From: Paramoeba atlantica | Taxonomy: Eukaryota; Protista; Discosea | Length of the DNA: 64,000 nt | NCBI GenBank assembly: GCA_977017575.1 | Contig: CDRNVI010000083.1 | Coordinates: 1 to 64,000, forward strand | Direction of reading: 5' to 3' | Shown here: piece by piece, positions 1-64,000 of the stretch | How positions within the stretch are numbered: position 1 is the first letter of the stretch | How the letters are laid out: the number at the start of each line of letters is the position of its first letter | Translations under genes and position numbers: made by a program | Notes under the pieces: generated by a model | Database searches by the model: none | The model's input: only the letters and a program-made list of their open reading frames with translations | What the model was told of the DNA's origin: nothing

Positions 1-346
1 CTCGTTCTTTACAATGATTTCATCTTCAATCATTAGCGTACCATTCACTAGTCGCCTCTGCGGGCATAGGTTGACTAGGCACATCACGGGTTTCCCAGGA
101 ACAGAAAAATACCTAGCGCCTCCTATTGAGAGCTCCAATACGGACATGCCTCTTTCCTGAGCAAATTCCTGACTCCGAAGTCTTGAAAGTACTTCTTTTT
201 CTCTGTTGGTGATCACCAGCATGCATGAATTCTTTGGTATCCCATCAGTAGCATACTGGGCGTTTTTTAAGAAACCCTTAAATGATGAAGCGCATAAGCT
301 TGGATCCCGCAAGTTCATCAGCATTCTTTGATGTTCAAAGTCCTTT

Positions 347-3300
347 TCACTTGTTCCATCTCCAAAAAAAAAAAAAAAAACTTGTTCCATCTGCTCTATG
401 TTGGGTGGTAAGATTCGTAAAAACAAAATCATTAATTCCTAATGTACATGAATGGGGGCTGCAGCTAGCACCGTAGACCAGTGATGAGCCTGAAGTTCGT
501 ACTTGGGGTAATTGGAAAAAATCCCCGACCATGACTATGGAAAACCCGCCAAATATTGCTTGGCTCTCAGAAACTGCACAAAGTCTTTGATGAATTTGCC
601 ACAAAGTCTTAGTTGACACACACGATGCTTCGTCGATCAAAACGGTATCCACGCCATTGAATTTTTCTTTTAACTTTTTCAGCCTCTGAGGGTTTAGATA
701 ATCTAGGAAAGCGCTCTTACTCTTTTTACTCCACGCTGCTGGGAAACAGAATCCAGAATGTATGGTCTCCCCATTAATGTTGACAGCGCAAGCCCCCGAG
801 TATCCGAAGGCAAGTACGGATCTTGGGCGGAAAGCGTTCTTGGCTTCCATAAAGCATCGGCTGGTTTCACTTTTACCACACCCCGGACCTCCATGTAGAA
901 AGGCTTTGTATCCTTCTGACAATCCTATATGGTTTTCTGTTTGCTTTAGTGTGTTGAGAACGAATTGCTCTTGATCCTTATCCAACTTTTTGTCGAGAGA
1001 CCTATTCCTTATATGTTTTTCACCTAAACGAAAAATGAGCTCAACACTTTTGTTTATACTAAGAACTCGGGCTTTCGAGAACGGATTCTGATTCAAACTT
1101 TCCAATACATCTTCTTGCGTTGCATTATTTTGCTTGAGCTCATCAATATCATGATCAGGCGTTTGATTTGAAATTATCCTCCTGGATTTCCCAGCTGACA
1201 CCTTTATCTGAAACTTGTATGTTTTGTTGTCGAAGTTATCGCGACAGGATGTACTCATTGCGCCGATGCTCTGAGGCGCAGCATAGCAATGATTCGTTCT
1301 CTGATCCGATGTCCATGTATCTTTCAAAAGCCTTTCTACTTGATCTTCAAGTTCAACCAAGAAAAGTTCAGTTTCAACGTTTCTTTTCTTTCCTTTCTTC
1401 GAATTTGCTTGATGTTGTGCAAGGAGATCGTTCGCTTCCTGAATTCCATCCGCAGCTTCTTTTTCTAAACACCCAGTAGCTTCTGCAACATCTTGCGCTG
1501 TTTCTGTTAAGCCTTTTGATTTCCATTCTTCATAAGTAGTAGCTTCCTGGTGCCTAAACATGTTGATCATGCATCTTGGTTCTTCAAAGGAAGAATCCTG
1601 AATTCCGATTCTCAAGTTATTGATGATCTTAATTAAGAAAGAGCAAATTTCCGGAGGGTATTCCGTTCCTTCCACCTTTTTTCCCTCACTACACTCCTTG
1701 AGTATCTTCAAGTACTCTTTCCAGTCGCTTAGCCTATATGATATTTTCTTATCTTTTGAGAAGGGGCGCATAAGGGCAGAAAAATATTTCGCGTGTTTTT
1801 TTGCTAAAACAGTTGTAGAATGATCGCAATCTGTAGCGACATCCCGGAGATGTGGCCAGTGTGGTATATACCCTGGAGATGGGATAACATATTTGCTCCG
1901 TATTCGCTGAGTAAAAGTTTCAATCAGCGGATGTCCTTTCTTGAATGCGAATGTAGTGTTTCTTGATCTCCCTTTCTTGGTTTTACCAATTGTTTTCACT
2001 GATGATATGCGAACTCTCGCAATAGTGGCGTCGTAAAGGTAAAAATTTAAGAACTCAAGTTCTGTGCCTCGAAAGTAATAGTCCAGAGCCTTACTGCACA
2101 TTTCAGTAGACCCATCATCCCTTACAATCACATCAGAGAGGCCTTCATTATCTGATATTTCGCTATCAGTCTCTGTTTCGTCTTCCTGTACTCCTGAAAC
2201 GCCTTTGACCATTAATTTAGATGCCTGCCGTACATCCAAGCAGGAAACTATATGGCTGCATTCTTCCGACTCATAACCAAGGCAACAATACATGGCCAGC
2301 TGGGCCGACACTTCTTGCATTCCTAGTTGACTATTTCCAAGCCTATTGCAGAGCAATGTGTCTGCTGAATTCTCGTGCGATCTTCGGCTTCCGTATTTTT
2401 CTTTGTGTTTTGCTGCTTGAACTGCCCCAATACAAGTATTGATATCAAGCAAGTTTTTGGACAAATATTTAAAAAGATAGAAAGTAGTTATCGCTGCAAC
2501 GCAAGCTGATCCGAGAAAAACAACATTTGTATTGAATCCAAGGAGGCAGGACATGATCGAATTGTATTCTGCAGTATTTTTATCCCTTGATGATCTCTTA
2601 GGCAAGTACAATAGAGGGCGAAAGTCGGGTGACATATAACCAAAGAAAGAGGGCTCTGTACTTTCAGCACGGGCCGCCATATTTTCTGAAACTGTTTTTG
2701 CCACTACTTTTCCTGGTGTAGAACTTGATTGTTCTAACAAATAAAAAGCATTCAATGGCGTAACCTGGCGTGGGTATGCATATCGGCATTTTGTTGGCGC
2801 TACACCTATATTTTTGAAACATTTCTCCGTATGCACATGCTGTTGCACAGTTGATGCAACTCGATGCTCTCTGATATCCATGGCTTTCTGATTATCGAAT
2901 GGCGGGCATGGCTCTAACCCCACTCTTCCCCCGGCGCTTCTCGTATCTCCTTTATCCCACGGCACGGAAACCGTCATCCAATCAGAAACTAATTGGCTTA
3001 TACTGTTTCTTTCTGATTCCATATGAATCTTTTCGGAAGCATACTCAGCGAGAGGGATGCCCCATATAACAATATGCATATGCAAATTTCCTCTACCTTG
3101 TGTCTCAACCACCCCAAACATTCCCTTCATAATCTTGAAAATTCCGACGGGCATTTCTTCTGAAATAGCACTGACCGATTGGCCTGATTTTTTAAATCGT
3201 TTGTGCGGGACTACACCAAATATCGTGGTAAGTAACGCATCAATAATTAAATGAAATGTTTGCGCTGCATATGCAGGGTGATCTCGCACTTTTTGTACTC

Positions 3301-3649
3301 TTTGGTACGCATCGTCAATTAGAAAATCCTCTTGCACGCTTTTTGAAGAGGCGCATAGGTATTCCAGGGTAATTTTCATATCTGGATCGCATGGGGATAC
3401 GGTGGCGTAGAGTGTCGGATGACCCATGAACCCATGAATTGCCACCATTTGTTTAAAGCACGCATTCCGAGCTGCGTCGGAAAATGGAACATCACCAGTT
3501 ACAATATGCAGGACATTGCATGCTTCCAACAGAAGCTTACGATTTTCCTTTCGTTGAGGGTCCTTCTGTGCCTCCTTCAACTGCACAATTATATTTTCTT
3601 TTTCCAAAAGTTTCTTTGCTTTTTTCCACATATTGGGCTTGACCCTCAC
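347..3649 (-). pseudogene. Helitron Rep (HUH) plus Pif1-type helicase segment
   Basis: HPTLYATVSPCD, HUH motif, Walker A/B, LTTQHRADG. Frameshifted at 362-392 by a poly(A) insertion; the helicase frame resumes and stays open to base ~1. Confidence 0.9.
349..392 (+). mobile_element. CC-poly(A) insertion flanked by a 13-bp target-site duplication
   Basis: ACTTGTTCCATCT at 349-361 and 380-392 around CC+A run. Removing 31 nt restores the helicase frame HRADGTSEKDFEH. Confidence 0.85.
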
Positions 3650-3658
3650 ACTTCGAGC

Positions 3659-4855
3659 TCAGGAATGGCGCCTGATTTGATCCCAATGTAAGAAACCAAA
3701 ATTTCCGTTTCTGCACCAACGAGGGTCTTTTTGCAACAACAAATGCTTCAGGCCGCTGTCAGGAGTAAGGGGGCGCTTTAGGAGATTGGCAGACGCTTCA
3801 GAAAGAACTGGAAAAAGATCTGGAAACCCCGTTCCCAAAATTTTGTCATTCTCGTTAAACTCTTTAGCTGCACTTGTAACGTGAATTCTGGCATGGTGCC
3901 TTCTTTGGTCATTACCTTTTATGAGGTTTGTTAGGCTTTCGACTATCTCATCCTCAGCATTTCGTTGGGGAGGTTCACATAGTAAAACGTTTTCTACCTC
4001 CGACTTTTCTTCTTCTATCGCGTTTCGTTTATGAGCTAATAGTGAAGCTGCCACTGAAATGGCATTGTTGACAACAGTTGCTTCTTCAAGTATTCTTTTG
4101 CTTTCGTTCACCAAATCCTCTATTCTCTGTTCCGATATGTGAATATCTGAGTAGAATACATTGTGTTCTTTAAGAAAATAAAGCCAAGCTCTTGTAGCGT
4201 CAGCCCGAACAGAGAAATATGCCTGTAGGGAAGCATCTGTTTCAGCTTTCCTTTTTGTTTGTTCACCGACAAATGTCACAAACACCCTCTGTTCAGTAGC
4301 TGGAAGAATCTGAGCTATGTCCTGAGGTCCTGTTGAAAACAATGAAATAACATGATTTCAAAATTTTTTCTCAAAATTCCGCCCATGACGAATTTCACAG
4401 AGCGTCTGGAAATTCAGAATACGGCATATGGCCGATCGTTCGACAACTCCCAATGTTGGCAAACGGAGATCTCTTAAATTCAGACCAAAGTCCAAGTCGT
4501 TCTTAAACGAAAAGTATGGGATGCCTCCTAGTCTAACGCTTTTCCTGCAACGAGAACACGAGCGCACCTCAGTACCAAACACCGCCTCCGAATCTATGCA
4601 ATACAGATTTCCACCTATCGAAGACGTGTGTTTTCCTTTTAAGTTTGCATCCATGATAGCGCGAAGCATGTCACAGTCTTTTACAGGGATTCCTTCCAAA
4701 ATCTCATGGGAAGGTTCAATAACCCCACACACGCCACACGACGTAGCTTTAAGCTCTGTATTCCTTTGGAAATTATGAAAACATTCAGCTTTTTCTTCAG
4801 ACGTGCAAGGCTTCAATTCCTGCTTCCAATCCTTTGGAAACATTGGTGATCCCTG
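3659..4855 (-). pseudogene. Helitron N-proximal segment (CxxC motifs, DUF6570-like region, GFPDLFP motif)
   Basis: CGVCG, CSRC..IPYFSFKNDLDFG, LPTLGVVERSAICR, WLYFLKEHNVFYSDI, GFPDLFP, LLLQKDPRW. Single in-frame TGA codons at 4358 and 3659. Confidence 0.8.
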
Positions 4856-5242
4856 AGTGGAGGTGGCGGAGTGGCAAGAACTCAAAGTTTGAAGCACATG
4901 GTGCCCAGACGGCGAGTTCAAACCCACTCATCGCAATATTCCCGGCGGCCTCACTCTAAGAGGCTGGGCTGAGAACCGACTAGGCCAAAGTACTCGGAGG
5001 ACCGTCCCGGACCCTCCCCTCAGGGAACTAGCTCCCTTACACGGCTTACACCTCTTGGGTGAGCCGTGTTGACGTACAGTTCGTCGACGCAGCGTGTTGG
5101 CAACATCACGTTGGTGCCGCCTTGGGCAAGCGGAAACTGGTAGAGGACGTCGGCCTCGGAACTTCCAAATCTGTCTGTGAAGGGTCTGGCTTGCCAGTGA
5201 CCATCCGGAGCAATCCGGAATGATTTGGATTTGGATTGGATT
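4856..5242 (+). mobile_element. 387-bp SINE-like or 5'-truncated LINE insertion with (T)TTGGA tail
   Basis: 9-bp TSD TGATCCCTG at 4847-4855 and 5243-5251. Removing 396 nt restores the Helitron frame (FLQGS|PMFPK). The last ~80 bp recur at 45639-45717. Confidence 0.75.
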
Positions 5243-5287
5243 TGATCCCTGTAAAAATTTTAGTGATGCAGATCGAGGGCATTCTTC

Positions 5288-6686
5288 GGGAGGGGGGGCA
5301 CTCGATGAATATTCATCGAACGTACTGTCCGCTAGATGAATATTCATCGAACAGGATGTCCTGTTCGATGAATGGATTGCAGTACGACTCGTTCGATGAA
5401 TCATTCATCGAACAGGATTTCCTGTTCGATGAATGAAAAAACAATTTTTTTTTGTAAAAAAAAAGCTCGTTTCGGTCTGCATCACGCTCCTGGCTGCTAC
5501 CTTGATCCGTAAGACAAAAATAAATCCGAAACGTTATCAAAAAGCGGAAGTATTCTTAAAACTATTGCCTCATAAGTTTACAAAGATAAAATCATAACTT
5601 ACAAATACACAAACCTGCGGAAGTGGCAGACACAGGTCCTCAGTGCGCGACCCAAAAAATATTGGGTTGGGGGTACGTTCGTTGTACTCAACGAACTGCC
5701 GGATTTTCGTTGAGTACTCAACGAACGGAAATTTACGGTGCAAGTCAAGGACTTTTGTGGAACACCCAAGAATTGTTTTTAATTTTCATTTTCCGTGCGT
5801 TCAGTATCCTACACTTCACTATATACGTTGACAACGCCTGCGTAGCGAAAACTACGAAATTCAGTGAGCTTCGCAAATTGCTTCCCACTAACGACGCACA
5901 GGGGAATCCTACGCGGGGTACGGCTCAGGCCCGCTCACGCGGGCCCTCGCCGTTTCGCGGCCGCGCGCACCCCCGCTCACGCGGGGGCCCCCGCGCGGCC
6001 AAAATGGGTACTAAAATTTGTTATCAAGGTAGTTGGGCTTCGCAAATTGCTTCCCACGAATCTAGAGAGAAGCACACGTACAATAATCTTTAACGATAAA
6101 GATACAGTTTCTGTACCTTGTTGATTATTTACTTTTTTTACCTTTCATGGGAGTGTTCACACGCTCCAAAGCAAAAGAATCAGGAGTAGCTCCTGAGATT
6201 TTGCCGCTCCCTCGTGCCCGATGGAAAAAGAAGGCCGTGATGCCAACTCATCCGCCCGCCGTGCTAATATCCACCACCTCCGCATGGAGCGCGCGGGTCG
6301 CCAAAAAATATAATTATGTCCCAGGGCTACGCTCACAGTTGGGCCTTGCTCGCAAAGGGGGGCTTTTGCCTCCAGAAGCGGGCTACGCTCACAGTTGGGC
6401 CTTGCTCGCAGACGGGGGCCTTGCTTGCACACTTGGGCTTCGCTGACAGTTGGGCCTTGCCTCCAGACATGTAAACGAGATGGTAATGTTCAAATTCCCC
6501 AAAAAAAATCGAGACGAAAAATTCGTGCAGAAGTGCCCGTTGGATGAATGATTCATCGAACGCACTGCCCGTTCGATGAATATTCATCGAACGGGACGCC
6601 TGGTCATCGAACGGGACGCCGTTCAATGAATATTCATCGAACTAGCAGTGCGTTCGATGAATTTTCATCGAATGCCCCCCCTGGCC
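5288..6686. mobile_element. Non-autonomous TIR element (GG ends, 8-bp TSD; Merlin- or hAT-like) with palindromic subterminal arrays
   Basis: TSD CATTCTTC at 5280-5287 and 6687-6694. TIR core AGGGGGGGCA(C/T)TCGATGAA(T/A)ATTCATCGAAC. Roughly 130 bp of TTCGATGAA/TTCATCGAA palindromes at each end. Confidence 0.8.
6085..6123 (+). ncRNA. Spliced-leader (mini-exon)-like sequence not followed by a GT donor
   Basis: AATCTTTAACGATAAAGATACAGTTTCTGTACCTTGTTG contains the kinetoplastid SL core ACAGTTTCTGTAC and terminal TTG. It is followed by a T-rich leader and ATG at 6147. The 5' end is uncertain. Confidence 0.7.
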
Positions 6687-7237
6687 CATTCTTCTGCCTT
6701 TTCAATTGATGCTAGTTTCCACTTCTGTTGTATGGCATTGCTTTCTTCCGTCAATGCAAATTCCTGGGAAGGACGCGTGTTCTGGTAAATTGACTCACTC
6801 TGGCGTGCATGAGACAAAGAGGCAATTTTTACGTTATGTTCAGGGGTGGAAACATGCAGTTTCACGTTTTCCAGTGAAGCAGCACCTCTATATTTGCAGG
6901 AGGAGCATCTGAACACTCGCCTGCTAGGTAAGAAAAGCACCTTTCTATGGGATTTGTTATACGTTGCTAAGAAGGCTCTAATTTGATGAGATTCCCCTTT
7001 CTCATGCCGTTGAACGTTCTTTCTCACTACTTCAATATTGCAAACATCGCACATGTAAAGTGCAACGTTAACGCACCCTTCTACTTTCTGAACATCATAC
7101 ATTTCCTCACCATCTTTGCAATGCTTCTCCCGCATGTGCCGCTTCATGTTTCTTTGCAAACTAAAGCATCCGCAAATATTGCAACGTATTTTTTGACTCT
7201 CGTGAGACGACAGGTGGGTATGTCTCTTTTTCGGCAT
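6687..7237 (-). pseudogene. N-terminal triple zinc-finger segment of the Helitron protein
   Basis: CNICG..KRHMREKH, CDVC..QRHEKGESH, CSSC..LHVSTPEH. Joins in frame to the 5280 side (EKAEE|CPRSASLK) when 5288-6686 plus one TSD is removed. Confidence 0.75.
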
Positions 7238-7697
7238 ACTAGAGGAATAAAAAAAGTGTTTGAAATTACTCTAGCACGAAATGCCGCTCGATTACTGTAC
7301 CTGAACACACTTCAACCTCGTAAACGCCAACTTCACTTTTCATACATTGTCAAACCATACAAAATTTCAAATTCCTGGCAGTCTTCCTCCAAAAGTGGCT
7401 TTTTCATTACTAATACAGTAATGATTCAATTTCCTACTTGTACCACTATAGTGAAGTGTCTTAGCTCGGGCGGCGGGGTGCGCTAAGCCCCAATACTACT
7501 AGCCTAAATCATCAACCAAAGCTTTCAAAGTATGCTAGCAGTGTCCCTGGCCGGAGTGATTCTCTTTCTCTTTCCTTTATTTCTACCGCCCACCTTTCCA
7601 CGCCCTTCTTTTTCTACACATCCTCACTCTGTGTCTCTCCTGTCCCACCCTCTCTCTGAGAATAGCTCTCTCTGAGAATAGTATGACCCTGCTCGTT

Positions 7698-7760
7698 TTT
7701 TTTTCTCTACATATATACAAAATGCGAACCGTGTTTTTGGTGGCCAGCTGGCCACTTTTC
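7698..7760. repeat. ~65-bp direct repeat, left copy (right copy 12039-12107), containing the palindrome GTGGCCAGCTGGCCAC
   Basis: ATATATACAAAATGC(G/A)AACCGTGTTTTTGGTGGCCAGCTGGCCACTTTT at both positions; partial third copy at 7770-7800. Confidence 0.9.
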
Positions 7761-7789
7761 GACGAAGCACAAACCGTGTTTTTGGTGGC

Positions 7790-10160
7790 CAGCTGGCCAC
7801 CCTTCCACAACATGGCCAGCTGGCCACCCTTCCACAACATGGCCAGCTGGCCACCCTTCCACAACATGGCCAGCTGGCCACCCTTCCACAACATGGCCAG
7901 CTGGCCACCCTTCCACAACATGGCCAGCTGGCCACCCTTCCACAACATGGCCAGCTGGCCACCCTTCCACAACATGGCCAGCTGGCCGCCCTTCCACAAC
8001 ATGGCCAGCTGGCCACCCTTCCACAACATGGCCAGCTGGCCACCCTTCCACAACATGGCCAGCTGGCCACCCTTCCACAACATGGCCAGCTGGCCACCCT
8101 TCCACAACATGGCCAGCTGGCCACCCTTCCACAACATGGCCAGCTGGCCACCCTTCCACAACATGGCCAGCTGGCCACCCTTCCACAACATGGCCAGCTG
8201 GCCACCCTTCCACAACATGGCCAGCTGGCCACCCTTCCACAACATGGCCAGCTGGCCACCCTTCCACAACATGGCCAGCTGGCCACCCTTCCACAACATG
8301 GCCAGCTGGCCACCCTTCCACAACATGGCCAGCTGGCCACCCTTCCACAACATGGCCAGCTGGCCACCCTTCCACAACATGGCCAGCTGGCCACCCTTCC
8401 ACAACATGGCCAGCTGGCCACCCTTCCACAACATGGCCAGCTGGCCGCCCTTCCACAACATGGCCAGCTGGCCACCCTTCCACAACATGGCCAGCTGGCC
8501 ACCCTTCCACAACATGGCCAGCTGGCCACCCTTCCACAACATGGCCAGCTGGCCACCCTTCCACAACATGGCCAGCTGGCCACCCTTCCACAACATGGCC
8601 AGCTGGCCACCCTTCCACAACATGGCCAGCTGGCCACCCTTCCACAACATGGCCAGCTGGCCACCCTTCCACAACATGGCCAGCTGGCCACCCTTCCACA
8701 ACATGGCCAGCTGGCCACCCTTCCACAACATGGCCAGCTGGCCACCCTTCCACAACTAGGCCAGCTGGCCACCCTTCCACAACATGGCCAGCTGGCCACC
8801 CTTCCACAACATGGCCAGCTGGCCACCCTTCCACAACATGGCCAGCTGGCCACCCTTCCACAACATGGCCAGCTGGCCACCCTTCCACAACATGGCCAGC
8901 TGGCCACCCTTCCACAACATGGCCAGCTGGCCACCCTTCCACAACATGGCCAGCTGGCCACCCTTCCACAACATGGCCAGCTGGCCACCCTTCCACAACA
9001 TGGCCAGCTGGCCACCCTTCCACAACATGGCCAGCTGGCCACCCTTCCACAACATGGCCAGCTGGCCACCCTTCCACAACATGGCCAGCTGGCCACCCTT
9101 CCACAACATGGCCAGCTGGCCACCCTTCCACAACATGGCCAGCTGGCCACCCTTCCACAACATGGCCAGCTGGCCACCCTTCCACAACATGGCCAGCTGG
9201 CCGCCCTTCCACAACATGGCCAGCTGGCCACCCTTCCACAACATGGCCAGCTGGCCACCCTTCCACAACATGGCCAGCTGGCCACCCTTCCACAACATGG
9301 CCAGCTGGCCACCCTTCCACAACATGGCCAGCTGGCCACCCTTCCACAACATGGCCAGCTGGCCACCCTTCCACAACATGGCCAGCTGGCCACCCTTCCA
9401 CAACATGGCCAGCTGGCCACCCTTCCACAACATGGCCAGCTGGCCACCCTTCCACAACTAGGCCAGCTGGCCACCCTTCCACAACATGGCCAGCTGGCCA
9501 CCCTTCCACAACATGGCCAGCTGGCCACCCTTCCACAACATGGCCAGCTGGCCACCCTTCCACAACTAGGCCAGCTGGCCGCCCTTCCACAACATGGCCA
9601 GCTGGCCACCCTTCCACAACATGGCCAGCTGGCCACCCTTCCACAACATGGCCAGCTGGCCACCCTTCCACAACATGGCCAGCTGGCCACCCTTCCACAA
9701 CATGGCCAGCTGGCCACCCTTCCACAACATGGCCAGCTGGCCACCCTTCCACAACATGGCCAGCTGGCCACCCTTCCACAACATGGCCAGCTGGCCACCC
9801 TTCCACAACATGGCCAGCTGGCCACCCTTCCACAACATGGCCAGCTGGCCACCCTTCCACAACATGGCCAGCTGGCCACCCTTCCACAACATGGCCAGCT
9901 GGCCACCCTTCCACAACATGGCCAGCTGGCCACCCTTCCACAACATGGCCAGCTGGCCACCCTTCCACAACATGGCCAGCTGGCCACCCTTCCACAACAT
10001 GGCCAGCTGGCCACCCTTCCACAACATGGCCAGCTGGCCACCCTTCCACAACATGGCCAGCTGGCCACCCTTCCACAACATGGCCAGCTGGCCACCCTTC
10101 CACAACATGGCCAGCTGGCCACCCTTCCACAACATGGCCAGCTGGCCACCCTTCCACAAA
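7790..10160. repeat. 27-bp tandem satellite, ~87 units (CATGGCCAGCTGGCCACCCTTCCACAA)
   Basis: Near-perfect tandem array. Each unit has the 14-bp palindrome TGGCCAGCTGGCCA. Rare variants are CCGCCC and AACTAGG. Confidence 0.98.
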
Positions 10161-10226
10161 TTGGCCACTTCTAAAACATGGTCACTTCCACAACATGGTC
10201 ACTTCCACAACATGGCCAGCTGGCCA

Positions 10227-10320
10227 TGATGATATCTTTTAAGATAGAGTATTTTGAGGATGTAACTAACTTGCGCATATGACGCTGTTGGGTGCATCCC
10301 TTATGCGGAGAGTGTCTCTG
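10227..10320 (-). mobile_element. Second, shorter copy of the same retroelement 3' end
   Basis: Identical to 10951-11044, with identical degenerate satellite units alongside (10160-10226 = 10884-10950). Confidence 0.7.
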
Positions 10321-10882
10321 GCCAGCTGGCCACCCTTCCACAACTAGGCCAGCTGGCCGCCCTTCCACAACATGGCCAGCTGGCCACCCTTCCACAACAT
10401 GGCCAGCTGGCCACCCTTCCACAACATGGCCAGCTGGCCACCCTTCCACAACATGGCCAGCTGGCCACCCTTCCACAACATGGCCAGCTGGCCACCCTTC
10501 CACAACATGGCCAGCTGGCCACCCTTCCACAACATGGCCAGCTGGCCACCCTTCCACAACATGGCCAGCTGGCCACCCTTCCACAACATGGCCAGCTGGC
10601 CACCCTTCCACAACATGGCCAGCTGGCCACCCTTCCACAACATGGCCAGCTGGCCACCCTTCCACAACATGGCCAGCTGGCCACCCTTCCACAACATGGC
10701 CAGCTGGCCACCCTTCCACAACATGGCCAGCTGGCCACCCTTCCACAACATGGCCAGCTGGCCACCCTTCCACAACATGGCCAGCTGGCCACCCTTCCAC
10801 AACATGGCCAGCTGGCCACCCTTCCACAACATGGCCAGCTGGCCACCCTTCCACAACATGGCCAGCTGGCCACCCTTCCACA
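10321..10882. repeat. Second block of the 27-bp satellite, ~21 units
   Basis: Same unit; begins with the same AACTAGG/CCGCCC variant pair as 9543. Confidence 0.97.
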
Positions 10883-10950
10883 AATTGGCCACTTCTAAAA
10901 CATGGTCACTTCCACAACATGGTCACTTCCACAACATGGCCAGCTGGCCA

Positions 10951-11291
10951 TGATGATATCTTTTAAGATAGAGTATTTTGAGGATGTAACTAACTTGCGC
11001 ATATGACGCTGTTGGGTGCATCCCTTATGCGGAGAGTGTCTCTGCATCGCTCCATTGCGGGGAATCACGCTTATGCCATAATAAGAAGCTGGAACGGATA
11101 GCAGCTCGGGAGAGTGACGCCCGACATTTAGCCCCCAAATCTTCGTCCCCTCCAAACAAACGATTAATATCCGCTGAGGAGGCTACCAGACCACCTCGTG
11201 CTCCAATTTCGAATACGAGGAGGTACGTGTTCGGGTGCACTGTTCGTCGTTCGTGTAATAGGGCGTTGTACTTGAGGCGTTTATATTCATT
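10951..11291 (-). mobile_element. 3' end of an REL-endonuclease non-LTR retrotransposon (HERO-like), 5'-truncated
   Basis: KRLKYNAL..VFEIGARGG..AAIRSSFLLWHKR..QW resembles the HERO/R2-group C-terminus. Short 3' UTR ending ATATCATCA. Both junctions lie in the satellite palindrome. Confidence 0.65.
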
Positions 11292-11389
11292 CCAGCTGGC
11301 CACCCTTCCACAACATGGCCAGCTGGCCACTCTTCCACAACACTCTCCCACCCCCGTGGGACTCACTCAGTGGACTCACTCAACGTGAG

Positions 11390-12010
11390 TCACTGCCCCA
11401 CGTGGCAGTGCTCTGACTCTCTCACGTGCCACTGTAGGTACAGTGCCGATGCAGTCGCTACCTTACGTGGCAGTACTCTCACTCTCTCACGTGCTACTGC
11501 AGCTGCACTGCATCACTGCAGTCACTGCCTCACGTGGCACTACTCTTACTCTCGCACGTGCCACTGCAGCTGCACTGCATCACTGCCTCACGGGGCACTG
11601 CTCTCACTCTCTCACGTGCCACTGTAGGTACAGTGCCGATGCAGTCACTGCCTCACGTGGCAGTACTCTCACTCTCTCACGTGCTACTGCAGCTGCACTG
11701 CATCACTGCAGTCACTGCCTCACGTAGCACTGCCTGTCACTCTGCCACTGTATGTACACTGCAATCACTGCCTCACGTGGTAGTACACTTACTCTCTCAC
11801 GTGCTACTGCAGCTGCACTGCATCACTGCAGTCACTGCCTCACGTGGCAGTAATCTTACTCTCTCACGTGCCACTGCAGCTACACTGCAGTCACTGCCTC
11901 ACGTGGCACTACTCTTACTCTCGCACGTGCCACTGCAGCTGCACTGCATCACTGTGCAATCACTGCCTCACGTGGCACTGCTCTCACTCTCTCAAGGGCC
12001 ACTGTAGCTA
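11390..12010. repeat. Degenerate ~53-67 bp tandem repeat, ~10 units, rich in CACGTG, CTGCAG and CACTG
   Basis: Consensus about CACTGCCTCACGTGGCAGTACTCTCACTCTCTCACGTGCTACTGCAGCTGCACTGCATCACTGCAGT. Confidence 0.9.
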
Positions 12011-12189
12011 CACACTGTACCACTCGGACCTGCACATTATTTTTCTCTCTCTATATATATACAAAATGCAAACCGTGTTTTTGGTGGCCAGCTGGCCACT
12101 TTTTTCAAGAAAAAAAAATCTGAAAAAAAAAATCGTTCTGAATTTGTTTTTTTCGCGATTTTGAGCATATAATTTTTTTTGTTCAAAAA

Positions 12190-12263
12190 TGTCGATGCCG
12201 GGAATCGAACCGCGGACATCCAGCGTCAAAATGGACCCCCTTTACCAACTGGACTACTCAAAG
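12190..12263 (-). pseudogene. tRNA-like sequence (degenerate tRNA or SINE head)
   Basis: A-box TAGTCCAGTTGG and B-box GGTTCGATTCC at tRNA spacing, followed by a T run. Acceptor and T stems do not pair well. Confidence 0.45.
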
Positions 12264-12929
12264 GACTCTCCTTAGTCAACCAGTTTGTCGTATCGCAGAC
12301 CTTTGCAGACGCACTTTTTTTACCAAAAGTGTTCTACAATTTGGGAAATGAGGTCGTTGTAGATGATTCTTCGAGTATTAAAGAGTTCATCTAATGAGCT
12401 ACTGCTACGTTTTAAAATTTTGAAAAAACTCGATCTCTCACTTCTTTGAGGGGCATTTTCAAGTTTTGGAATTAACCTTAGTAAGCGAGTTAGATACTCC
12501 GTATCTCCCTCAATTCTGTCGCAGGGCTACGCTCACAGTTGGGCCTTGCTCGCAAACGTGGGCTTTTGCCTCTAGACGTGGGCTTCGCTCGCAGTCGAGC
12601 CTTGCCTCCAGACAGGTAAACTAGGTGATGCAATATAAGACAAAAATACACAATCCTGCGGAAGTAGCAGGCATACACTATGCTATTTCCTGCGGAAGTA
12701 GCAGGCATAGGTTCTCAGTGCGCGACCCGCACACCCCCCCTGGACCCCCCCCCTGGACCCCCCATTTTTTTCAATTTTTTTTTTCAGTTTTGGACCACCG
12801 GAGCCCCCTTTTATATTTTTTTCTTCTATTATATTACTGTGTTCCTCTTTATATTTTCACTGTTTTTGTTCACTTTGTTTTCAATAATCGAGTGTAGAGC
12901 GGTAGTTTTACAACCACCGCAATGAACTC

Positions 12930-15900
12930 CTTTACACCACCCCTATTCCCGAGAATGTGCCCGAATACTGGACAAGACGAGCTGTCAGGATAGACGGAGA
13001 GAAACCCACGCCAGACACGGGGAAGATAACAGACAATGAGGAGACGAATCACTCCCTCGTCATACGAACAAACATGACACAGCCTCAAGCGAACCCTGAC
13101 ACCAACGCTTCACCTGCAACCAAGACTCCGAAACGCAAAACACCGAATTCCACTCCACAATACGCCATACAACGTGAATGCCCAGCGGCAGGTTGCACCT
13201 GGAAGACTCCCCCACACGGAGAGCAATGGCAAGCGTTCTACAATTATGTAGCTCACCGAAATGGTAAAAATATTTCAACTGATTGGTGGGAAAAGGAAGG
13301 TAGATTCCTTTGCAAGGATTGCATCCGACATTACGACAAAATCAAACAGAACTCTCACCTTAAGCACTGTAAAGGACGAAACCAACCCGTTCGATCACTA
13401 ACCCCGCCCATGCCGACGTCTTTTTCGGAGAAAATAAATGAAGAGCATCCAGTTGATCCACTTCCACCTCTTATCTCAGTTTGTTCACTTCCTTTAAGCA
13501 CCTGTAAGGACGTCCCCAATTGCTGCAGATTCTTGTGGGCCAGAATTTTGAGTGAAGCTTTAACATCCGCTGTCAAAGAAAACACGGTGCAGGCCTGGAC
13601 CCTCCTCGCGATGCTTCCGAAGTGCGTTCTCCCGGCCCCTTACCGTGGCGGTCGTAAAGGGCGCACATCGTACTCCACATATGTGGAAAAACGCATGGAG
13701 CTCTGGCTCGGTGGAGACTACCTTCTCCTCTGGGACCAAGCCCTGAAGGATGGCGAGAGAAAACGCTCGAAGCCCAGGAACCCATAAAGTGACGAAGATA
13801 GAGCGGCAATAAGAGCAGAGCTCTTGGTGCGTCAGGGTGAATTCTCTAGAGGAATGGCCGCCATATCTGCAGCTACCATGGCCCCGGACAACGAGGAGAC
13901 CCTTGCCAGGCTGTTTGAAAAACAACCAGAGCCCCACGAAAATCCCCTCGAGGAAGATCCACCGCCGATTAAGGGTGCCCCTCTACAGTGGCAAGAAGCA
14001 GAGGTCAGGAATGCGGTTCAAAGCTTTCACAGGGGGTCTTCCGCCGGTACAATGGGCCTCCTTCCTGAGCATCTCCAGTCGGCTATTTTGGAACACGAGG
14101 ACAAAAACGTAAATCCTCTCTCAGCTCCCACACGCCTCGTGAACCACTTACTCGAGGGAAAGGCGCCGCCTGAAGTTCAGCAGTTCTATGCAGGAGCTAG
14201 GCTTTGCGCTCTGGAGAAAGGCAAAGACGACGTACGGCCCATTGCGGCGGGCGAAACCCTAAGGCGCCTAGTAAGAAAGGCAGCATGCCTCGCCGTAAAG
14301 GAGAAGGCGGGAACGTTATTCCGTGGACGCCAATACGGTGTTGCCGCATCTGCGGGGGCCGAACGAGTGATTCATCTCTGTCGGAAAACTATGCTCAACA
14401 ACATGGGGAGCGACAAGCTGATTTTCTGCAAGGTTGATCTGCGAAACGCTTTTAACAACGTCAGCAGACCCGTCTTCGCTCTTCTCACGCGCCTACATTT
14501 TCCGGAACTTTCGACCTGGGTAGAATCGTGCTACTCAAGTCCGATTTGCCTCACGTATGGAAACAATTTCATCCCTTCAGCCGAAGGCGTGCAACAAGGT
14601 GATCCTTTAGGCCCAATTTTATTCGGTTATGATCATACGCTCGTGGCGCAGAGATACGTCTCTCTGTGTGACGGCCGATACCATCAGCGCATGACCCGCA
14701 TACGACGGGTGTCACACAGAGAGTGGAGTGCGAGGTAGGAGACGAGTCGCCCATCGGTCATGCTACAGCACGTATAGCCATGGTTCATGCTGCAACACGG
14801 TCAAGCCGTGGGTTCAGGCGGTAAGATGGTCTATCGTGGATCATGATGCATCATGGGGAGGTCCGTTACCGCCGCACTCGCTACAGCATGTAGGGAGAGA
14901 GGGGTGCAAGTTCGCATCCCCTATACACGCATACAACGTGTCCTCCCGCTGTAGAACGCCCAGTGGTCCTCAAAGGAGGCCACCATGGCGCATAGATCCC
15001 GGGAGAAGAAAGCACGAGAAGTAGAGAGCCGGGGAGGGAAGAAAGCTCACTCGAAGAGAGCGCGCCGGGGAGGGGTGAAGAGTGCGAAGTGCTTCCCCTA
15101 CTTCCGCAACAAAGAGGGACAGTTCCATCTAGCCGTCAGCCGGAAACGGGCATTTAAAAATTAAGAATATGCCCGTTTCCGGGAAAAGAAAGGAAGGGCT
15201 AGAAAAATGTACCAACAAGGTACAGAAACTGTATCTTTATCTAGTGCTTTCTGAGGTGACGGAAGAGATAGCATCCCGATCAAACCTTGACTCGCAACTG
15301 TGGTACATCGACGATGGGGTTCTTATGGGAGAGGCTGTGGAGGTCAGAAAGGCGTTGGACGTTTTTTCGGAAGTTGGCCCCCGGTGCGGACTTTTCTTGA
15401 ATCCTGCGAAAAGTGAAATCATAACGCCACCTTCCTCGGCTCATCTCACAACGCTTTTTCCCGAGATCCCAAAGGCGAAAATCCGGCATGACGGGACCTT
15501 CGGTATCCTTGGGAGCCCGATCGGGTCGGACGAGCACTGCGCGGAGTTCCTGATGCAGCACGCCATCGACCCAGCACGTGAGACCCTAGCCGCCATAGTT
15601 TTAATAGGAGACCCCCAAGTGGCCAGTGCTCTAATCCGTCAATGCACGGAGTTCTGTCAGATGGTATACGCCCTCCTAACTGCACCCCCACAGGCCCTTA
15701 CCCATCTTTGCTTTTTACTAGACGACTCTGTCATGACGGCTGTAGAGTGGGCACTTTTTCCCCTGAACCTCCACGCACGTGATCAAATACTACGCAGGAA
15801 GCGCCACGGAGGCTTCGGTCTCAGATCGTCTACACTGCACGCAACGGTAGCATACGTTTCATCTGTCGCTCACGCCGCCGACATGGACGACTGGGACCCC

Positions 15901-16071
15901 TTGGAAGCTCAAGGATTTACTACCTCCGTGCAAGACGTAAACGATAAAGCAGGCGCAGCGCTTTTGGACCCATGCACAGGACGCACTCCCAAACAAAACA
16001 ATCCTCGCACAGATTCTGATCTACGTCATAGCTTGTCCTCGCAAGGCAAACGCCCTCGGCGGACACAGAAT
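12930..16071 (+). mobile_element. CRE/SLACS-clade non-LTR retrotransposon, degenerate
   Basis: N-terminal Zn-finger region, LLAMLPKCVLP, RT motifs RPIAAGETLRRL, QYGV, KVDLRNAFN, GVQQGDPLGP, WYIDDG, LNPAKSE, ILGSPIG. Nonsense TAA at 13785, insertion at 14625-15240, 3' end cut by a MITE. Confidence 0.85.
14625..15240 (-). other. ~615-bp antisense insert in the RT domain starting with 28 nt of SL exon plus a GT donor
   Basis: Minus strand reads ATAAAGATACAGTTTCTGTACCTTGTTG|GTACATTTTT, identical to 6096-6123. A perfect 14-bp stem CCGGAAACGGGCAT/ATGCCCGTTTCCGG follows. RT is colinear on both sides (GPILF / LVLSEV). Confidence 0.75.
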
Positions 16072-16259
16072 CCAGGCTAAAGTGGACGAGGGAGATACTA
16101 AAGGCACCTTTGGAAAACCACCACAAAAATGCAACAGTATCTCCCGTTAAAGATTCTTTTGTCCCATCCGAATCCTTTACAAATCGGGAGATACCGTTCC
16201 AGTTTCGAGGTAGTTTTCCAAAGGTGCCTTTAGTATCTCCCTCGTCCACTTTAGCCTGG
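16072..16259. mobile_element. ~190-bp MITE with ~47-bp TIRs (CCAGGCTAAAGTGGACGAGGGAGATACTAAAGGCAC)
   Basis: Near-perfect terminal inverted repeats. Second copy at 17352-17538, right-half copy ending 16688. Confidence 0.85.
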
Positions 16260-18010
16260 ATTACATAGCCATCCGAACATGCTCCCTATGGCGCTTTACA
16301 GCTTCCCATGCGAGGAAGTCGGCGTCGCCGCGGCAAAAAGGCAGAAGGCTCCGCCTTCTGCCTTTTTCCCTTGCGCCTCCTCCTTCCTCTAAGGCCTTGC
16401 GTGTCACACACTTCCAGGTAAATTTTGGACTATGTAGGTTGTATCGGAACAGGGTGGAGAAATATCGAATGAAGCCAAAGCGTATACACGTATATCAGGC
16501 CCGAAACTCTCAAAAAACGGTCTAGGAGTTGATTTGGGAAAAAATTATTTTTTCGGTATATAACGGTATCACCCGTTAAAGACCCTTTTGCCACATCAGA
16601 ATGCTCTACAAACGGGAGATACCGTTCCAGTTTCGAGGTGGTTTTCCAAAGGTGCCTTTAGTATCTCCCTCGTCCACTTTTAGCCTGGATTACTTTTTAG
16701 CCTGGATTACATAGCCATCCGAACATGTTCCATATGGCGCTTTACAGCTTCCCACGCGAGGAAGTCGTCGTTGCCTTCTGCCTTGCGCCTCCTCCTTCCT
16801 CTAAGGCCTTGCGTGTCACACACTTCCAGGTAAATTTTTGACTTTGTAGGTGTATTACCGGAACGGGGTGGAGAAATATCGTATGAAACCAAAGTGTACA
16901 CACGTATATCAGGCCCCAAACTCTCAAAAAACGGTCTAGGAGTTGATTTGGGAAAAAATTATTTTTTCGCTTTCGCCCATAAATTTTTGGTTTTTTTTTT
17001 TGAAAATTTCAAAAATTGCTATGATCACCCTGGTGGGGAGGGGGGGGGGGCAGGGGGTACCCATCGGAATTGTTGAAAAGCTAGTAATCTTGTCACTCAG
17101 TTCGATTCATACGTCTTTGTAAACATTTTTTTCGAAAACTCACCTGAAACGATATCGGGCACGAAATCGGGCCACAAATCCGGCGCGACGAATTAACCTA
17201 CGGTAGCGAGGGAATAGTATCTCCCTCAATAAAGTTTTATGTATAGTATTTAAAAGTTGCGGTGGTTGTAAAACTACCGCTCTACACTCGATTATTGAAA
17301 AAAAAAGTGAACAAAAACAGTGAAAATGTAAAGAGAAACACAGTAATATAACCCAGGCTAAAGTGGACGAGGGAGATACTAAAGGCACATTTGGCAAACT
17401 ACCACAAAACTGGAACGGTATCCCCCGGTTTGTTAAGCATTCTGATGTGACCCAAGAATTTAACGGGAGATACTGTTCCAGTTTTGTGGTAGTTTGCCAA
17501 ATGTGCCTTTAGTACCTCCCTCGTCCACTTTAGCTGGGTTGCATAGCCATCGAAACATGCTCCCTAGGACATCTTACAGCTTCCCACGCGAGGAAGTCGG
17601 CGTCGCCGCGGCAAAAAGACAGAAGGCTCCGCCTTCTGCTTTTTGCCTTGCGCCTCCTCCTTCCTCTAAGGCCTTGCGTGTTACACACTTGCGGGTGAAT
17701 TTTGGACTTTGAAGGTGCATTACCATGGCAGACTGAAGAAATATCGAATGAAATCAAAGCGCATACAGGTATATCAGGCCCCAAATTCTCAAAAAACGGT
17801 CTAGGAGTTGATTTGGGAAAAATATATTTTTTGACTTTCACACATAATTTTTCAATTTTTTTTTCAAATTTCAAAAATTGCTATGATCACCCTGGTGGGG
17901 AGGGGGGGGGGGCAGGGGGTACCCATCGGAATTGTTGAAAAGCTAGTAATCTTGTCACTCAATTCGATTCATACGTCTTTGTAAACATTTTTTTCGAAAA
18001 CTCACCTGAA
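16072..18010. repeat. Three diverged tandem copies of a composite unit (MITE + ACATAGCCATCCGAAC segment + TATCAGGCCC..TTTGGGAAAAA segment)
   Basis: The same sequence follows the MITE right TIR at 16260, 16705 and 17540. 16800-17150 is close to 17650-18010. 12-bp AAATCGGGCACG repeats at 17155 and 18015-18085. Confidence 0.85.
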
Positions 18011-18094
18011 ACGACACCGGGCACGAAATCGGGCATGAAATCGGGTATGAAATCGGGCACGAAATCGGGCCATAAATCGGACACGGCGAATTTT

Positions 18095-18191
18095 AGGCTC
18101 TTCGTTAAACGCGGTGGTTGCTTTCAACTTAGAAGTCGCTCATGCTGCGCGCTTCGCGTTGAAAACTACCACCGCGTTTAACGAAGAGACT
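18095..18191. mobile_element. 97-bp MITE/foldback (TIR AG(G/T)CTCTTCGTTAAACGCGGTGGT); copies at 19551-19647 and 62128-62224
   Basis: Three equal-length copies with ~35-bp imperfect TIRs, each between T and A runs. Confidence 0.85.
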
Positions 18192-18973
18192 AAAAAAGAA
18201 AATTTAGCCTGGAAAACGGAAAGATTATAGCCAAAAATAGCCGAATTTCGGGTAAAAATGGGGTGATTTTCGCGTATTTTTGCTTTCAGAGCGTGAAATC
18301 CGACATTCGCGCGTGGGAAATGACTCGTAGGCATGAATGGAAGCCTACCGAACGTATTGGGTAGAGAATATGACTCCAACCATACCATTCTTTCGACACA
18401 AAAATGCCCCTTTAGGTCCGAAAAATATTTTTTCACCTTTTTTAGTCAAAAATGGGTCATTTTGAGGGGCGCACCACGGTTCGAAGAAGGGATACCTTGC
18501 GAAAACAACTGCGGAGAAAGCTAGTGTAGGTCCCAAACTATCAAAATACAATAGGGGAAACGATTTTGGAAAAATACTTTTTTTTGTCATTTTTTTCGCC
18601 AAGTTGAAATTTTTTTCAAATTTTTTTTTCCGAAAAAATCCGAACTTGGCGGACCCGTCCTGTGGATACGCGGGGGGGTCACCCCCGGGTAGGGGGGTGG
18701 AAAATGCGCGCCAAGACCCCGGCTACCCTTTCTGCGGTTTTTCTTCGAAAACTAATTTTTTCGAAAAAATTTGCTCGACCATGACCCCCACTGGACCCCC
18801 CCCATGGACCCCCCATTTTTTTCAATTTTTTTTTTCAGTTTTGGTCCACCGGAGCCCCCTTTTATATTTTTTTCTTCTATTATATTACTGTGTTCCCCTT
18901 TATATTTCCACTGTTTTTGTTCACTTTTTTTTCAATAATCGAGTGTAGAGCGGTAGTTTTACAACCACCGCAA
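18095..18973 (+). repeat. ~880-bp dispersed non-coding module; near-identical inverted copy at 61328-62224
   Basis: Colinear match along its length. Partial copies at 12730-12922, 17255-17345, 19008-19110 and 21030-21135. Confidence 0.9.
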
Positions 18974-19696
18974 TTAACCTACGGTAGCGAGGGAGTAGTA
19001 TCTCCCTCAATAGAAGAAAAAAATGCAAAAGAGGGCCCCGGCGGTCCAAAACTGAAAAAAAATTCAAAAAAATGTGGGGTCCAGGGGGGGGGTCCAGGAG
19101 GGGTCCATGGGCATGCGCCTGGATTTTTCGAATTTTTTGCTTTTCAAAATCGAGCGCAGGGAAGTGGTAGAGTAGGCCGCGGCGATAATTTTCCATACCC
19201 CCTGGGGGTACCCCCCCCGCCTGGTACGCGCAGGAGGGGTCCGACAAGGTCAAAAATTCCGAAATTTTTAGGGTGACCAAAAAAGATTTTTGACGCAAAA
19301 GATTTTTTGACCCAAAAAAAGTAAAAATATTATTTTTCCCAAATCGACTCCTAAATCGTATTTTAAGAGTTTGGGACCTCAGCTACCATTCTACGACGTT
19401 TTTATCGACAGATTCGACTCCTGCCCCTACTGGGAAGGCATCCAAAATGGCCCAAATTCGGTGTAAATTTTCGCAATTTTTGCCGAAAAATCGAGCTTTT
19501 ACCTCCAAAAAAGTAGATTATTCATGATCTTTTGGATATTTTTCTTTTTTAGGCTCTTCGTTAAACGCGGTGGTAGTTTTCAACGTGAAGCGCACAGCAT
19601 GAGTGACTTCTAAGTTGAAAACAACCACCGCGTTTAACGAAGAGACTAAAAAAGTTTCTAGTACTATAAAAGTACTATAATAAAGTTTTTAAAGTT

Positions 19697-20725
19697 TTAG
19701 GGACCCCTGCTTTTTTCGACGTGCTTTCTTGCAGCGCCGAGGCTCATCACTTCACCGGAACAAGCATCCGCAAGACACTTGTAACCGGCTTCCGTGCCCG
19801 AGCTTGCGTGAGCTATGGGAAGCTCGTTCCACAGTTCGAACAGTTGCTGTTCGTGTTCGTGGCTGATACTCGAAATATGATCTCGAGTTTTCAAGATAGG
19901 ACGTTGTCCTTGCGTACCCACGAAAAAGGAGCATGCTTCACAAATGTCGTGGTCTCCGCGCCCATGTTCGAAAACATGTTTGCGCATGCAGTCGTACATA
20001 AACGTGTATGACGAAGGGTTTCGATCCTGTGTTGTAGCACATTTCGTGCATTGAGAGCCTGCAGACATGGTACCTTGCACCTCAAGGTCCATCCACATGT
20101 CATACAATGCCTTCTCGGTAAGGTGATTCTTACTAGAGAGGTGATCTCGAGTACATCGTATGGGAGGTTTCCCTTGCAACTCCTCGAAGAAGGAGCATTC
20201 TTTGCAATGGGAATGATCCCCGCGCCCATGTTCTAAAACATGTTTACGCATGTCGTCATACTTGAAAATGTGACTCTCACGGTTTTGATCGCCATATGTT
20301 CCTGCACATGCTGTGCATCGAAAGCCATTGGCAATGTCACCTTCAATTCGAAGGTTTTTCCATGCGTCAAAAATTTCTTTTTCACGCTTGTGTTTCACGC
20401 ACTTGTTGTGATACGGTACGCTCAATACGGGGGGTTTTCCCATGAATTCTTGAAAAAAGGAACAAAGTTCACAAATGGTGTGTAATCCTTTTGAATGTTC
20501 CTGTAAGTGCCGCTTCATCAGGGGAACTGTCAGTCCCACCCGAATGCTCGCTTTTGCACATTCTTTGCAGGTGTATAATTCACCTTCTTTAGCAACACAA
20601 TGTTGCCATTGCTCGTAAATCTGAGCTTCACTTTTGTGCTTGCTAGCACTGTGCTTGAGGGTAACACATGCCCTTTTCTTTCCTTTCTTTGTTTCAAAGA
20701 AAGTGCAGCATTCGCAATAGCGATA
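19697..20725 (-). pseudogene. Zinc-finger repeat protein fragment (three to four ~80-aa repeats alternating C2H2- and U1-type fingers)
   Basis: Repeated CxxC..MRKHV.EH.RGDH..CxxCSFF..DHLSS..H. The frame is open upstream of 20539 to ~20725, with no clear start. Confidence 0.65.
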
Positions 20726-20740
20726 CAGGGGGGAAATTAA

Positions 20741-20799
20741 GTTGTGTCAACAAAAGTCGTGTTAATTTCTGGGATTAACACGACTTTTGTTGACACAAC
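20741..20799. repeat. Perfect hairpin with 26-bp arms and 7-nt loop
   Basis: GTTGTGTCAACAAAAGTCGTGTTAAT-TTCTGGG-ATTAACACGACTTTTGTTGACACAAC. Confidence 0.95.
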
Positions 20800-21335
20800 G
20801 TATGTTGCCACAACATATGTTCACTTTTTTACCAAACTTTGCCAATTCTTACTGTTTGCTAAAAAAACACGCCCATTGAAGAAAAGTTTCATTTAGTCAC
20901 TCATTTCACAAAGAAAATTGAGTGAAACGTACCATGAACTCTTTCCCATTCGCGAGAAGCTTTGCTCGGACCCAAGCTTTTCGCCATTTGTGTCATCATG
21001 ACCTTTTCCCCTAGGAGAAGAAGGCCTTTTCGTGTTGAAAGAATGGTGCGGTTGGAGTCGTATTCTCTACCCAATACGTTCGGTAGGCTTTCATTCATAC
21101 CTACGAGTGATTTCCCGCACGCAAATGTCGGATTTACATGCCCTGGAGTATTCGATGTGGTAAATTACTACCGATTACTACATTGTTCAGTGTAATTATC
21201 TGCTAGTCCAAAAATTTAGTGTGAGTATCACCAATTCTATATCCCGCCTTGTAGTTGTACATACAGTTGTATATATGTATTTCATGGTCGAAATGACAAT
21301 AGTCTTGTAAATTCTACTCTCTCCATTGTTCAGTC

Positions 21336-22800
21336 ATGATGCGGCGCGGTACGGGGAAGCGCGTGCGGAAAAGTAGAGAATCTGAATCGGTGGCTGGAGG
21401 AGGCGAATCTGTTGATGTGGGTGGAGAACCTGAATCCCCAAGAGTCACCCAAGAGCAGCGTTCTGATCCTTCAGCGCGTGTGCGCAGGGAATTGTCGAGG
21501 GCACTGGGGCAGCGTTTGAATGAATCTCCAACACAGGCCGCAGTAACTACTTCAGGATTGTTAACTCCGAATTCACGACAATTAACACGAGCACGTACGG
21601 GAAATGTGGATGATTCTTTGAGGTGCGGAGAGCTATCCTCGTTTTTTAAGTACGAGCTTTGCAATTTCTCTAATTCTGAAAACGAAAATGATTCTACCAG
21701 CGCGTGCCAGAAAGAACTTGAAACACGCACCGACATTGGGACATACCTGCAAGACGCAGCAAACCAACGACGTCATGCAATCTGTTTGTACTGTGGCGCT
21801 GTTTTTCACAGCCGTTGCACACAGACTTATTATGTGCACAAGAACGAACGCTGTAAAGTGCTTCATAACCGAGAACAGCAGGATACCCAGTCGAACGTTG
21901 TCAAATGCGTTGATTTCATAAATGAAGGCCTCCCATGCTTGGCCGCTAAGAGCAGCATGTCAACGGGGGCCTTCCTTTCGTTCGTACGATCATATGAAGA
22001 AATACGTCCAAACAGTCCACCAGCAGAAATACTGCCTCATTTGCCTTGCCCGAAGACTTTTCATGTGAAGGAAAAAATTGTTGCTAGTAAACTTTGGGAA
22101 ACGATTCGTGCAACCGTGAAGCAGCACTCATTTTTTGGACTAGCTGTAGACGGGGGAATAAACAATGTCAAACATCAACACATAGTTGTAAGCGTAATGT
22201 ACGTCGGAGAAAGTTCGTTTGTGTTGCCACTTGTATATCATAAGCGAAAAAAGGCCTTTAGTGGAGCTGAAATGTCTGCACACCTTATGACTATGTTACG
22301 AGGAGGTTTGGGAGACGATGTCTTAAAGCTGCGGTACTTGATGGTCGACGGATGCGCAGTTAATCATGTTGCACGTGCCGCCACAGAAGAAGCACTTAAA
22401 CAATTTTATGAGCGGTACGAAGAAGTAGGTACTCTTCAGACAAAGAGCATTTGTGTAACGGGGTGCGTTCTGTTGTTCCATGCGTTCGTGAGCTTTCTTG
22501 CTTCGGTCACCTAGTAAATTTAGTTGCTCGTGATGCGCTTGCTCACTATCGTCAACGTCCTTTTATGCAACTCCGCGACTCTTTCGCGGACCTGTTTTAT
22601 TCGGGAGGAAAACCTAGCGCCAAGAAAGGAAAGTACTTGGGGAAAGCTCTCGAGGACCTTGTATGCCCGTACGACACGACTGCGAACGAGTGCATAGAAT
22701 TTTTTTCGCAGTGGTATTCCTTGTCTGAAGAAACTCCTCTCACTGAAGCTATTTTACAGAACCATTTCAATAAACTATTGAAAGCACTAGAAGGACTCTC
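21336..22800 (+). pseudogene. hAT-like transposase, frameshifted and 3'-truncated
   Basis: BED-like finger CLYCG..H..ERC, FGLAVDGG, YLMVDGCAVN, and the CFGHLVNL motif in a shifted frame near 22480-22520. A repeat module replaces the rest from ~22805. Confidence 0.65.
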
Positions 22801-23417
22801 ACTAGAAGGTGGGGGGGGGGGTGGAAAATTATCGCCGCGGCCTACTCTACCAGTTCCCTGCACTCGATTTCGAAAAGCAAAAAATTCGAAAAAATATTTC
22901 GTATTAATGCCATCGAAAATGTACCCCAAAATCGATTTTTTTGATTTTTTTATAGTTTTCATCTCTTCACTCCAGATTCATATTCTGGTGCCTTTGCAAC
23001 GTTTTTTCACCCATTTTACATGCTTTCGCTTACCTAGTTTATCCTCAACACCTAAGTTCCGACGTCAAAAAAGTTTCATTTTTCGGAATTTCATCGGTTT
23101 CGTTCACCCTTACTTCGTTCATAAGAATGAAGTACTGGTGTTTGCAGCGATTGCTTCAGTCTTCCCTCTGGGCAAGTGCATGTACTCGGTCTTCCCCCCT
23201 GTGTTTCTCCTCGCACCATGTACTGACATATCCCTTCCTGTATGGACACTATGCAGTTATCCTGTGCCATTCGGTGCTATCCTGTGCCATTTCGTGCCAT
23301 CCTGTGCCATCCAAAGCGATTTTTTTTGGCACAATGACCACCTTTGGCGCTCGCCTTCATGTGGATCTTGGTACCCGTTTACAAGAAGAGGCGGGGTGGT
23401 TCCAAGCACTATACCCC

Positions 23418-23737
23418 TCCTGCTTATGAGTTCCCCGGTTTTGAGAAAAAGGAGCTCATAAGCGTACCAGACTTGAATTCGAGCCATAAAAAAGCGAAAA
23501 TTCGGGCCCGCGGCGCGAAGCGCCGCGGGTTCTCCTTGACAATAATGCTGGCGGTAAAATGATTATCCGCTCAGTGAGCGAGTCTGTAGAGCAGTCTGAC
23601 GTACGATTGTTGGGATTTTTATGAATTGGGGTTCTGTGCAAAAAAAAGATCGCTTCGCGAAAAGTGGGTACAAAAACATTCGCCTTAGAAAAAGGAACTC
23701 ATAAGCGCACCAGAATTGGGGGAACTCATAAGCAGGA
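23418..23737. mobile_element. ~320-bp MITE-like element with 19-bp TIR TCCTGCTTATGAGTTCCCC
   Basis: TIR pair at 23418-23436 and 23719-23737. Internal repeats of AAAAAGGA(G/A)CTCATAAGCG. Central perfect hairpin CCCGCGGCGC-GAA-GCGCCGCGGG. Confidence 0.7.
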
Positions 23738-24967
23738 ACAACTATCAGTACAAGTTTGTAGTCGCTCCATTAAACGCGGTGGTTAACGTTTTTTTATATT
23801 ACGTTACTTCTCTCCCATAAGTTCAAATGAGTTCATGACTCGAGGATAGTGAGGTGAAGAGAATCAGAAGAAGCCGTTCTTTCCGTACAATTCTTATCAT
23901 AAACAATGAAATGGTCTAAGTAGAAATGGTCATCATCACTACGACCGCGCTTTTTTCGCAAGAGAAGATTAGGGTAGCTGGAAGATTGTGCTTACTTAAC
24001 TCCACACTCGTGACGTAAATACACCCCCAAATTATGAATTATCAGACAATATGCAAAACTACAGTGCAAAAGAGCATCCGAAAATTTACTCCAATTTAAA
24101 ATGCTACTTAGGAGGATGAAGATTCCTAAAACTAGACTCGTCGTGCCATCCTGTGCCATTTCGTGCCATCCTGTGGCACCCACAGGGAGGGTAAACTTGC
24201 ACAGTGGCCTATATCCGTCTAAAACGTCGCCATGGGACATGCGTTTTTTAACATTCCCCCCCCTGTGCCGCTCCCCGTGCCGCCCTCTCTTCCGCTCCCT
24301 GCGTCGCCCCCTGTGCCGCCCTCTCTTGCGCTCTCTGTGCCGCCCCTTGTGTTACCTCCCGCCCTTTTATTCCCGCACCCGGCGCCAATAAAACAAGGCG
24401 CTACAGAACTAGGGTGTGAGGAATATCGCGGAAAGAAACTGCCCGACACCGACACAACAAAGTGCTAAACAACTAGGGCAGAGGTATTTCCCGCGCATGG
24501 AGTTACCCGGTGTCAACAAAAAAAGACGCCAAGAAACTAGGGTAAAATCCATGCACAGCCAAAATATTAGGCAGGGTCGTGGTTCAACTTTCTTGAGCCA
24601 CGTTGGGGAGTAGCGAACCCCACCTATCCGAGCTTTGTTCATTGGATTCCCTACGGGAAGAACTTCTCCTCTCCAAGTGGAGCGCCAGTCACAGCTTGCT
24701 GTGGCTGACTTCGACCGATTTATCGGACCTTCCCACTTGGAGAGTCGAGGGCCCATAACTCTTCGGAGTCAAACGGCCCAGTTCATCATCATCAAGGATA
24801 AGGTATAACAGTTGAAGACTTGACAAAAAGCTAGTTTATTGCAATAGCACCTTTGATTACTTTCATCAACAATAAGTCCACTTACCCCCAGGGTGTGAAT
24901 TAATATACGGTAGCGAGGGGGTAGTATCTCCCTCAATTTAAACTAGTTTGTATGACCACACTGTAGG

Positions 24968-25726
24968 TCAAGTACACATGGACACCGTCTGAGGTTTCCA
25001 ACACACCCCTTCCGGAAGCTCTTCTAGTTCTGGGGTGTATCCCGCAAAGTTGTTCTGGTGAAGATAAATAAGCCGTCGCACCGCCCCCCGACGGAATAGT
25101 GGAGTCAAATCAACCACTCCATTGAAGTGATTCGTGTCCAGACGGAGAACCTCAAGGTGCGGGGGCAGATGGGCGAGGGAGATGGGACCGTGAAACTCGT
25201 TGTTTCGTAACACTAGCCTTCGAAGCGAGACAGGTAGGTGGGACAACACCACCGTGCCGGAGAGGTAATTACACTCCACGGAGAAATTCACCAAGGACTG
25301 TGGAAGACACGACAAATCGAGCTCTCCCACGAATGCACACTTATCCGCCTCGAGATGCCGTAGCGAGGGCGGGAGCTGCGCGCAAGGAATATCCCCGGTG
25401 AGGTGCTCGTTTCCCATGAGATACAGTGTATGAATGCTCAGCGGGAGGTAACCCAAAGAGAGGTTCCCCTGGAGCTGCAGAAAGCTCCAATCCATGGAGA
25501 CCGGGGTTTTATCGGATTCACAAACCACACCATGCCATGTGCAGATCGAAACAGGGACTGTGCCAAAGAATAGCTTGGAGGTGGTTGATTTCCAGCTAGG
25601 GTGGGGGGTTTGTAGAGGAGCGATGAGGGCCTCGAGACGTATCTCCATGGGGAGGAGCGTTCGATCAACACGGCTGGGAGCGGAGCGTCGGGGAGGGCGA
25701 TCAGAGCTGCGTACAAGGAGGGGCAT
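24968..25726 (-). CDS. Leucine-rich repeat protein (family paralog 1)
   Basis: N-cap CTWHGVVC, repeats of LPxxLxxLxLxxNxFxGxxDLxx. Confidence 0.85.
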   Translation of the reverse strand: MPLLVRSSDRPPRRSAPSRVDRTLLPMEIRLEALIAPLQTPHPSWKSTTSKLFFGTVPVSICTWHGVVCESDKTPVSMDWSFLQLQGNLSLGYLPLSIHTLYLMGNEHLTGDIPCAQLPPSLRHLEADKCAFVGELDLSCLPQSLVNFSVECNYLSGTVVLSHLPVSLRRLVLRNNEFHGPISLAHLPPHLEVLRLDTNHFNGVVDLTPLFRRGAVRRLIYLHQNNFAGYTPELEELPEGVCWKPQTVSMCT

Positions 25727-26103
25727 TAGATAGGCGGTATTTTACAAAAAAATAAGTAGAACGAGAGATGAAGATGGAGGAAGAGGTTAAGAAAGAGAGG
25801 CATCCTTCCCTCTTAGCGTTGCCAGATCTTGCTAAAAAGCAACGCTAATAGATGGAGGGGGTCAAAAAAAACCGTACCACTTCATGTTTTCTCAAATACG
25901 TGATTCAGTAAAACTCTATACGATAGACCACCACGTAATATATCACAAGAGACCTCTACGCAAGTAAGACCCTACACGGCACAGGAAAATATGTGCCTCT
26001 AAAAAGTTATTCTATTCCTTGTCTACATGTGTATCTATTGCTAAAAACGTATTGCTAGAACATTATGAAAAGCGACCCAAAAAATACGAAGCCCAAGCAG
26101 CCT

Positions 26104-29100
26104 CTATCTCCTCGCACTCGAGTGAGATCGACTACGGACACTTTGAGTACTGACACTGCGCTCACTCCGAGCCGAGATGTGCGCCTGAGATGCCGACTGC
26201 GCGATGGGTAGCACCGATTGATGCACCATACGCGATACTCGCTCCGGGAGGGTAATATCCCGCCACGTCGGGCGCAACCCTTGTGGCTGAAATACAGCCG
26301 GGGAGGCGCCAATGTGCTGCAACTCGTACGACGTGAAGAGATTCCCAAGAACCCAGCAGGAGCCCTGGCGAATTCCTTCCACCTGAGTCTGGAACTCCTG
26401 AATCTGGGAAAGTGCCTCGGTGCGGCTCAAAGGGCGAACTCCGGCGACGCGTGCAAAAGCGTGTAGCGACTTCGGAAGCATTCGTAGACTTTGGTGAATC
26501 TCGTAGATTGAACGCAGCAAAGCGGGGCGGGTCTCAAAGTAGTACACCAGCGCGCGAAGTTTTTTCACCATGGTCAACGTTTCGGTCATTGTGCTGGAGA
26601 GCGCTGTGCGAGCGTGTGCGGGGGAAGGTTTTGTCGTCTTCTCCAAGGAGGTCTGATGGAGTTGTACTTGCTGCTGCGACACTAACTCACGGTTTAGCTC
26701 CAGCAGAGTTTGATACTTTGCCTCGCGATTCTGATAGAACGTCTGTATATGTGCCGTATTGGCGGGTAAAAGTTTCGTGTTGGATGATTGAGTAGATTGT
26801 GCAGCCGTATTCCCTTTGCTATGATGTGGTTCCCCATGCGTTATCTTGACCTCCCCGATAACCTCTGGACTCGCTTTAAATCGCTCAATCTGCAGTTCAC
26901 GTTCTATCCGTGAGATGCGAGACACGAGCTGAGCCGTCGCCTCAGACCCCACGCGCTGAGCGGTCAAATCCTTCTCCAGCTGTGACACGAGGTTATGCAG
27001 CGCAGCAACTTCCTCCTTTTTATGCTCCTCCACAAACTGAATACGTTGCTCGTAGCTGTGCTCCAGGGCTTGTTTGTGTTCCGCGAGCTGCGCGTCATGT
27101 GCGGCTCGGTGGGTGTCGATTTCCTGTGCTAGCCGTTGATTCTCCTTCCGAAGCTCGGAGAGTTGTTGCTGTAACACGGAGGGGGTAAGATCGGGCCGCG
27201 TGGGAGCACGTCGGGTAGCAAATCGTTTGTTAGGGGTGGGAACGTGACTTGTTTGGGCCTCAGGTAGCATCGGGAGCACGCGGTGAGTATCGCTTTCGTG
27301 AAGCGATTTAAGAGGAGTCGAAATGTGGGTGGTTTTTCCCCCAAGAGAGGGGACAGCAGCAGGCTGGGAGACCCATTCCATTTTAGAGGGCGTAGCTAAG
27401 GAACGAATTTTATTTGTTTTCTTCATGCTTTCAGAGAGAGCCTCATCGGGTGTGGTGAATCCCAAGTCGCGAGAGATAAACTCAGGAGAGCCGGGAAGGT
27501 TTTCTTCACTCTCCTCATGGGGTGTCAGGTCATACATGCAATTTCGCACAAGTCTGCATCGGCCCGCGGCATTTAAACACACAGAGGAAACGTCAGAACT
27601 GACGTGAGAATGTTCCAACAAGGAAAGTTGGGTACGCAAAACGTCATTCTCCGCTTGGGTAGCCTTCTCTCTGGCGTGTGCGGTGCGTAGTGCGGTATCC
27701 TTTAGCAAGGCACGCAATAAAGTGTAGGAAGTATCTTGAGAGAGGAGCTCTTCCCACTTCCCACCCGTGAAGGAGACGGAGTCAAAGCCAGAGGGGAGGG
27801 CAACGCCCTGAGAAGCGTCAGGAGGCGACGAGAAGAGAGTCTCGATTTGTGTAGGCACAAGCGAAGGAGATGGTAATTTTCTGTTCTCTTCCGTTGTGGA
27901 AACTGATCTCGGGCGTGCCGCTTCTAATTGCTGACAAAACTGTCGCTCTCGAGCCTCTGCCTCGCGGAGCTTTCGTGTTGCTCCGTTCATTGTGCCTTCT
28001 AGGAATGATTCAATGGATGTGCATTGCGCACGAAGATTTTCTATTTCTTTGTACAACTCGGAGACAATCTTAGGTTGGGGTGCAAGATAAGCAGACTCGC
28101 TGCCACGTTGGGTAGAGACTTCGCGCCACTCCTTTCGGTGTTGTTCTAAGGTTCGGATAAGTTTTTGGTTCTCCGCGCTCAAACGTTCCAGACGTTCCTC
28201 CGCGTCTTCCAAATCTTGTTTTGGTATGTCAATGGAGTCGGAAAGGTGCAGCTGAAGCTCGGAAGGGGAGTGAATAGACTGTAAAGGTAATGAAGATGTA
28301 GCAGCTGGATGTAAGACTTCCTGTAGTGCTTTTGTCAAGTGATGCAACGAATTCATACCCTCTTGTGTCGCTGCATCAATACATGTGGAAAGAGAGTTAT
28401 TTTCGGCGTGGCATAGCTTTAGGCCAAAGCAAAGTAGGTGCTGAAGATTTTGAATCTGAAGTAAGGAAGCGTGAATCGACGCATTCGTCGATGAATTCTC
28501 CTGCAGCTGCACATTTGAAATGTTCGTGTTCTCGGAACCGGGATCCGAGATTATCAAGGAGGGTGATTCCTTTGAATCGGGTAGGGACGTAACATTCGTC
28601 TTTCGTACGCGACGAAAGGTTCGATGCGTAAGCTTTGATGTGGATGGTTCAGATCTATTTGTATCCATTGGAGATTCATCAAAGTGCCTCTCACGCTTGA
28701 ATATAGCCTTCAGACCATCATGTGACTGTGAAACAAGTGTTGGAGGTTTGTCGTAGATTGATTCGAATCGATAAGAACACATAATTTCTGACTGTGGAAC
28801 AATACTGCCCTGCGTGAAAATGCGCGCATTGGGTAGAATGGATTGTTGCTGTTCAGTCACGAAGACACTCGGTTCGTTTTTTATAGCTTCAACAGTTATA
28901 GGCGCGCCATACTCATTAAGCGTGTGTTCGTCTGTCTCCATCGTATCAATTTTCGTATGAAGGGGATCCATTCTATTTGTATCATCAGGAATAGAGACAG
29001 ATGTGGACGAGATATTCTTTCGGGAAAGAGAAATTTGTGCATGGCCGCCGCTGTTTCCCCTCAGGTATAGGGATGAAACAAGCTCTGTGACACGTTGTAT

Positions 29101-31956
29101 CGCAATGTCCCCAAAATTGTTTTTCTTTTCCTTTGTTTTCGTTTGTTCTTCGGAAGGCTCTTCAGTCTCATCGAATGTGCGACTGGAAACGGAATCTCGG
29201 CCAGAGTTTATTTCAGAAACATATTGCACAGCGATTTTTGAAACGGTTGACAAAGCTTCATCTTGAGATTCTTTCGTTATATTCAGGGCAATGAGTTCTT
29301 TTTTATCTTCATCGATTGTGTGCATGAGTGCTTCAATACATGTGCGTTGCTCTTCATTTTCTTCAATAAGATTGTTAATTCTCGATTGCAAAACTCCCTT
29401 CGTGTCCGATAGTGTACAATTATCTTTTTTTAACTCCATCAACTTTGAATGAGACATTTCCCGCTCTACATCGTATTCTTGCTTCGTAGTCATTGTGAGT
29501 TCTTGCAAATCTGTTGCCTTAGTTTGGAGTGTTGTATTTTCAGCACGCAATGCCTCATTTTCTTTTAAAGTTTTATCGAAGAGTCTAGCCTGCTCTCCGT
29601 GCTCTATTTTTAATTTTAGAAAAGAGGATGTTGTAGCCTCTTGCTGATCTAAAAGTCTCTGTTTCTCGCCCAAAACATTTTTTAGATTCCGTATAGCATC
29701 TGTAAGCTCATGCCTTTCAATAGTAAAGATCTCACATTCGTGTTTGAAATGGGTAGCCTCAACGTTTTTTTCCTCTAATTGTTTTTCAACGTTTTTCAAA
29801 TCGGCACGTACCCCTTCACATTCCTCCTTGTGACCTTTCATTATGACAATAGAGTGCTCTGCATCCGCTACCTTTGCTAAAAGTTCAGTATTTTCGCAAC
29901 GCGCCGTTTCACAGACATTGTGCAGTTCCTTATTCATGTGCTTTTCGTCTTCCAAATGTTGTCTAACCTTTTCAACAGATCGAACGTAGGCATCGTGAAA
30001 TTTTTGATCATCACATAATTTTTTCAATAGCCCGTTATTCCAGTCTTCCCAACAGAGACGCATTGCTCGCTGCTCCTCTTGTTCAAGAAAACACCGCGTA
30101 GAATGCTCCGAAAAAACCAATTCTCCCCTTTGAAACCTTTTCAATTCCTTTTGTTGTCGGTCCAAATGCTGTTGTAAACTTTTACATTCGTTCTCCTTCT
30201 TTTGAAACGCTTCCGAGGACTTTTGCTCCAAGCCCCCCAACAGTGTCAATTCTTGATGAAAAGTATTTGCCTTTTCCAGTGCCGCATTCCTTTCCTTCTC
30301 TAACAGGCGACCGGCCTCCACTGACGCTGCGTGCTGTGTGCGCACGCGTTGCAGCTCGGTCCCGAGTTCCCCTGCACGGTCGCGCATTGCCACGCACTGC
30401 GCTAAACTCTGCTCCAGCTGAAGCTCCGTCTCCTGAGCATGTTGGTCTGTGGCAGCGTGCAATGCTCCACCCCAGGCACTCTCTGCATTCCACACCTTAA
30501 GCTCCCCATCGGCCGCACAGGTCCACAGCCGACTACACACACTTTGGTGAATCACCGCGGAGACGGTGACATACCCGGTGTGGGCGCAAAACTGGCCTTG
30601 GAGCTCAAACGTGCGCAGATCCCACAAAAACACCGTCGCGAGACACACGCTCCACACCTTGCTTCCGACCAGCAGCAGAGCTGTCACAGGCCCCGTGTGA
30701 GGGTCCTGTATGCGATGCACACAACACCCTCCGCGGGAGCCTGTATCCGGGGTGGCAATATCCCAAATACGCACCGTACCATCCTCACTCGCGGACCAGA
30801 GCTGGGAGCCACTCCCGAGCAGCGCACGCACTGCCCCTCGATGTCCTTCCCAGTTCCCACAACAGGACCCGGAGAACAGATCCCAGAGCTTAATACTACA
30901 GTCATCCCCGCCACTGTACAGCACATTCCCGTGAACCTGCAACGCGCGCACCGCCCCCCGATGCCCCTGCAAAATCCTCATCCGCTCACACGACACCGCA
31001 TCCCACATGGTGATCAAAAAATCCAAACTCCCCGTAAACACACACCTCCCCCGCAGCGCGTGGCACATCACCTGCACCCCCCCTCCCTCGGCGTGCTCCC
31101 GGGTCTCCTTCAGCACCCCCAGCGTGTTCCGGTCGAACACCCGCACCATGCCGTCCGCGAACCCCGCCCACACGTGGACCCCCACCTCCAGCAGGCACAG
31201 CACGAACATGCTGCGCTTCCCCGGGGTGGTGCGGAGGGGGTTGCCGGTGGCGAAGTCGTACAGGCGCAGGGCCCCGGTGCGGTCCGCGACCCACACGACG
31301 TCCCCGACAAGGGCCATGGCCCTGGCGTGGACGGCGGGGCGGGTGTCGACGACCCCCGTGCCGGTGAAGTAGGCCGCGGCGGGGAGCTCGTGGGGGGGGC
31401 GGGGGGCGTGGCGGCGGACGAAGAGGAGGGTGCTGGGGGTGAAGCCCGGGGGGCGGGGGTGGGCGGCGGTGTTGCGGTCGTAGGCCGTGGGGAGGGGGTC
31501 GGGGGCGAGGGGGGGGGAGGGGAAGAGGGGAGGGACGGAGGAAGAGGAGAGAGAGTGAGGGGGGTGGGAAGGGGGTAGGGTGGTGGTTGCTGCTGTGGTG
31601 GTGGTGGCTGCTGTGGTGGTGGTTGCTGCTGTGGTGGTTGCTGCTGTGGTGGTGGTTGCTGCTGTGGTGGTGGTTGCTGTGGTGGTTGCTGCTGTGGTGG
31701 TTGCTGCTGCCCGTGAGGTCGAGGTGACGGTGTGGTTGGTGGGTTTTGTGGTGGGGGGAGTTGGGACGACACGAGAGGATAGGGGACGGGAGGGACGGTG
31801 TGATGAGGTGGTGGTTGTGGTTGTGGGACGGGAGGAGGAGGCGGATCGGGTTCGGGTGTGGGTGGAGGTGGTGGGAAGGGTGTAGTGGGGGGGAGGGGGG
31901 GAGGGGTTGTGGGGGAGGGGGACGGGGGGAGGAGAAGGGGGGTGGGTGGAGGGCAT
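26104..31956 (-). CDS. Large WD40-repeat / coiled-coil protein
   Basis: ~1,950-aa ORF with GH..WD repeats (GHRGAVRAL..IKLWD, VRIWD) followed by long coiled coils. Start taken at MPSTHP; the frame is open to 32073. Confidence 0.85.
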   Translation of the reverse strand: MPSTHPPSPPPVPLPHNPSPPPPHYTLPTTSTHTRTRSASSSRPTTTTTTSSHRPSRPLSSRVVPTPPTTKPTNHTVTSTSRAAATTTAATTTATTTTAATTTTAATTTAATTTTAATTTTAATTTLPPSHPPHSLSSSSVPPLFPSPPLAPDPLPTAYDRNTAAHPRPPGFTPSTLLFVRRHAPRPPHELPAAAYFTGTGVVDTRPAVHARAMALVGDVVWVADRTGALRLYDFATGNPLRTTPGKRSMFVLCLLEVGVHVWAGFADGMVRVFDRNTLGVLKETREHAEGGGVQVMCHALRGRCVFTGSLDFLITMWDAVSCERMRILQGHRGAVRALQVHGNVLYSGGDDCSIKLWDLFSGSCCGNWEGHRGAVRALLGSGSQLWSASEDGTVRIWDIATPDTGSRGGCCVHRIQDPHTGPVTALLLVGSKVWSVCLATVFLWDLRTFELQGQFCAHTGYVTVSAVIHQSVCSRLWTCAADGELKVWNAESAWGGALHAATDQHAQETELQLEQSLAQCVAMRDRAGELGTELQRVRTQHAASVEAGRLLEKERNAALEKANTFHQELTLLGGLEQKSSEAFQKKENECKSLQQHLDRQQKELKRFQRGELVFSEHSTRCFLEQEEQRAMRLCWEDWNNGLLKKLCDDQKFHDAYVRSVEKVRQHLEDEKHMNKELHNVCETARCENTELLAKVADAEHSIVIMKGHKEECEGVRADLKNVEKQLEEKNVEATHFKHECEIFTIERHELTDAIRNLKNVLGEKQRLLDQQEATTSSFLKLKIEHGEQARLFDKTLKENEALRAENTTLQTKATDLQELTMTTKQEYDVEREMSHSKLMELKKDNCTLSDTKGVLQSRINNLIEENEEQRTCIEALMHTIDEDKKELIALNITKESQDEALSTVSKIAVQYVSEINSGRDSVSSRTFDETEEPSEEQTKTKEKKNNFGDIAIQRVTELVSSLYLRGNSGGHAQISLSRKNISSTSVSIPDDTNRMDPLHTKIDTMETDEHTLNEYGAPITVEAIKNEPSVFVTEQQQSILPNARIFTQGSIVPQSEIMCSYRFESIYDKPPTLVSQSHDGLKAIFKRERHFDESPMDTNRSEPSTSKLTHRTFRRVRKTNVTSLPDSKESPSLIISDPGSENTNISNVQLQENSSTNASIHASLLQIQNLQHLLCFGLKLCHAENNSLSTCIDAATQEGMNSLHHLTKALQEVLHPAATSSLPLQSIHSPSELQLHLSDSIDIPKQDLEDAEERLERLSAENQKLIRTLEQHRKEWREVSTQRGSESAYLAPQPKIVSELYKEIENLRAQCTSIESFLEGTMNGATRKLREAEARERQFCQQLEAARPRSVSTTEENRKLPSPSLVPTQIETLFSSPPDASQGVALPSGFDSVSFTGGKWEELLSQDTSYTLLRALLKDTALRTAHAREKATQAENDVLRTQLSLLEHSHVSSDVSSVCLNAAGRCRLVRNCMYDLTPHEESEENLPGSPEFISRDLGFTTPDEALSESMKKTNKIRSLATPSKMEWVSQPAAVPSLGGKTTHISTPLKSLHESDTHRVLPMLPEAQTSHVPTPNKRFATRRAPTRPDLTPSVLQQQLSELRKENQRLAQEIDTHRAAHDAQLAEHKQALEHSYEQRIQFVEEHKKEEVAALHNLVSQLEKDLTAQRVGSEATAQLVSRISRIERELQIERFKASPEVIGEVKITHGEPHHSKGNTAAQSTQSSNTKLLPANTAHIQTFYQNREAKYQTLLELNRELVSQQQVQLHQTSLEKTTKPSPAHARTALSSTMTETLTMVKKLRALVYYFETRPALLRSIYEIHQSLRMLPKSLHAFARVAGVRPLSRTEALSQIQEFQTQVEGIRQGSCWVLGNLFTSYELQHIGASPAVFQPQGLRPTWRDITLPERVSRMVHQSVLPIAQSASQAHISARSERSVSTQSVRSRSHSSARR

Positions 31957-32348
31957 GGGGTAGGGGAGGGGGAAGGGGAGAGGGTGTGGAAAGGTGGGAG
32001 GAAGGAGAGTTGAATAGTGGAGTGCGAGAGAAAAGAAAGGGAAATGGCGATGGAAAGGAAGAATATACAACAAAGAGGAAAAACGAAGGAAAGTCCAGTA
32101 TTTGAGGCGCTGGAGCCGACGTTCGATTAACGAACTTCATGGGTTGCGGATTAAAAGAGTTGAAGAGAGTTGTTTTTGTCAACACAAGCGACACGAAACA
32201 GGCCTGTGTTACAATACATTACGTTCTCCCAGGAAAGAGTTCTTGCTGTGCAGGTTCTATAAAACGACTCGTTCGTTGACCGACGGTCTGATTTTTCCAC
32301 GCGCAACATTGTATATACAGGAGAACGCTAGTCTCTCCACTGTAGCAC

Positions 32349-33050
32349 CTACGTGACGCAGCGCTTTTCAATTCGAGAGCGCGTAAACTGGACGGCAGGA
32401 CACACCCAGTATCCACAGGAGCATTGTGCGCCACATAAATTGTACCTTCCCACCTTAACTGCGGAAGAGCGCGCTGGTTGTCCATTTTTTACATCGGCTT
32501 TAGTAGGGACAATTGAGTTGCATGCTGAAGACGGACAGTACAAATCACCCATAAGTTGTCCATTCAAGGTACGCGCGTGTACGTAATTTCGCACCCAAGA
32601 AAGAATTGCTGAAGGCTCTAAATTTGTGCAGTTCTCACTTTCTGGTGCACCGAAAACCGAGTTTCTGCTTGAAGAAACGGTAGTCGATCCGTTTGTTTCT
32701 GTGTCCGACTGAATTTGGAGGTCTTCTGATGCACGGGGAGGTTCATCGTGAGAATTATTCCATGAAATAAAGATGGAACTACAGTTTGGTGAGTACTCAC
32801 GGGCTTGATGATAGTGTTTATGTCGAAATGCTTTAGGTTGAGAAGAGGACTGAACAAATCGCTCATTATTTTCGCTCGACAGAGTGTAAGAGCGTGGCTT
32901 TGTACAGTACGTGTAAGAATGAGAGGCGACTTGTGTCTCTGTAAAAAGAATAAAGCCACATACTCGACAACAATACTCAGAATTATTTTCATGCGTTTGA
33001 AAATCGCCATTCTCTGTCTCACACGGAACTTCACTTGCTATGCGACTCAT
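32349..33050 (-). CDS. Stand-alone YVH1/DUSP12-type zinc-binding domain protein
   Basis: YCCRVCGFILF, GDLYCP..CN, KVGRYNLCGAQCSCGYWVCPAVQFTRSRIE. No phosphatase domain is visible. Confidence 0.75.
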   Translation of the reverse strand: MSRIASEVPCETENGDFQTHENNSEYCCRVCGFILFTETQVASHSYTYCTKPRSYTLSSENNERFVQSSSQPKAFRHKHYHQAREYSPNCSSIFISWNNSHDEPPRASEDLQIQSDTETNGSTTVSSSRNSVFGAPESENCTNLEPSAILSWVRNYVHARTLNGQLMGDLYCPSSACNSIVPTKADVKNGQPARSSAVKVGRYNLCGAQCSCGYWVCPAVQFTRSRIEKRCVT

Positions 33051-33205
33051 TAAATTGCTTTCTTGTATACAGCTACCGCAAAAAAAAAAAACAAAAAGTG
33101 CATGAATACAAGTGTGCAGGATGGCACAAGATTGAACCGAAAACTTCACTATTTACATGAAGAGCACCAAAAAGACCACGCTGTCCTTTAAAAGTCTTCT
33201 CACAT

Positions 33206-34141
33206 TTAAGGCAAGTACGTTACTTGTGTCTCACGTATGTCAAAATTTATGTCTGTAAGGCGACGAAGAGATAAAGGCAACGATGAGATACGAAATTCCC
33301 CCTTAAGATCCTCATTGTATGCCAGGTGCAAAACAACCATGGCTTCGGGCAATGAATTTAGCCCCTTTATACTCACAAAGCGATTATTGTCCAAATAGAG
33401 AGAAACCAAGGATGAGGGGAGATGACCTAGATCAATAGTCCCCGTAAACTTGTTGATAGATAAGTTCAGCTCTATGAGGTTCGTTGCTAACAAAGAAAAA
33501 TCGAGAGGCCCGAACAAATGGTTTTGAGATAGCGAAAGGTTTTCAAGACTTGAAGGGAAAAGAGATAGGTCCAGAGTCCCACATAAATTGTTTATAAACA
33601 AATACGCTTGAACCATGAGATCCGGCATGTGCTCTACTTCAAAAGCACCATTGAGTTCATTTTCACCACAACACAGAATCCCAAGTTTTCTAGGGAGAAC
33701 GTTAAGCGGTAAGTTACCCGTCAAAGCATTTCGAAACAAGTTCAGAAAAAGCACGGATTCGGGTAAATACTTCCAACTTGGAGTCCCGCAAAGCTCAAGT
33801 CGCTGCCATACGATGTCTGTGACGTCCTGTGGTCGAGTTGGATCACAGCAACGTATTCCAGACCATTTGCAAGCAGGCGTCGATGCATTCCAAGTTGGAT
33901 CTGTATTCGTCAAGCCCTCTATAAATCGAAAAAGTTCTATTTCCGGAGGAAAAGATGCTCGAGAAACTTTTCCGCGACGACTACTACTGAAACTTTGAGC
34001 AGATGTACTCCTTACATCCTGTTGATGCTTTCCCACAGTTTGATTGTCTGACATACGGGTTATAGGATGCTCAAAACAGTGTAAAAACTTTAAAAAAAGC
34101 CTGTGGGGGAATAAAATAATTTTCGTGTGAAACACTTCCAC
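33206..34141 (-). CDS. Leucine-rich repeat protein (paralog 2)
   Basis: WNASTPACKWSGIRC cap plus LRRs. The start may be ATG 34054. Confidence 0.85.
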   Translation of the reverse strand: MEVFHTKIILFPHRLFLKFLHCFEHPITRMSDNQTVGKHQQDVRSTSAQSFSSSRRGKVSRASFPPEIELFRFIEGLTNTDPTWNASTPACKWSGIRCCDPTRPQDVTDIVWQRLELCGTPSWKYLPESVLFLNLFRNALTGNLPLNVLPRKLGILCCGENELNGAFEVEHMPDLMVQAYLFINNLCGTLDLSLFPSSLENLSLSQNHLFGPLDFSLLATNLIELNLSINKFTGTIDLGHLPSSLVSLYLDNNRFVSIKGLNSLPEAMVVLHLAYNEDLKGEFRISSLPLSLRRLTDINFDIRETQVTYLP

Positions 34142-34337
34142 AAATAAAGATGCACAATTTAAATTCGTACACCCCCTTTAAGCGACGAAGATTGAGCATA
34201 GTAAGTACACTCGTAGTAAACTTTAAGTAGTGATTAGTTAGTAAAGTTAATAGACAACATTCGCTCCTCTTACTCTCTTTTCATTCCATTTATTTTTGAA
34301 ACTAACCCGTATACACCGTATAACACTTTTCTTACAC

Positions 34338-37300
34338 TCATAATCCCTTGTTCTCTAACGAGGCCGCGCTGGCCAGCGGGGACAGCACCTTACGCGCGTG
34401 GGGATGATTCAGCAAGAATATGCCCAACGTGTCGAGCAACAGCCGCGCCACCGCCGGGGATACGATATTCGACAACCCCGAGGAGCTCTCCGGCTGATTC
34501 TCCGCAAGGTTCGCCAAGTGCTCTGCGAGACTCATCAACAGCGGTTCGTGGCACCAGTTCGTGCGCTGACACAGCGTACACAAATCCTCCACATTCCGCA
34601 CCGTCAACGTCGCGGTGTTCGCCGGGGACGAACTAATATGATCCGCCAACGCCGTCCACACCTCTATCCTTGCATACTCAATCTCCCCCAGACTCACCAA
34701 CACATTCGCCGTCGTCTTCCCATCAATCTCCTCCATCTCCTCCGTAATCCTCCCCATCACCGCCGCCACCATCTCCCCGTGCGTCAGATTCATCCTCGCG
34801 AACGCGTGCAACAGCAGTGCCAGCTGCGGCAGACTGAACTCCTGAACCAGCTCCACCACCCTCTCCGCCATGGCCCGGAAGAACCCCTCATGGTGCACCC
34901 GCAGCTTGGCCATCGCGGTCAGCGCCACCAACACGTCCACGTGCCCCAGCCGCCCCCTCTCCCCCACACACGCCGAGGCGAGTTCCCGGACCCGGGGCTC
35001 ATCCAGGTGCCGGGCCTCCCCGAAGGCCTGGATCGCGAGCACCGCGTCGGTGGGGCTCAACGAGGCCCGGGTCGCGCGCAGCCTCAGCCGGTCCGCGAGG
35101 ACGGCGAAGAGCCCCTTGTGGGGGACCCGGAGCCGCCCAAAGGCGTGCAGGACGCGCACGATGTCGTGCCCGCGGACGAAGCCCTCGGGGTGTTCCAGGA
35201 TGCGGTCCGCGAGGGCGGCCAGGGTGGATTCGTACCTTAGGGGGTGGAGCCGGGAGAGGGCGGCGCAGATCGCGGAGAGGGGGGCGGGGGGGAGGACGGG
35301 GAGAAGGGCCTCGACACGACGCAGCACGGCCTCGACGGCGGTTTGGATGACCTGGGTGGACTCCGCGGGGGAGGGGAGGTGGAGGAGGGTGGCGATGCCT
35401 TTGCTGAGCCGGGCCAGGGCGTCGAGGAGGAGGACGGACTCGTCGGCTTGGAGGGAGTCCGCGATGTCGGTGAGCCACTCCAGGAGGTCGAGGATGGCGC
35501 CTTGGAGGTTGTGGAGGGCCTGGGAGGCGAGGTGGGGGGCGAGGGTGCCGTCGGGGTGGTAGGGTTGCTCGGGGGTGAGGGGGGTGGAGACGGGCTGGGG
35601 TTGTTTTTCGTCCTCGTGGGGGTCGTTTTCCGAGGGGGTTGGGTCGTTGGATTGTTCACGTACTTTTCGCGTAAATGCGGCCAGTAGCGAGGCATTACTC
35701 GCGAGCAAACAGAGGGTGTAGGTAATTTGACGAGGTGCAATCGGGACACCAGCTTGGAGCCACTCTCCTACACGGGTAATCACTGTGACCAGAAGAGAGA
35801 CATCCCGCAGCGAGGCACAGTGCGCGACAAAGAGCAAACTCTCAAGGTTATGCAGGGAGAGCGCGGTGAGGGCGGGGGCTGCGTAGTACGGTGGACCGCC
35901 GCCCACATTCGTTCTGTTCTCGGAAGGAACGGACAGTCGCAGTGCCACCCGTAACGCTGGCAGTGCGGTCTGTAGCAAACCATGACACTCCTGACGCAAC
36001 TCTGTGAGACACTTTAACACGTCAATGAGCTCCGAGGGAATAAGTGTGTACCGTCGTACCGGAATGGTGTCTTTGGAAGTGAAACCTCTCCTGAAATAGT
36101 CTCCGTAGTGCGTCGGGCACCGCCGTTTCACACTTTTCACAGCAGCGTGAAGGAGCGACTCCTTGTCACTCATCCGTGCACTCGTCATCACACGTAAAAA
36201 GACGACAAACTCCCCTGCGGTGAGTTCCTCCAGGTGGGGCTCGATTACCGAAGCAAACACATCAAGCCAGTCCTCCAGGAACGCCGAGAACAGCGTGGTG
36301 GCACGAGACCCGGGCTGGAGTAACCCCAGTGCGGTGCCCGCAAGAAAGGCGAATTGTCCAGTCTTAGGCACATCCTCTTGCGCAGTTTTACCCAGCGCCA
36401 CGGAGGTGAGAGAGCGAAACATGGACTGTGTCGGAGATCGCTCTTCCATGAGCTGCCCCTCCCGGGATGCCGTCTCCCCGGAATCCTTTGACCCGGTTGG
36501 GCTTGCCATTCCCTCTGACCCCGCCGTGCGGCCCAGCACCTCTGTTTCTTTTCTCCTCGGCTGGGGACACTCCCCGGAGGGGCTGAGGGCGGGGGCGTGT
36601 TGCTCCAGCGCTGTGTGGGTGAGTGCCGCGGCGAGGTGGAGTAACACAGGAGGGGGGACTTCGTAAACCGCCTGACGCAGCAGCGCGGCGACCTCCAGGA
36701 GTACCGGTGGAGGGTGGGAGAGGTGGCAGAGTTGCCGTACCAGAAAATCCGGGGAGACGATGGCGGAGAGGGAAGAAGAAGACTCGGGAGGGGGGGATGG
36801 AAACACGTTGGTAAAGGGCTTGGAGGGTTGAATGGAGGAAGGGTTGCTGAGGGGTTTGTAGAAGGGTCCGAGAGCTCGGAGGAAGAGTGCCCAAGAGAGG
36901 AGCGAGGGCGCGGTTGTGGGGGCACCGTGGGCGGGTTGGGTAGCCCCTGTGGGTTGAGCGTACAGGATGGAGTGTGCCAGATAGGGGTTGAGCTGAACAA
37001 GCTGGGAGAGCTCAAAGTGGAGGTGGGAAAGGGTGTGGGAGGAGTCTCCGGTGAGTTGGGTGCCGCGATCAAGTAACGCAGAAAGACTCCGCGCCGTGGC
37101 CTCGGCTAAGTGACTCATCTCCACGGGGCCCAGTGAGGTGTGTAATGAAACTGATAGAGCGTCGTCCGAGGATGCTCTAGTGGGAAGCGCCTCCCATGGG
37201 TTATATGAGTTTAGCAGCACACACAGCATCACCCACTCACGAGAGGTCAAGGTCTCTATCGCGAAGTGCGTGTCTTTGGGAGGAAATTCCACGAGTACCT

Positions 37301-40300
37301 TCGCGAGGGAAGGTAGAACCGCCCCAAGGAGTCTCGCGCGTAGATCAGAGGGAAGAAGAGATTGCGCTCGAGAATAGAGGCTGTAGTTCCATCCAATCCA
37401 AGTGGTACTGGGAATGTCCTCAGGGAGCGCTATGGAGTGCAGAGATGCGGAGGTGTCGACGTGAGTTACAGCGTGCAGCGTAGTCAGTACCCATCGCAAA
37501 GCAGGAACAAACTTGCTGTGAGCGTTTTCCAAGGACGATGCCTCCAACCTTCTTGCCGCGACCAGCCCCTCCAGACTCTCCCCGAGGTTCACCACCAATG
37601 CTTCGAGAAGACTCTTATCCGTACGCACGTAGAAGTGTGTTACGCATTCCACCACTTTTAAAATCCGAAGTTGAGACTCGGAGAGTGCAATACCCGCAGA
37701 ATTCGTGTCGTTATCTTCTATCCCTTCACTGATTTGATCCGTAAAGGGTTCTGCAAGTGCAGTAGGATCAGACAGTGCGGCGCGACACAACACATAAAGC
37801 GTCGCTCGTGGAGGGTTGGCATACGCTATCGTCGCTAACTCCGCTTCCGTCTCCGGAATTAATTCTGCGTTCGGTTGATGCGGCTTTTCACGTGAGGAGG
37901 GAGCATCAGACGAGGACGTGGACCCGCCAGACGAGGAAGCAGACACCTTTCCCCCTTCTCCCAACCGAGCCGCGCACAAACGCTCATGAAGAACCCCAAG
38001 TGCGGTGTCCAACACGGTGGGACGACGTACGACTTCCAGCGCAGCCAATGCAATCACATCCAGACGTTCTCGAGGCAGACTTAAGCGATTGTGAAACACC
38101 GCACAAAAATGGAGTAGGAGACCCAGCGCCGAGGAAGGTCCAAGGCTTTGCCCTAGTGCCAGCAGTCGTTGACAAAACACGTCTTCCACCCCAGGATAGA
38201 GCGAAGGGGAACACAACACGAGGTTACACTCTTGAGTGGTTTGCGTTTGTAAAAGGGAAGAAAAGGACACAAGCGAACTCTGTGGGGTTTTCTCAGCAAT
38301 ATTCTCTGTGAGTTCAGGGGAGAGACAGGCGGGGAGCAACGCTTGAGTGCTGCATCCAGCAAAGTCCTCGTCCGTGATACCGAGCTGGTAGAGCTGACGA
38401 AGCACGCTCTCTACCTGCGGTAGTGTGATGGTCGAGACTCCACGGAGGACACGGGGGAGGATAAAGCGCAGAAAACGCGAACGGTCTCTAAAAAGAACAC
38501 AGCACTCTCCAAGTTCCACCAAATGTCCAAGTTGATGCAGGACGGGCTCCGAAGAGGGGCTCTCCGAAACAACCTCAGGGGGACTAGTGAGAAGCACATC
38601 ACCAAAATTTTTCCTTAGAAAAATGCAAAACACCCCTTGGAAGAGAGACTGAAATCCCTCATCTGTCTCACTTAACGCACGGTGAATTTTTTGAAGTCGA
38701 GTGATCAGAGAGAAGACGTCCTCCGCGTTCGATTTTAGAACCATTGGTATCGTAAGTTGTGGTTGAAGCTGGGCCCACTGTTTCTCTAGGAGCTCATTAG
38801 TAGCATCTGCGTCATCGGTGGAGAAAGATTCCAGAACCTGATTCAGCGTCAAAGAATGCTCGTCGGACGGTTCAGAGCTCACAACAAGATGTTCCTGTAA
38901 ATCTTTTAGGAATACATGTTTGCTTCCAAGAAATAACGACTGTATTTCAGGAAGCACGTTGCTTAAGTCTCCTAGAATAATTTTAAAGTCGGCATTAGTG
39001 TCTGTCATTGCCCACCAGCATTTAGCACAGCTTGATGCCGCGAGACAGCTGCTAATATGTTCTGCCAATTCACCCATTGGACGACTGAGTTCGTCGAAAG
39101 TCTCGGCGGAATTCTTTTTCACCCATACTCCCGCCTTTCCAAGAGATACGAGAATCTGGGTCGAAAGCTTTATGAATTCTAAATTGGAACTTGACTTAGG
39201 CAAAGAGTTTGCGTAACCTAAATAACGCTTTAGATGAGCGCACGTTTGTTTCAGAACAATCGATGCCGATTCAGGTTTCACGTTTAATGCCTGTAAGAAG
39301 GGTTGAAATTGTATCAGGTTGGTCATACTTCGAATACATTGTAGCAAAGAAGGGTGGACATGAAAGAGCTCTGCACTCTTCTTAGAAGGGTGAAGTGAAA
39401 CCCCAAGTGAATTGAGGGCATTACGTGACTCGCCGAACCACGTGGACGGTTGAGGGCATTCAGAATTGGCGATGGGCGACAGAGATACCGTTAGAGATAA
39501 CAGAAACCGGCACAAAGTTTGAGTAAAAGGTTTAAAACTTTCGGAGAAGATGTTTTGAGAAGGGGTTAATTCCGATTCCGATTGATTGACCGCTTTAAAA
39601 AGTTTGCTACCGGAGAGTTCTTCAAGTGTTTGTGTCACATGCCAAAAAACAATAGGAAGGGTATTGCTGGATGGAAAATCGCTAGACTTCACGATACGCT
39701 TGGCAAAGCGGGTTGCCAGAGAACCAATATTGCCCATTGCTCTTGTAACAGCTTCGGACAACGACGAAGCGGAAACCCCAAGCAATGAAGCGAGAGTCTC
39801 TGGAACTACTATCTCCGAAGTACGGGACAGTCCTAAAGTCAACGACGGAAGATGAGACCAAACTATTTCAAGAATACTGGCATCCACCTCCGTGACGTCC
39901 AAATTGGATGCGTATTGTAAAAAAATGGCACTGACGAGCGTGTGACTGGTAAGCGTTGGCTCTTCCGTTTGACCAGATTTGACCAGACCTCTCTCCTGTA
40001 ACTGCGTTCGCATGAGGACCAAGTTCTCCACGCGCACACACTTTGGAAGCAGCGGGATAGACGTTTTCCCTAGTTCTGGGAACTGCGCATAGAGTGACAG
40101 TAGTTGGGCGGAAATGATAGCACGAAAATATGCAAACGAGCGTGCAGCGGTATTCGAAGGAGTCTTCTCAAACAGAAATGGGATCATATGTCGTTCCACT
40201 AGAGCAGAGTGGAGCAAATCTATTTGCGTGAACTGCGGAACCTTTGCCAGTGCAACTGAGTTAGCTTCGTTAACGAAATCCGGTAGGCTACACGGATCTC

Positions 40301-41492
40301 GAGCGTCATTTATTTTCATACTGTAGGCCAAATTATTATGCTGTAGGCGACGTAGCGTACGGATTGTATGTATGAAAACACTAGCTTCCTGGATATGTGC
40401 TGCAGTGATGTGTTTGAGAGGGACCCAGGAAGAGGCCGGAGTGACGGAGCACTCTGCGAATCGTTCCACAACACGAAGCGATTTTAGCAAATGGTAGGCC
40501 TTCGTGGTGAGTAGCCGCGACAAGGCACGGAAGCCCTCACCATTCGTTTGTAATACGGATCGAGAGGCGGAGAGTATTCTCGGTTCCTGATCGATCGTAG
40601 GATCACTTGTGGTAGGTAAAACTGCGTGCATGAAGTGGTCCGTGTCATTCAATATTTCTATTAGGGTACAAAGGTTTTCATGTCCGAGAAGGGTTGCAGG
40701 ATCCAATTGGTGAATCAGTGAAAGTAGGGAAGCGGTGGTAGCAGAAATTTCTTTTCGACTTGCTTGTAAAGTAACATTTGAGACGCAAGATAGAAGGTAG
40801 TGTGCGAGTTTTCGCAGTGGAAGAAGTACTGTGCGTGCGGACGAATCATCGCTATTACCCGACTCTTTTAACGCTTCTGAGTCAGAATGAGGTGACTGCA
40901 GAACGCGGAGTGCCACTAAAGGTTCCGATGCTGTCATATCACTAGAAAACGATTTATCTTCTTTAAGGAAATTCAATTCGTTCATCTTTGAACCCAAATT
41001 TGACGTCTCGCATATTTCATTTTGAAGCCCGTGAGTGAGATGCTGTAAGATGGTTCGGATCATTGCCATAGAAGTTTCGCAATCTACACATTCTCCTTTC
41101 CGAGACGCTTCGCCCTGCGCTGAATCCTCGCCGGAGTTTTCAGCATCCCCTACTGGATGAGAACTCACGGTGTTAGGCTTCGAAACGAAAGCTTCTTCAT
41201 GAGAGGAACAGTGACGTGAAGAAGACAAGAATGTTTGCCTTGAATTAAGCCCAGAAGCAAGAAAAAGAGGGATCGTTGTCACTCGCAAACCCCCGAAAGA
41301 ATGCATCATTCTTCCAATGCGTGGCCGAGAAAGTTTTAAACAGCTTCGCACCCTAGAAATAATGTGCTTTTCCCCTGTGAGCGAAACGCTCTCATGTACG
41401 GCAGAAGACAAAAGGGCGTTCCTGGGTTGAGAGGTTACAGCATAACCGGACCGTTCATGTAGTAGTCTCCACTTCACGTTGCTGCGGTTCAT
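34338..41492 (-). CDS. Large helical-repeat (FAST/OPR/HPR-like) protein, probably mitochondrial RNA-binding
   Basis: 2,384-aa ORF with C-terminal ~37-aa repeats ([24 protein letters not shown]) and a presequence-like N-terminus. Confidence 0.65.
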
Positions 41493-41663
41493 CAGAATAA
41501 ACTATCAACAAAAAATTATCAATCGAAAAGAGAAAACAAAAGAGTGAAGTGAACATTGAGCCAAGGATTACAGCATACTATTTTTTTGTAACTCTTTTTT
41601 ATTTCGAACGAGTCAAAGTAGCCAGAAAACACCAAACAAGGAACCTTCGACCCTGCCAAAACG

Positions 41664-44087
41664 TTAGCGCAAAAACCTCCTCTCACGAGACGCCTTCAGG
41701 TTTAAATTCTCCAGGGTTAGCGCACTAGGAGCATTTGCATCCACAAGTTTTGGACAGTCCTCGGAATCATCCGACTCCTCCTCCGAAAGGCTCTCCTCCT
41801 TCCTTTCAACAGAAGAAAAATCTTCACAAGATCCCACAGAACCCGTACCCTCCGTACCCTCCCCACCCCCATCCCCTACCTCTACCCCCCTTCTCGGATC
41901 CACCCCCACCCCCTCCCTCCCCCCACCCCCTTTCTCCCCCCCACAACCCCCCACAGGCTGTCCCACCCTTTTCCCTATCCCCGTCCCCGTCCCCCTCCCC
42001 CTCCCCTCTCTCAGGTCTCCCCCTCCCCCCCCTCCTTGGGACACCTGGGTCTCCCAGTCCTCCGTACCCCCGTCCCCGTTTCCCCCTCCCCCCTCCTCTT
42101 CCCCCCACCACGGCTGGGCGCTGAGGTCCATCCGCCCCAGCAACGCGTACGCCCGCGCCCGTCGCAGGTCCAGGGCGTAGAGGTCCGAGAGGGTGAGCTC
42201 CCGGGTGGGGGTGAGCTCCCGGGACCCGCCGAGGAGGAAGAGGGTGGGGCGACGGGCGGGGCGCTCCCGTGGGAGGAGGGAGAGGGAGAGGGGGCAGAGG
42301 GCGGTGGACACAGCCACCATGGGGTTCATGCGGCCACAGGGGAGTACGGGGGGAGAGGACGCAGCAGCAGCAGCCGAGGAGAGCATAGAAGAAGAAGGAA
42401 AAGAAGAAGAAGAAGAAGAAAGACAAATATGGGACCACACTTCTGTGGAGGGGTTGAGGGGTGGGTGTGGGGGAGAAGGGGAAGGGTTGTGGGAGAGGGG
42501 GGGTGGGGTGTTGGAGGGGAGGGTGTGGGGGGTAGGGAGGTTGGTGAGCGGTGGGGAGGTTGGAGAAGGTGAGGTTTGGGGTTCTGTGGGAGAGGGTGTT
42601 GTGTGGGGGTCGCTTCGTTTCATGTTGCTATCGGCGGGAATGTGTAGTGCGTAAAATGTTTGGGAAGTGCAGTCGAAGACGTGTAAGTCGTTGTAGAAAT
42701 GGCCCACAGTTGCGTTGCTGTATGGATCTTCTTGGGTTTCTGCATTTACAGAGTTGTGCAAAGCATCATCCGTGGACATTTCTTTGTCACCGTCTCGGAC
42801 ACCGCCAAAAAAATATATTTTCCCCTCATGCTGCGCCACAGCCATGCCACTACGCGGGGAAGGAGGAGTCCCCTCACACTTTATCCTTTGCCATCGCCCA
42901 AGCGTAAGCGAGAACTGCCATAAATCACTGTGCATCACCGAACCCCCCTGGGGGGTTAGACTAAACCCACCATACAGCCACAGCGCATCCTGGTACAGCG
43001 CGAGACCATGACCACTGCGCGCGCAGGGTCTCTCGGAGAAGGTCCCAACATGAATCTCACGCCATTGTGGGCGTGCGGCGTTCGCCTCGAGCAGCACCCA
43101 GAGGTCATCCAGGTACTGCAGCGGGGTGTCCTGGGAGGAGTGTAAAGCATTGGCCTTCGCCCCGGGTTGTAGGCTTGAGGGGTCGTAGAAACCCCCAAAC
43201 AACACAACGGCATCCTGGGAAGGCCAGGAGACCATTCGGTGGCCACTGCGAGGGGACGGGGCATGTCGTGTGGAGGAGAGTGGGACAAGGGGAAGTGAAA
43301 TCGTGGAGGAGGAATCGCATTCCGTTGCTTTGTCACTTTTTTGACTTCCAGATTTGGAAACCTTCGATGCTATGGGCTCCCATTGCGTAAAACGAATGAA
43401 GTCTGTGGGGGTTTCCGCTTTGCCATGGGAAGCGGATACGGAAGGGGACGTTTCACAACTCAGGCGCCAGGTGTCGCCATAGTGAAAGAAACAGCTCTGG
43501 CTGGGGGAAGTGAACTCCCCACCGAATACAATCAAAAATGTGTCACAGACCACCGCCTGATGGGCACTTCGAGGCGGGGGAAATGCGCTCACCGCTCCTT
43601 GACCCGTTGTCGTCTCCTGAAGTACCTGAGACCAGGCCTGGGTGGAAATGGTATACACGTAAAGGTCGTCGTAGGTGGAGGTGCGCTTTCCATCCCAGTA
43701 CTCCCCACCAAAGAGCACGAGGTGATCGTTTTCGCGGCTGCGATAGGGTGTGAGAGTTGCGGAGACCCGAGCCGAGGGGAAAGCACAGGGAACGACACGT
43801 AACACGGAGGATGTGGAAGAGACGGCAGAGAGCTTGCCGACCGATTCCTGTGTGCGCGTCAGCATGCGTTGTACTTTTCGAGCGAACGCTTGCGCTTCCT
43901 GCGCCTCGTGTCGACGCTCGTCCAGCTCTTCGGAGGAGAGCTCGTTGTGATGTGACTCACTTGGATCAAAGACCGAACGTTTTATTTGATGCTTCGCTTC
44001 TTTGGAAGCGATGCGCGCGCGCCGCTGTTGTGCCTTTTCTAAGTTGTTTTTTTCGCGCCGCTTTTGTTTGTCGCGGCCTTTTCCCAT
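41664..44087 (-). CDS. KLHDC4: Kelch-domain protein, KLHDC4/Kel3-like
   Basis: MGKG..KK start, PSAR, LFGGEYWDG, PPRSAHQ, VFGGEFTSPSQ..F.HYGD, PSPRSGHRM. Confidence 0.85.
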   Translation of the reverse strand: MGKGRDKQKRREKNNLEKAQQRRARIASKEAKHQIKRSVFDPSESHHNELSSEELDERRHEAQEAQAFARKVQRMLTRTQESVGKLSAVSSTSSVLRVVPCAFPSARVSATLTPYRSRENDHLVLFGGEYWDGKRTSTYDDLYVYTISTQAWSQVLQETTTGQGAVSAFPPPRSAHQAVVCDTFLIVFGGEFTSPSQSCFFHYGDTWRLSCETSPSVSASHGKAETPTDFIRFTQWEPIASKVSKSGSQKSDKATECDSSSTISLPLVPLSSTRHAPSPRSGHRMVSWPSQDAVVLFGGFYDPSSLQPGAKANALHSSQDTPLQYLDDLWVLLEANAARPQWREIHVGTFSERPCARSGHGLALYQDALWLYGGFSLTPQGGSVMHSDLWQFSLTLGRWQRIKCEGTPPSPRSGMAVAQHEGKIYFFGGVRDGDKEMSTDDALHNSVNAETQEDPYSNATVGHFYNDLHVFDCTSQTFYALHIPADSNMKRSDPHTTPSPTEPQTSPSPTSPPLTNLPTPHTLPSNTPPPLSHNPSPSPPHPPLNPSTEVWSHICLSSSSSSFPSSSMLSSAAAAASSPPVLPCGRMNPMVAVSTALCPLSLSLLPRERPARRPTLFLLGGSRELTPTRELTLSDLYALDLRRARAYALLGRMDLSAQPWWGEEEGGGGNGDGGTEDWETQVSQGGGGGGDLREGRGRGTGTGIGKRVGQPVGGCGGEKGGGGREGVGVDPRRGVEVGDGGGEGTEGTGSVGSCEDFSSVERKEESLSEEESDDSEDCPKLVDANAPSALTLENLNLKASRERRFLR

Positions 44088-44303
44088 GGGTGATGTGCGG
44101 ATGTTAGAAAAGGAGAGATGAAGATTGATTTAGAAGCTGGCCGAAGAAATATCAAGACAGGAAATATTTAACGGATGACAAAACAATCTTTAACATTTCA
44201 AGACTTTATCAAACTTTTAGATAAATAAATATTTTTTTATTGTGGCGAACGCCGAAAGCTTGGGAAGTACGTTTCTTCAGGATGTTTCAAAATAATTTTC
44301 TTT

Positions 44304-45398
44304 TTAAAGATATTTTGAAAACTTGCGCCTTTGATATTCATTCAACACAGGCATCTGTGCCCGACCCTCCTTTGCTTGTCGCACGCGATGGAGCAATGCT
44401 GTTTCTTCAGCAGACCAATCGAAGTTGGATTTCTCTGCGCGCACTCGTTTGCGCGATTCAACCAAATAATCTAAAGATTTAAGACTGTCAAAAAAATCGC
44501 GAGACACGATGACGTTTCTCTCTTTTTGAACACTATTCCGAGTTGTTTGAGTATCCTTCGAGATTGTTGAGCACGCGGCATTAATAGTTAGATTTTCCGG
44601 ATGGTCCTCTTGAAGGCATGTAGAACTTTGAATGGTGAAGGACTTCAACTCCTTCTGTAACTCAGAAGGAGCTTCTTGCAACCTTAAATCAAATTGCTTC
44701 GTATCACATTTTGGGCATCGTCGAAAATATGCGAAACTAAAAAGAAGACAGCTATCACAACCGCAAAAATTGCAGCAATTTGTTTGACGTGGGTTGCTAT
44801 AAATAAATGTGCATAGTTCACATCGCAAGTGATCTGGAACACTTAATTTTTTTTCGCTAGATTCCTTTGTATCTTTATCTAACAATGTCCTGACCGTGTT
44901 TGATGGTTGTGACGCGTCTTCCAAACTTTTCTCAGATGCGATTGTCACAATTTCACCTGTTTTGAAATTGGATGCACTCTGGTACTTTATAACTGATAGC
45001 AAACGCGCCGCATCAGAAATTTTGAATATTTTGAAGTTGCTTTGTCTCTCTTGATTCTTACCAAAAAGATCCAAATCGGGTATGAGTAGTGCTGATAAAT
45101 CAACAGCGTTTTCGTTGGCTATCTTTGATGCATATTGCTCTGGCGTTAGTCGACGAAGTTCGTACGATACCACGCTGTAGGATGAAAGAACTGAACTATA
45201 ACTTAGGATTTGATCCTGTGTGTTGTACAGAACGACTTCCACATGAGTAGAGAGCTGAAGAGAACTGTGAATAAAGTTGCGGAGCGATTCAACGTTACAC
45301 AACGACCCTTCAAAAGGAAAAATATTTGGAACTGTATCATAGCCTGGTTCTCGTGAGCGAATGTGAATCAGACCTTGAGATGCGGGTGACACTTGCAT
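44304..45398 (-). CDS. RBBP6/Mpe1-like protein (DWNN-like N-terminus plus RING-like domain)
   Basis: Ubiquitin-like N-terminus and VPDHLRCELC..CC..CDSC..CPKC. Confidence 0.6.
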   Translation of the reverse strand: MQVSPASQGLIHIRSREPGYDTVPNIFPFEGSLCNVESLRNFIHSSLQLSTHVEVVLYNTQDQILSYSSVLSSYSVVSYELRRLTPEQYASKIANENAVDLSALLIPDLDLFGKNQERQSNFKIFKISDAARLLSVIKYQSASNFKTGEIVTIASEKSLEDASQPSNTVRTLLDKDTKESSEKKLSVPDHLRCELCTFIYSNPRQTNCCNFCGCDSCLLFSFAYFRRCPKCDTKQFDLRLQEAPSELQKELKSFTIQSSTCLQEDHPENLTINAACSTISKDTQTTRNSVQKERNVIVSRDFFDSLKSLDYLVESRKRVRAEKSNFDWSAEETALLHRVRQAKEGRAQMPVLNEYQRRKFSKYL

Positions 45399-45638
45399 TA
45401 AAACAATGCCTTAAAATTTGGCAGTGAAGTCCATAAACAGTTGGAATTACAAAGAATGCAAAAAGAACATCTATAATTCCAACAGATCTGTTGTACACGA
45501 TAAAATTTATCGTTTGTATTAAATGCGTCATTGAAAGCGCGACAATTCCATAACATTGTATGGTGTACAATAGTAACTAGCACGAGGGTAGTTATTGAAC
45601 AGACAACTTTAGTGCATGAAATGTAGGCGGTATGAATA

Positions 45639-45739
45639 AATCCAATCCAATCCGAATCATTCCGGATTGCTCCGGACGGTCACTGGTAAGCCAGACCATT
45701 CACAGATAGATTTGGAATAGTAATGGTATGAGGGTAATT
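45639..45739 (-). mobile_element. Short copy of the TTGGA-tailed retroposon
   Basis: ~80 bp match the 3' end of 4856-5242. Candidate 11-bp TSD CGGTATGAATA at 45628-45638 and 45740-45750. Confidence 0.6.
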
Positions 45740-46605
45740 CGGTATGAATAGTAATGTGCGTGTATTCGGACGTGTGGTAAGGACGTTTGAAAAGAAAGTT
45801 AAACATAAAAAAAAAGGATTTAGGCACAACCATTCAGAACTGCTAAAGAGAACCAGGGAGAACCGCTAAAAACCCCCTCCGGTATGGTACGAGCTCACAG
45901 GTATGCTAAACCGGACCCTCGTTTAGGTTAAAAAACAGTTTGTTTTTAGAATTCGGGCAAAAAATAGATAAATAGTTTTCCATTTTTAAAAATGTTGTAC
46001 AATTAAAAATTCACAAATTTTGTTTTCCTGTTTTTTGTTACACAAATAATTGTGTTGAGTGTAAATATCAAGCACGAAGAGCATCCCCCAAAATACGTTT
46101 TTTGCTTTGTAACACGTAAATCTACGAGCGTACAGCGTGTATGTACATCATTAAAATGGATAGTACACACATTCAAAAAGCTCGGTGTTTCTTCTTTTAA
46201 ATAAGTGAAGCCGTAATGTTTTTAAACGTTTTAACTATTTTGTAATTCATCCCTTATGACCCGAATACTTGGATATTTCCTCGCGCACGAAATTTGTATA
46301 TTGCACAGCATTTTGGACCGACTCATCGTATTCTGAGTCAGCCCCCGACGAGCCCAACCCTATCTTACAAAGAAAATGTATGGTAAATGAAATTAGTGTT
46401 GTAGTTTTGAGAGTGTTCTAAAAAGAGAAACAGAAATTGCGTACTTCAGTCAAGATTTGTCGCAGAGCTGTTTAAGATTTTTGATTTTATCACTAAACGC
46501 TCGGAGGCTTCTCCCAAAGATTGATTTCTTGCGTCATACATAGATTGTATACTCGTCCTATTTTTGAAAAAAATCAAGTCGAAACAGAAAATTGTAAAAA
46601 AAAGA

Positions 46606-47250
46606 TTATAGTACAGCAATCATAGTGTGCGCTACGTTGAAACGAACAGATCCCCCGAGTTTAGTTTGGTCGAGCTTCCCTCTCAGATCCCTGTTCTTTG
46701 TCAAATCACAAAAAACGAGATCCTTAGGAATTGTTTCAAAGCAAATAACCCCGGAGAAGCGGTTGGATTTTAAATTTAGTTTTCGCAACGTCGCGGGAAG
46801 CTCAGCGAAGAGAATTTCGCCCTCAAACTTGTTGTGCGACAGAGAAAGTTCACGTAGCATACGAGGGAACGCACCCCAATTCACTGTTCCCTGTAGATTA
46901 TTACGAGAAAATTTTTCTCCGAATTCAAATTCCGACTTACCGAAATCTAGTGAGAGGACGGTTTCTGGTATATGTTCCCAAGGTACAGTGCCGCGCAGCC
47001 CACATCCCGACCACCGCAGATCAGTAATGATATGATCAGCATTGCATCCAACTCCATTCCATTCGCAGGCGTGGCCTTCTTTCCCCAACCACCTATTATC
47101 ACTCATATGCTGGATTAGAATGGAGAGGTAATACTCCTGTGGTAGTGATGTGCCACGTATTTTGCCTGGTTTCAGGGCTATTGGAGATTGATCTGCGCAT
47201 GATACACTGCGTGACATTGTAATGGCTCGAAAGAGTTGGAGCAATGACAA
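46606..47250 (-). CDS. Leucine-rich repeat protein (paralog 3)
   Basis: ACEWNGVGC cap and LRRs. Confidence 0.85.
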   Translation of the reverse strand: MSLLQLFRAITMSRSVSCADQSPIALKPGKIRGTSLPQEYYLSILIQHMSDNRWLGKEGHACEWNGVGCNADHIITDLRWSGCGLRGTVPWEHIPETVLSLDFGKSEFEFGEKFSRNNLQGTVNWGAFPRMLRELSLSHNKFEGEILFAELPATLRKLNLKSNRFSGVICFETIPKDLVFCDLTKNRDLRGKLDQTKLGGSVRFNVAHTMIAVL

Positions 47251-47691
47251 TAAAACAGTAATAAGAGAAAAAATGCTGAACAGAAAAATTACATGTTGCT
47301 CGCTTAGTTTGTGGTGGAAAACAACGATTCATTGGATGGCCAATTTATTGACCTTTTTACTGCTGAGTCACCTGGGTGAAAAAACTATATCCTGTAAAGA
47401 AAATTTCTCTCCGTCTCTATCCATGCCAAAGTATTTAATAAATCATCGATTCATTGCGTGTAATGTAAGAAAAATAGCAACTTGATTCAACGTCATGTAA
47501 TTATCACTTTATTTTTCAAGCATGGCAAAATAAAAACGAAACAAAAGTGTTCTTATTTCTTTTTTGCAAAGGCAAAACGAATAAAATATAATTTCTTACT
47601 CTGCTACACAATCAACCACTTTAAACACCAACTTTTCACCCGCGAATCCTTTGTATAAACAGCACCAAAAAAAGCAACCTCTCACCTCGCC

Positions 47692-48294
47692 TTACTTCAA
47701 CAAATTCGACGCCACGAAATCCCAATTCACCGCACTCCAAAAACTTTCAATATACGACGCCCGGTCATTCCGGTAATCAATATAATACGCATGTTCCCAC
47801 ACATCACACGCCAGCAGAGGCACCATCCCCTCCCGGGACAGCGGACACCCCGCGTCATGGGTCGAGACCACCTTGAGCGTCTTCCCCCCACTCTCCTGCA
47901 CCAGCCACGCCCATCCGCTGCCAAAGTGGCTCGTCGCGGCGGCGGTGAACTTCTCGCGAAACGCCTCGAACGAGCCGAAGTCGTGTTCGATGCGGGCCGC
48001 GAGCGCCCCGGCCGGGAGCCCCCCGCCGCGGGGACTCAGCCCGTTCCAGTAGAACGTGTGGTTGTAGATCTGGGCCGCGAGGTTGTAGTGCGCGCCCCCC
48101 TCGGGCTCGTGCCGGATGACGGCCTCGACGGAGCCCAGCGCGGCCAGGGGCGGGGAGGCGGCCGCGGCGGCGTTGAGCTTCGTGACGTACCCGCGGTGGT
48201 GCTTTTCGTAGTGGAAGGTGAGCTGCTCGACGGAGAAGCCCTTGGGGACGAGAGCGTCGGTGGGGTAGGGGAGAGGGGGGAGGGTGAAGGCCAT
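47692..48294 (-). CDS. SODB: Iron superoxide dismutase
   Basis: MAFTLPPLPY, KHHRGYV, AAQIYNHTFYW, FGSGWAWLV, DVWEHAYYIDY. Confidence 0.97.
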   Translation of the reverse strand: MAFTLPPLPYPTDALVPKGFSVEQLTFHYEKHHRGYVTKLNAAAAASPPLAALGSVEAVIRHEPEGGAHYNLAAQIYNHTFYWNGLSPRGGGLPAGALAARIEHDFGSFEAFREKFTAAATSHFGSGWAWLVQESGGKTLKVVSTHDAGCPLSREGMVPLLACDVWEHAYYIDYRNDRASYIESFWSAVNWDFVASNLLK

Positions 48295-48360
48295 GGAGGG
48301 GTGGGGGAGGGAAGGAAAAGGTGGAAGAAAGAAGAGGTGAAAGAAGAAGAAGAAGAAGCA
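48295..48360 (-). promoter_or_regulatory. Polypyrimidine tract upstream of SOD (possible trans-splicing signal or 5' UTR)
   Basis: Almost pure C/T on the coding strand directly before the ATG. A similar tract lies at 25745-25800. Confidence 0.4.
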
Positions 48361-48461
48361 GGTTCAAACTCTATTCCCCATAAAAAAATGGAATTTAAAG
48401 GTTTCACGATAATAAACTCTCCATGCATGGATACTGTACGCGTCTTGACTCTGAAAAACGC

Positions 48462-49391
48462 TTACTGCCCCTCCTTTTCGATTTCCTGAAGAAGATCCAG
48501 CAAGCTCGATGGAGGCTCCCCCTTATCATATAGTCGCTCTAAAACAGTAAAAATTTCCGGACTATGTGCCCCCAGTGCCGAAGCTACACGTGCCTCATCT
48601 ACCTCACTACCTGCGCAAGGAGACGATACGGAGGACGCAGATCCCGAGAGCAGCTCACACAATTGGGTCAGCACCGTACGGTGGTGATTCACACAGATCA
48701 CCTCATTTTCGGATGCACTCCCCGCATGGGTCTCCTCCCACCGCTCACACGCTTTTTGAAGCCGTAAAAACGGTATTGCAAAATTATCCAAGGAGATCGT
48801 TTTTTCGAGTAATTTCTTTTCGAAACGTTCGTACTGTGACTTCGTGGCCGAGCCTGTAGCTTCTGAAATAGAAGGTGAAACGTCTGGAAGAGGCGAGAGA
48901 CTGTCTTCGGTCCCCGAGACCATTTCTGCCTCATGTAGCCCCTCTAGAGTTTTGATTGAGCCCTCCTCTGGTTTCTTTGAAGAGATCTTATCTTTCGCTA
49001 TTTTTGGTTCTCCCATTTCGTCACACATTTTTTGAAGCTGCTCCAAGGAGGCGAGAAGCTGCTCCTCGGAGATATGCTCAAGAGGGGTATCGGTGGGAAG
49101 GACGCTTGAAAGCTCCGGAGTGTTTCGCATCTCACGTGCAACGTACGCTTCTAACCTTTTCTCCTGCGCCGCGCTGAGTGCGGGTTCCTGATCGGGGTTC
49201 TGCAGTAGCTGTGTGGTAAGTTGCTGCACAAGGTGAAGCATTTCTTCCTCCTCACCGGGAAGTGTGGGAGAAGGGGAGTGCGACGCTGCTTGTGCTCTCT
49301 TCGCCTTCTCTTCCTGTTGTTTGATGTCAAAGGAGTTAAGGGCAGTATCCAAAACGCTGTCAAGCTCATCATCCGAGTCTGCGGAGTTCAT
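48462..49391 (-). CDS. PEX19: Peroxin PEX19-like protein
   Basis: N-terminal DDELDSVLDTALNSFD and C-terminal GEPPSSL, ~309 aa. No CAAX motif. Confidence 0.65.
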   Translation of the reverse strand: MNSADSDDELDSVLDTALNSFDIKQQEEKAKRAQAASHSPSPTLPGEEEEMLHLVQQLTTQLLQNPDQEPALSAAQEKRLEAYVAREMRNTPELSSVLPTDTPLEHISEEQLLASLEQLQKMCDEMGEPKIAKDKISSKKPEEGSIKTLEGLHEAEMVSGTEDSLSPLPDVSPSISEATGSATKSQYERFEKKLLEKTISLDNFAIPFLRLQKACERWEETHAGSASENEVICVNHHRTVLTQLCELLSGSASSVSSPCAGSEVDEARVASALGAHSPEIFTVLERLYDKGEPPSSLLDLLQEIEKEGQ

Positions 49392-49659
49392 TTGAGTACT
49401 TGGTTTGATTAAAAAATATCCGACATGGAAAGGTGGAAGTACTGTGTGACCCACACTGTGTGGCTCCGTATCTTTGTTTTTCTTATGCCGGAAACACTTG
49501 TGTAAGTGTATACAAGCAAAGGTAGCAAATATGTGTATATATAAGTGTAAGTGTATATAGTGTTGTAAAACAAGGGGGGGTGCCTTATTATTGTCGAGGG
49601 ATTTATAACCGTAAGTGTATATACAGCAAGTGTATAAGCGAGGGGGGGGTTAGTCATAG

Positions 49660-50547
49660 TTAATCGATAAATTTAAGCTTGGTACCAAAAGAAGTATACA
49701 TCAGGTGCTTTAAATTCCTTGGAAGATTTGATTTCTGAATCTCACCACGAAGTTCTTTATTATTGGATAAAGTGAACGTGCACAAATTACATGGAAGTCG
49801 TCTTAAATCAATAGAAGAAAAGTCGTTATTGTCAAGAAGAAGTTCTTCCATATTAGGTGGAAGATCATTCAAGAATAGTGGCCCTGAAAATTGATTTCTA
49901 TCCAAATTCAGTCTCGTCATTCCCTGCGGGAGGGAACGTAAATCAACGTGACCCGTTAAAGCGTTTCCTCCAAGGCAAAGAAAATCCATTTGTGCCGGAA
50001 GCTTGTTCAAACAAATTTCACCAGAAAAACGATTCTCGTCCAGATAGAGGTGTTCCAAACTCTCCGGAAGAGACGTCAAATCGATTGAACCGGTAAAACA
50101 GTTCTTACTAAGGGCAAAAACCTGCATGTTTGGTGGCAGATCTACCAGACACACTTCCCCGGTTAATTGATTTTCTTGAAAGTCCACAGTCTCTAGGGTT
50201 CGAGGAAGGCACTTAAAGTTCATTGTGCCTTTAAGACTTTGACTTGGTAGCAATCTGAGAGCATTAAATGACCAAGCGATGGAATCTATCTCACCCCTGT
50301 TGTTGCACTTGAGGCCGTCCCACTTACATACTTCAACATCTATTCTCCAGTTGAGGCATGAGTCAAATGTAGCGTTTTCGATAAGCCGAGACATGTCATA
50401 CACTTGAGGAAGAACAGCCCCACGAACCCTCGCAGGATGCAGTGCATCAACTTTGGCTAACGGATCCTTTGCACATGTTAAACGTACACTTAACGAGACA
50501 AACATAGAAATACATACATGTATATGTATGTCGGGAAAGAAACTCAA
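49660..50547 (-). CDS. Leucine-rich repeat protein (paralog 4)
   Basis: Hydrophobic N-terminus, RVRGAVLPQ, CKWDGLKC cap, ~7 LRRs. Confidence 0.88.
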   Translation of the reverse strand: MSFFPDIHIHVCISMFVSLSVRLTCAKDPLAKVDALHPARVRGAVLPQVYDMSRLIENATFDSCLNWRIDVEVCKWDGLKCNNRGEIDSIAWSFNALRLLPSQSLKGTMNFKCLPRTLETVDFQENQLTGEVCLVDLPPNMQVFALSKNCFTGSIDLTSLPESLEHLYLDENRFSGEICLNKLPAQMDFLCLGGNALTGHVDLRSLPQGMTRLNLDRNQFSGPLFLNDLPPNMEELLLDNNDFSSIDLRRLPCNLCTFTLSNNKELRGEIQKSNLPRNLKHLMYTSFGTKLKFID

Positions 50548-50707
50548 AAGAGAGAAAGAGAAAAATTCATTTTTTTACCAAGGAAAAGCTACAAGAAATA
50601 AAACGAAACTGTCGCGAAATAAAGCAACACATACTCTATGCTACACTGTACATACCACTTAAGACACTAATCTCTGGAAATTGTATGACCCATTCGTGAC
50701 CCTATAA

Positions 50708-51952
50708 CTAACCCTCTCCCACTAACTCCTGTTCCTCCTCCCTCGTGACCCCTCCAAGGACCATTACAGATCCCTGGGGGTGGGACACAATCACGTGACC
50801 ATGCCGCTCGTGAAGAGCTGGTTTGCGGCTTTCCCCATCCAAGGGTTGTATCCCCTCGGGGTAGAATTCCCCGGTTTTTGTTAGACTTAACGGCAAACCC
50901 TCTTTAGGATACTCAAGAGGAAGAGAGTACAACCGTTGTTGTATCTCCTGCTCTGTTTCTGGAAAACAATAAGCAGGGGCGTGTCCCTCTCCTATAGTAT
51001 TTCCCACGGAGGAGACTTCCCCTGGATTCTCTTGGCCCCCCTTCGCTTTTTCTTCCCTTACCTTTTGTAGGCAATAATTTCGATAGGCGTTGACTTGGGC
51101 TCGTGCGTGGGTTTGTGCGTACATCCCCGTGTGAAGGTTTCCGGTGACACTCACCACGTGCCGGCGACGCACCTCCTGGAGTGCGAGTCTGGCACACACC
51201 CCAAAGGTATATACCACGTAGCGGACTACTTCATACTCCGCTCGACCGTAGCACGAGGGAGGGGTGAAAGAAGCATAAGAAGAAGATAAGGAAAAAGAAG
51301 AAAAAGAAAAATTTGGGCGAGAAGATGAAGAAGAAAAATGTGAAATAGAGTCGACGGCGTGACTCGGAGGTTCGTGACCCGTGTTGTAGGCGTCCTGGAG
51401 CACACACGTGAGGTCCGGGGTGCCTAAGCCAGGGAGGAAACTGGGAATACGTAGGGTAAGGATGCAACACTCGTCGGGGAGAGTGTGACGAATTGGAGAC
51501 GTAGGTGTAGCATTTGATGCTGATGGACAAGAGGTGTCTGGGATTTCCCAGGTAGGGACATTTTTGTGTTTTTTTTGATTTGAAGTCTCTTGTTGGAGGG
51601 ACAGACCTTTGCGTACGGATTCAACAATACCTGTAAATGAGACAATCGCGCTGCCCTCTACTAGGGAGGACCTTTTTCTTATGACACATGTGGGAATGTT
51701 TGAAGATATAGGTTGTTTTTTCTCGGAAGGGTAGCGATTCAGGTTATTTCGTAGCTGCAATGAACGACGGCGGGCTTCAGAGATAAAATTCAGAAGTTTT
51801 ATGTTTTCTACCTGTAGTGCGTTTCGTTTTTCCCGAAGGAATTCGGCAAGTAGTTCTTTTGATGCTTCTTTTGGCGTTCCAAGAGAGGTATAAAAACGGA
51901 ATGTAGCGTATTTGCTTGCTAGATTTTTTCTCGGTAACACGATGGCTTTCAT
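50708..51952 (-). CDS. Probable mitochondrial OB-fold (SSB/KREPA-like) protein with long loop insertions
   Basis: 414-aa ORF with strands IVSFTGIVESVRKG, ILTLR, VVYTFG, VVSVTGNL, HVIVSHPQGSVMVL in SSB order. The function is inferred. Confidence 0.5.
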   Translation of the reverse strand: MKAIVLPRKNLASKYATFRFYTSLGTPKEASKELLAEFLREKRNALQVENIKLLNFISEARRRSLQLRNNLNRYPSEKKQPISSNIPTCVIRKRSSLVEGSAIVSFTGIVESVRKGLSLQQETSNQKKHKNVPTWEIPDTSCPSASNATPTSPIRHTLPDECCILTLRIPSFLPGLGTPDLTCVLQDAYNTGHEPPSHAVDSISHFSSSSSRPNFSFSSFSLSSSYASFTPPSCYGRAEYEVVRYVVYTFGVCARLALQEVRRRHVVSVTGNLHTGMYAQTHARAQVNAYRNYCLQKVREEKAKGGQENPGEVSSVGNTIGEGHAPAYCFPETEQEIQQRLYSLPLEYPKEGLPLSLTKTGEFYPEGIQPLDGESRKPALHERHGHVIVSHPQGSVMVLGGVTREEEQELVGEG

Positions 51953-52436
51953 GAAAAATAGGAGATATGGTAAAATATGATGCTAGAGGACGACGTGATA
52001 ATTGATACTCTTTCCTTGATGAACAGTTGTCGTCACCCATCTGAGAGTCACGAAAATAAGAATGACCATCTCAAGAATGACAAATTATTGTGTCAACGTT
52101 CAACTCAAAAAGAGCGTTGAAAATGAGAATGGATTAAAAAAAGAAGTTTGTTATTGTGTTATTAACGTTTTTTAGCGCATTCCCCTGAGATTAGCGCAAT
52201 ACCTCTGCATGAGGTATTCGACATACACTGTAACTATGATCTTTTATTGAGGGAGACACGGTGCGTACTAAATCGCCTACTAAGGTTACTTTGAAAGTAC
52301 AGGTCTTTTTCACTACTCCGTATACTAATCTCCGTATTGCATCAAAAAGTCGAGTACAGTACGCAGTTTTTAGAACCCGTTTAATAAAAAAGTGACTCGG
52401 AACGAGGCTCGGAAGTGCACAAGCGTGGAAAAAATT

Positions 52437-53661
52437 GGTGAAACTGAAGCAAAATTCGGTTTTTTTCAGCTTTTGTCTATCAAATTCTCTGATTGTAGAA
52501 AATACTTCTCCAGAGATCGTATTCATATTTTCTTGAGTTTTTCGCTATTCTTTTCGCCATTTCCAGTTACTTGGTCTATCTTTCCATGCCTTGCACGGGG
52601 TGTGTTGGGTTTTCTTGTCGGCGAAAGCTGACAATAAGTAAGATTGCAACTTGGACTGAAAAGCAGTGTGTGGAGTGGCTACAAGATCATAAGTTGGTGG
52701 CACAAAAGGTCATATGTTGCAAGCGAAATCACACGAGTGACCACACTATGGAAATGAATGGTGAAAAATGGAAGTGCACGAAGTCTTGCAAAGGGATATA
52801 TGAGAAGACGGGTCCACTGTTGCCGGGCAGGGCGCAGCGAAGCGCTAAACAAACACTGAAGTACATTGTACTTTACGTTCGGGGGAATAAACATGAGGTG
52901 TCTGTTGCAGAGACGGAGCTCAGTGAGAAAACAATTATATCGCTACGTCAGTGGATTGATTCCATCATGGCAACTTGTCATTTGCGTCGACGCGCCCGAC
53001 AAAGAGGGAGCGTCCACTCGATGCAGGGTGATGAAACTTTTTTCTCGGTTCGGAAACGTCACCGAGGTAGTCACGGTTCGAGGCGCGTGCGCGCAGAAGG
53101 TACGCAAGTAGCCCAAACGGTTGCGGTGACGACTCGAAACAACAAGTTATCCGAAATTTTAATGCAAGTAGTACCAGATCGCACTGCTGGTTCTCTTGTC
53201 CCCGGAATTACAGAACTAGCCGCAGGAGAACGTACCAGAATTTGAACAGACGGCGCTCGTCACAATGTTCGTCTCGGGCAGTACTACAAGTGGGAAAGCG
53301 TCAACCACCGTCGACAGTCGGTCACAGAGGAAGGTGTGCACACAAACACTGTGGAATGTGCGAACTCAATCGTCAAGAAGCGTTCAAAGCGTGAAGGTGG
53401 TGTGTTGGGCCGGAAAGCCGCCCGGAGAGAAGATCGGGTGCAGGCCTACGCAGAGCAGGGAAGCGGAAGTTTGAAGTGTAATGGGGGGGATGCTTTGTTG
53501 CGCGTGCTTGAAAATTTAAAAGAGCACTGCGCTTGCGTATACGTATAGTGTCCGCTTTTTAAGTCTAAAGTTGTGAGTTTAAATATTTCAACATTTTTTG
53601 AGCAATTTTTGAACGGATTTATGAAAAAAACGAAAAAAACGAATTTTGCTTCAGTTTAGCC
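52437..53661 (+). mobile_element. Merlin (IS1016/IS1595-like) DNA transposon; transposase 52571-53548 with one in-frame TGA
   Basis: TIR GG(TG/CT)AAACTGAAGCAAAATTCG, exact 8-bp TSD AAAAAATT (52429-52436, 53662-53669). Motifs GDETFF..RK.HRG, VPDRT, RI*TDG, VNH, HTNTVE. Confidence 0.92.
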
Positions 53662-53679
53662 AAAAAATTGCGTATAAGA

Positions 53680-53815
53680 GGGGGTTAAATATTAATCTGC
53701 ATTTAAATATTAATGTGCAAACAGGTTAATATTTAAATAAAATTTAAATATTAACTTGCAATTTAAAGATTAAAGCGAATTTAAATATTAATCCGCATTT
53801 AAATATTAATCCGCA
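53680..53815. repeat. Cluster of ~7 copies of ATTTAAATATTAA(T/C), some inverted
   Basis: Direct reading; bounded by G and C runs. Confidence 0.75.
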
Positions 53816-54137
53816 CCCCGGGTTACATAAACAAGGCGAAAAATTTCCGCAGGGGGGAAGACATTTTGAAACCACTACAATATAGAAAATTAGCAAACCC
53901 AGGCAAACCTAGGCAAACCCAGGTGATTTCAGCCCTCTAAATGATTGATAATAAATGATTGATTCTGTTCCCCGAATTTACAAACCACAACTGTTTAAGA
54001 GTTTGAGGAATATTTTTCAGCTCTTAGTATAACTTACTATGTAACTAGTATAACTAAGTTCCAGATCCATTGTTTTTATCAAAACGCGTTCCAGTGACCG
54101 GGGGAATAACGAATGAACGAAAAAAAGTACACCTTTT

Positions 54138-54300
54138 TATGGCCAGCTGGCCACATTCTGAAATAATTGGCTAGCCGGCCACCTCCAGAAAAAATGGTTA
54201 GCTGGCTACCAAAAACACAGTTTGTATTTCGTATCAGATCAATCGGAACAGCATAAAAAAATGGCCACCTGGTCACTTTCCCACGAGGTGGCCAGCTAGC
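54138..54300 (-). repeat. Dispersed relative of the satellite-flanking element with ~5 degenerate TGGCCAGCTGGCCA palindromes
   Basis: The reverse complement contains AAACTGTGTTTTTGGTAGCCAGCT, matching 7725-7750 and 12066-12092. Confidence 0.75.
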
Positions 54301-54329
54301 TATTTTTTTTAGGGGAAAATTATCGTTTT

Positions 54330-55310
54330 TTATACGTGTATATGTACTGAGGCAGGATGGTTTCCAGCGAGCGGCAGCTCGAGGTCCGGACTCACGCTAA
54401 TATGTAGAGCTGCTAACCCTGGAGGTAAAGAACCAAAGTATGGTTTGCCCGAGAACATATTTCCATTGAGTCGAATAAAAATCATTTGTTTTGGCAAATT
54501 TCGCAAATCAAGATCTCCATAAAATTCATTTTCAGAAAGATTAAGTTGCCGAAGTCCGGAAGGAAGCCGATCAAGATGAACAACACCAGAACAGTGGTTC
54601 CTTCCAACAATGAACTCAAGAAGAGTCACGGGAAGTTCTGAAAGATCAAGTGAACCGGATAATTTATTTTCAAACAAATTTACGTACTCTAGGGTGCGAG
54701 GTAGAGAAGATACAGCCAGACGGCCACGTATACCAATATTCGCTGCCAGCAAACTTTTCAATCCTTGAGGTAGTGCTGAAAAACTAGACTCTCCTCCGAT
54801 AGGATTGTGACTTATGGCTATACACTTGAGGGATAAAGGGAGAGCATCGTATTCCATCGGACCACTAAAAAGATTCCTGGAAACGTGTAGATTCTTTAAC
54901 TCGGGACCCAAGTATCTACTCTGGATATTTCCTTTCAATACATTTGAGGTAAGAATTAGAGCTTGCAGGGTTTCCGGTGTGTATTCCCAAGAAATGTTGC
55001 CACGGAGTCCTTTGTGAGACCAGTCTATCGAAATGGCTTTTTCGTGTGCATTGCATTTGACTCCAAACCAGGTACAGACGTTCTCGTAAGTAGCCCATGT
55101 GGCGTGTGGATTCGACACAGAAGCAAATTTGGAAAGATACATATGAACGGGCAAAACAGATCCGCGTACCTTTCCTCTGCGGACGACAGAAGTATCCGTA
55201 TCCGCACAGGATAAAAAAAATAGGAACAGGATCATTTTACAAGACCATTTAAAAAATATTGGGCGCAGAATCCAGGAAGATTTAACAAGATCAACCGCCG
55301 TTGCTCGCAA
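54330..55310 (-). CDS. Leucine-rich repeat protein (paralog 5), signal-peptide-like N-terminus
   Basis: MILFLFFLSCAD, GKVRGSVLP, CTWFGVKC, ~8 LRRs. The likely start is the MILF ATG. Confidence 0.88.
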   Translation of the reverse strand: MRATAVDLVKSSWILRPIFFKWSCKMILFLFFLSCADTDTSVVRRGKVRGSVLPVHMYLSKFASVSNPHATWATYENVCTWFGVKCNAHEKAISIDWSHKGLRGNISWEYTPETLQALILTSNVLKGNIQSRYLGPELKNLHVSRNLFSGPMEYDALPLSLKCIAISHNPIGGESSFSALPQGLKSLLAANIGIRGRLAVSSLPRTLEYVNLFENKLSGSLDLSELPVTLLEFIVGRNHCSGVVHLDRLPSGLRQLNLSENEFYGDLDLRNLPKQMIFIRLNGNMFSGKPYFGSLPPGLAALHISVSPDLELPLAGNHPASVHIHV

Positions 55311-55339
55311 AAATATTTTGTTTTTTTCGACTTGTCATA

Positions 55340-58335
55340 CGTAAAGGGGGGGATCGTTTATTGTTATCAAATTTTTCGAGCATTTTTTGCTAACAATAAT
55401 CGCATGTTACAGTGCTCGCAAAAATTAGTAAAACTTTTATTGTAAAATAATAAAAAAGTTTTACTAATTAAAAATTCACTAATTTTTGTTTTACTAATTT
55501 TTGCGCTGCCCCCAAAAAATTTGCCAACTTGATAAAATGTCTTAAATACAAGAGAGCGATGTTTCGCGTTCGAGGAGCGAAGAAAGTTTTTTAAAAATAG
55601 GAATACAACGAACAAGAAAGTCAGAGATTCAGAAAAAAATCAGGAGCGGGGAAAGTAATATGTGTCTGTAGCACAGAGTAAAAAACACCCAGAAAAAATA
55701 ATATTAATAAAAATCTTGCTCATAGAAATATTGCTCACAGAAATCTTGCTCGCTTTCCGTTTCACTTTCCCCTTCAAATTCCGAACTGTCTTCATAATCG
55801 CTGCTATAGTCAATGTGATTATTGTGCATGCATTTGTATTTATCTGACTGGACCTTTCGAGGAGTTGAACGAATAGGCGTGCATATAGACGTAGCTTCAG
55901 AGAAAAATGTATTTTCTGCACTGGCGGATGTCTCAATTTCAGAAGAAGTCTTCCCGAAACCCCATAGATCTAGTTTTGCACACTTCTTTTGAGAAATAAA
56001 TAACTTCTTCTGAGCTCGACTCATGCCTTTTGTCTGTTCTTTCAGTTTGTATCCTTCCTCACGAGCTTGATTCTTTTTTTCCTTCTCAATTCTATTTGAC
56101 TCAAGCCGTTCTGAAAGACTGGGGTTGGGAGGACGACCTCGTTTCTTGCGTTGAAGAGAGACAATATGCTGAATATTTTCCTGTCGAATATCTTGGTCTT
56201 CGGGGGGTTCGATTTCATCAACGTTAACATTTACGTGCATTTCTTGTAGCTCATCTCCATGTCTGCTGACTGTTTCACGTTCGCTGTCGGTGAGCAAGGA
56301 TGCGTACGCGTCGGCTCGTGTCGGAGTACACATCTCAGTTTCATCAAAAAGAGCGGCAGTTATACCCCTAACTTTCCAAGAAGCAATGACTTGAGCACGA
56401 GTAATTTCTCGCATAGCTTTGGTAATTAGCGTGACTTTTTGCGTTCGGAGATGTGAAGCGGAAGACATAACCATTTCATGGACGGCATCTTCGACATTTT
56501 GACGGGCAAAAATGCGAGCAACATAATCATTGAAAAGTGCTCGAGCCTTGACTTTCAACCCAGATATCACAAACTGATCCGCCGGCTGAAAAACGTGAGT
56601 CATTTTAGGCGGAATTTCTACACACTTGCAGTTTTTGGAGGAAAGCGCCGGGGCAGAGTCTTTGTGTTGTGTTGCACCATCTATGATAAGGAGAGCGGGA
56701 GTGTTAACGTCTGAAAGTTTGCTCCTCTCCACATCAACAATATCAAGAAATCTTTCGAGAAATTCGGCCCAAGTGCTTGAATCCTGAAAGTGAGATCCTG
56801 TCCGAGCGCACTGTAGAACTCGATCGTTGTGTTCAATGTCGACAAACATGCGGGAGGTACCCTGAAAAATGAATTGTAGAAGATTCAAATCACCAGCAGC
56901 ATTCGTTAGCACCGTACAAGTGAAACCCCCTTTGCGATTCTGGATTGCAACACTTCTACTTTCTCCGACGTCAATTCGCTCCCAAGTCCACTTCATGTTT
57001 GAGCCTTCTGGAGAAAGACCAACGAAAAACTCGTCCGCGTTAAAAACAAGCTCTTTTCGAACACCGAAAGATTTTAGGCCACGTAGATGAGAAAAAAATA
57101 CATTAGCTGCCTGTGCAACTTCAATAGGTGTCACAGTTCGAGTTGTAGTTGCCCGTCGCACCTTAATGCCATTGCGGTGCATCCAAGAATTTGCCCAAGA
57201 AATCGAAAACTTCAACGTGCCACCGTTCAGCACTGTAGATCCCGTCTGTCGCTGTTCTCTGATACCTTTCGCAATGTTGGCTACGCGAGCTGCGTCGACG
57301 GCAACGCCAGTTCGTCGAATCAGCAAAAAAGCTTTTAACAACTGAGCTTCTTCGTCTTCCGTGAGAAGACTCTTTCGACCACTAGAACCAACGTCATCCA
57401 AACGCGCAATGCGCTTGTACTTGGTGATAGCGGCTGAACTGAGACTTCGATGAAATTTCAGCTCAAACTTTCGTCGAACATCTTCGCCCCGAAAAACACC
57501 ACGAGTGTGTTCGAATAACCAATTCTTTTGCTCATCTGTTAAGGAAGTTCCGGAGGGCGTGTTGCTAGACGAAGCACTTATCAGATTGCTGAGCAATATC
57601 ATTTCTCCGATGTCGTGCGACATAGTAATCTGAAAACTTTTCGTAAAAAAAAATAGAATTCCGAAAAAAAAAAAAATGTAAGGTGTAAAACCTGAATTTT
57701 GCAAAATGTTTTACTAATTAAAAATTTACTAATTTTTGTTTTACTAATTATTGTTACACTAATAATTGTGTACACTGTAACAATAATCGAACTTTTACCC
57801 TCCAATGTCAACATTACACGAGTTGCAATGAAAGTTCGAATATTGTTAACAATGAGAAGTATTTGGGCACTCTCTGGAGGTTGCTGAAGGTCACTGGTAA
57901 TCGCCGGAGCTACTAACGACTCTCCAATGACACCTCTTTAGGGAACTACGCAGTTTTCAATTGCCATACAGTTTTATCCAAAACTGAGTTATGGGATTCG
58001 AAGTGCGATGTCGGGTGAGGTACAGTTTACTTGACTTCTCAACGTTTTATCTCTGGAGGCTGCGATCGTCGGGCGACTGAAAGTCTGTTGTTTCAATAGC
58101 ATTGTTTCGCATATCGTTAAGCGTATCATTTTCCTTATCATGAACGATATAAAACATGACCATAAGGAACAAAAAAATTCGAAAGCCACACGAAAAAACC
58201 GAAATTAATTCATTGCTAACAATAATCGAATGTTAACAATAATCGAATGTTAACAATAATCGAATGTTAACAATAAATGAATTAATTCATTGTTAACAAT
58301 AAACGAATGTTAACAATAAACGAGCCCCCCTTTAC
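55340..58335 (-). mobile_element. pogo-family (Tc1/mariner superfamily) DNA transposon
   Basis: TIR GTAAAGGGGGG..TCGTTTATTGTTA at both ends. 17-bp AACAATAATCGAATGTT repeats at 58215-58325. Internal ~45-bp direct repeats at 55455 and 57705. Confidence 0.8.
55704..57623 (-). CDS. pogo/CENP-B-type transposase (HTH plus DD33D), uninterrupted
   Basis: GRKSLL, FSISWANSWMHR, VFNADE, LLIIDGATQH, PPKMTHVFQPAD; ~639 aa from MSHDIG. Confidence 0.9.
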   Translation of the reverse strand: MSHDIGEMILLSNLISASSSNTPSGTSLTDEQKNWLFEHTRGVFRGEDVRRKFELKFHRSLSSAAITKYKRIARLDDVGSSGRKSLLTEDEEAQLLKAFLLIRRTGVAVDAARVANIAKGIREQRQTGSTVLNGGTLKFSISWANSWMHRNGIKVRRATTTRTVTPIEVAQAANVFFSHLRGLKSFGVRKELVFNADEFFVGLSPEGSNMKWTWERIDVGESRSVAIQNRKGGFTCTVLTNAAGDLNLLQFIFQGTSRMFVDIEHNDRVLQCARTGSHFQDSSTWAEFLERFLDIVDVERSKLSDVNTPALLIIDGATQHKDSAPALSSKNCKCVEIPPKMTHVFQPADQFVISGLKVKARALFNDYVARIFARQNVEDAVHEMVMSSASHLRTQKVTLITKAMREITRAQVIASWKVRGITAALFDETEMCTPTRADAYASLLTDSERETVSRHGDELQEMHVNVNVDEIEPPEDQDIRQENIQHIVSLQRKKRGRPPNPSLSERLESNRIEKEKKNQAREEGYKLKEQTKGMSRAQKKLFISQKKCAKLDLWGFGKTSSEIETSASAENTFFSEATSICTPIRSTPRKVQSDKYKCMHNNHIDYSSDYEDSSEFEGESETESEQDFCEQYFYEQDFY

Positions 58336-58468
58336 TTTTAATTTATTCTAATGAATTTTGTCCCGTTAATAAAAACTTCGACGGTAAGTTTTCCGCCTGT
58401 AGTATGAGAAAAATGTACAAGCAATCATGTTAACGATATGGTTTTTTTAATGCAAACATTGAATAACT

Positions 58469-59047
58469 TCATGTTACCAAGATGCTCGCTTCCCTAATTT
58501 TTGTTTCTGACCAATTAAAGCGAACAAGACTGGGAGGAAACTTTGAGCAATCAATGATTCCGCTTAGGTTTGGATTATCTCTTAAGAAGAGCCACTCCAG
58601 GGAAGGTGGCAGTGTAGCTATCTCCACGTATCCATTAAGATCGTTGGAGGACACGATTAATCGAAGCATAGAAAGGGGAAGAGAGCTAAGATCAATGGAA
58701 CTTGAAAATTTGTTGCGTGAGCAACGCAAGGATGTCAATTGTGTTGGCAAGCCAGAAAGATCAAGAGAGCCCCGAAGACTATTTTTAAATACGCTAACAA
58801 GTAGCGAGGTTCGGGGTAGATAATGCCATTGCAGAGTTCCATGAATGGGCAGTGCATTCCAGTTTATTTCCGTGACTTCATTGAGTGAGTCCGAGCAGCT
58901 GATGCCAAACCACTTACAGGCAGGGACACTGGTGTTCCAGGACGGGTGTGGATTCGTAATCCCCGAAATAAAGCGCGCGAGGTCATACTCCTGAGGAAGA
59001 GAAAGATGCGTGGATTTATGCGCCGCGTACGTTACTTGGTCGTCCAT
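58469..59047 (-). CDS. Leucine-rich repeat protein (paralog 6)
   Basis: LPQEYDL, WNTSVPACKWFGISC and LRRs. Confidence 0.85.
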   Translation of the reverse strand: MDDQVTYAAHKSTHLSLPQEYDLARFISGITNPHPSWNTSVPACKWFGISCSDSLNEVTEINWNALPIHGTLQWHYLPRTSLLVSVFKNSLRGSLDLSGLPTQLTSLRCSRNKFSSSIDLSSLPLSMLRLIVSSNDLNGYVEIATLPPSLEWLFLRDNPNLSGIIDCSKFPPSLVRFNWSETKIREASILVT

Positions 59048-59217
59048 AGTGACTTGATCACAAATTTTATTAGAAAACGATCGATCTTAGACATTTTGTA
59101 ATCTCTTCTCTACTTTCTTTTAAAACAAAAGAATTTTATGCGTAGAAATGCACTATTCACAAAATAGAAACACATAGAAATACATGATGTTTGCCTAAAA
59201 ATTATGTATGGCTACCT

Positions 59218-60149
59218 CTATATACCATCATCTGATGTCCGTGCCGACGCGCGGTTTCTCCCCGCCTCCTCTCGCAGCAACGCCTCCCTCTCCCTTTGCT
59301 TCCTCCGCATCGCCTCCTTTCTCTTCTCAATCTCCTCCCTCATCGCGGTCAGCCGGCTTTCCCTCTCCTCCACCTCCCTCGCCCTGCCTTGCAAAATCTC
59401 CTGCTTCCTCCTCTCCAGCTCCCGTTTCTTCCTCAGCGCAAACAGCCTCTCCTGCAGCTCCTCATCCCCGCGCCCCACGCCGTGCTCCCGTTTCCGCAGC
59501 TCGGGGGCGATCGCGCGGGCGTGTTCCCACACCACCTCCATGGCCCCGCAGCCCTCCTTATAGCGCAGCTCCTCCACCTCGTCCTCCGTCAGCTGGGAGA
59601 CCTGCTCGATGGTCCAGAGGTCGCGCTCGAGGAGACGCTTCTGGGTGTGCACGGAGCAGCTGTCGAGGAAGGCGGTGAAGGTGCCGAGCGTGACGTCATG
59701 GTGGGCCTCGAGGTGGAGCTTCCACCAGCGGCGGTCCTCGTCGGTGATGCGGCCGTAGGCCTCGGTGATGAGCGCACGCGCGGGGGTGTGGAGGAGAGGG
59801 GGGGATAAGAAAGAGGGGGGGATAAGAAAGAGGGGGGGGATAAAAAAGAGGGGGGAGATAAAAAAGAGGCGGGTCGGGAAGAGGGTAGTCCCCGGGTGCT
59901 GCGGGATAACGCTGGGGAGGGTGGAAAGGAGAAGGGAGGAGCGGGTGGGGGAGGGGACCGGAGAAAAGGAGAGGGGTGGAGGGGGGAGGGGGGAGGGAAA
60001 GGTGGGGAGGGGGTAGAGGTGGAGAAGAAACGGATGGGGGAAGGGTTTTGGGAAGGGAGAGATTTGGTTTTGGGGGTTTGGAGAAAGAGGAAGCCAGGGT
60101 GGGGTGGGGGAATGATGGCGCGAGTGAAGTAGGGGTGTAGCGATTTCAT
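59218..60149 (-). CDS. Hypothetical protein with C-terminal coiled coil; apparent frameshift in the low-complexity stretch ~59800-59870
   Basis: Strong GC3 coding signal from ALITEAYGRITDEDRRWWK to the stop. The ATG at 60149 is in another frame. Confidence 0.6.
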
Positions 60150-60590
60150 TTTTACGTATGAAGAGGGTAAAAATATAGAAAAAAGATTTTGTAAAAACGT
60201 ATTTGCAAGGGTTTTACACGATTTCAACACACATAAAAAAACAGCTTCGCTATGGAATGTTTCCGACATTGGCTAGGGAGGAAGCACAGAAGAGAAAAGA
60301 CTGCGCATCTAACTAAAGCACGAAAAAATACATGGAGAAACAGGACGCCCAGAATCTACGTTTTTAAGCTTTTTTCACATTCACGTTTGGACATTCGCGG
60401 CACATCGCGTTCAATCCACGCCGTAGGAGCATATTTTTGTTTGCTTAAATATGCTGTAAAATCATTGTTGTGCAACGATATTTCAAATCCTCTTGAATTT
60501 CCTGGGAGATGACACAGATCCACAACTCCCGTGAGTCGATTGGCATGAAGATTAAGGTACTTCAACCCCGAGGGAAGCTTTGTAACATCT

Positions 60591-62475
60591 GGTGGATTGT
60601 CAATGTCAGTGCACCAAATTGTCATACTTAGTGCACCACAATTTATAGGATTGTCATACTCAGTGCACCAAGAGGTACATATTTTATCATAATTAGTAGC
60701 TTTTCTTTCTAATCGAAACTCGCACTTTATATGCCTAAATATCGAAGATTAACTCTTCAGGAGAGGCAAGACATTCAGACGATGCATGAGAGCGGATCGA
60801 CACGCAGAGAAATTGCCCGTTCTATAAAAAAATCTCACAGCACTGTTTGCCGAGAGTTGGTACGAAGCAAGAAAACGGGCAAGTATTACTTGGCTGGCCG
60901 TGCGAATCGTGTCGCACGAAATCGCCTGAGTAAAAAAGGGACGAGGCCTCAGATTATTCGTGGAGCCGTCGAAGCAAAAGTTAAAGCTCGGCTCAAAAAA
61001 TTTCATATCCCAGAACAAGTGGCCCATACATTAATCGTTGGTTCACAGGGTTCCCCGCCTACTTCCACGATTTATCGTTTCGTCCGAAGGGATAAGGATG
61101 CAGGCGGTAGCGTACACAAGGCTCTACGCTTTAGAGGAAAGCGCCCCTAAGGGCTCTACAGGCTGAATAATCGACCTCGAAAATGTCTCAACTGGGAGAT
61201 TCCTCAGAAATTTCGAGAGTTATTCCTGCTTTGAAGTAGGTAAAGACAAGTTAAAAGCAGAAGGATAAGTTGGAGCAGAAGGATAAGTTGGACCGTATAT
61301 TATTCAATAACGCTATATTACTCAGATTATTGCGGTGGTTGTAAAACTACCGCTCTACACTCGATTATTGAAAAAAAAGTGAACAAAAACAGTGAAAATA
61401 TAAAGAGGAACACAGTAATATAATGGAAGAAAAAAATATAAAAGGGGGCTCCGGTGGACCAAAACTGAAAAAAAAATTTGAAAAAAATGGGGGGTCCATG
61501 GGGGGGGTCCAGGGGGGGGGGTCCAGGGGGGGGGGCATGGTCGAGCAATTTTTTTTCGAAAAAATTAGTTTTCGAAAAAAAACCGCAGAAAGGGTAGCCG
61601 GGGGCTTGGCGCGCATTTTCCACCCCCCTACCCGGGGGTGACCCCCCCGCGTATCCGCATGACGGGTCCGCCAAGTTCGGATTTTTTCGGAAAAAAAATT
61701 TTGAAAAAAAATTCAACTTGGCGAAAAAAATGACAAAAAAAATATTTTTCCAAAATCGTTTCCCCTATTGTATTTTGATAGTTTGGGACCTGCACTAGCT
61801 TTCTACGCAGTTGTTTTCGCAAGGTATCACTTCTTCGAACCGTGGTGCGCCCCTCAAAATGACCCATTTTTGACTAAAAAAGGTGAAAAAGTATTTTTCG
61901 GACCTAAAGGGGCATTTTTGTGTCGAAAGAATGGTATGGTTGGAGTCGCATTCTCTACCCAATACGTTCGGTAGGCTTTCATTCATGCCTGCGAGTGATT
62001 TACCACGCGCAAATGTCGGATTTAGTGCTCTGAGAGCAAAAATATGCGAAAATGACCCCATTTTTACCCGAAATTCGGCTATTTTTGGCTATAATCTTTC
62101 CGTTTTCCAGGCTAAATTTTCTTTTTTAGGCTCTTCGTTAAACGCGGTGGTGGTTTTCAACTCGGAGAGCGTAGCATGAGTGACTTCTAAGTTGAAAACA
62201 ACCACCGCGTTTAACGAAGAGCCTAAAAATTATTCAATTTTACACTATATTATTCAAATTAACACATTTATACTTTTAAGTGCACTTTTTTATACTTTTA
62301 CACTCTCAGGTGTTATGCAGCAGTAGCACACACGTTCGTACGCGGTGACATGCCCATTGCTTTTTCTTGGTGCACTGAGTATGACAAAATGTCGACATTT
62401 CAGAAGGGTTGATTTTTTGGGTATCTTTGGTGCACTGAGTATGACAAAAGGGTGGTGCACTGAGTATGACAATCC
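60591..62475 (+). mobile_element. TIR-bounded element carrying an internally deleted IS30-family transposase, with a nested repeat module
   Basis: Ends GGATTGTCA..CAGTGCACCA inverted, three ~20-bp subterminal repeats per end, IS30-type ORF starting 140 bp inside the left end. Confidence 0.8.
60731..61234 (+). pseudogene. IS30-family transposase remnant (N-terminal HTH plus C-terminal tail; DDE core deleted)
   Basis: YRRLTLQER..SGSTRREIA..KSHSTVCREL, PEQVA, STIYR; then in the same frame after TAA 61148, LNNRPRKCLNWEIP. Confidence 0.85.
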
Positions 62476-63392
62476 AGGTCTATTGGTCTCTCAAATCTAT
62501 TTAAACACAAATCCAAGTTTACCAAGGAGCCAGGAAGCATTGTTAGGTCAAGAGATCCACTAAACTCGTTGCGATCTATAAACAAGTCAGTCATATTCGG
62601 TGGAAGAGTAGTCAGATCGACCGCCCCAACATGTTCATTTGCACTTAATCGCAGATTAATTAGAGTATGACTTAATGCAGCGGTAGGAAGTTGACCACCG
62701 AATTTCGTTACACCAAAGTAAGATGTACGCGCTATTCTGACCACGTGACGTGGACAGAACTCCCATGACAAATTTCCACAAGTTGCAGGCACATGAAAAA
62801 GAATTTCAATTACCCTTTGCTCCTTGTCACATACCTCCCAGGAGCATACAGGGGCAGAGGCATTGCACCAACTCGCAGGACGATTCTTCAAGTACTGAGT
62901 AAAGACTCGCACTTGATAATCATCTGAGGTGCTTGCAGAAGTCGTTTTGGAGCCGTAGCATCGATGTTTCCTTGGAGGACTGCTAGATGTTGGTGTATCA
63001 TCTGCTGCGTGTAACGTTAGAACGTGAACGAAAAAACCAATGAAGCAGAACAGCAGCATCGTACGCAAAACTTACAAATGGTATCACAAAAATTCTTCTC
63101 TAATAACGAAAAGTGTATCACAGTCGGGAAAACAAACAAAAAAAGTGCGAATGTAAATGAATAAAGCATTCGGAAAAACAGAGAATATTACTATTCGTTG
63201 ATTCCACATGAACGATACCTCATCTCCTTGCAAAGAACATGCCCTCTTTGCCTCATCAAACCCGTTGTACTCCCCTTAACTTACTGCATCGATAATAGCA
63301 ACGCCAAACACCTCAAAAATGCATCCCTGCGTCTTTGTTTCTCACCTGAAATGCCTCTTCACGAGAAGAGGCCCACTCTCCCCCTCGCCACT

Positions 63393-64000
63393 CTACCTGC
63401 GCAATTTCGTCTGAGGGGTCTTCTTCTGGTTCCCAGCCTCCAGATCCACCGGTCGGATCACGCACCCGGGGATTACCTCTACCGGAGGTCGGGTATTCTG
63501 GAACACCGTCATCTCAGTATTCCACTCCCTCCCGAGCGGCATGCGCATCGCTCGGTTGTACTGCTCCTCACTCTCATACGGGTACGGCACCTTATTTAAC
63601 CGGTACTTCTCCGAGACATTCTCCGAGAGCTCGCTAAGGTAGACATGCTCGAGACCCGCATCCCTGCGCTTGGCCTGGAGGACACGCAGCTCGAGCTGCT
63701 GTTTGGCTTTCAACCGGGAGAGACGAGCTTGCTGGATTCGGTTACGCTCCGGAGCTTCCCCTCCCCACTCCCCCCACCCCGGGAGAGCGGATTGAGGGTC
63801 CAGAGGGGTGAGGTCGGATTGCAGTGCCGCAGTCTTTTCTTTTTCAAGCTCACGCAGCAGCAGCTCGTCCGGGGCGAAGGCTGCGGAGATGAGCTGTTGC
63901 TGCTGGGTGGGAGCCGCGATTCGGGTGGTGTTTAAAGAGCGGGTGGTTTGGGGTGCTGAATAAGATAAAGGGTTTTGAGCAGTGTTTGATGAGGAAGTGT
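63393..64000 (-). CDS. UTP14: U3 snoRNP-associated protein 14, 3' part (5' end outside window); one apparent G-run indel near 63770
   Basis: QQLISAAFAPD, LPGWGEWGG, then KVPYPYESEEQYNRAMRMPLGREWN and GCVIRP. Confidence 0.85.
   Translation of the reverse strand, partial: TSSSNTAQNPLSYSAPQTTRSLNTTRIAAPTQQQQLISAAFAPDELLLRELEKEKTAALQSDLTPLDPQSALPGWGEWGGEAPERNRIQQARLSRLKAKQQLELRVLQAKRRDAGLEHVYLSELSENVSEKYRLNKVPYPYESEEQYNRAMRMPLGREWNTEMTVFQNTRPPVEVIPGCVIRPVDLEAGNQKKTPQTKLRR

Follow-up and report, generated by a model that had tools for sequence, protein, structure and literature searches.

DNA-encoded relicts of a spliced leader (SL) are said to have been described by Slamovits and Keeling in 2008, as the DinoSL relicts of dinoflagellate retrogenes. 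Other known systems bring foreign fragments or leader sequences together with mobile DNA: Pack-MULE-type transduplication, the filler DNA of internally deleted hAT elements (Ac/Ds), and SLACS, CRE and CZAR, the retrotransposons of trypanosomatid SL RNA genes. Chimeric retrocopies that arise from template switching are known as well, e.g. the mammalian U6-L1 chimeras. The locus presented here is a variant of the dinoflagellate system, and in dinoflagellates DNA-encoded leader relicts are an accepted signature of retroposition (PMC6050394; also PMC5585692). In the literature on Euglenozoa, no report of leader relics as retroposition tags was found; in the Diplonema genome paper, SL RNA arrays are mentioned along with reverse transcriptases of the SLACS type, but relics are not.

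The window analysed here is a stretch of 64,000 nucleotides (positions 1 to 64,000 of contig CDRNVI010000083.1, forward strand, assembly GCA_977017575.1) that carries the species label Paramoeba atlantica. A sequence-only reading had drawn attention to an SL-like exon inside the element at 5288-6686, followed by a 5′-UTR-like stretch and an ATG and lacking a GT intron. It offered two explanations, i.e. a retrocopy of a trans-spliced mRNA captured by a transposon, or a mobile expression cassette that pre-encodes the leader. The arrangement itself is confirmed by reading of the sequence. For comparison, other loci (cited as L001 and so on) were fetched from an ENA assembly by exact look-up of a 99-aa ORF of the element and by further look-ups, ~149 kb in total. 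In addition, contigs of public sequencing runs under the same species label (X1, X2, X5) were aligned to 4300-7300; the depth of a contig is not equivalent to a copy number, and the kinds of run are guesses.

Identity and boundaries of the leader

Direct reading of 5100-6900 reveals a 39-nt leader of the kinetoplastid/diplonemid type at 6085-6123 on the plus strand, consisting of AATCTTTAACG and ATAAAGATACAGTTTCTGTACCTTGTTG. As shown by RNA contigs and by comparison with locus L007, the exon is complete, its nt 1-3 (AAT) doubling as resident sequence of the upstream module b2. Downstream, the leader passes directly into ATTATTTACTTTTTTTACCTTTC, which starts with ATTATTTAC after 6123, and then comes an ATG at 6147; there is no GT intron. 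The 13-nt leader core occurs twice in the window, where 0.09 occurrences are expected by chance. The exon at 6085-6123 lacks what follows it in an SL RNA gene, namely the GT intron, its stem-loops and the Sm site. No Rfam family was reached at gathering or at permissive thresholds, the only matches being chance hairpins in the palindromic ends, and a literature search with the leader string returned no paper that contains it.

Is this the leader that the organism places on its mRNAs? Run X5, taken as a transcriptome from its repeat content, has none of the high-copy DNA repeats of 4300-7300 and thus behaves as RNA. Its contigs match 6086-6123 with no differences, some as far as 6126 or 6130 by chance extension, and past 6123 they go into several different, unrelated sequences. 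Four of the five X5 contigs that were listed have the leader at their end. These matches establish an authentic leader with its 3′ boundary at 6123, whereas the first nucleotide is placed only to within 1 nt. The sequence at 6085/6086-6123 is the real leader of the organism's mRNAs. The sequence-only reading had asked whether the SL of the organism might differ from this exon; it does not, as 6086-6123 is identical to the X5 mRNA leader.

The two ends of the exon are of special relevance. At the 3′ end, the last 28-29 nt of the leader are identical to a fragment at 15213-15241(-), which a GT intron follows. The SL-locus copies go on with GTACATTTT past the leader exon, but the sequence at 6124 goes on with ATTATTTAC instead. 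The leader stops at the exact exon/5′ splice-site boundary, and the SL intron is absent. At the 5′ end, the comparison is with a module of type b in L007 that extends through ..CACACGTAGAATAAT (..GTAGAATAAT) and is then replaced by unrelated sequence. At the same joint the window reads ..CACACGTACAATAAT (..GTACAATAAT) and then CTTTAACG, and its overlap with the L007 module is 3 nt. By this comparison, the six bases that precede the leader are resident, and AAT, which is nt 1-3 of the leader, represents a microhomology at the joint, i.e. the leader begins at nt 1-3, where unrelated resident DNA ends.

Other leader sequences in the genome

The second leader piece of the window, at 15213-15240 on the minus strand, comprises leader nt 12-39, and the GT intron begins at 15212 and runs downwards; the exon end at 15213(-) is directly followed by GTACATTTTT, the intron. 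The piece starts at nt 12, the classical insertion point of SLACS, CRE and CZAR. It is part of a dispersed, SL-locus-derived element of ~610 bp at 14632-15240(-), copies of which are found with 96% identity at L009:3839-4449 and L010:3853-4459. Two ORFs of this SL-locus piece had no match in exact look-ups. A homology search for the SL RNA gene recovered L009 and L010, both with 5′-truncated dispersed copies, and no array. All DNA-derived fragments of the SL locus that were seen (in the window, L009 and L010) retain the GT intron.

Two further DNA-encoded leaders that have no intron are present at L008:3337 and L008:4230. The leader at L008:4230 is situated between direct repeats of ~30 nt, and an AG precedes the upstream repeat copy. 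The window and the fetched loci alike are rich in reverse-transcriptase ORFs. One reverse-transcriptase ORF adjoins the leader piece at 15213-15240(-), and a REH2-type domain is found in L009. This domain and the type of the leader suggest a euglenozoan akin to kinetoplastids.

The host element

The intron-less leader is contained in a non-autonomous element with terminal inverted repeats (TIRs) that spans 5288-6686 (plus strand) and is inserted in a minus-strand Helitron-like ORF. The element is flanked by target-site duplications of 8 bp (CATTCTTC) at 5280-5287 and 6687-6694, which are evident from reading and from the joint of an X1 contig. Self-comparison places the left TIR and its subterminal palindromes, of the TTCGATGAATATTCATCGAA type, at 5288-5436; the right subterminal palindromes and TIR, at 6536-6686, are delimited by reading, by self-comparison and by the other copies. 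The TIRs are imperfect. Over the subterminal 144 nt, 5291-5434 and 6551-6682 are 78% complementary, and the terminal ~36 nt match at 32 of 36 positions, as judged by eye and counting an extra G of other copies. An empty site is represented by an X1 contig of 5797 nt, in which 5279 is connected to 6687, with 8 letters common to both sides and 1407 nt skipped. This contig has single-copy depth, and as its flanks differ by ~1%, it may derive from an allele or a paralogue of the Helitron around the element.

Four other full copies, with 96.5-97.5% identity and different flanks, were found at L001:4123-5542, L002:4124-5541, L004:1815-3233 and L006:4016-5401. The copies in L001, L002 and L004 have 8-bp duplications of their own (AAACTTTT, ATCTGATA and GTTAAATG). 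No clean 8-bp duplication is visible at the full copy in L006, nor at the copy L005a, and from their sequences both look recombinant. The element copies in L003 and L005 are rearranged, and related TIR elements that have no leader are present at L005:5441-6296 and L006:7500-8090. It is confirmed that 5288-6686 is a mobile TIR element; its superfamily is putatively hAT-like, as assigned from the 8-bp length of the duplication alone.

Sequences that flank the leader

Both flanks contain repeats that occur elsewhere with no leader. Upstream, 5590-5653 (+) is the end part of a resident repeat of ~178 bp, termed R, to the left arm of a GC hairpin. In the R copies at L004:227-290, L005:1902, L005:5663 and L010, the left arm leads into GCGCGC, after which come the loop and then the right arm; the hairpin forms where neighbouring R units meet. 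The next module (a, 5654-5760, +) consists of short hairpin units and is also present in leader-less sequence at L005:5955-6022 and L006:7736-7817. Modules b1 and b2 (5761-6084, +) are a dispersed GC-rich repeat directly upstream of the leader, in which a 23-nt motif is found twice, at 5866 and 6035. Copies of b1/b2 that have no leader at all are located at L006:7840-8027, L007:103-450 and L008:2380-2671, 3026-3139 and 4782-4949. A comparison of 5830-6084 with the SL intron and the spacer downstream of the intron showed no similarity.

Downstream of the leader, segment c (6124-6209, +) is made up of a pyrimidine-rich, 5′-UTR-like stretch of 23 nt (6124-6146), the ATG at 6147 and 21 codons. Among the fetched loci it was encountered nowhere but in the eight leader-block copies described below, which are all 100% identical in c. 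Segment d1 (6210-6284, +), the remainder of what is possibly the RNA-derived part, is found also at L005:6020-6093, where it is leader-less, 90.5% identical and joined directly to module a. The joint between a and d1 in L005 forms the end of a 643-nt stretch with 100% identity to L005:1619-2261, which marks the joint as a recent recombination breakpoint that is uninformative on the ancestral state. For this reason L005:5441-6296, where 5760 is joined to 6210, was considered as the pre-insertion state and rejected as proof. Neither the SL intron nor its downstream spacer has similarity to c-d1. The leader-specific segment downstream of the leader amounts to ~86-160 nt, with a 3′ limit that depends on d1.

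The R repeat resumes at 6285-6476 (+) with the hairpin loop, the right arm, A6 and TATAATTA, and then come units of the GGGCTACGCTCACAG type. The same continuation of R is found in places that do not have the leader block, at L004:248-368, in two tandem units of L010 and in the window at 12517-12621. A contig joint of 5653 to 6285 represents the plain form of R, with the block missing. One might take the A6 at 6303-6308 for a poly(A) tail and regard TACAAT/TATAAT as a duplicated target site. Both readings were rejected, as these sequences are in resident repeats: A6 and the sequence that follows it occur in R where there is no leader block, and A6 is therefore not a cDNA tail. The leader block has neither a poly(A) tail of cDNA origin nor a duplication at its flanks, which indicates a fragment and not a full processed copy.

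Further contigs relate to this region. A joint of 6078 to 6317, in which a block of 238 nt is absent, has a depth of 105 in X1 and 2324 in X2, compared with single-copy flank depths of 13.9 and 149, respectively. No example of this form is present among the fetched loci, and there may be extra letters between its two sides. The RNA folding of 6085-6320 gave z = -2.5, a value that is driven by the GC hairpins and is uninformative. ARAGORN detected no tRNA in 4700-12400.

The open reading frame

An ORF of 99 aa starts at the ATG with MGVFTRSKAKES (MGVFTRSK...) and runs from c through d1 into the R repeat (6147-6446, +). Its second half represents the translated R repeat. The N-terminal 55 residues were compared with 5.8 billion proteins in a word-based search and with 1.84 billion representatives by full HMMER, and both searches retrieved nothing but ORF variants of the element itself. 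Pfam showed no family for the 99-aa ORF or for neighbouring ORFs. In the RNA run X5, no contig lies over 6140-6319; the leader alone is covered. The ORF is probably not a gene.

Does MGVFTRSK have a parent gene elsewhere, as a retrocopy would imply? The search proposed by the sequence-only reading yielded none in the protein libraries or in the X5 contigs, although absence from these collections does not amount to proof. An X1 contig of 6098-6314 is unbranched, also across 6124, and has ~5x single-copy depth. This depth is close to the copy number of the leader block and appears to leave little room for a separate, near-identical parent, which is only suggestive, as contigs drop rare variants.

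Copies of the leader block

The sequence-only reading had proposed to look for the same cassette in further copies of the element. The leader block was recovered in eight near-identical copies, i.e. in the window, L001, L002, L003, L004 (two copies), L005 and L006. Since the copies were ascertained via the exact ORF, the statement that all of them carry the block is valid for this subfamily only. Variants consist of a C>T change in the leader of L001 and a G>T change just upstream of the leader in L002. The relic is in at least seven copies of the element, and one more is in a tandem array of the resident repeat. The latter, at L004:431-996, is not in a TIR element and looks from its sequence like a recombinant via the shared repeat. 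The near identity of the eight copies indicates that the relic was acquired once, before amplification. In the five full copies, 2 of 396 columns are variable in the leader, c, d1 and R, and 7 of 324 in b1 and b2. These counts are small and much of the stretch is resident repeat, so that they provide no argument for selection.

Origin of the leader block

How did a leader come to be encoded in a transposon with its intron missing? Probably, the cDNA of a trans-spliced RNA contributed a 5′ fragment that was patched into the non-autonomous, hAT-like element, and the amplification of this element came later. The leader block is most likely a fossil of the 5′ end of a reverse-transcribed mRNA, and not a working expression cassette. 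Both ends of the leader are RNA boundaries and the DNA-derived SL fragments keep their intron, which speaks for a cDNA made from a trans-spliced RNA. The presence of b1/b2 and of R at several loci, each with no leader, adds support in that it shows the flanks to be resident. Also in favour are the contig joint of 6078 to 6317, where the 238-nt block is absent, the intron-less leaders in L008, the reverse-transcriptase ORFs and the dinoflagellate precedent. There is neither a tail nor a duplication, the 5′ joint shows microhomology and the 3′ joint falls within a hairpin loop, all of which argues against a clean target-primed insertion.

The events can be pictured as follows. A trans-spliced RNA of the organism would have been reverse-transcribed, and the 5′ end of the cDNA (the 39-nt leader and ~86-160 nt downstream) joined into the interior of the TIR transposon. 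The cDNA end would have met resident b2 at the 3-nt AAT microhomology on the 5′ side, and on the 3′ side the cDNA piece would have met the GC-hairpin loop of the resident ~178-bp repeat. Joining might have come about via template switching or via break or gap repair, and presumably not by clean target-primed insertion. The element would subsequently have moved as DNA and carried its passenger to at least seven element copies, and one further copy of the relic would have recombined into the tandem array of the resident repeat. We infer the RNA intermediate, the joining at microhomology and the functionlessness of the relic. The idea of a retrocopy captured by a transposon is thus retained in part. 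In its favour are the authentic leader, the exact exon end and the start at nt 1-3 beside unrelated DNA. What did not hold is a plain, complete copy, as no parent was found, there is no poly(A) or duplication of a cDNA, and the segment is only ~86-160 nt long.

Could the RNA have come from the transposon itself? If c-d1 were native to the transposon family or to an autonomous partner, a transcript of the element might have been trans-spliced just upstream of c and its cDNA recombined back into the element, with the leader replacing the acceptor region. The d1 sequence in the second TIR subfamily (L005:6020-6093) is consistent with this, as is the failure to find a host parent gene in the protein libraries searched, and the leader at L008:4230, with its direct repeats and upstream AG, has the structure expected of a cDNA laid on its own locus. 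We nevertheless regard such a self-derived relic as unlikely: the ~149 kb of fetched DNA contain no leader-less c, the X1 contig of 6098-6314 does not branch across 6124, and c-d1 has no linked transposase-like ORF and no Pfam match. Still less can be said for a transfer at the DNA level, whereby the exon of an SL RNA gene was moved or rearranged into the element with no RNA intermediate. Fragments of the SL locus are mobile in this genome, as seen with the ~610-bp element, and recombination is frequent among the resident repeats. However, it would be surprising if such a process had produced a leader with RNA boundaries on both sides (nt 1-3 and the 5′ splice site), as every DNA-derived SL-locus fragment seen keeps the GT intron and the flanks of the leader are dissimilar to the SL intron or spacer; we consider this origin very improbable.

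The second explanation of the sequence-only reading, a mobile expression cassette, received no support. A promoter and a pre-encoded leader would here allow an ORF to be expressed and translated with no need of trans-splicing, whatever the orientation of the surrounding transcription unit, but the upstream module is dispersed and widespread with no leader, the ORF has no relatives or domains, its second half being the translation of a satellite repeat, and X5 has no RNA contig over 6140-6319. The leader is complete and the ATG is at a natural distance from it. The smaller number of variable columns in the leader, c, d1 and R of the five copies also fits a cassette, but low variation is common to the neighbouring repeat and the counts are small. 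A highly covered X5 contig, in which an internal leader (from nt 7) is found behind sequence that resembles b2, would fit a cassette as well. Trans-splicing in kinetoplastids usually takes place at the first AG after a pyrimidine tract. The pyrimidine tract at 6126-6146 and the first AG at 6152-6153 would therefore direct trans-splicing to a site downstream of the ATG, and trans-splicing past the ATG, if the locus is read through, argues against use of the ORF. All in all, there is very little chance that the block works as a cassette. A promoter role has been proposed for dinoflagellate leader relicts (PMC6050394), and by analogy the encoded leader and the upstream repeat module might constitute a portable start site, a prospect that we judge to be slight. 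If true, copies of the transposon would seed new leader-bearing transcripts wherever they landed in an otherwise polycistronic genome.

Comparison with known systems

With the leader block viewed as a probable cDNA relic, its significance is twofold. An intron-less leader in DNA shows directly that this kinetoplastid-type genome takes up copies of mature RNAs. The new aspect is that a cut-and-paste transposon picked up a leader relic and multiplied it as DNA. Because a transposon multiplies them, leader relics cannot simply be counted as independent retroposition events, and the annotation of mRNA 5′ ends by leader matches will be misled at these copies.

The locus shares features with several described systems. 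As in Pack-MULEs and the filler DNA of Ac/Ds, a mosaic of foreign pieces joined at microhomologies makes up the interior of a TIR element that has target duplications and was amplified by transposition; the captured piece, however, bears the signature of a processed RNA, the leader, and does not consist of genomic gene fragments. The junctions coincide with RNA ends and with a strong hairpin and involve short microhomology, as would be expected if reverse transcriptase had switched templates, and are reminiscent of the U6-L1 chimeras, but no target duplication or poly(A) bounds the chimera, and target-primed insertion is thus not shown. With SLACS, CRE and CZAR it has in common that a leader sequence is linked to mobile DNA. 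In contrast to these, the leader at 6085-6123 is uninterrupted and intron-less and therefore does not represent a split SL RNA gene; the likeness concerns a separate feature, that at 14632-15240.

The locus also resembles the DinoSL relicts. In both cases a leader that is normally added post-transcriptionally is encoded in DNA before a 5′ UTR and an ORF, and the SL intron is absent. There are also differences. The leader here is of the 39-nt kinetoplastid/diplonemid type, and it heads a short orphan fragment for which no parent gene, poly(A) or recognisable protein was found. Furthermore, this relic does not head a functional retrogene but is inside a DNA transposon that multiplied it. No new mode of gene expression is revealed by the locus, which is a variant of the dinoflagellate SL-relict phenomenon.

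Further leader-bearing sequences

Part of the spliced leader is also found in a dispersed element of about 610 bp, with copies on the minus strand of the window at 14632-15240 and in two loci outside it, at L009:3839-4449 and L010:3853-4459. The element consists of leader nt 12 (or approximately 18) to 39, the GT intron and about 560 nt of downstream spacer, and in these three copies it always ends in ..GCGTATGAT. The L010 copy lies inside a leucine-rich-repeat-like open reading frame, after messy partial leader repeats. How did these copies originate? They look like 5'-truncated retrocopies of SL-locus read-through.

Leader-bearing contigs are also present in public sequencing runs carrying the same species label. 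In X5, a run that behaves as RNA, a highly covered 825-nt contig carries the leader internally, at 292-331, beginning with nt 7; the contig is known only from loose ends at window positions 6091 and 6130. Upstream of this leader is sequence resembling module b2, the later part of the GC-rich repeat (window 5761-6084) that precedes the leader of the TIR element, and the upstream letters recur in X2 and X4. One X4 contig, a loose end before window 6085, has 19 A immediately before the leader. These may be a poly(A) tail that runs straight into the next copy headed by a leader; a library artefact is the alternative.

Recombined element copies and neighbouring repeats

The TIR element (5288-6686) contains one monomer of R, a tandem repeat of about 178 bp that is also found at L010 ~1748-1926 (minus strand), L004:190-420 and window 12517-12728. 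Where R units meet, the sequence forms a GC hairpin of 13 bp, after which comes A6; it is at this hairpin that 631 nt split the monomer in the TIR element. In L005, a duplication of 643 nt (1619-2261 and 5380-6022, 100% identical) takes in the left half of a TIR element along with its flank and stops exactly at the boundary of module a (window 5654-5760 in the element described here). Past it, one copy continues into a cassette-bearing interior, with the intron-less leader, and the other into a leader-less one. Elsewhere in the window, 7624-10600 is occupied by a satellite whose 27-bp unit is repeated, nearly unchanged, about 110 times.

The Helitron-like open reading frame that holds the TIR element has a further insertion of 396 bp at 4856-5251, with the duplication TGATCCCTG at 4847-4855 and 5243-5251. 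An X1 contig without the TIR element also lacks this insertion, whose depth in run contigs, not to be read as copy number, is 50-700x single copy. It looks SINE-like, because its head is tRNA-like by eye, with motifs resembling box A and box B, and its tail is rich in GGATT; ARAGORN made no tRNA call within it. A stretch at 12190-12270 (minus strand), adjoining A/T runs, is also tRNA-like by eye, and ARAGORN made no tRNA call there.

DNA-encoded leaders in L008

Two further DNA-encoded leaders are found in L008. At 3320-3400 a related TIR element adjoins, at its right end, a 5'-truncated leader (17 nt); this leader forms the head of a different repeated open reading frame family, which also occurs at L004:1-100 on the minus strand. 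At 4200-4300 nt 4-39 of the leader exon, which here contain an additional C, are flanked on both sides by direct repeats of about 30 nt, and AG precedes the upstream repeat. Such a layout would be expected if an RNA had been trans-spliced at this AG and its cDNA placed back onto its own locus.

What the first reader, a model, noticed from the sequence alone, without database searches (positions are those of the whole stretch)
60591..62475. IS30-family insertion sequence apparently transposed into a eukaryotic nuclear gene
Seen: an IS30-type HTH N-terminus and the IS30-like LNNRPRKCL tail lie in one frame with the DDE core deleted. They sit inside matching inverted ends (GGATTGTCA, three subterminal 20-mers each) that split a host LRR gene in frame. 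The 6-9 extra nt at the junction are at best a decayed TSD. Knowledge: IS1016, IS256, IS5 and IS630 have eukaryotic counterparts (Merlin, Mutator, PIF/Harbinger, Tc1/mariner); I know of none for IS30. Inference: a horizontally acquired IS30 lineage became mobile in this kinetoplastid and gained eukaryote-style subterminal repeats. A chimeric insertion in a host-specific gene argues against simple bacterial contamination.
Basis: partly seen in the sequence, partly recalled or inferred. Interest (0 to 1): 0.88.

Follow-up and report, generated by a model that had tools for sequence, protein, structure and literature searches.

The report
IS30-type transposon inside a protist gene
A broken, non-autonomous copy of a bacterial IS30-type jumping gene sits inside a leucine-rich-repeat gene of a protist. 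Intact sister copies elsewhere in the same species show that this bacterial transposon family has settled and moved in a eukaryotic nuclear genome, which I could not find reported.

Summary

**The element.** It is flanked by a perfect 3-bp target-site duplication, TCT. Removing the element plus one TCT restores the leucine-rich-repeat (LRR) register of the host gene exactly.

**This copy is dead.**
- It keeps an IS30-type N-terminus (helix-turn-helix, HTH) and the C-terminal LNNRPRK tail.
- It lacks about 154 codons, including all three catalytic residues (the DDE triad).
- It carries a 9-nt insertion that creates a stop codon.
- Nearly half of it (about 61332-62228) is a nested insertion of an unrelated, very abundant hairpin-ended repeat.

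**The family is real and has moved.**
- A public ENA assembly of the same species holds the same insertion on a second haplotype.
- That assembly holds eight further insertions at other sites. Six of these have perfect 3-bp duplications.
- Three copies encode intact transposases of 315-317 aa with DD(33)E spacing. The one scored (P0154) reaches 245 bits on the NCBIfam IS30 model (cutoff 80).
- Two intact copies are 98% identical at different sites.

**Origin.** The eukaryotic transposases form one clade, sister to Verrucomicrobiota IS30 elements. Those share the GGYGGATT terminus and the 3-bp duplication but lack the tripled subterminal 20-mers.

**Limits.** No paper in the searched library reports IS30 in eukaryotes. 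The host's kinetoplastid identity is only weakly tested. First-stage readers of this scan flagged IS30 transposases 23 times, at least eight of them on other pieces of this genome.

The parts
60588..60590 (.). Left copy of the 3-bp target-site duplication (TCT)
   Evidence: Identical to 62479-62481. The same offset rule gives perfect 3-bp duplications in 7 of 9 independent insertions. A scan of all offsets has its only peak there.
60591..62478 (+). Whole element: a non-autonomous, internally deleted IS30-type transposon of 1888 bp, including a nested repeat of about 0.9 kb
   Evidence: Termini are GGTGGATTGTCA ... TGACAATCCAGG. De Bruijn contigs of public runs break at 60591 and at 62477/62478 (records 13, 15 and 5). 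Removing 60591-62481 restores the host LRR register.
60591..60670 (+). Left end: terminal GGTGGATTGTCA plus three 20-mer repeats at 60597, 60619 and 60651 (spacing 22 and 32)
   Evidence: The intact element in L067 has the same number and spacing of repeats.
60731..61150 (+). Transposase remnant, N-terminal 139 codons (HTH DNA-binding part) ending in a TAA stop
   Evidence: Pfam HTH_38 at 1.1e-13. NCBIfam IS30 model positions 1-101. Aligns to residues 1-139 of the intact 317-aa P0160. The stop comes from a 9-nt insertion absent from L002 and L001.
61151..61234 (+). Transposase remnant, C-terminal tail (LNNRPRKCLNWEIPQKF...), in the same frame
   Evidence: Aligns to residues 294-317 of P0160. 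The deletion join is shared with the independent copy in L001.
61332..62228 (.). Nested insertion of an unrelated, very abundant non-coding repeat. Borders are good to about 5 nt. It ends in a hairpin with 40-nt arms at 62123-62229.
   Evidence: Absent from the same locus in L002 and from the copy in L001. Summed contig depth is 23,000-74,000 against 33-63 in the flanks. Hairpin shown.
62368..62478 (-). Right end: three 20-mer repeats at 62368, 62428 and 62453, plus terminal TGACAATCCAGG
62479..62481 (.). Right copy of the 3-bp target-site duplication (TCT)
62482..63068 (-). Host LRR gene, 5' part
   Evidence: ORF. It joins in frame with the 3' part after removal of the element.
60356..60590 (-). 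Host LRR gene, 3' part
   Evidence: ORF, with weak LRR Pfam hits. The restored junction reads PIDVTKLP, in register with the neighbouring repeats SLDLTMLP and AVDLTTLP.

Best explanation
The stretch 60591-62478 is a dead, non-autonomous copy of a transposon family that descends from bacterial IS30 insertion sequences and now lives in the nuclear genome of this protist.

**Intact members (shown).** They are 1.42-1.45 kb long. Each carries one intronless gene for a 315-317-aa IS30-type transposase with an N-terminal HTH and a DD(33)E catalytic core. Each end bears the terminus GGYGGATTGTCA followed by three ~20-nt repeats.

**How it moves (inferred from what is known of IS30-family transposases).** The HTH part binds the repeated 20-mers. 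The DDE core cuts the ends and joins them to a target cut with a 3-bp stagger. Repair of that stagger leaves the 3-bp duplication.

**History of the window's copy (shown, except the last step).**
1. A deletion removed codons ~140-293, including all three catalytic residues.
2. This short form was itself copied to at least two sites, so it must have been moved in trans.
3. One such copy landed in an LRR gene, duplicating TCT.
4. Later it gained a 9-nt insertion with a stop codon, and in this haplotype only, a 0.9-kb nested insertion of another repeat.

The likely helper is the intact subfamily whose 20-mers differ by one base (L067). That is inferred, not shown.

**Origin (inferred).** The family most likely entered by one horizontal transfer from a bacterium related to Verrucomicrobiota, then diversified into at least four subfamilies.
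For: **Ends and TSD**
- There are 3+3 inverted 20-mers, unique in the window.
- At a fixed offset of 3 nt outside the GGATTGTCA core, 7 of 9 independent insertions have perfect and different 3-bp duplications: TCT, GTG, CCT, ATC, ACT, AGT, GAT.
- That offset is the only peak among 64 offset pairs.
- Removing 1891 nt restores the LRR register.
- Contigs of public runs break at 60591 and 62477/8. One contig (X4 record 28, 0 mismatches) bridges the left junction.
- The same insertion, with both flanks at 98.7-99% identity, is in ENA contig ctg3921l (L002).

**IS30 identity**
- P0154 scores 244.8 bits against a cutoff of 80, over model positions 1-267 of 267.
- P0154 has Pfam HTH_38 plus a sub-threshold rve match of 30.7 bits (gathering score 32.6).
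- D-53/54-D-33-E spacing is identical to a bacterial relative.

**Mobility and selection**
- L004 and L068 are 98.1% identical over exactly 1425 bp, at different sites, with TSDs CCT and GAT.
- Their ORFs differ by 9 synonymous and 5 non-synonymous changes.
- The window/L002 copy and L001 share the same deletion join at different loci.

**The ends belong to this transposase**
- The 20-mers co-vary with the transposase subfamily.
- Verrucomicrobial sister ISs of 1214 bp start GGTGGATTC..., and have 3-bp TSDs CTG, ATA, GTT and TCC.

**Phylogeny.** Three eukaryotic sequences form one clade (SH-aLRT 100). It sits beside a clade dominated by Verrucomicrobiota (support 97). Best identity to any bacterium is 44%.

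**Eukaryotic context.** The window encodes Helitron, pogo, WD40 and KLHDC4-like genes. Other copies lie beside UCH, Utp14, Nup84, RT and Merlin genes on contigs of 10-137 kb.
Against: - No intact copy of the window's own subfamily was found, so the helper transposase is inferred.
- Two of nine insertions lack a perfect TSD at the fixed offset. L003 has CCA/CCT. L067 has ACGT shifted by one base.
- No empty-site allele and no excision or circle junction was seen. However, the reads tool gave only assembled contigs, which drop rare forms.
- The right junction is bridged only by the two assemblies. The best run contig reaches 18 nt beyond it.
- All eukaryotic relatives come from one ENA assembly, which may share raw data with the runs examined.
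- The bacterial sample in the tree was chosen by similarity to the query, and the tree is unrooted.
- The host's kinetoplastid identity rests on weak similarity.
Confidence: 0.9

Rival explanations
1. Bacterial contamination or an assembly chimera: a bacterial IS30 fragment was wrongly joined to eukaryotic DNA.
For: The transposase type is otherwise known only from prokaryotes. NCBIfam's IS30 model is built for bacterial and archaeal annotation.
Against: - The insert is bounded by a perfect TSD, and its removal restores an LRR repeat exactly.
- A second assembly/haplotype about 1.3% diverged has the same insertion.
- Four runs from three samples hold it.
- Nine insertions lie among eukaryotic genes on long contigs.
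- Best identity to any of 185,579 bacterial and archaeal species genomes is 44%.
- The element carries a nested eukaryotic high-copy repeat.
Confidence: 0.02
2. The inverted ends belong to another transposon superfamily, and the IS30 fragment is captured cargo.
For: Several subterminal repeats per end are typical of some eukaryotic superfamilies and were not seen in the bacterial sister IS. Merlin, pogo and Helitron elements are present in the same genome.
Against: - Intact elements of 1425-1445 bp hold nothing but the IS30-type gene between the same kind of ends.
- The 20-mers change together with the transposase subfamily.
- The terminal GGYGGATT and the 3-bp TSD match the bacterial sister ISs.
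Confidence: 0.03
3. The lineage is real but was not acquired from bacteria by this organism's ancestors. It is either an old, vertically inherited eukaryotic lineage or came from another eukaryote or a virus.
For: - The eukaryotic clade sits on a long stem (0.64).
- It has already split into subfamilies only 46-68% identical.
- No close donor was found (at most 44% identity).
Against: - In a search of 1.84 billion representative proteins, every hit above 55% identity came from one ENA assembly, and all further hits traced back did too.
- The clade is nested beside Verrucomicrobiota elements that share terminus and TSD.
Confidence: 0.12
4. The short form is kept because its 164-aa HTH-plus-tail protein is useful, for example as a repressor of transposition. 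It would then be more than a dead passenger.
For: The fused ORF is open in L002 (P0151, 164 aa), and the 3' part of the equivalent fused ORF is open in L001 (P0003, 103 aa), at independent loci.
Against: - The window's copy has a stop codon and a nested insertion.
- L001 lacks the first 27 codons.
- No test of expression or selection was possible.
Confidence: 0.1

Closest known systems
Bacterial IS30 family insertion sequences, in particular the 1214-bp elements of Verrucomicrobiota MAGs (L013-L016, L020-L021)
   Same: - One gene for an HTH plus DD(33)E transposase that passes the NCBIfam IS30 equivalog (for P0154).
- C-terminal LNxRPRK motif.
- Compact size.
- Terminus GGYGGATT.
- 3-bp target duplication.
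   Different: - It resides and moves in a eukaryotic nuclear genome.
- It is about 200 bp longer.
- It has three ~20-nt repeats at each end, instead of the one imperfect 25-nt IR seen in the bacterial sister IS examined.
- It has produced short non-autonomous derivatives.
- Protein identity is at most 44%.
[quoted passage not shown]
   Same: - A eukaryotic DNA transposon lineage whose transposase clusters with one prokaryotic IS family.
- It keeps that family's TSD length.
- It has a narrow host range.
- Origin by horizontal transfer is proposed.
   Different: The prokaryotic parent family is different. IS30 is not among the IS-eukaryote links listed in that paper. The terms IS30EU and IS30 family gave no eukaryotic report in the library.
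Merlin (IS1016/IS1595-related) in Bodo saltans and Perkinsela (PMC8101967)
   Same: It is an IS-related DNA transposon in kinetoplastid-type genomes. A Merlin-type gene lies on the same contig as one IS30-type copy (L003).
   Different: Merlin has a different transposase family and an 8-bp TSD. It is widespread in eukaryotes. That paper describes Merlin as the first DNA transposon known in kinetoplastids and does not mention IS30.
MITE-like non-autonomous DNA transposons
   Same: The window's copy and L001 are internal-deletion derivatives. They keep both ends and were copied without a working transposase of their own.
   Different: They still carry a recognisable transposase remnant. Only two loci were seen, so copy number looks low. 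Contig depth over the element is about 3-6 times the flank depth, which the tool warns is not a copy number.

Membership tests
IS30 family (transposase) | Protein passes the curated IS30 family model (NCBIfam NF033563, equivalog, cutoff 80 bits) | tested here: met
   - P0154 scores 244.8 bits over model positions 1-267 of 267.
- P0153 scores 162.6 bits and P0001 scores 104.4 bits.
- The next-best family is IS481, at 59.5 bits against a cutoff of 224.
- The window's own 139-aa remnant scores 39 bits. It is below cutoff because only the first 101 model positions remain.
IS30 family (transposase) | N-terminal HTH DNA-binding domain followed by a DDE core with 33 residues between the second D and E. 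The DD(33)E signature is from my own knowledge of ISfinder. | tested here: met
   - HTH_38 matches at 9e-13.
- Catalytic positions are D174, D228 and E262 in P0154.
- The spacing of 53/33 is identical to the verrucomicrobial relative.
- This is not met by the window copy itself, whose core is deleted.
IS30 family (element) | Short target-site duplication of 2-3 bp (from my own knowledge of the family, checked here on bacterial relatives) | tested here: met
   Seven of 9 eukaryotic insertions have perfect 3-bp TSDs. Four copies of the bacterial sister IS have 3-bp TSDs.
IS30 family (element) | Compact element of about 1-1.25 kb with one imperfect terminal IR of 20-30 bp | tested here: inconclusive
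   - Intact eukaryotic elements are 1425-1445 bp.
- The terminal 8 nt match the bacterial sister.
- Each end has three repeated sites rather than the single IR seen in the bacterial sister IS examined.
IS30 family (mechanism) | Transposition through joined IR-IR intermediates (circles or dimers with a 2-bp spacer) | not testable with these tools
   Only assembled contigs were available, and no IR-IR joint was listed. Contigs drop rare forms, so this says nothing either way.
Eukaryotic class II (TIR) DNA transposon, resident and mobile | Several copies at different sites of a eukaryotic genome, each with its own TSD, including autonomous and non-autonomous forms | tested here: met
   - Nine insertions lie among eukaryotic genes.
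- Two intact copies are 98.1% identical at different sites.
- A shared deletion derivative sits at two sites.
Kinetoplastid host | Host genes group with Kinetoplastea; long same-strand clusters of intronless genes; spliced-leader RNA | tested here: inconclusive
   - The best named matches of the KLHDC4-like protein are Leishmania, Perkinsela and Trypanosoma, at only 27-30% identity.
- Large ORFs at 24968-57704 are nearly all on the minus strand.
- No Rfam family, including SL RNA, was found in the window.

The most novel reading that the evidence does not exclude
This is the first eukaryotic DNA-transposon superfamily derived from IS30 ('IS30EU').

- It would have been acquired once from a Verrucomicrobiota-like bacterium, plausibly prey of a bacterivorous flagellate.
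- It would still be active or only recently silenced.
- Its adaptation to nuclear life would have included multiplying the transposase-binding site from one to three per end.

If so, it offers a rare, compact case in which the bacterial parent and the eukaryotic descendant share terminus and TSD. The steps of an IS becoming a eukaryotic transposon could then be tested at the bench.
Probability: 0.55. Interest if true: 0.75.

Novelty: new variant of a known kind. Interest (0 to 1): 0.68.

Why it matters
Only a handful of prokaryotic IS families are known to have eukaryotic counterparts. The 2023 IS481EU paper lists them without IS30 and predicts that more 'ISxEU' lineages will turn up (PMC10045372).

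This case would add one, with unusually clear evidence:
- intact and deleted copies, each with its own target-site duplication;
- a bacterial sister group that shares the terminal sequence and the duplication length;
- one visible structural change, the tripled subterminal sites.

It also widens the very short list of DNA transposons known from kinetoplastid-type genomes (PMC8101967).

The window's own copy is only a dead member of the family. Its value is as a clean, datable insertion into a host gene that is shared by two haplotypes.

Tried and rejected
- **TSD offsets.** Two-, three- and four-bp duplications directly next to the GGATTGTCA core do not match. Only the offset 3 nt further out works.
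- **Full-length copy of the window's own subfamily.** The protein searches found none. The closest intact copy is 68% identical over the N-terminus.
- **Earlier findings by sequence.** The look-up gave nothing.
- **Rfam scan of the window.** No match.
- **Protein atlas search with a host Kelch protein.** It showed a eukaryotic family but no useful taxon.
- **Two recent papers on free-living kinetoplastids.** They hold no text on transposases.
- **Reads.** The first request for sequencing runs failed because the service was busy. It was repeated unchanged and answered. The reads tool returned only Logan contigs, so an empty site, circles and rare alleles could not be assessed.
- **Not attempted.** Structure prediction was skipped because sequence-level family assignment was already decisive.
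Full report
**What is in the window**

Between 60591 and 62478 lies a block with matching inverted ends. The 20-mer TTGTCATACTCAGTGCACCA, allowing up to three mismatches, occurs three times near the left end on the plus strand (60597, 60619, 60651). It occurs three times near the right end on the minus strand (62368, 62428, 62453). It occurs nowhere else in the 64 kb, with none expected by chance.

Inside, ORF 60731-61150 encodes 139 residues that match Pfam HTH_38 (1.1e-13) and the first 101 positions of the NCBIfam IS30 model. After a TAA stop, the same frame continues with GLYRLNNRPRKCLNWEIPQKF. Aligned to an intact relative found later (P0160, 317 aa), the two pieces correspond to residues 1-139 and 294-317. 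About 154 codons, including all three catalytic residues, are therefore gone.

The flanks are the two halves of a minus-strand leucine-rich-repeat gene.

**True ends and the target-site duplication**

I compared this copy with eight other insertions of the family, listed further down. In every one the element extends three bases beyond that core (GGT/GGC/TGT on the left, and its counterpart on the right). Directly outside lie 3-bp direct repeats:

| Insertion | TSD |
|---|---|
| window (and L002, the same insertion) | TCT |
| L001 | GTG |
| L004 | CCT |
| L005 | ATC |
| L065 | ACT |
| L066 | AGT |
| L068 | GAT |
| L003 | CCA / CCT (one mismatch) |
| L067 | ACGT, shifted by one base |

A blind scan of 64 offset pairs and three lengths has its only peak at this offset, with 7 of 9 matching. 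All other offsets, apart from the 2-mers nested in this 3-bp duplication, give three or fewer 2-bp matches.

Three further lines agree:
- Removing 60591-62481 (1891 nt) makes the host protein read ...RPIDVTKLPSGL.... This is in exact register with the neighbouring repeats ...SLDLTMLPGSL... and ...AVDLTTLPPNM....
- Short assembled contigs of public runs break at 60591 and at 62477/62478, as expected at the borders of a repeat (records 13, 15, 5).
- The bacterial sister elements start with the same GGYGGATT and make 3-bp duplications.

**What else has happened to this copy**

A locus from ENA assembly ERZ24900291 (L002, contig ctg3921l) is the same place in a second haplotype or strain. Its flanks are 98.7-99% identical and it has the same insertion. 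The element there is about 1 kb, because window 61332-62228 is absent.

That block is a nested insertion of another repeat.
- Copies of it occur elsewhere (L001 2552-3045).
- It ends in a hairpin with 40-nt arms.
- Its summed contig depth is 23,000-74,000 against 33-63 for the flanks.

The stop codon between the two protein pieces comes from a 9-nt insertion found only in the window's copy. In L002 (P0151) the frame is open for 164 residues. In L001 only its 3' part is open (P0003, 103 aa), because the first 27 codons are missing.

The deletion join itself is identical in L001, which sits at a different locus with a different TSD. The deleted form was therefore itself transposed, and that needs a transposase supplied in trans.

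**The family in this organism**

A phmmer search of the 139-aa remnant against 1.84 billion representative proteins gave five strong hits (57-94% identity), followed by ordinary bacterial IS30 transposases at 35-40%. The five, and every further relative traced, come from the single ENA assembly ERZ24900291, on contigs of 6-197 kb.

Among them are three intact genes:

| Protein | Length | Locus |
|---|---|---|
| P0154 | 315 aa | L004 |
| P0158 | 315 aa | L068 |
| P0160 | 317 aa | L067 |

- P0154 scores 244.8 bits on the NCBIfam IS30 equivalog (cutoff 80) over the whole model. The next family, IS481, scores 59.5 against a cutoff of 224.
- The catalytic spacing is D-53/54-D-33-E, the same as in a verrucomicrobial relative.
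- The intact elements are 1425-1445 bp and contain nothing but this gene between ends of the same design. L067 has three left and three right 20-mers. The left spacing (22, 32) is the same as in the window and the right spacing is near-identical.
- L004 and L068 are 98.1% identical over exactly the predicted 1425 bp, at different sites, with different perfect TSDs.
- Their ORFs differ by 9 synonymous and 5 non-synonymous changes. That is fewer replacements than neutral drift would give.
- The 20-mer sequence changes with the transposase subfamily (...CAGTGCACCA...CAGTGCAACA, TTATCATATCC..., TTATCATTTCC...). This argues that the ends and the protein belong together.
- The intact L067 subfamily differs from the window's 20-mer by one base and is 68% identical in the N-terminal domain. 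It is my candidate helper. This is inference.

**Is the host eukaryotic, and is the junction real?**

The window encodes a Helitron Rep/helicase, a pogo-type DDE_1 protein, a large WD40 protein and a KLHDC4-like Kelch protein. Other copies lie next to UCH, Utp14, Nup84, reverse-transcriptase and Merlin-type genes.

Four public runs from three samples of one study hold the stretch.
- A contig of run X4 with no mismatches bridges the left junction (60503-60653).
- The best contig at the right junction reaches only 18 nt beyond it.
- The right junction therefore rests on the two assemblies.

The kinetoplastid label is only weakly supported.
- The best named matches of the Kelch protein are Leishmania, Perkinsela and Trypanosoma, at 27-30% identity.
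- The large ORFs form a long same-strand cluster.
- No spliced-leader RNA or other Rfam family is in the window.

**Origin**

A scan of one genome for each of 185,579 bacterial and archaeal species with P0154 found 59 relatives. The best reach 41-44% identity over the full length and are nearly all Verrucomicrobiota (Akkermansiaceae, Opitutales, Puniceicoccales).

In a maximum-likelihood tree of 71 sequences, the three eukaryotic proteins form one clade (SH-aLRT 100) on a long stem. The clade sits beside the Verrucomicrobiota-dominated clade, with joint support of 97.

The sister ISs, four identical copies in one genome, are 1214 bp long. They begin GGTGGATTCAGG... and have 3-bp TSDs CTG, ATA, GTT and TCC. 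They carry one imperfect 25-nt IR with no repeated subterminal sites.

So the terminus and the stagger of the cut are inherited, and the tripled binding sites look like a gain on the eukaryotic side. Three caveats apply. The bacterial sample was picked by similarity, the tree is unrooted, and no close donor exists in the collection.

**Comparison with what is known**

The 2023 paper that introduced IS481EU lists the accepted links between prokaryotic IS families and eukaryotic superfamilies:

| Prokaryotic IS family | Eukaryotic superfamily |
|---|---|
| IS630 | Tc1/mariner |
| IS1380 | piggyBac |
| IS1595 | Merlin |
| ISAzo13 | Zator |
| IS256 | MuDR |
| IS5/ISL2 | Harbinger, ISL2EU |
| IS3 | IS3EU |
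| IS481 | IS481EU |

IS30 is not among them. The Ginger paper mentions IS30 only as a distant relative of integrases. The term IS30EU does not occur in the library, and the other full-text searches turned up no report of a eukaryotic IS30 lineage. The Merlin paper presents Merlin as the first DNA transposon in kinetoplastids. The library does not hold Repbase Reports or most subscription journals, so prior description cannot be excluded.

**Within this scan.** First-stage readers wrote 23 notes on IS30-type transposases, and the eight shown all lie on other pieces of this genome. They were leads only. I did not see those pieces, but the intact copies I found in the ENA assembly agree with them.

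**Verdict**

The finding is real. This particular copy is a dead, non-autonomous, doubly damaged member. It belongs to a family that meets the sequence and TSD criteria of IS30 and has transposed in a eukaryotic genome. I rate it as a new variant of a known kind: an IS family newly seen as a eukaryotic transposon, with a modified end architecture.

Noticed in passing
window 61332-62228 (borders good to about 5 nt): A nested repeat of about 0.9 kb with extreme abundance: summed contig depth is 23,000-74,000 against 33-63 in the flanks. It ends in a hairpin with 40-nt arms (62123-62229). Its 5' end (GCGGTGGTTGTAAAAC) resembles one hairpin arm. This asymmetric layout recalls Helentron-type non-autonomous elements. 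It is absent from the same locus in L002.
   Followed up: partly
window 347-3649 (-): An ORF of 1100 aa with Helitron_like_N and PIF1 helicase domains. It is a Helitron/Helentron-type Rep-helicase and a possible driver of the abundant hairpin-ended repeat.
   Followed up: no
window 55704-57704 (-): An ORF of 666 aa with a DDE_1 (pogo-type) domain. It lies within the stretch 55340-58335 that another first-stage note calls an intact pogo transposon. A related 639-aa DDE_1 gene lies upstream in L002.
   Followed up: no
L002 5908-6510 (equivalent to window position about 62511): The other haplotype carries a further insertion of about 600 bp in the same LRR gene, 30 nt from the IS30-type element. 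It is absent from the window. The gene is a repeated target or already a pseudogene.
   Followed up: no
L001-L005, L065-L068 gene tables: In about 7 of 9 loci the IS30-type gene points opposite to the flanking host genes. The Merlin paper discusses such an orientation bias in polycistronic genomes. The sample is too small to test.
   Followed up: no
window 59700-60110 and 61480-61545: These are G-rich low-complexity tracts: GGGGGATAAGAAAGA repeats and GGGGGGTCCA repeats. The second lies inside the nested repeat.
   Followed up: no
L003 152-1111: A Merlin-type (DDE_Tnp_IS1595) gene of 319 aa lies 4 kb from an IS30-type copy. Two IS-derived transposon lineages therefore coexist in this genome.
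   Followed up: no
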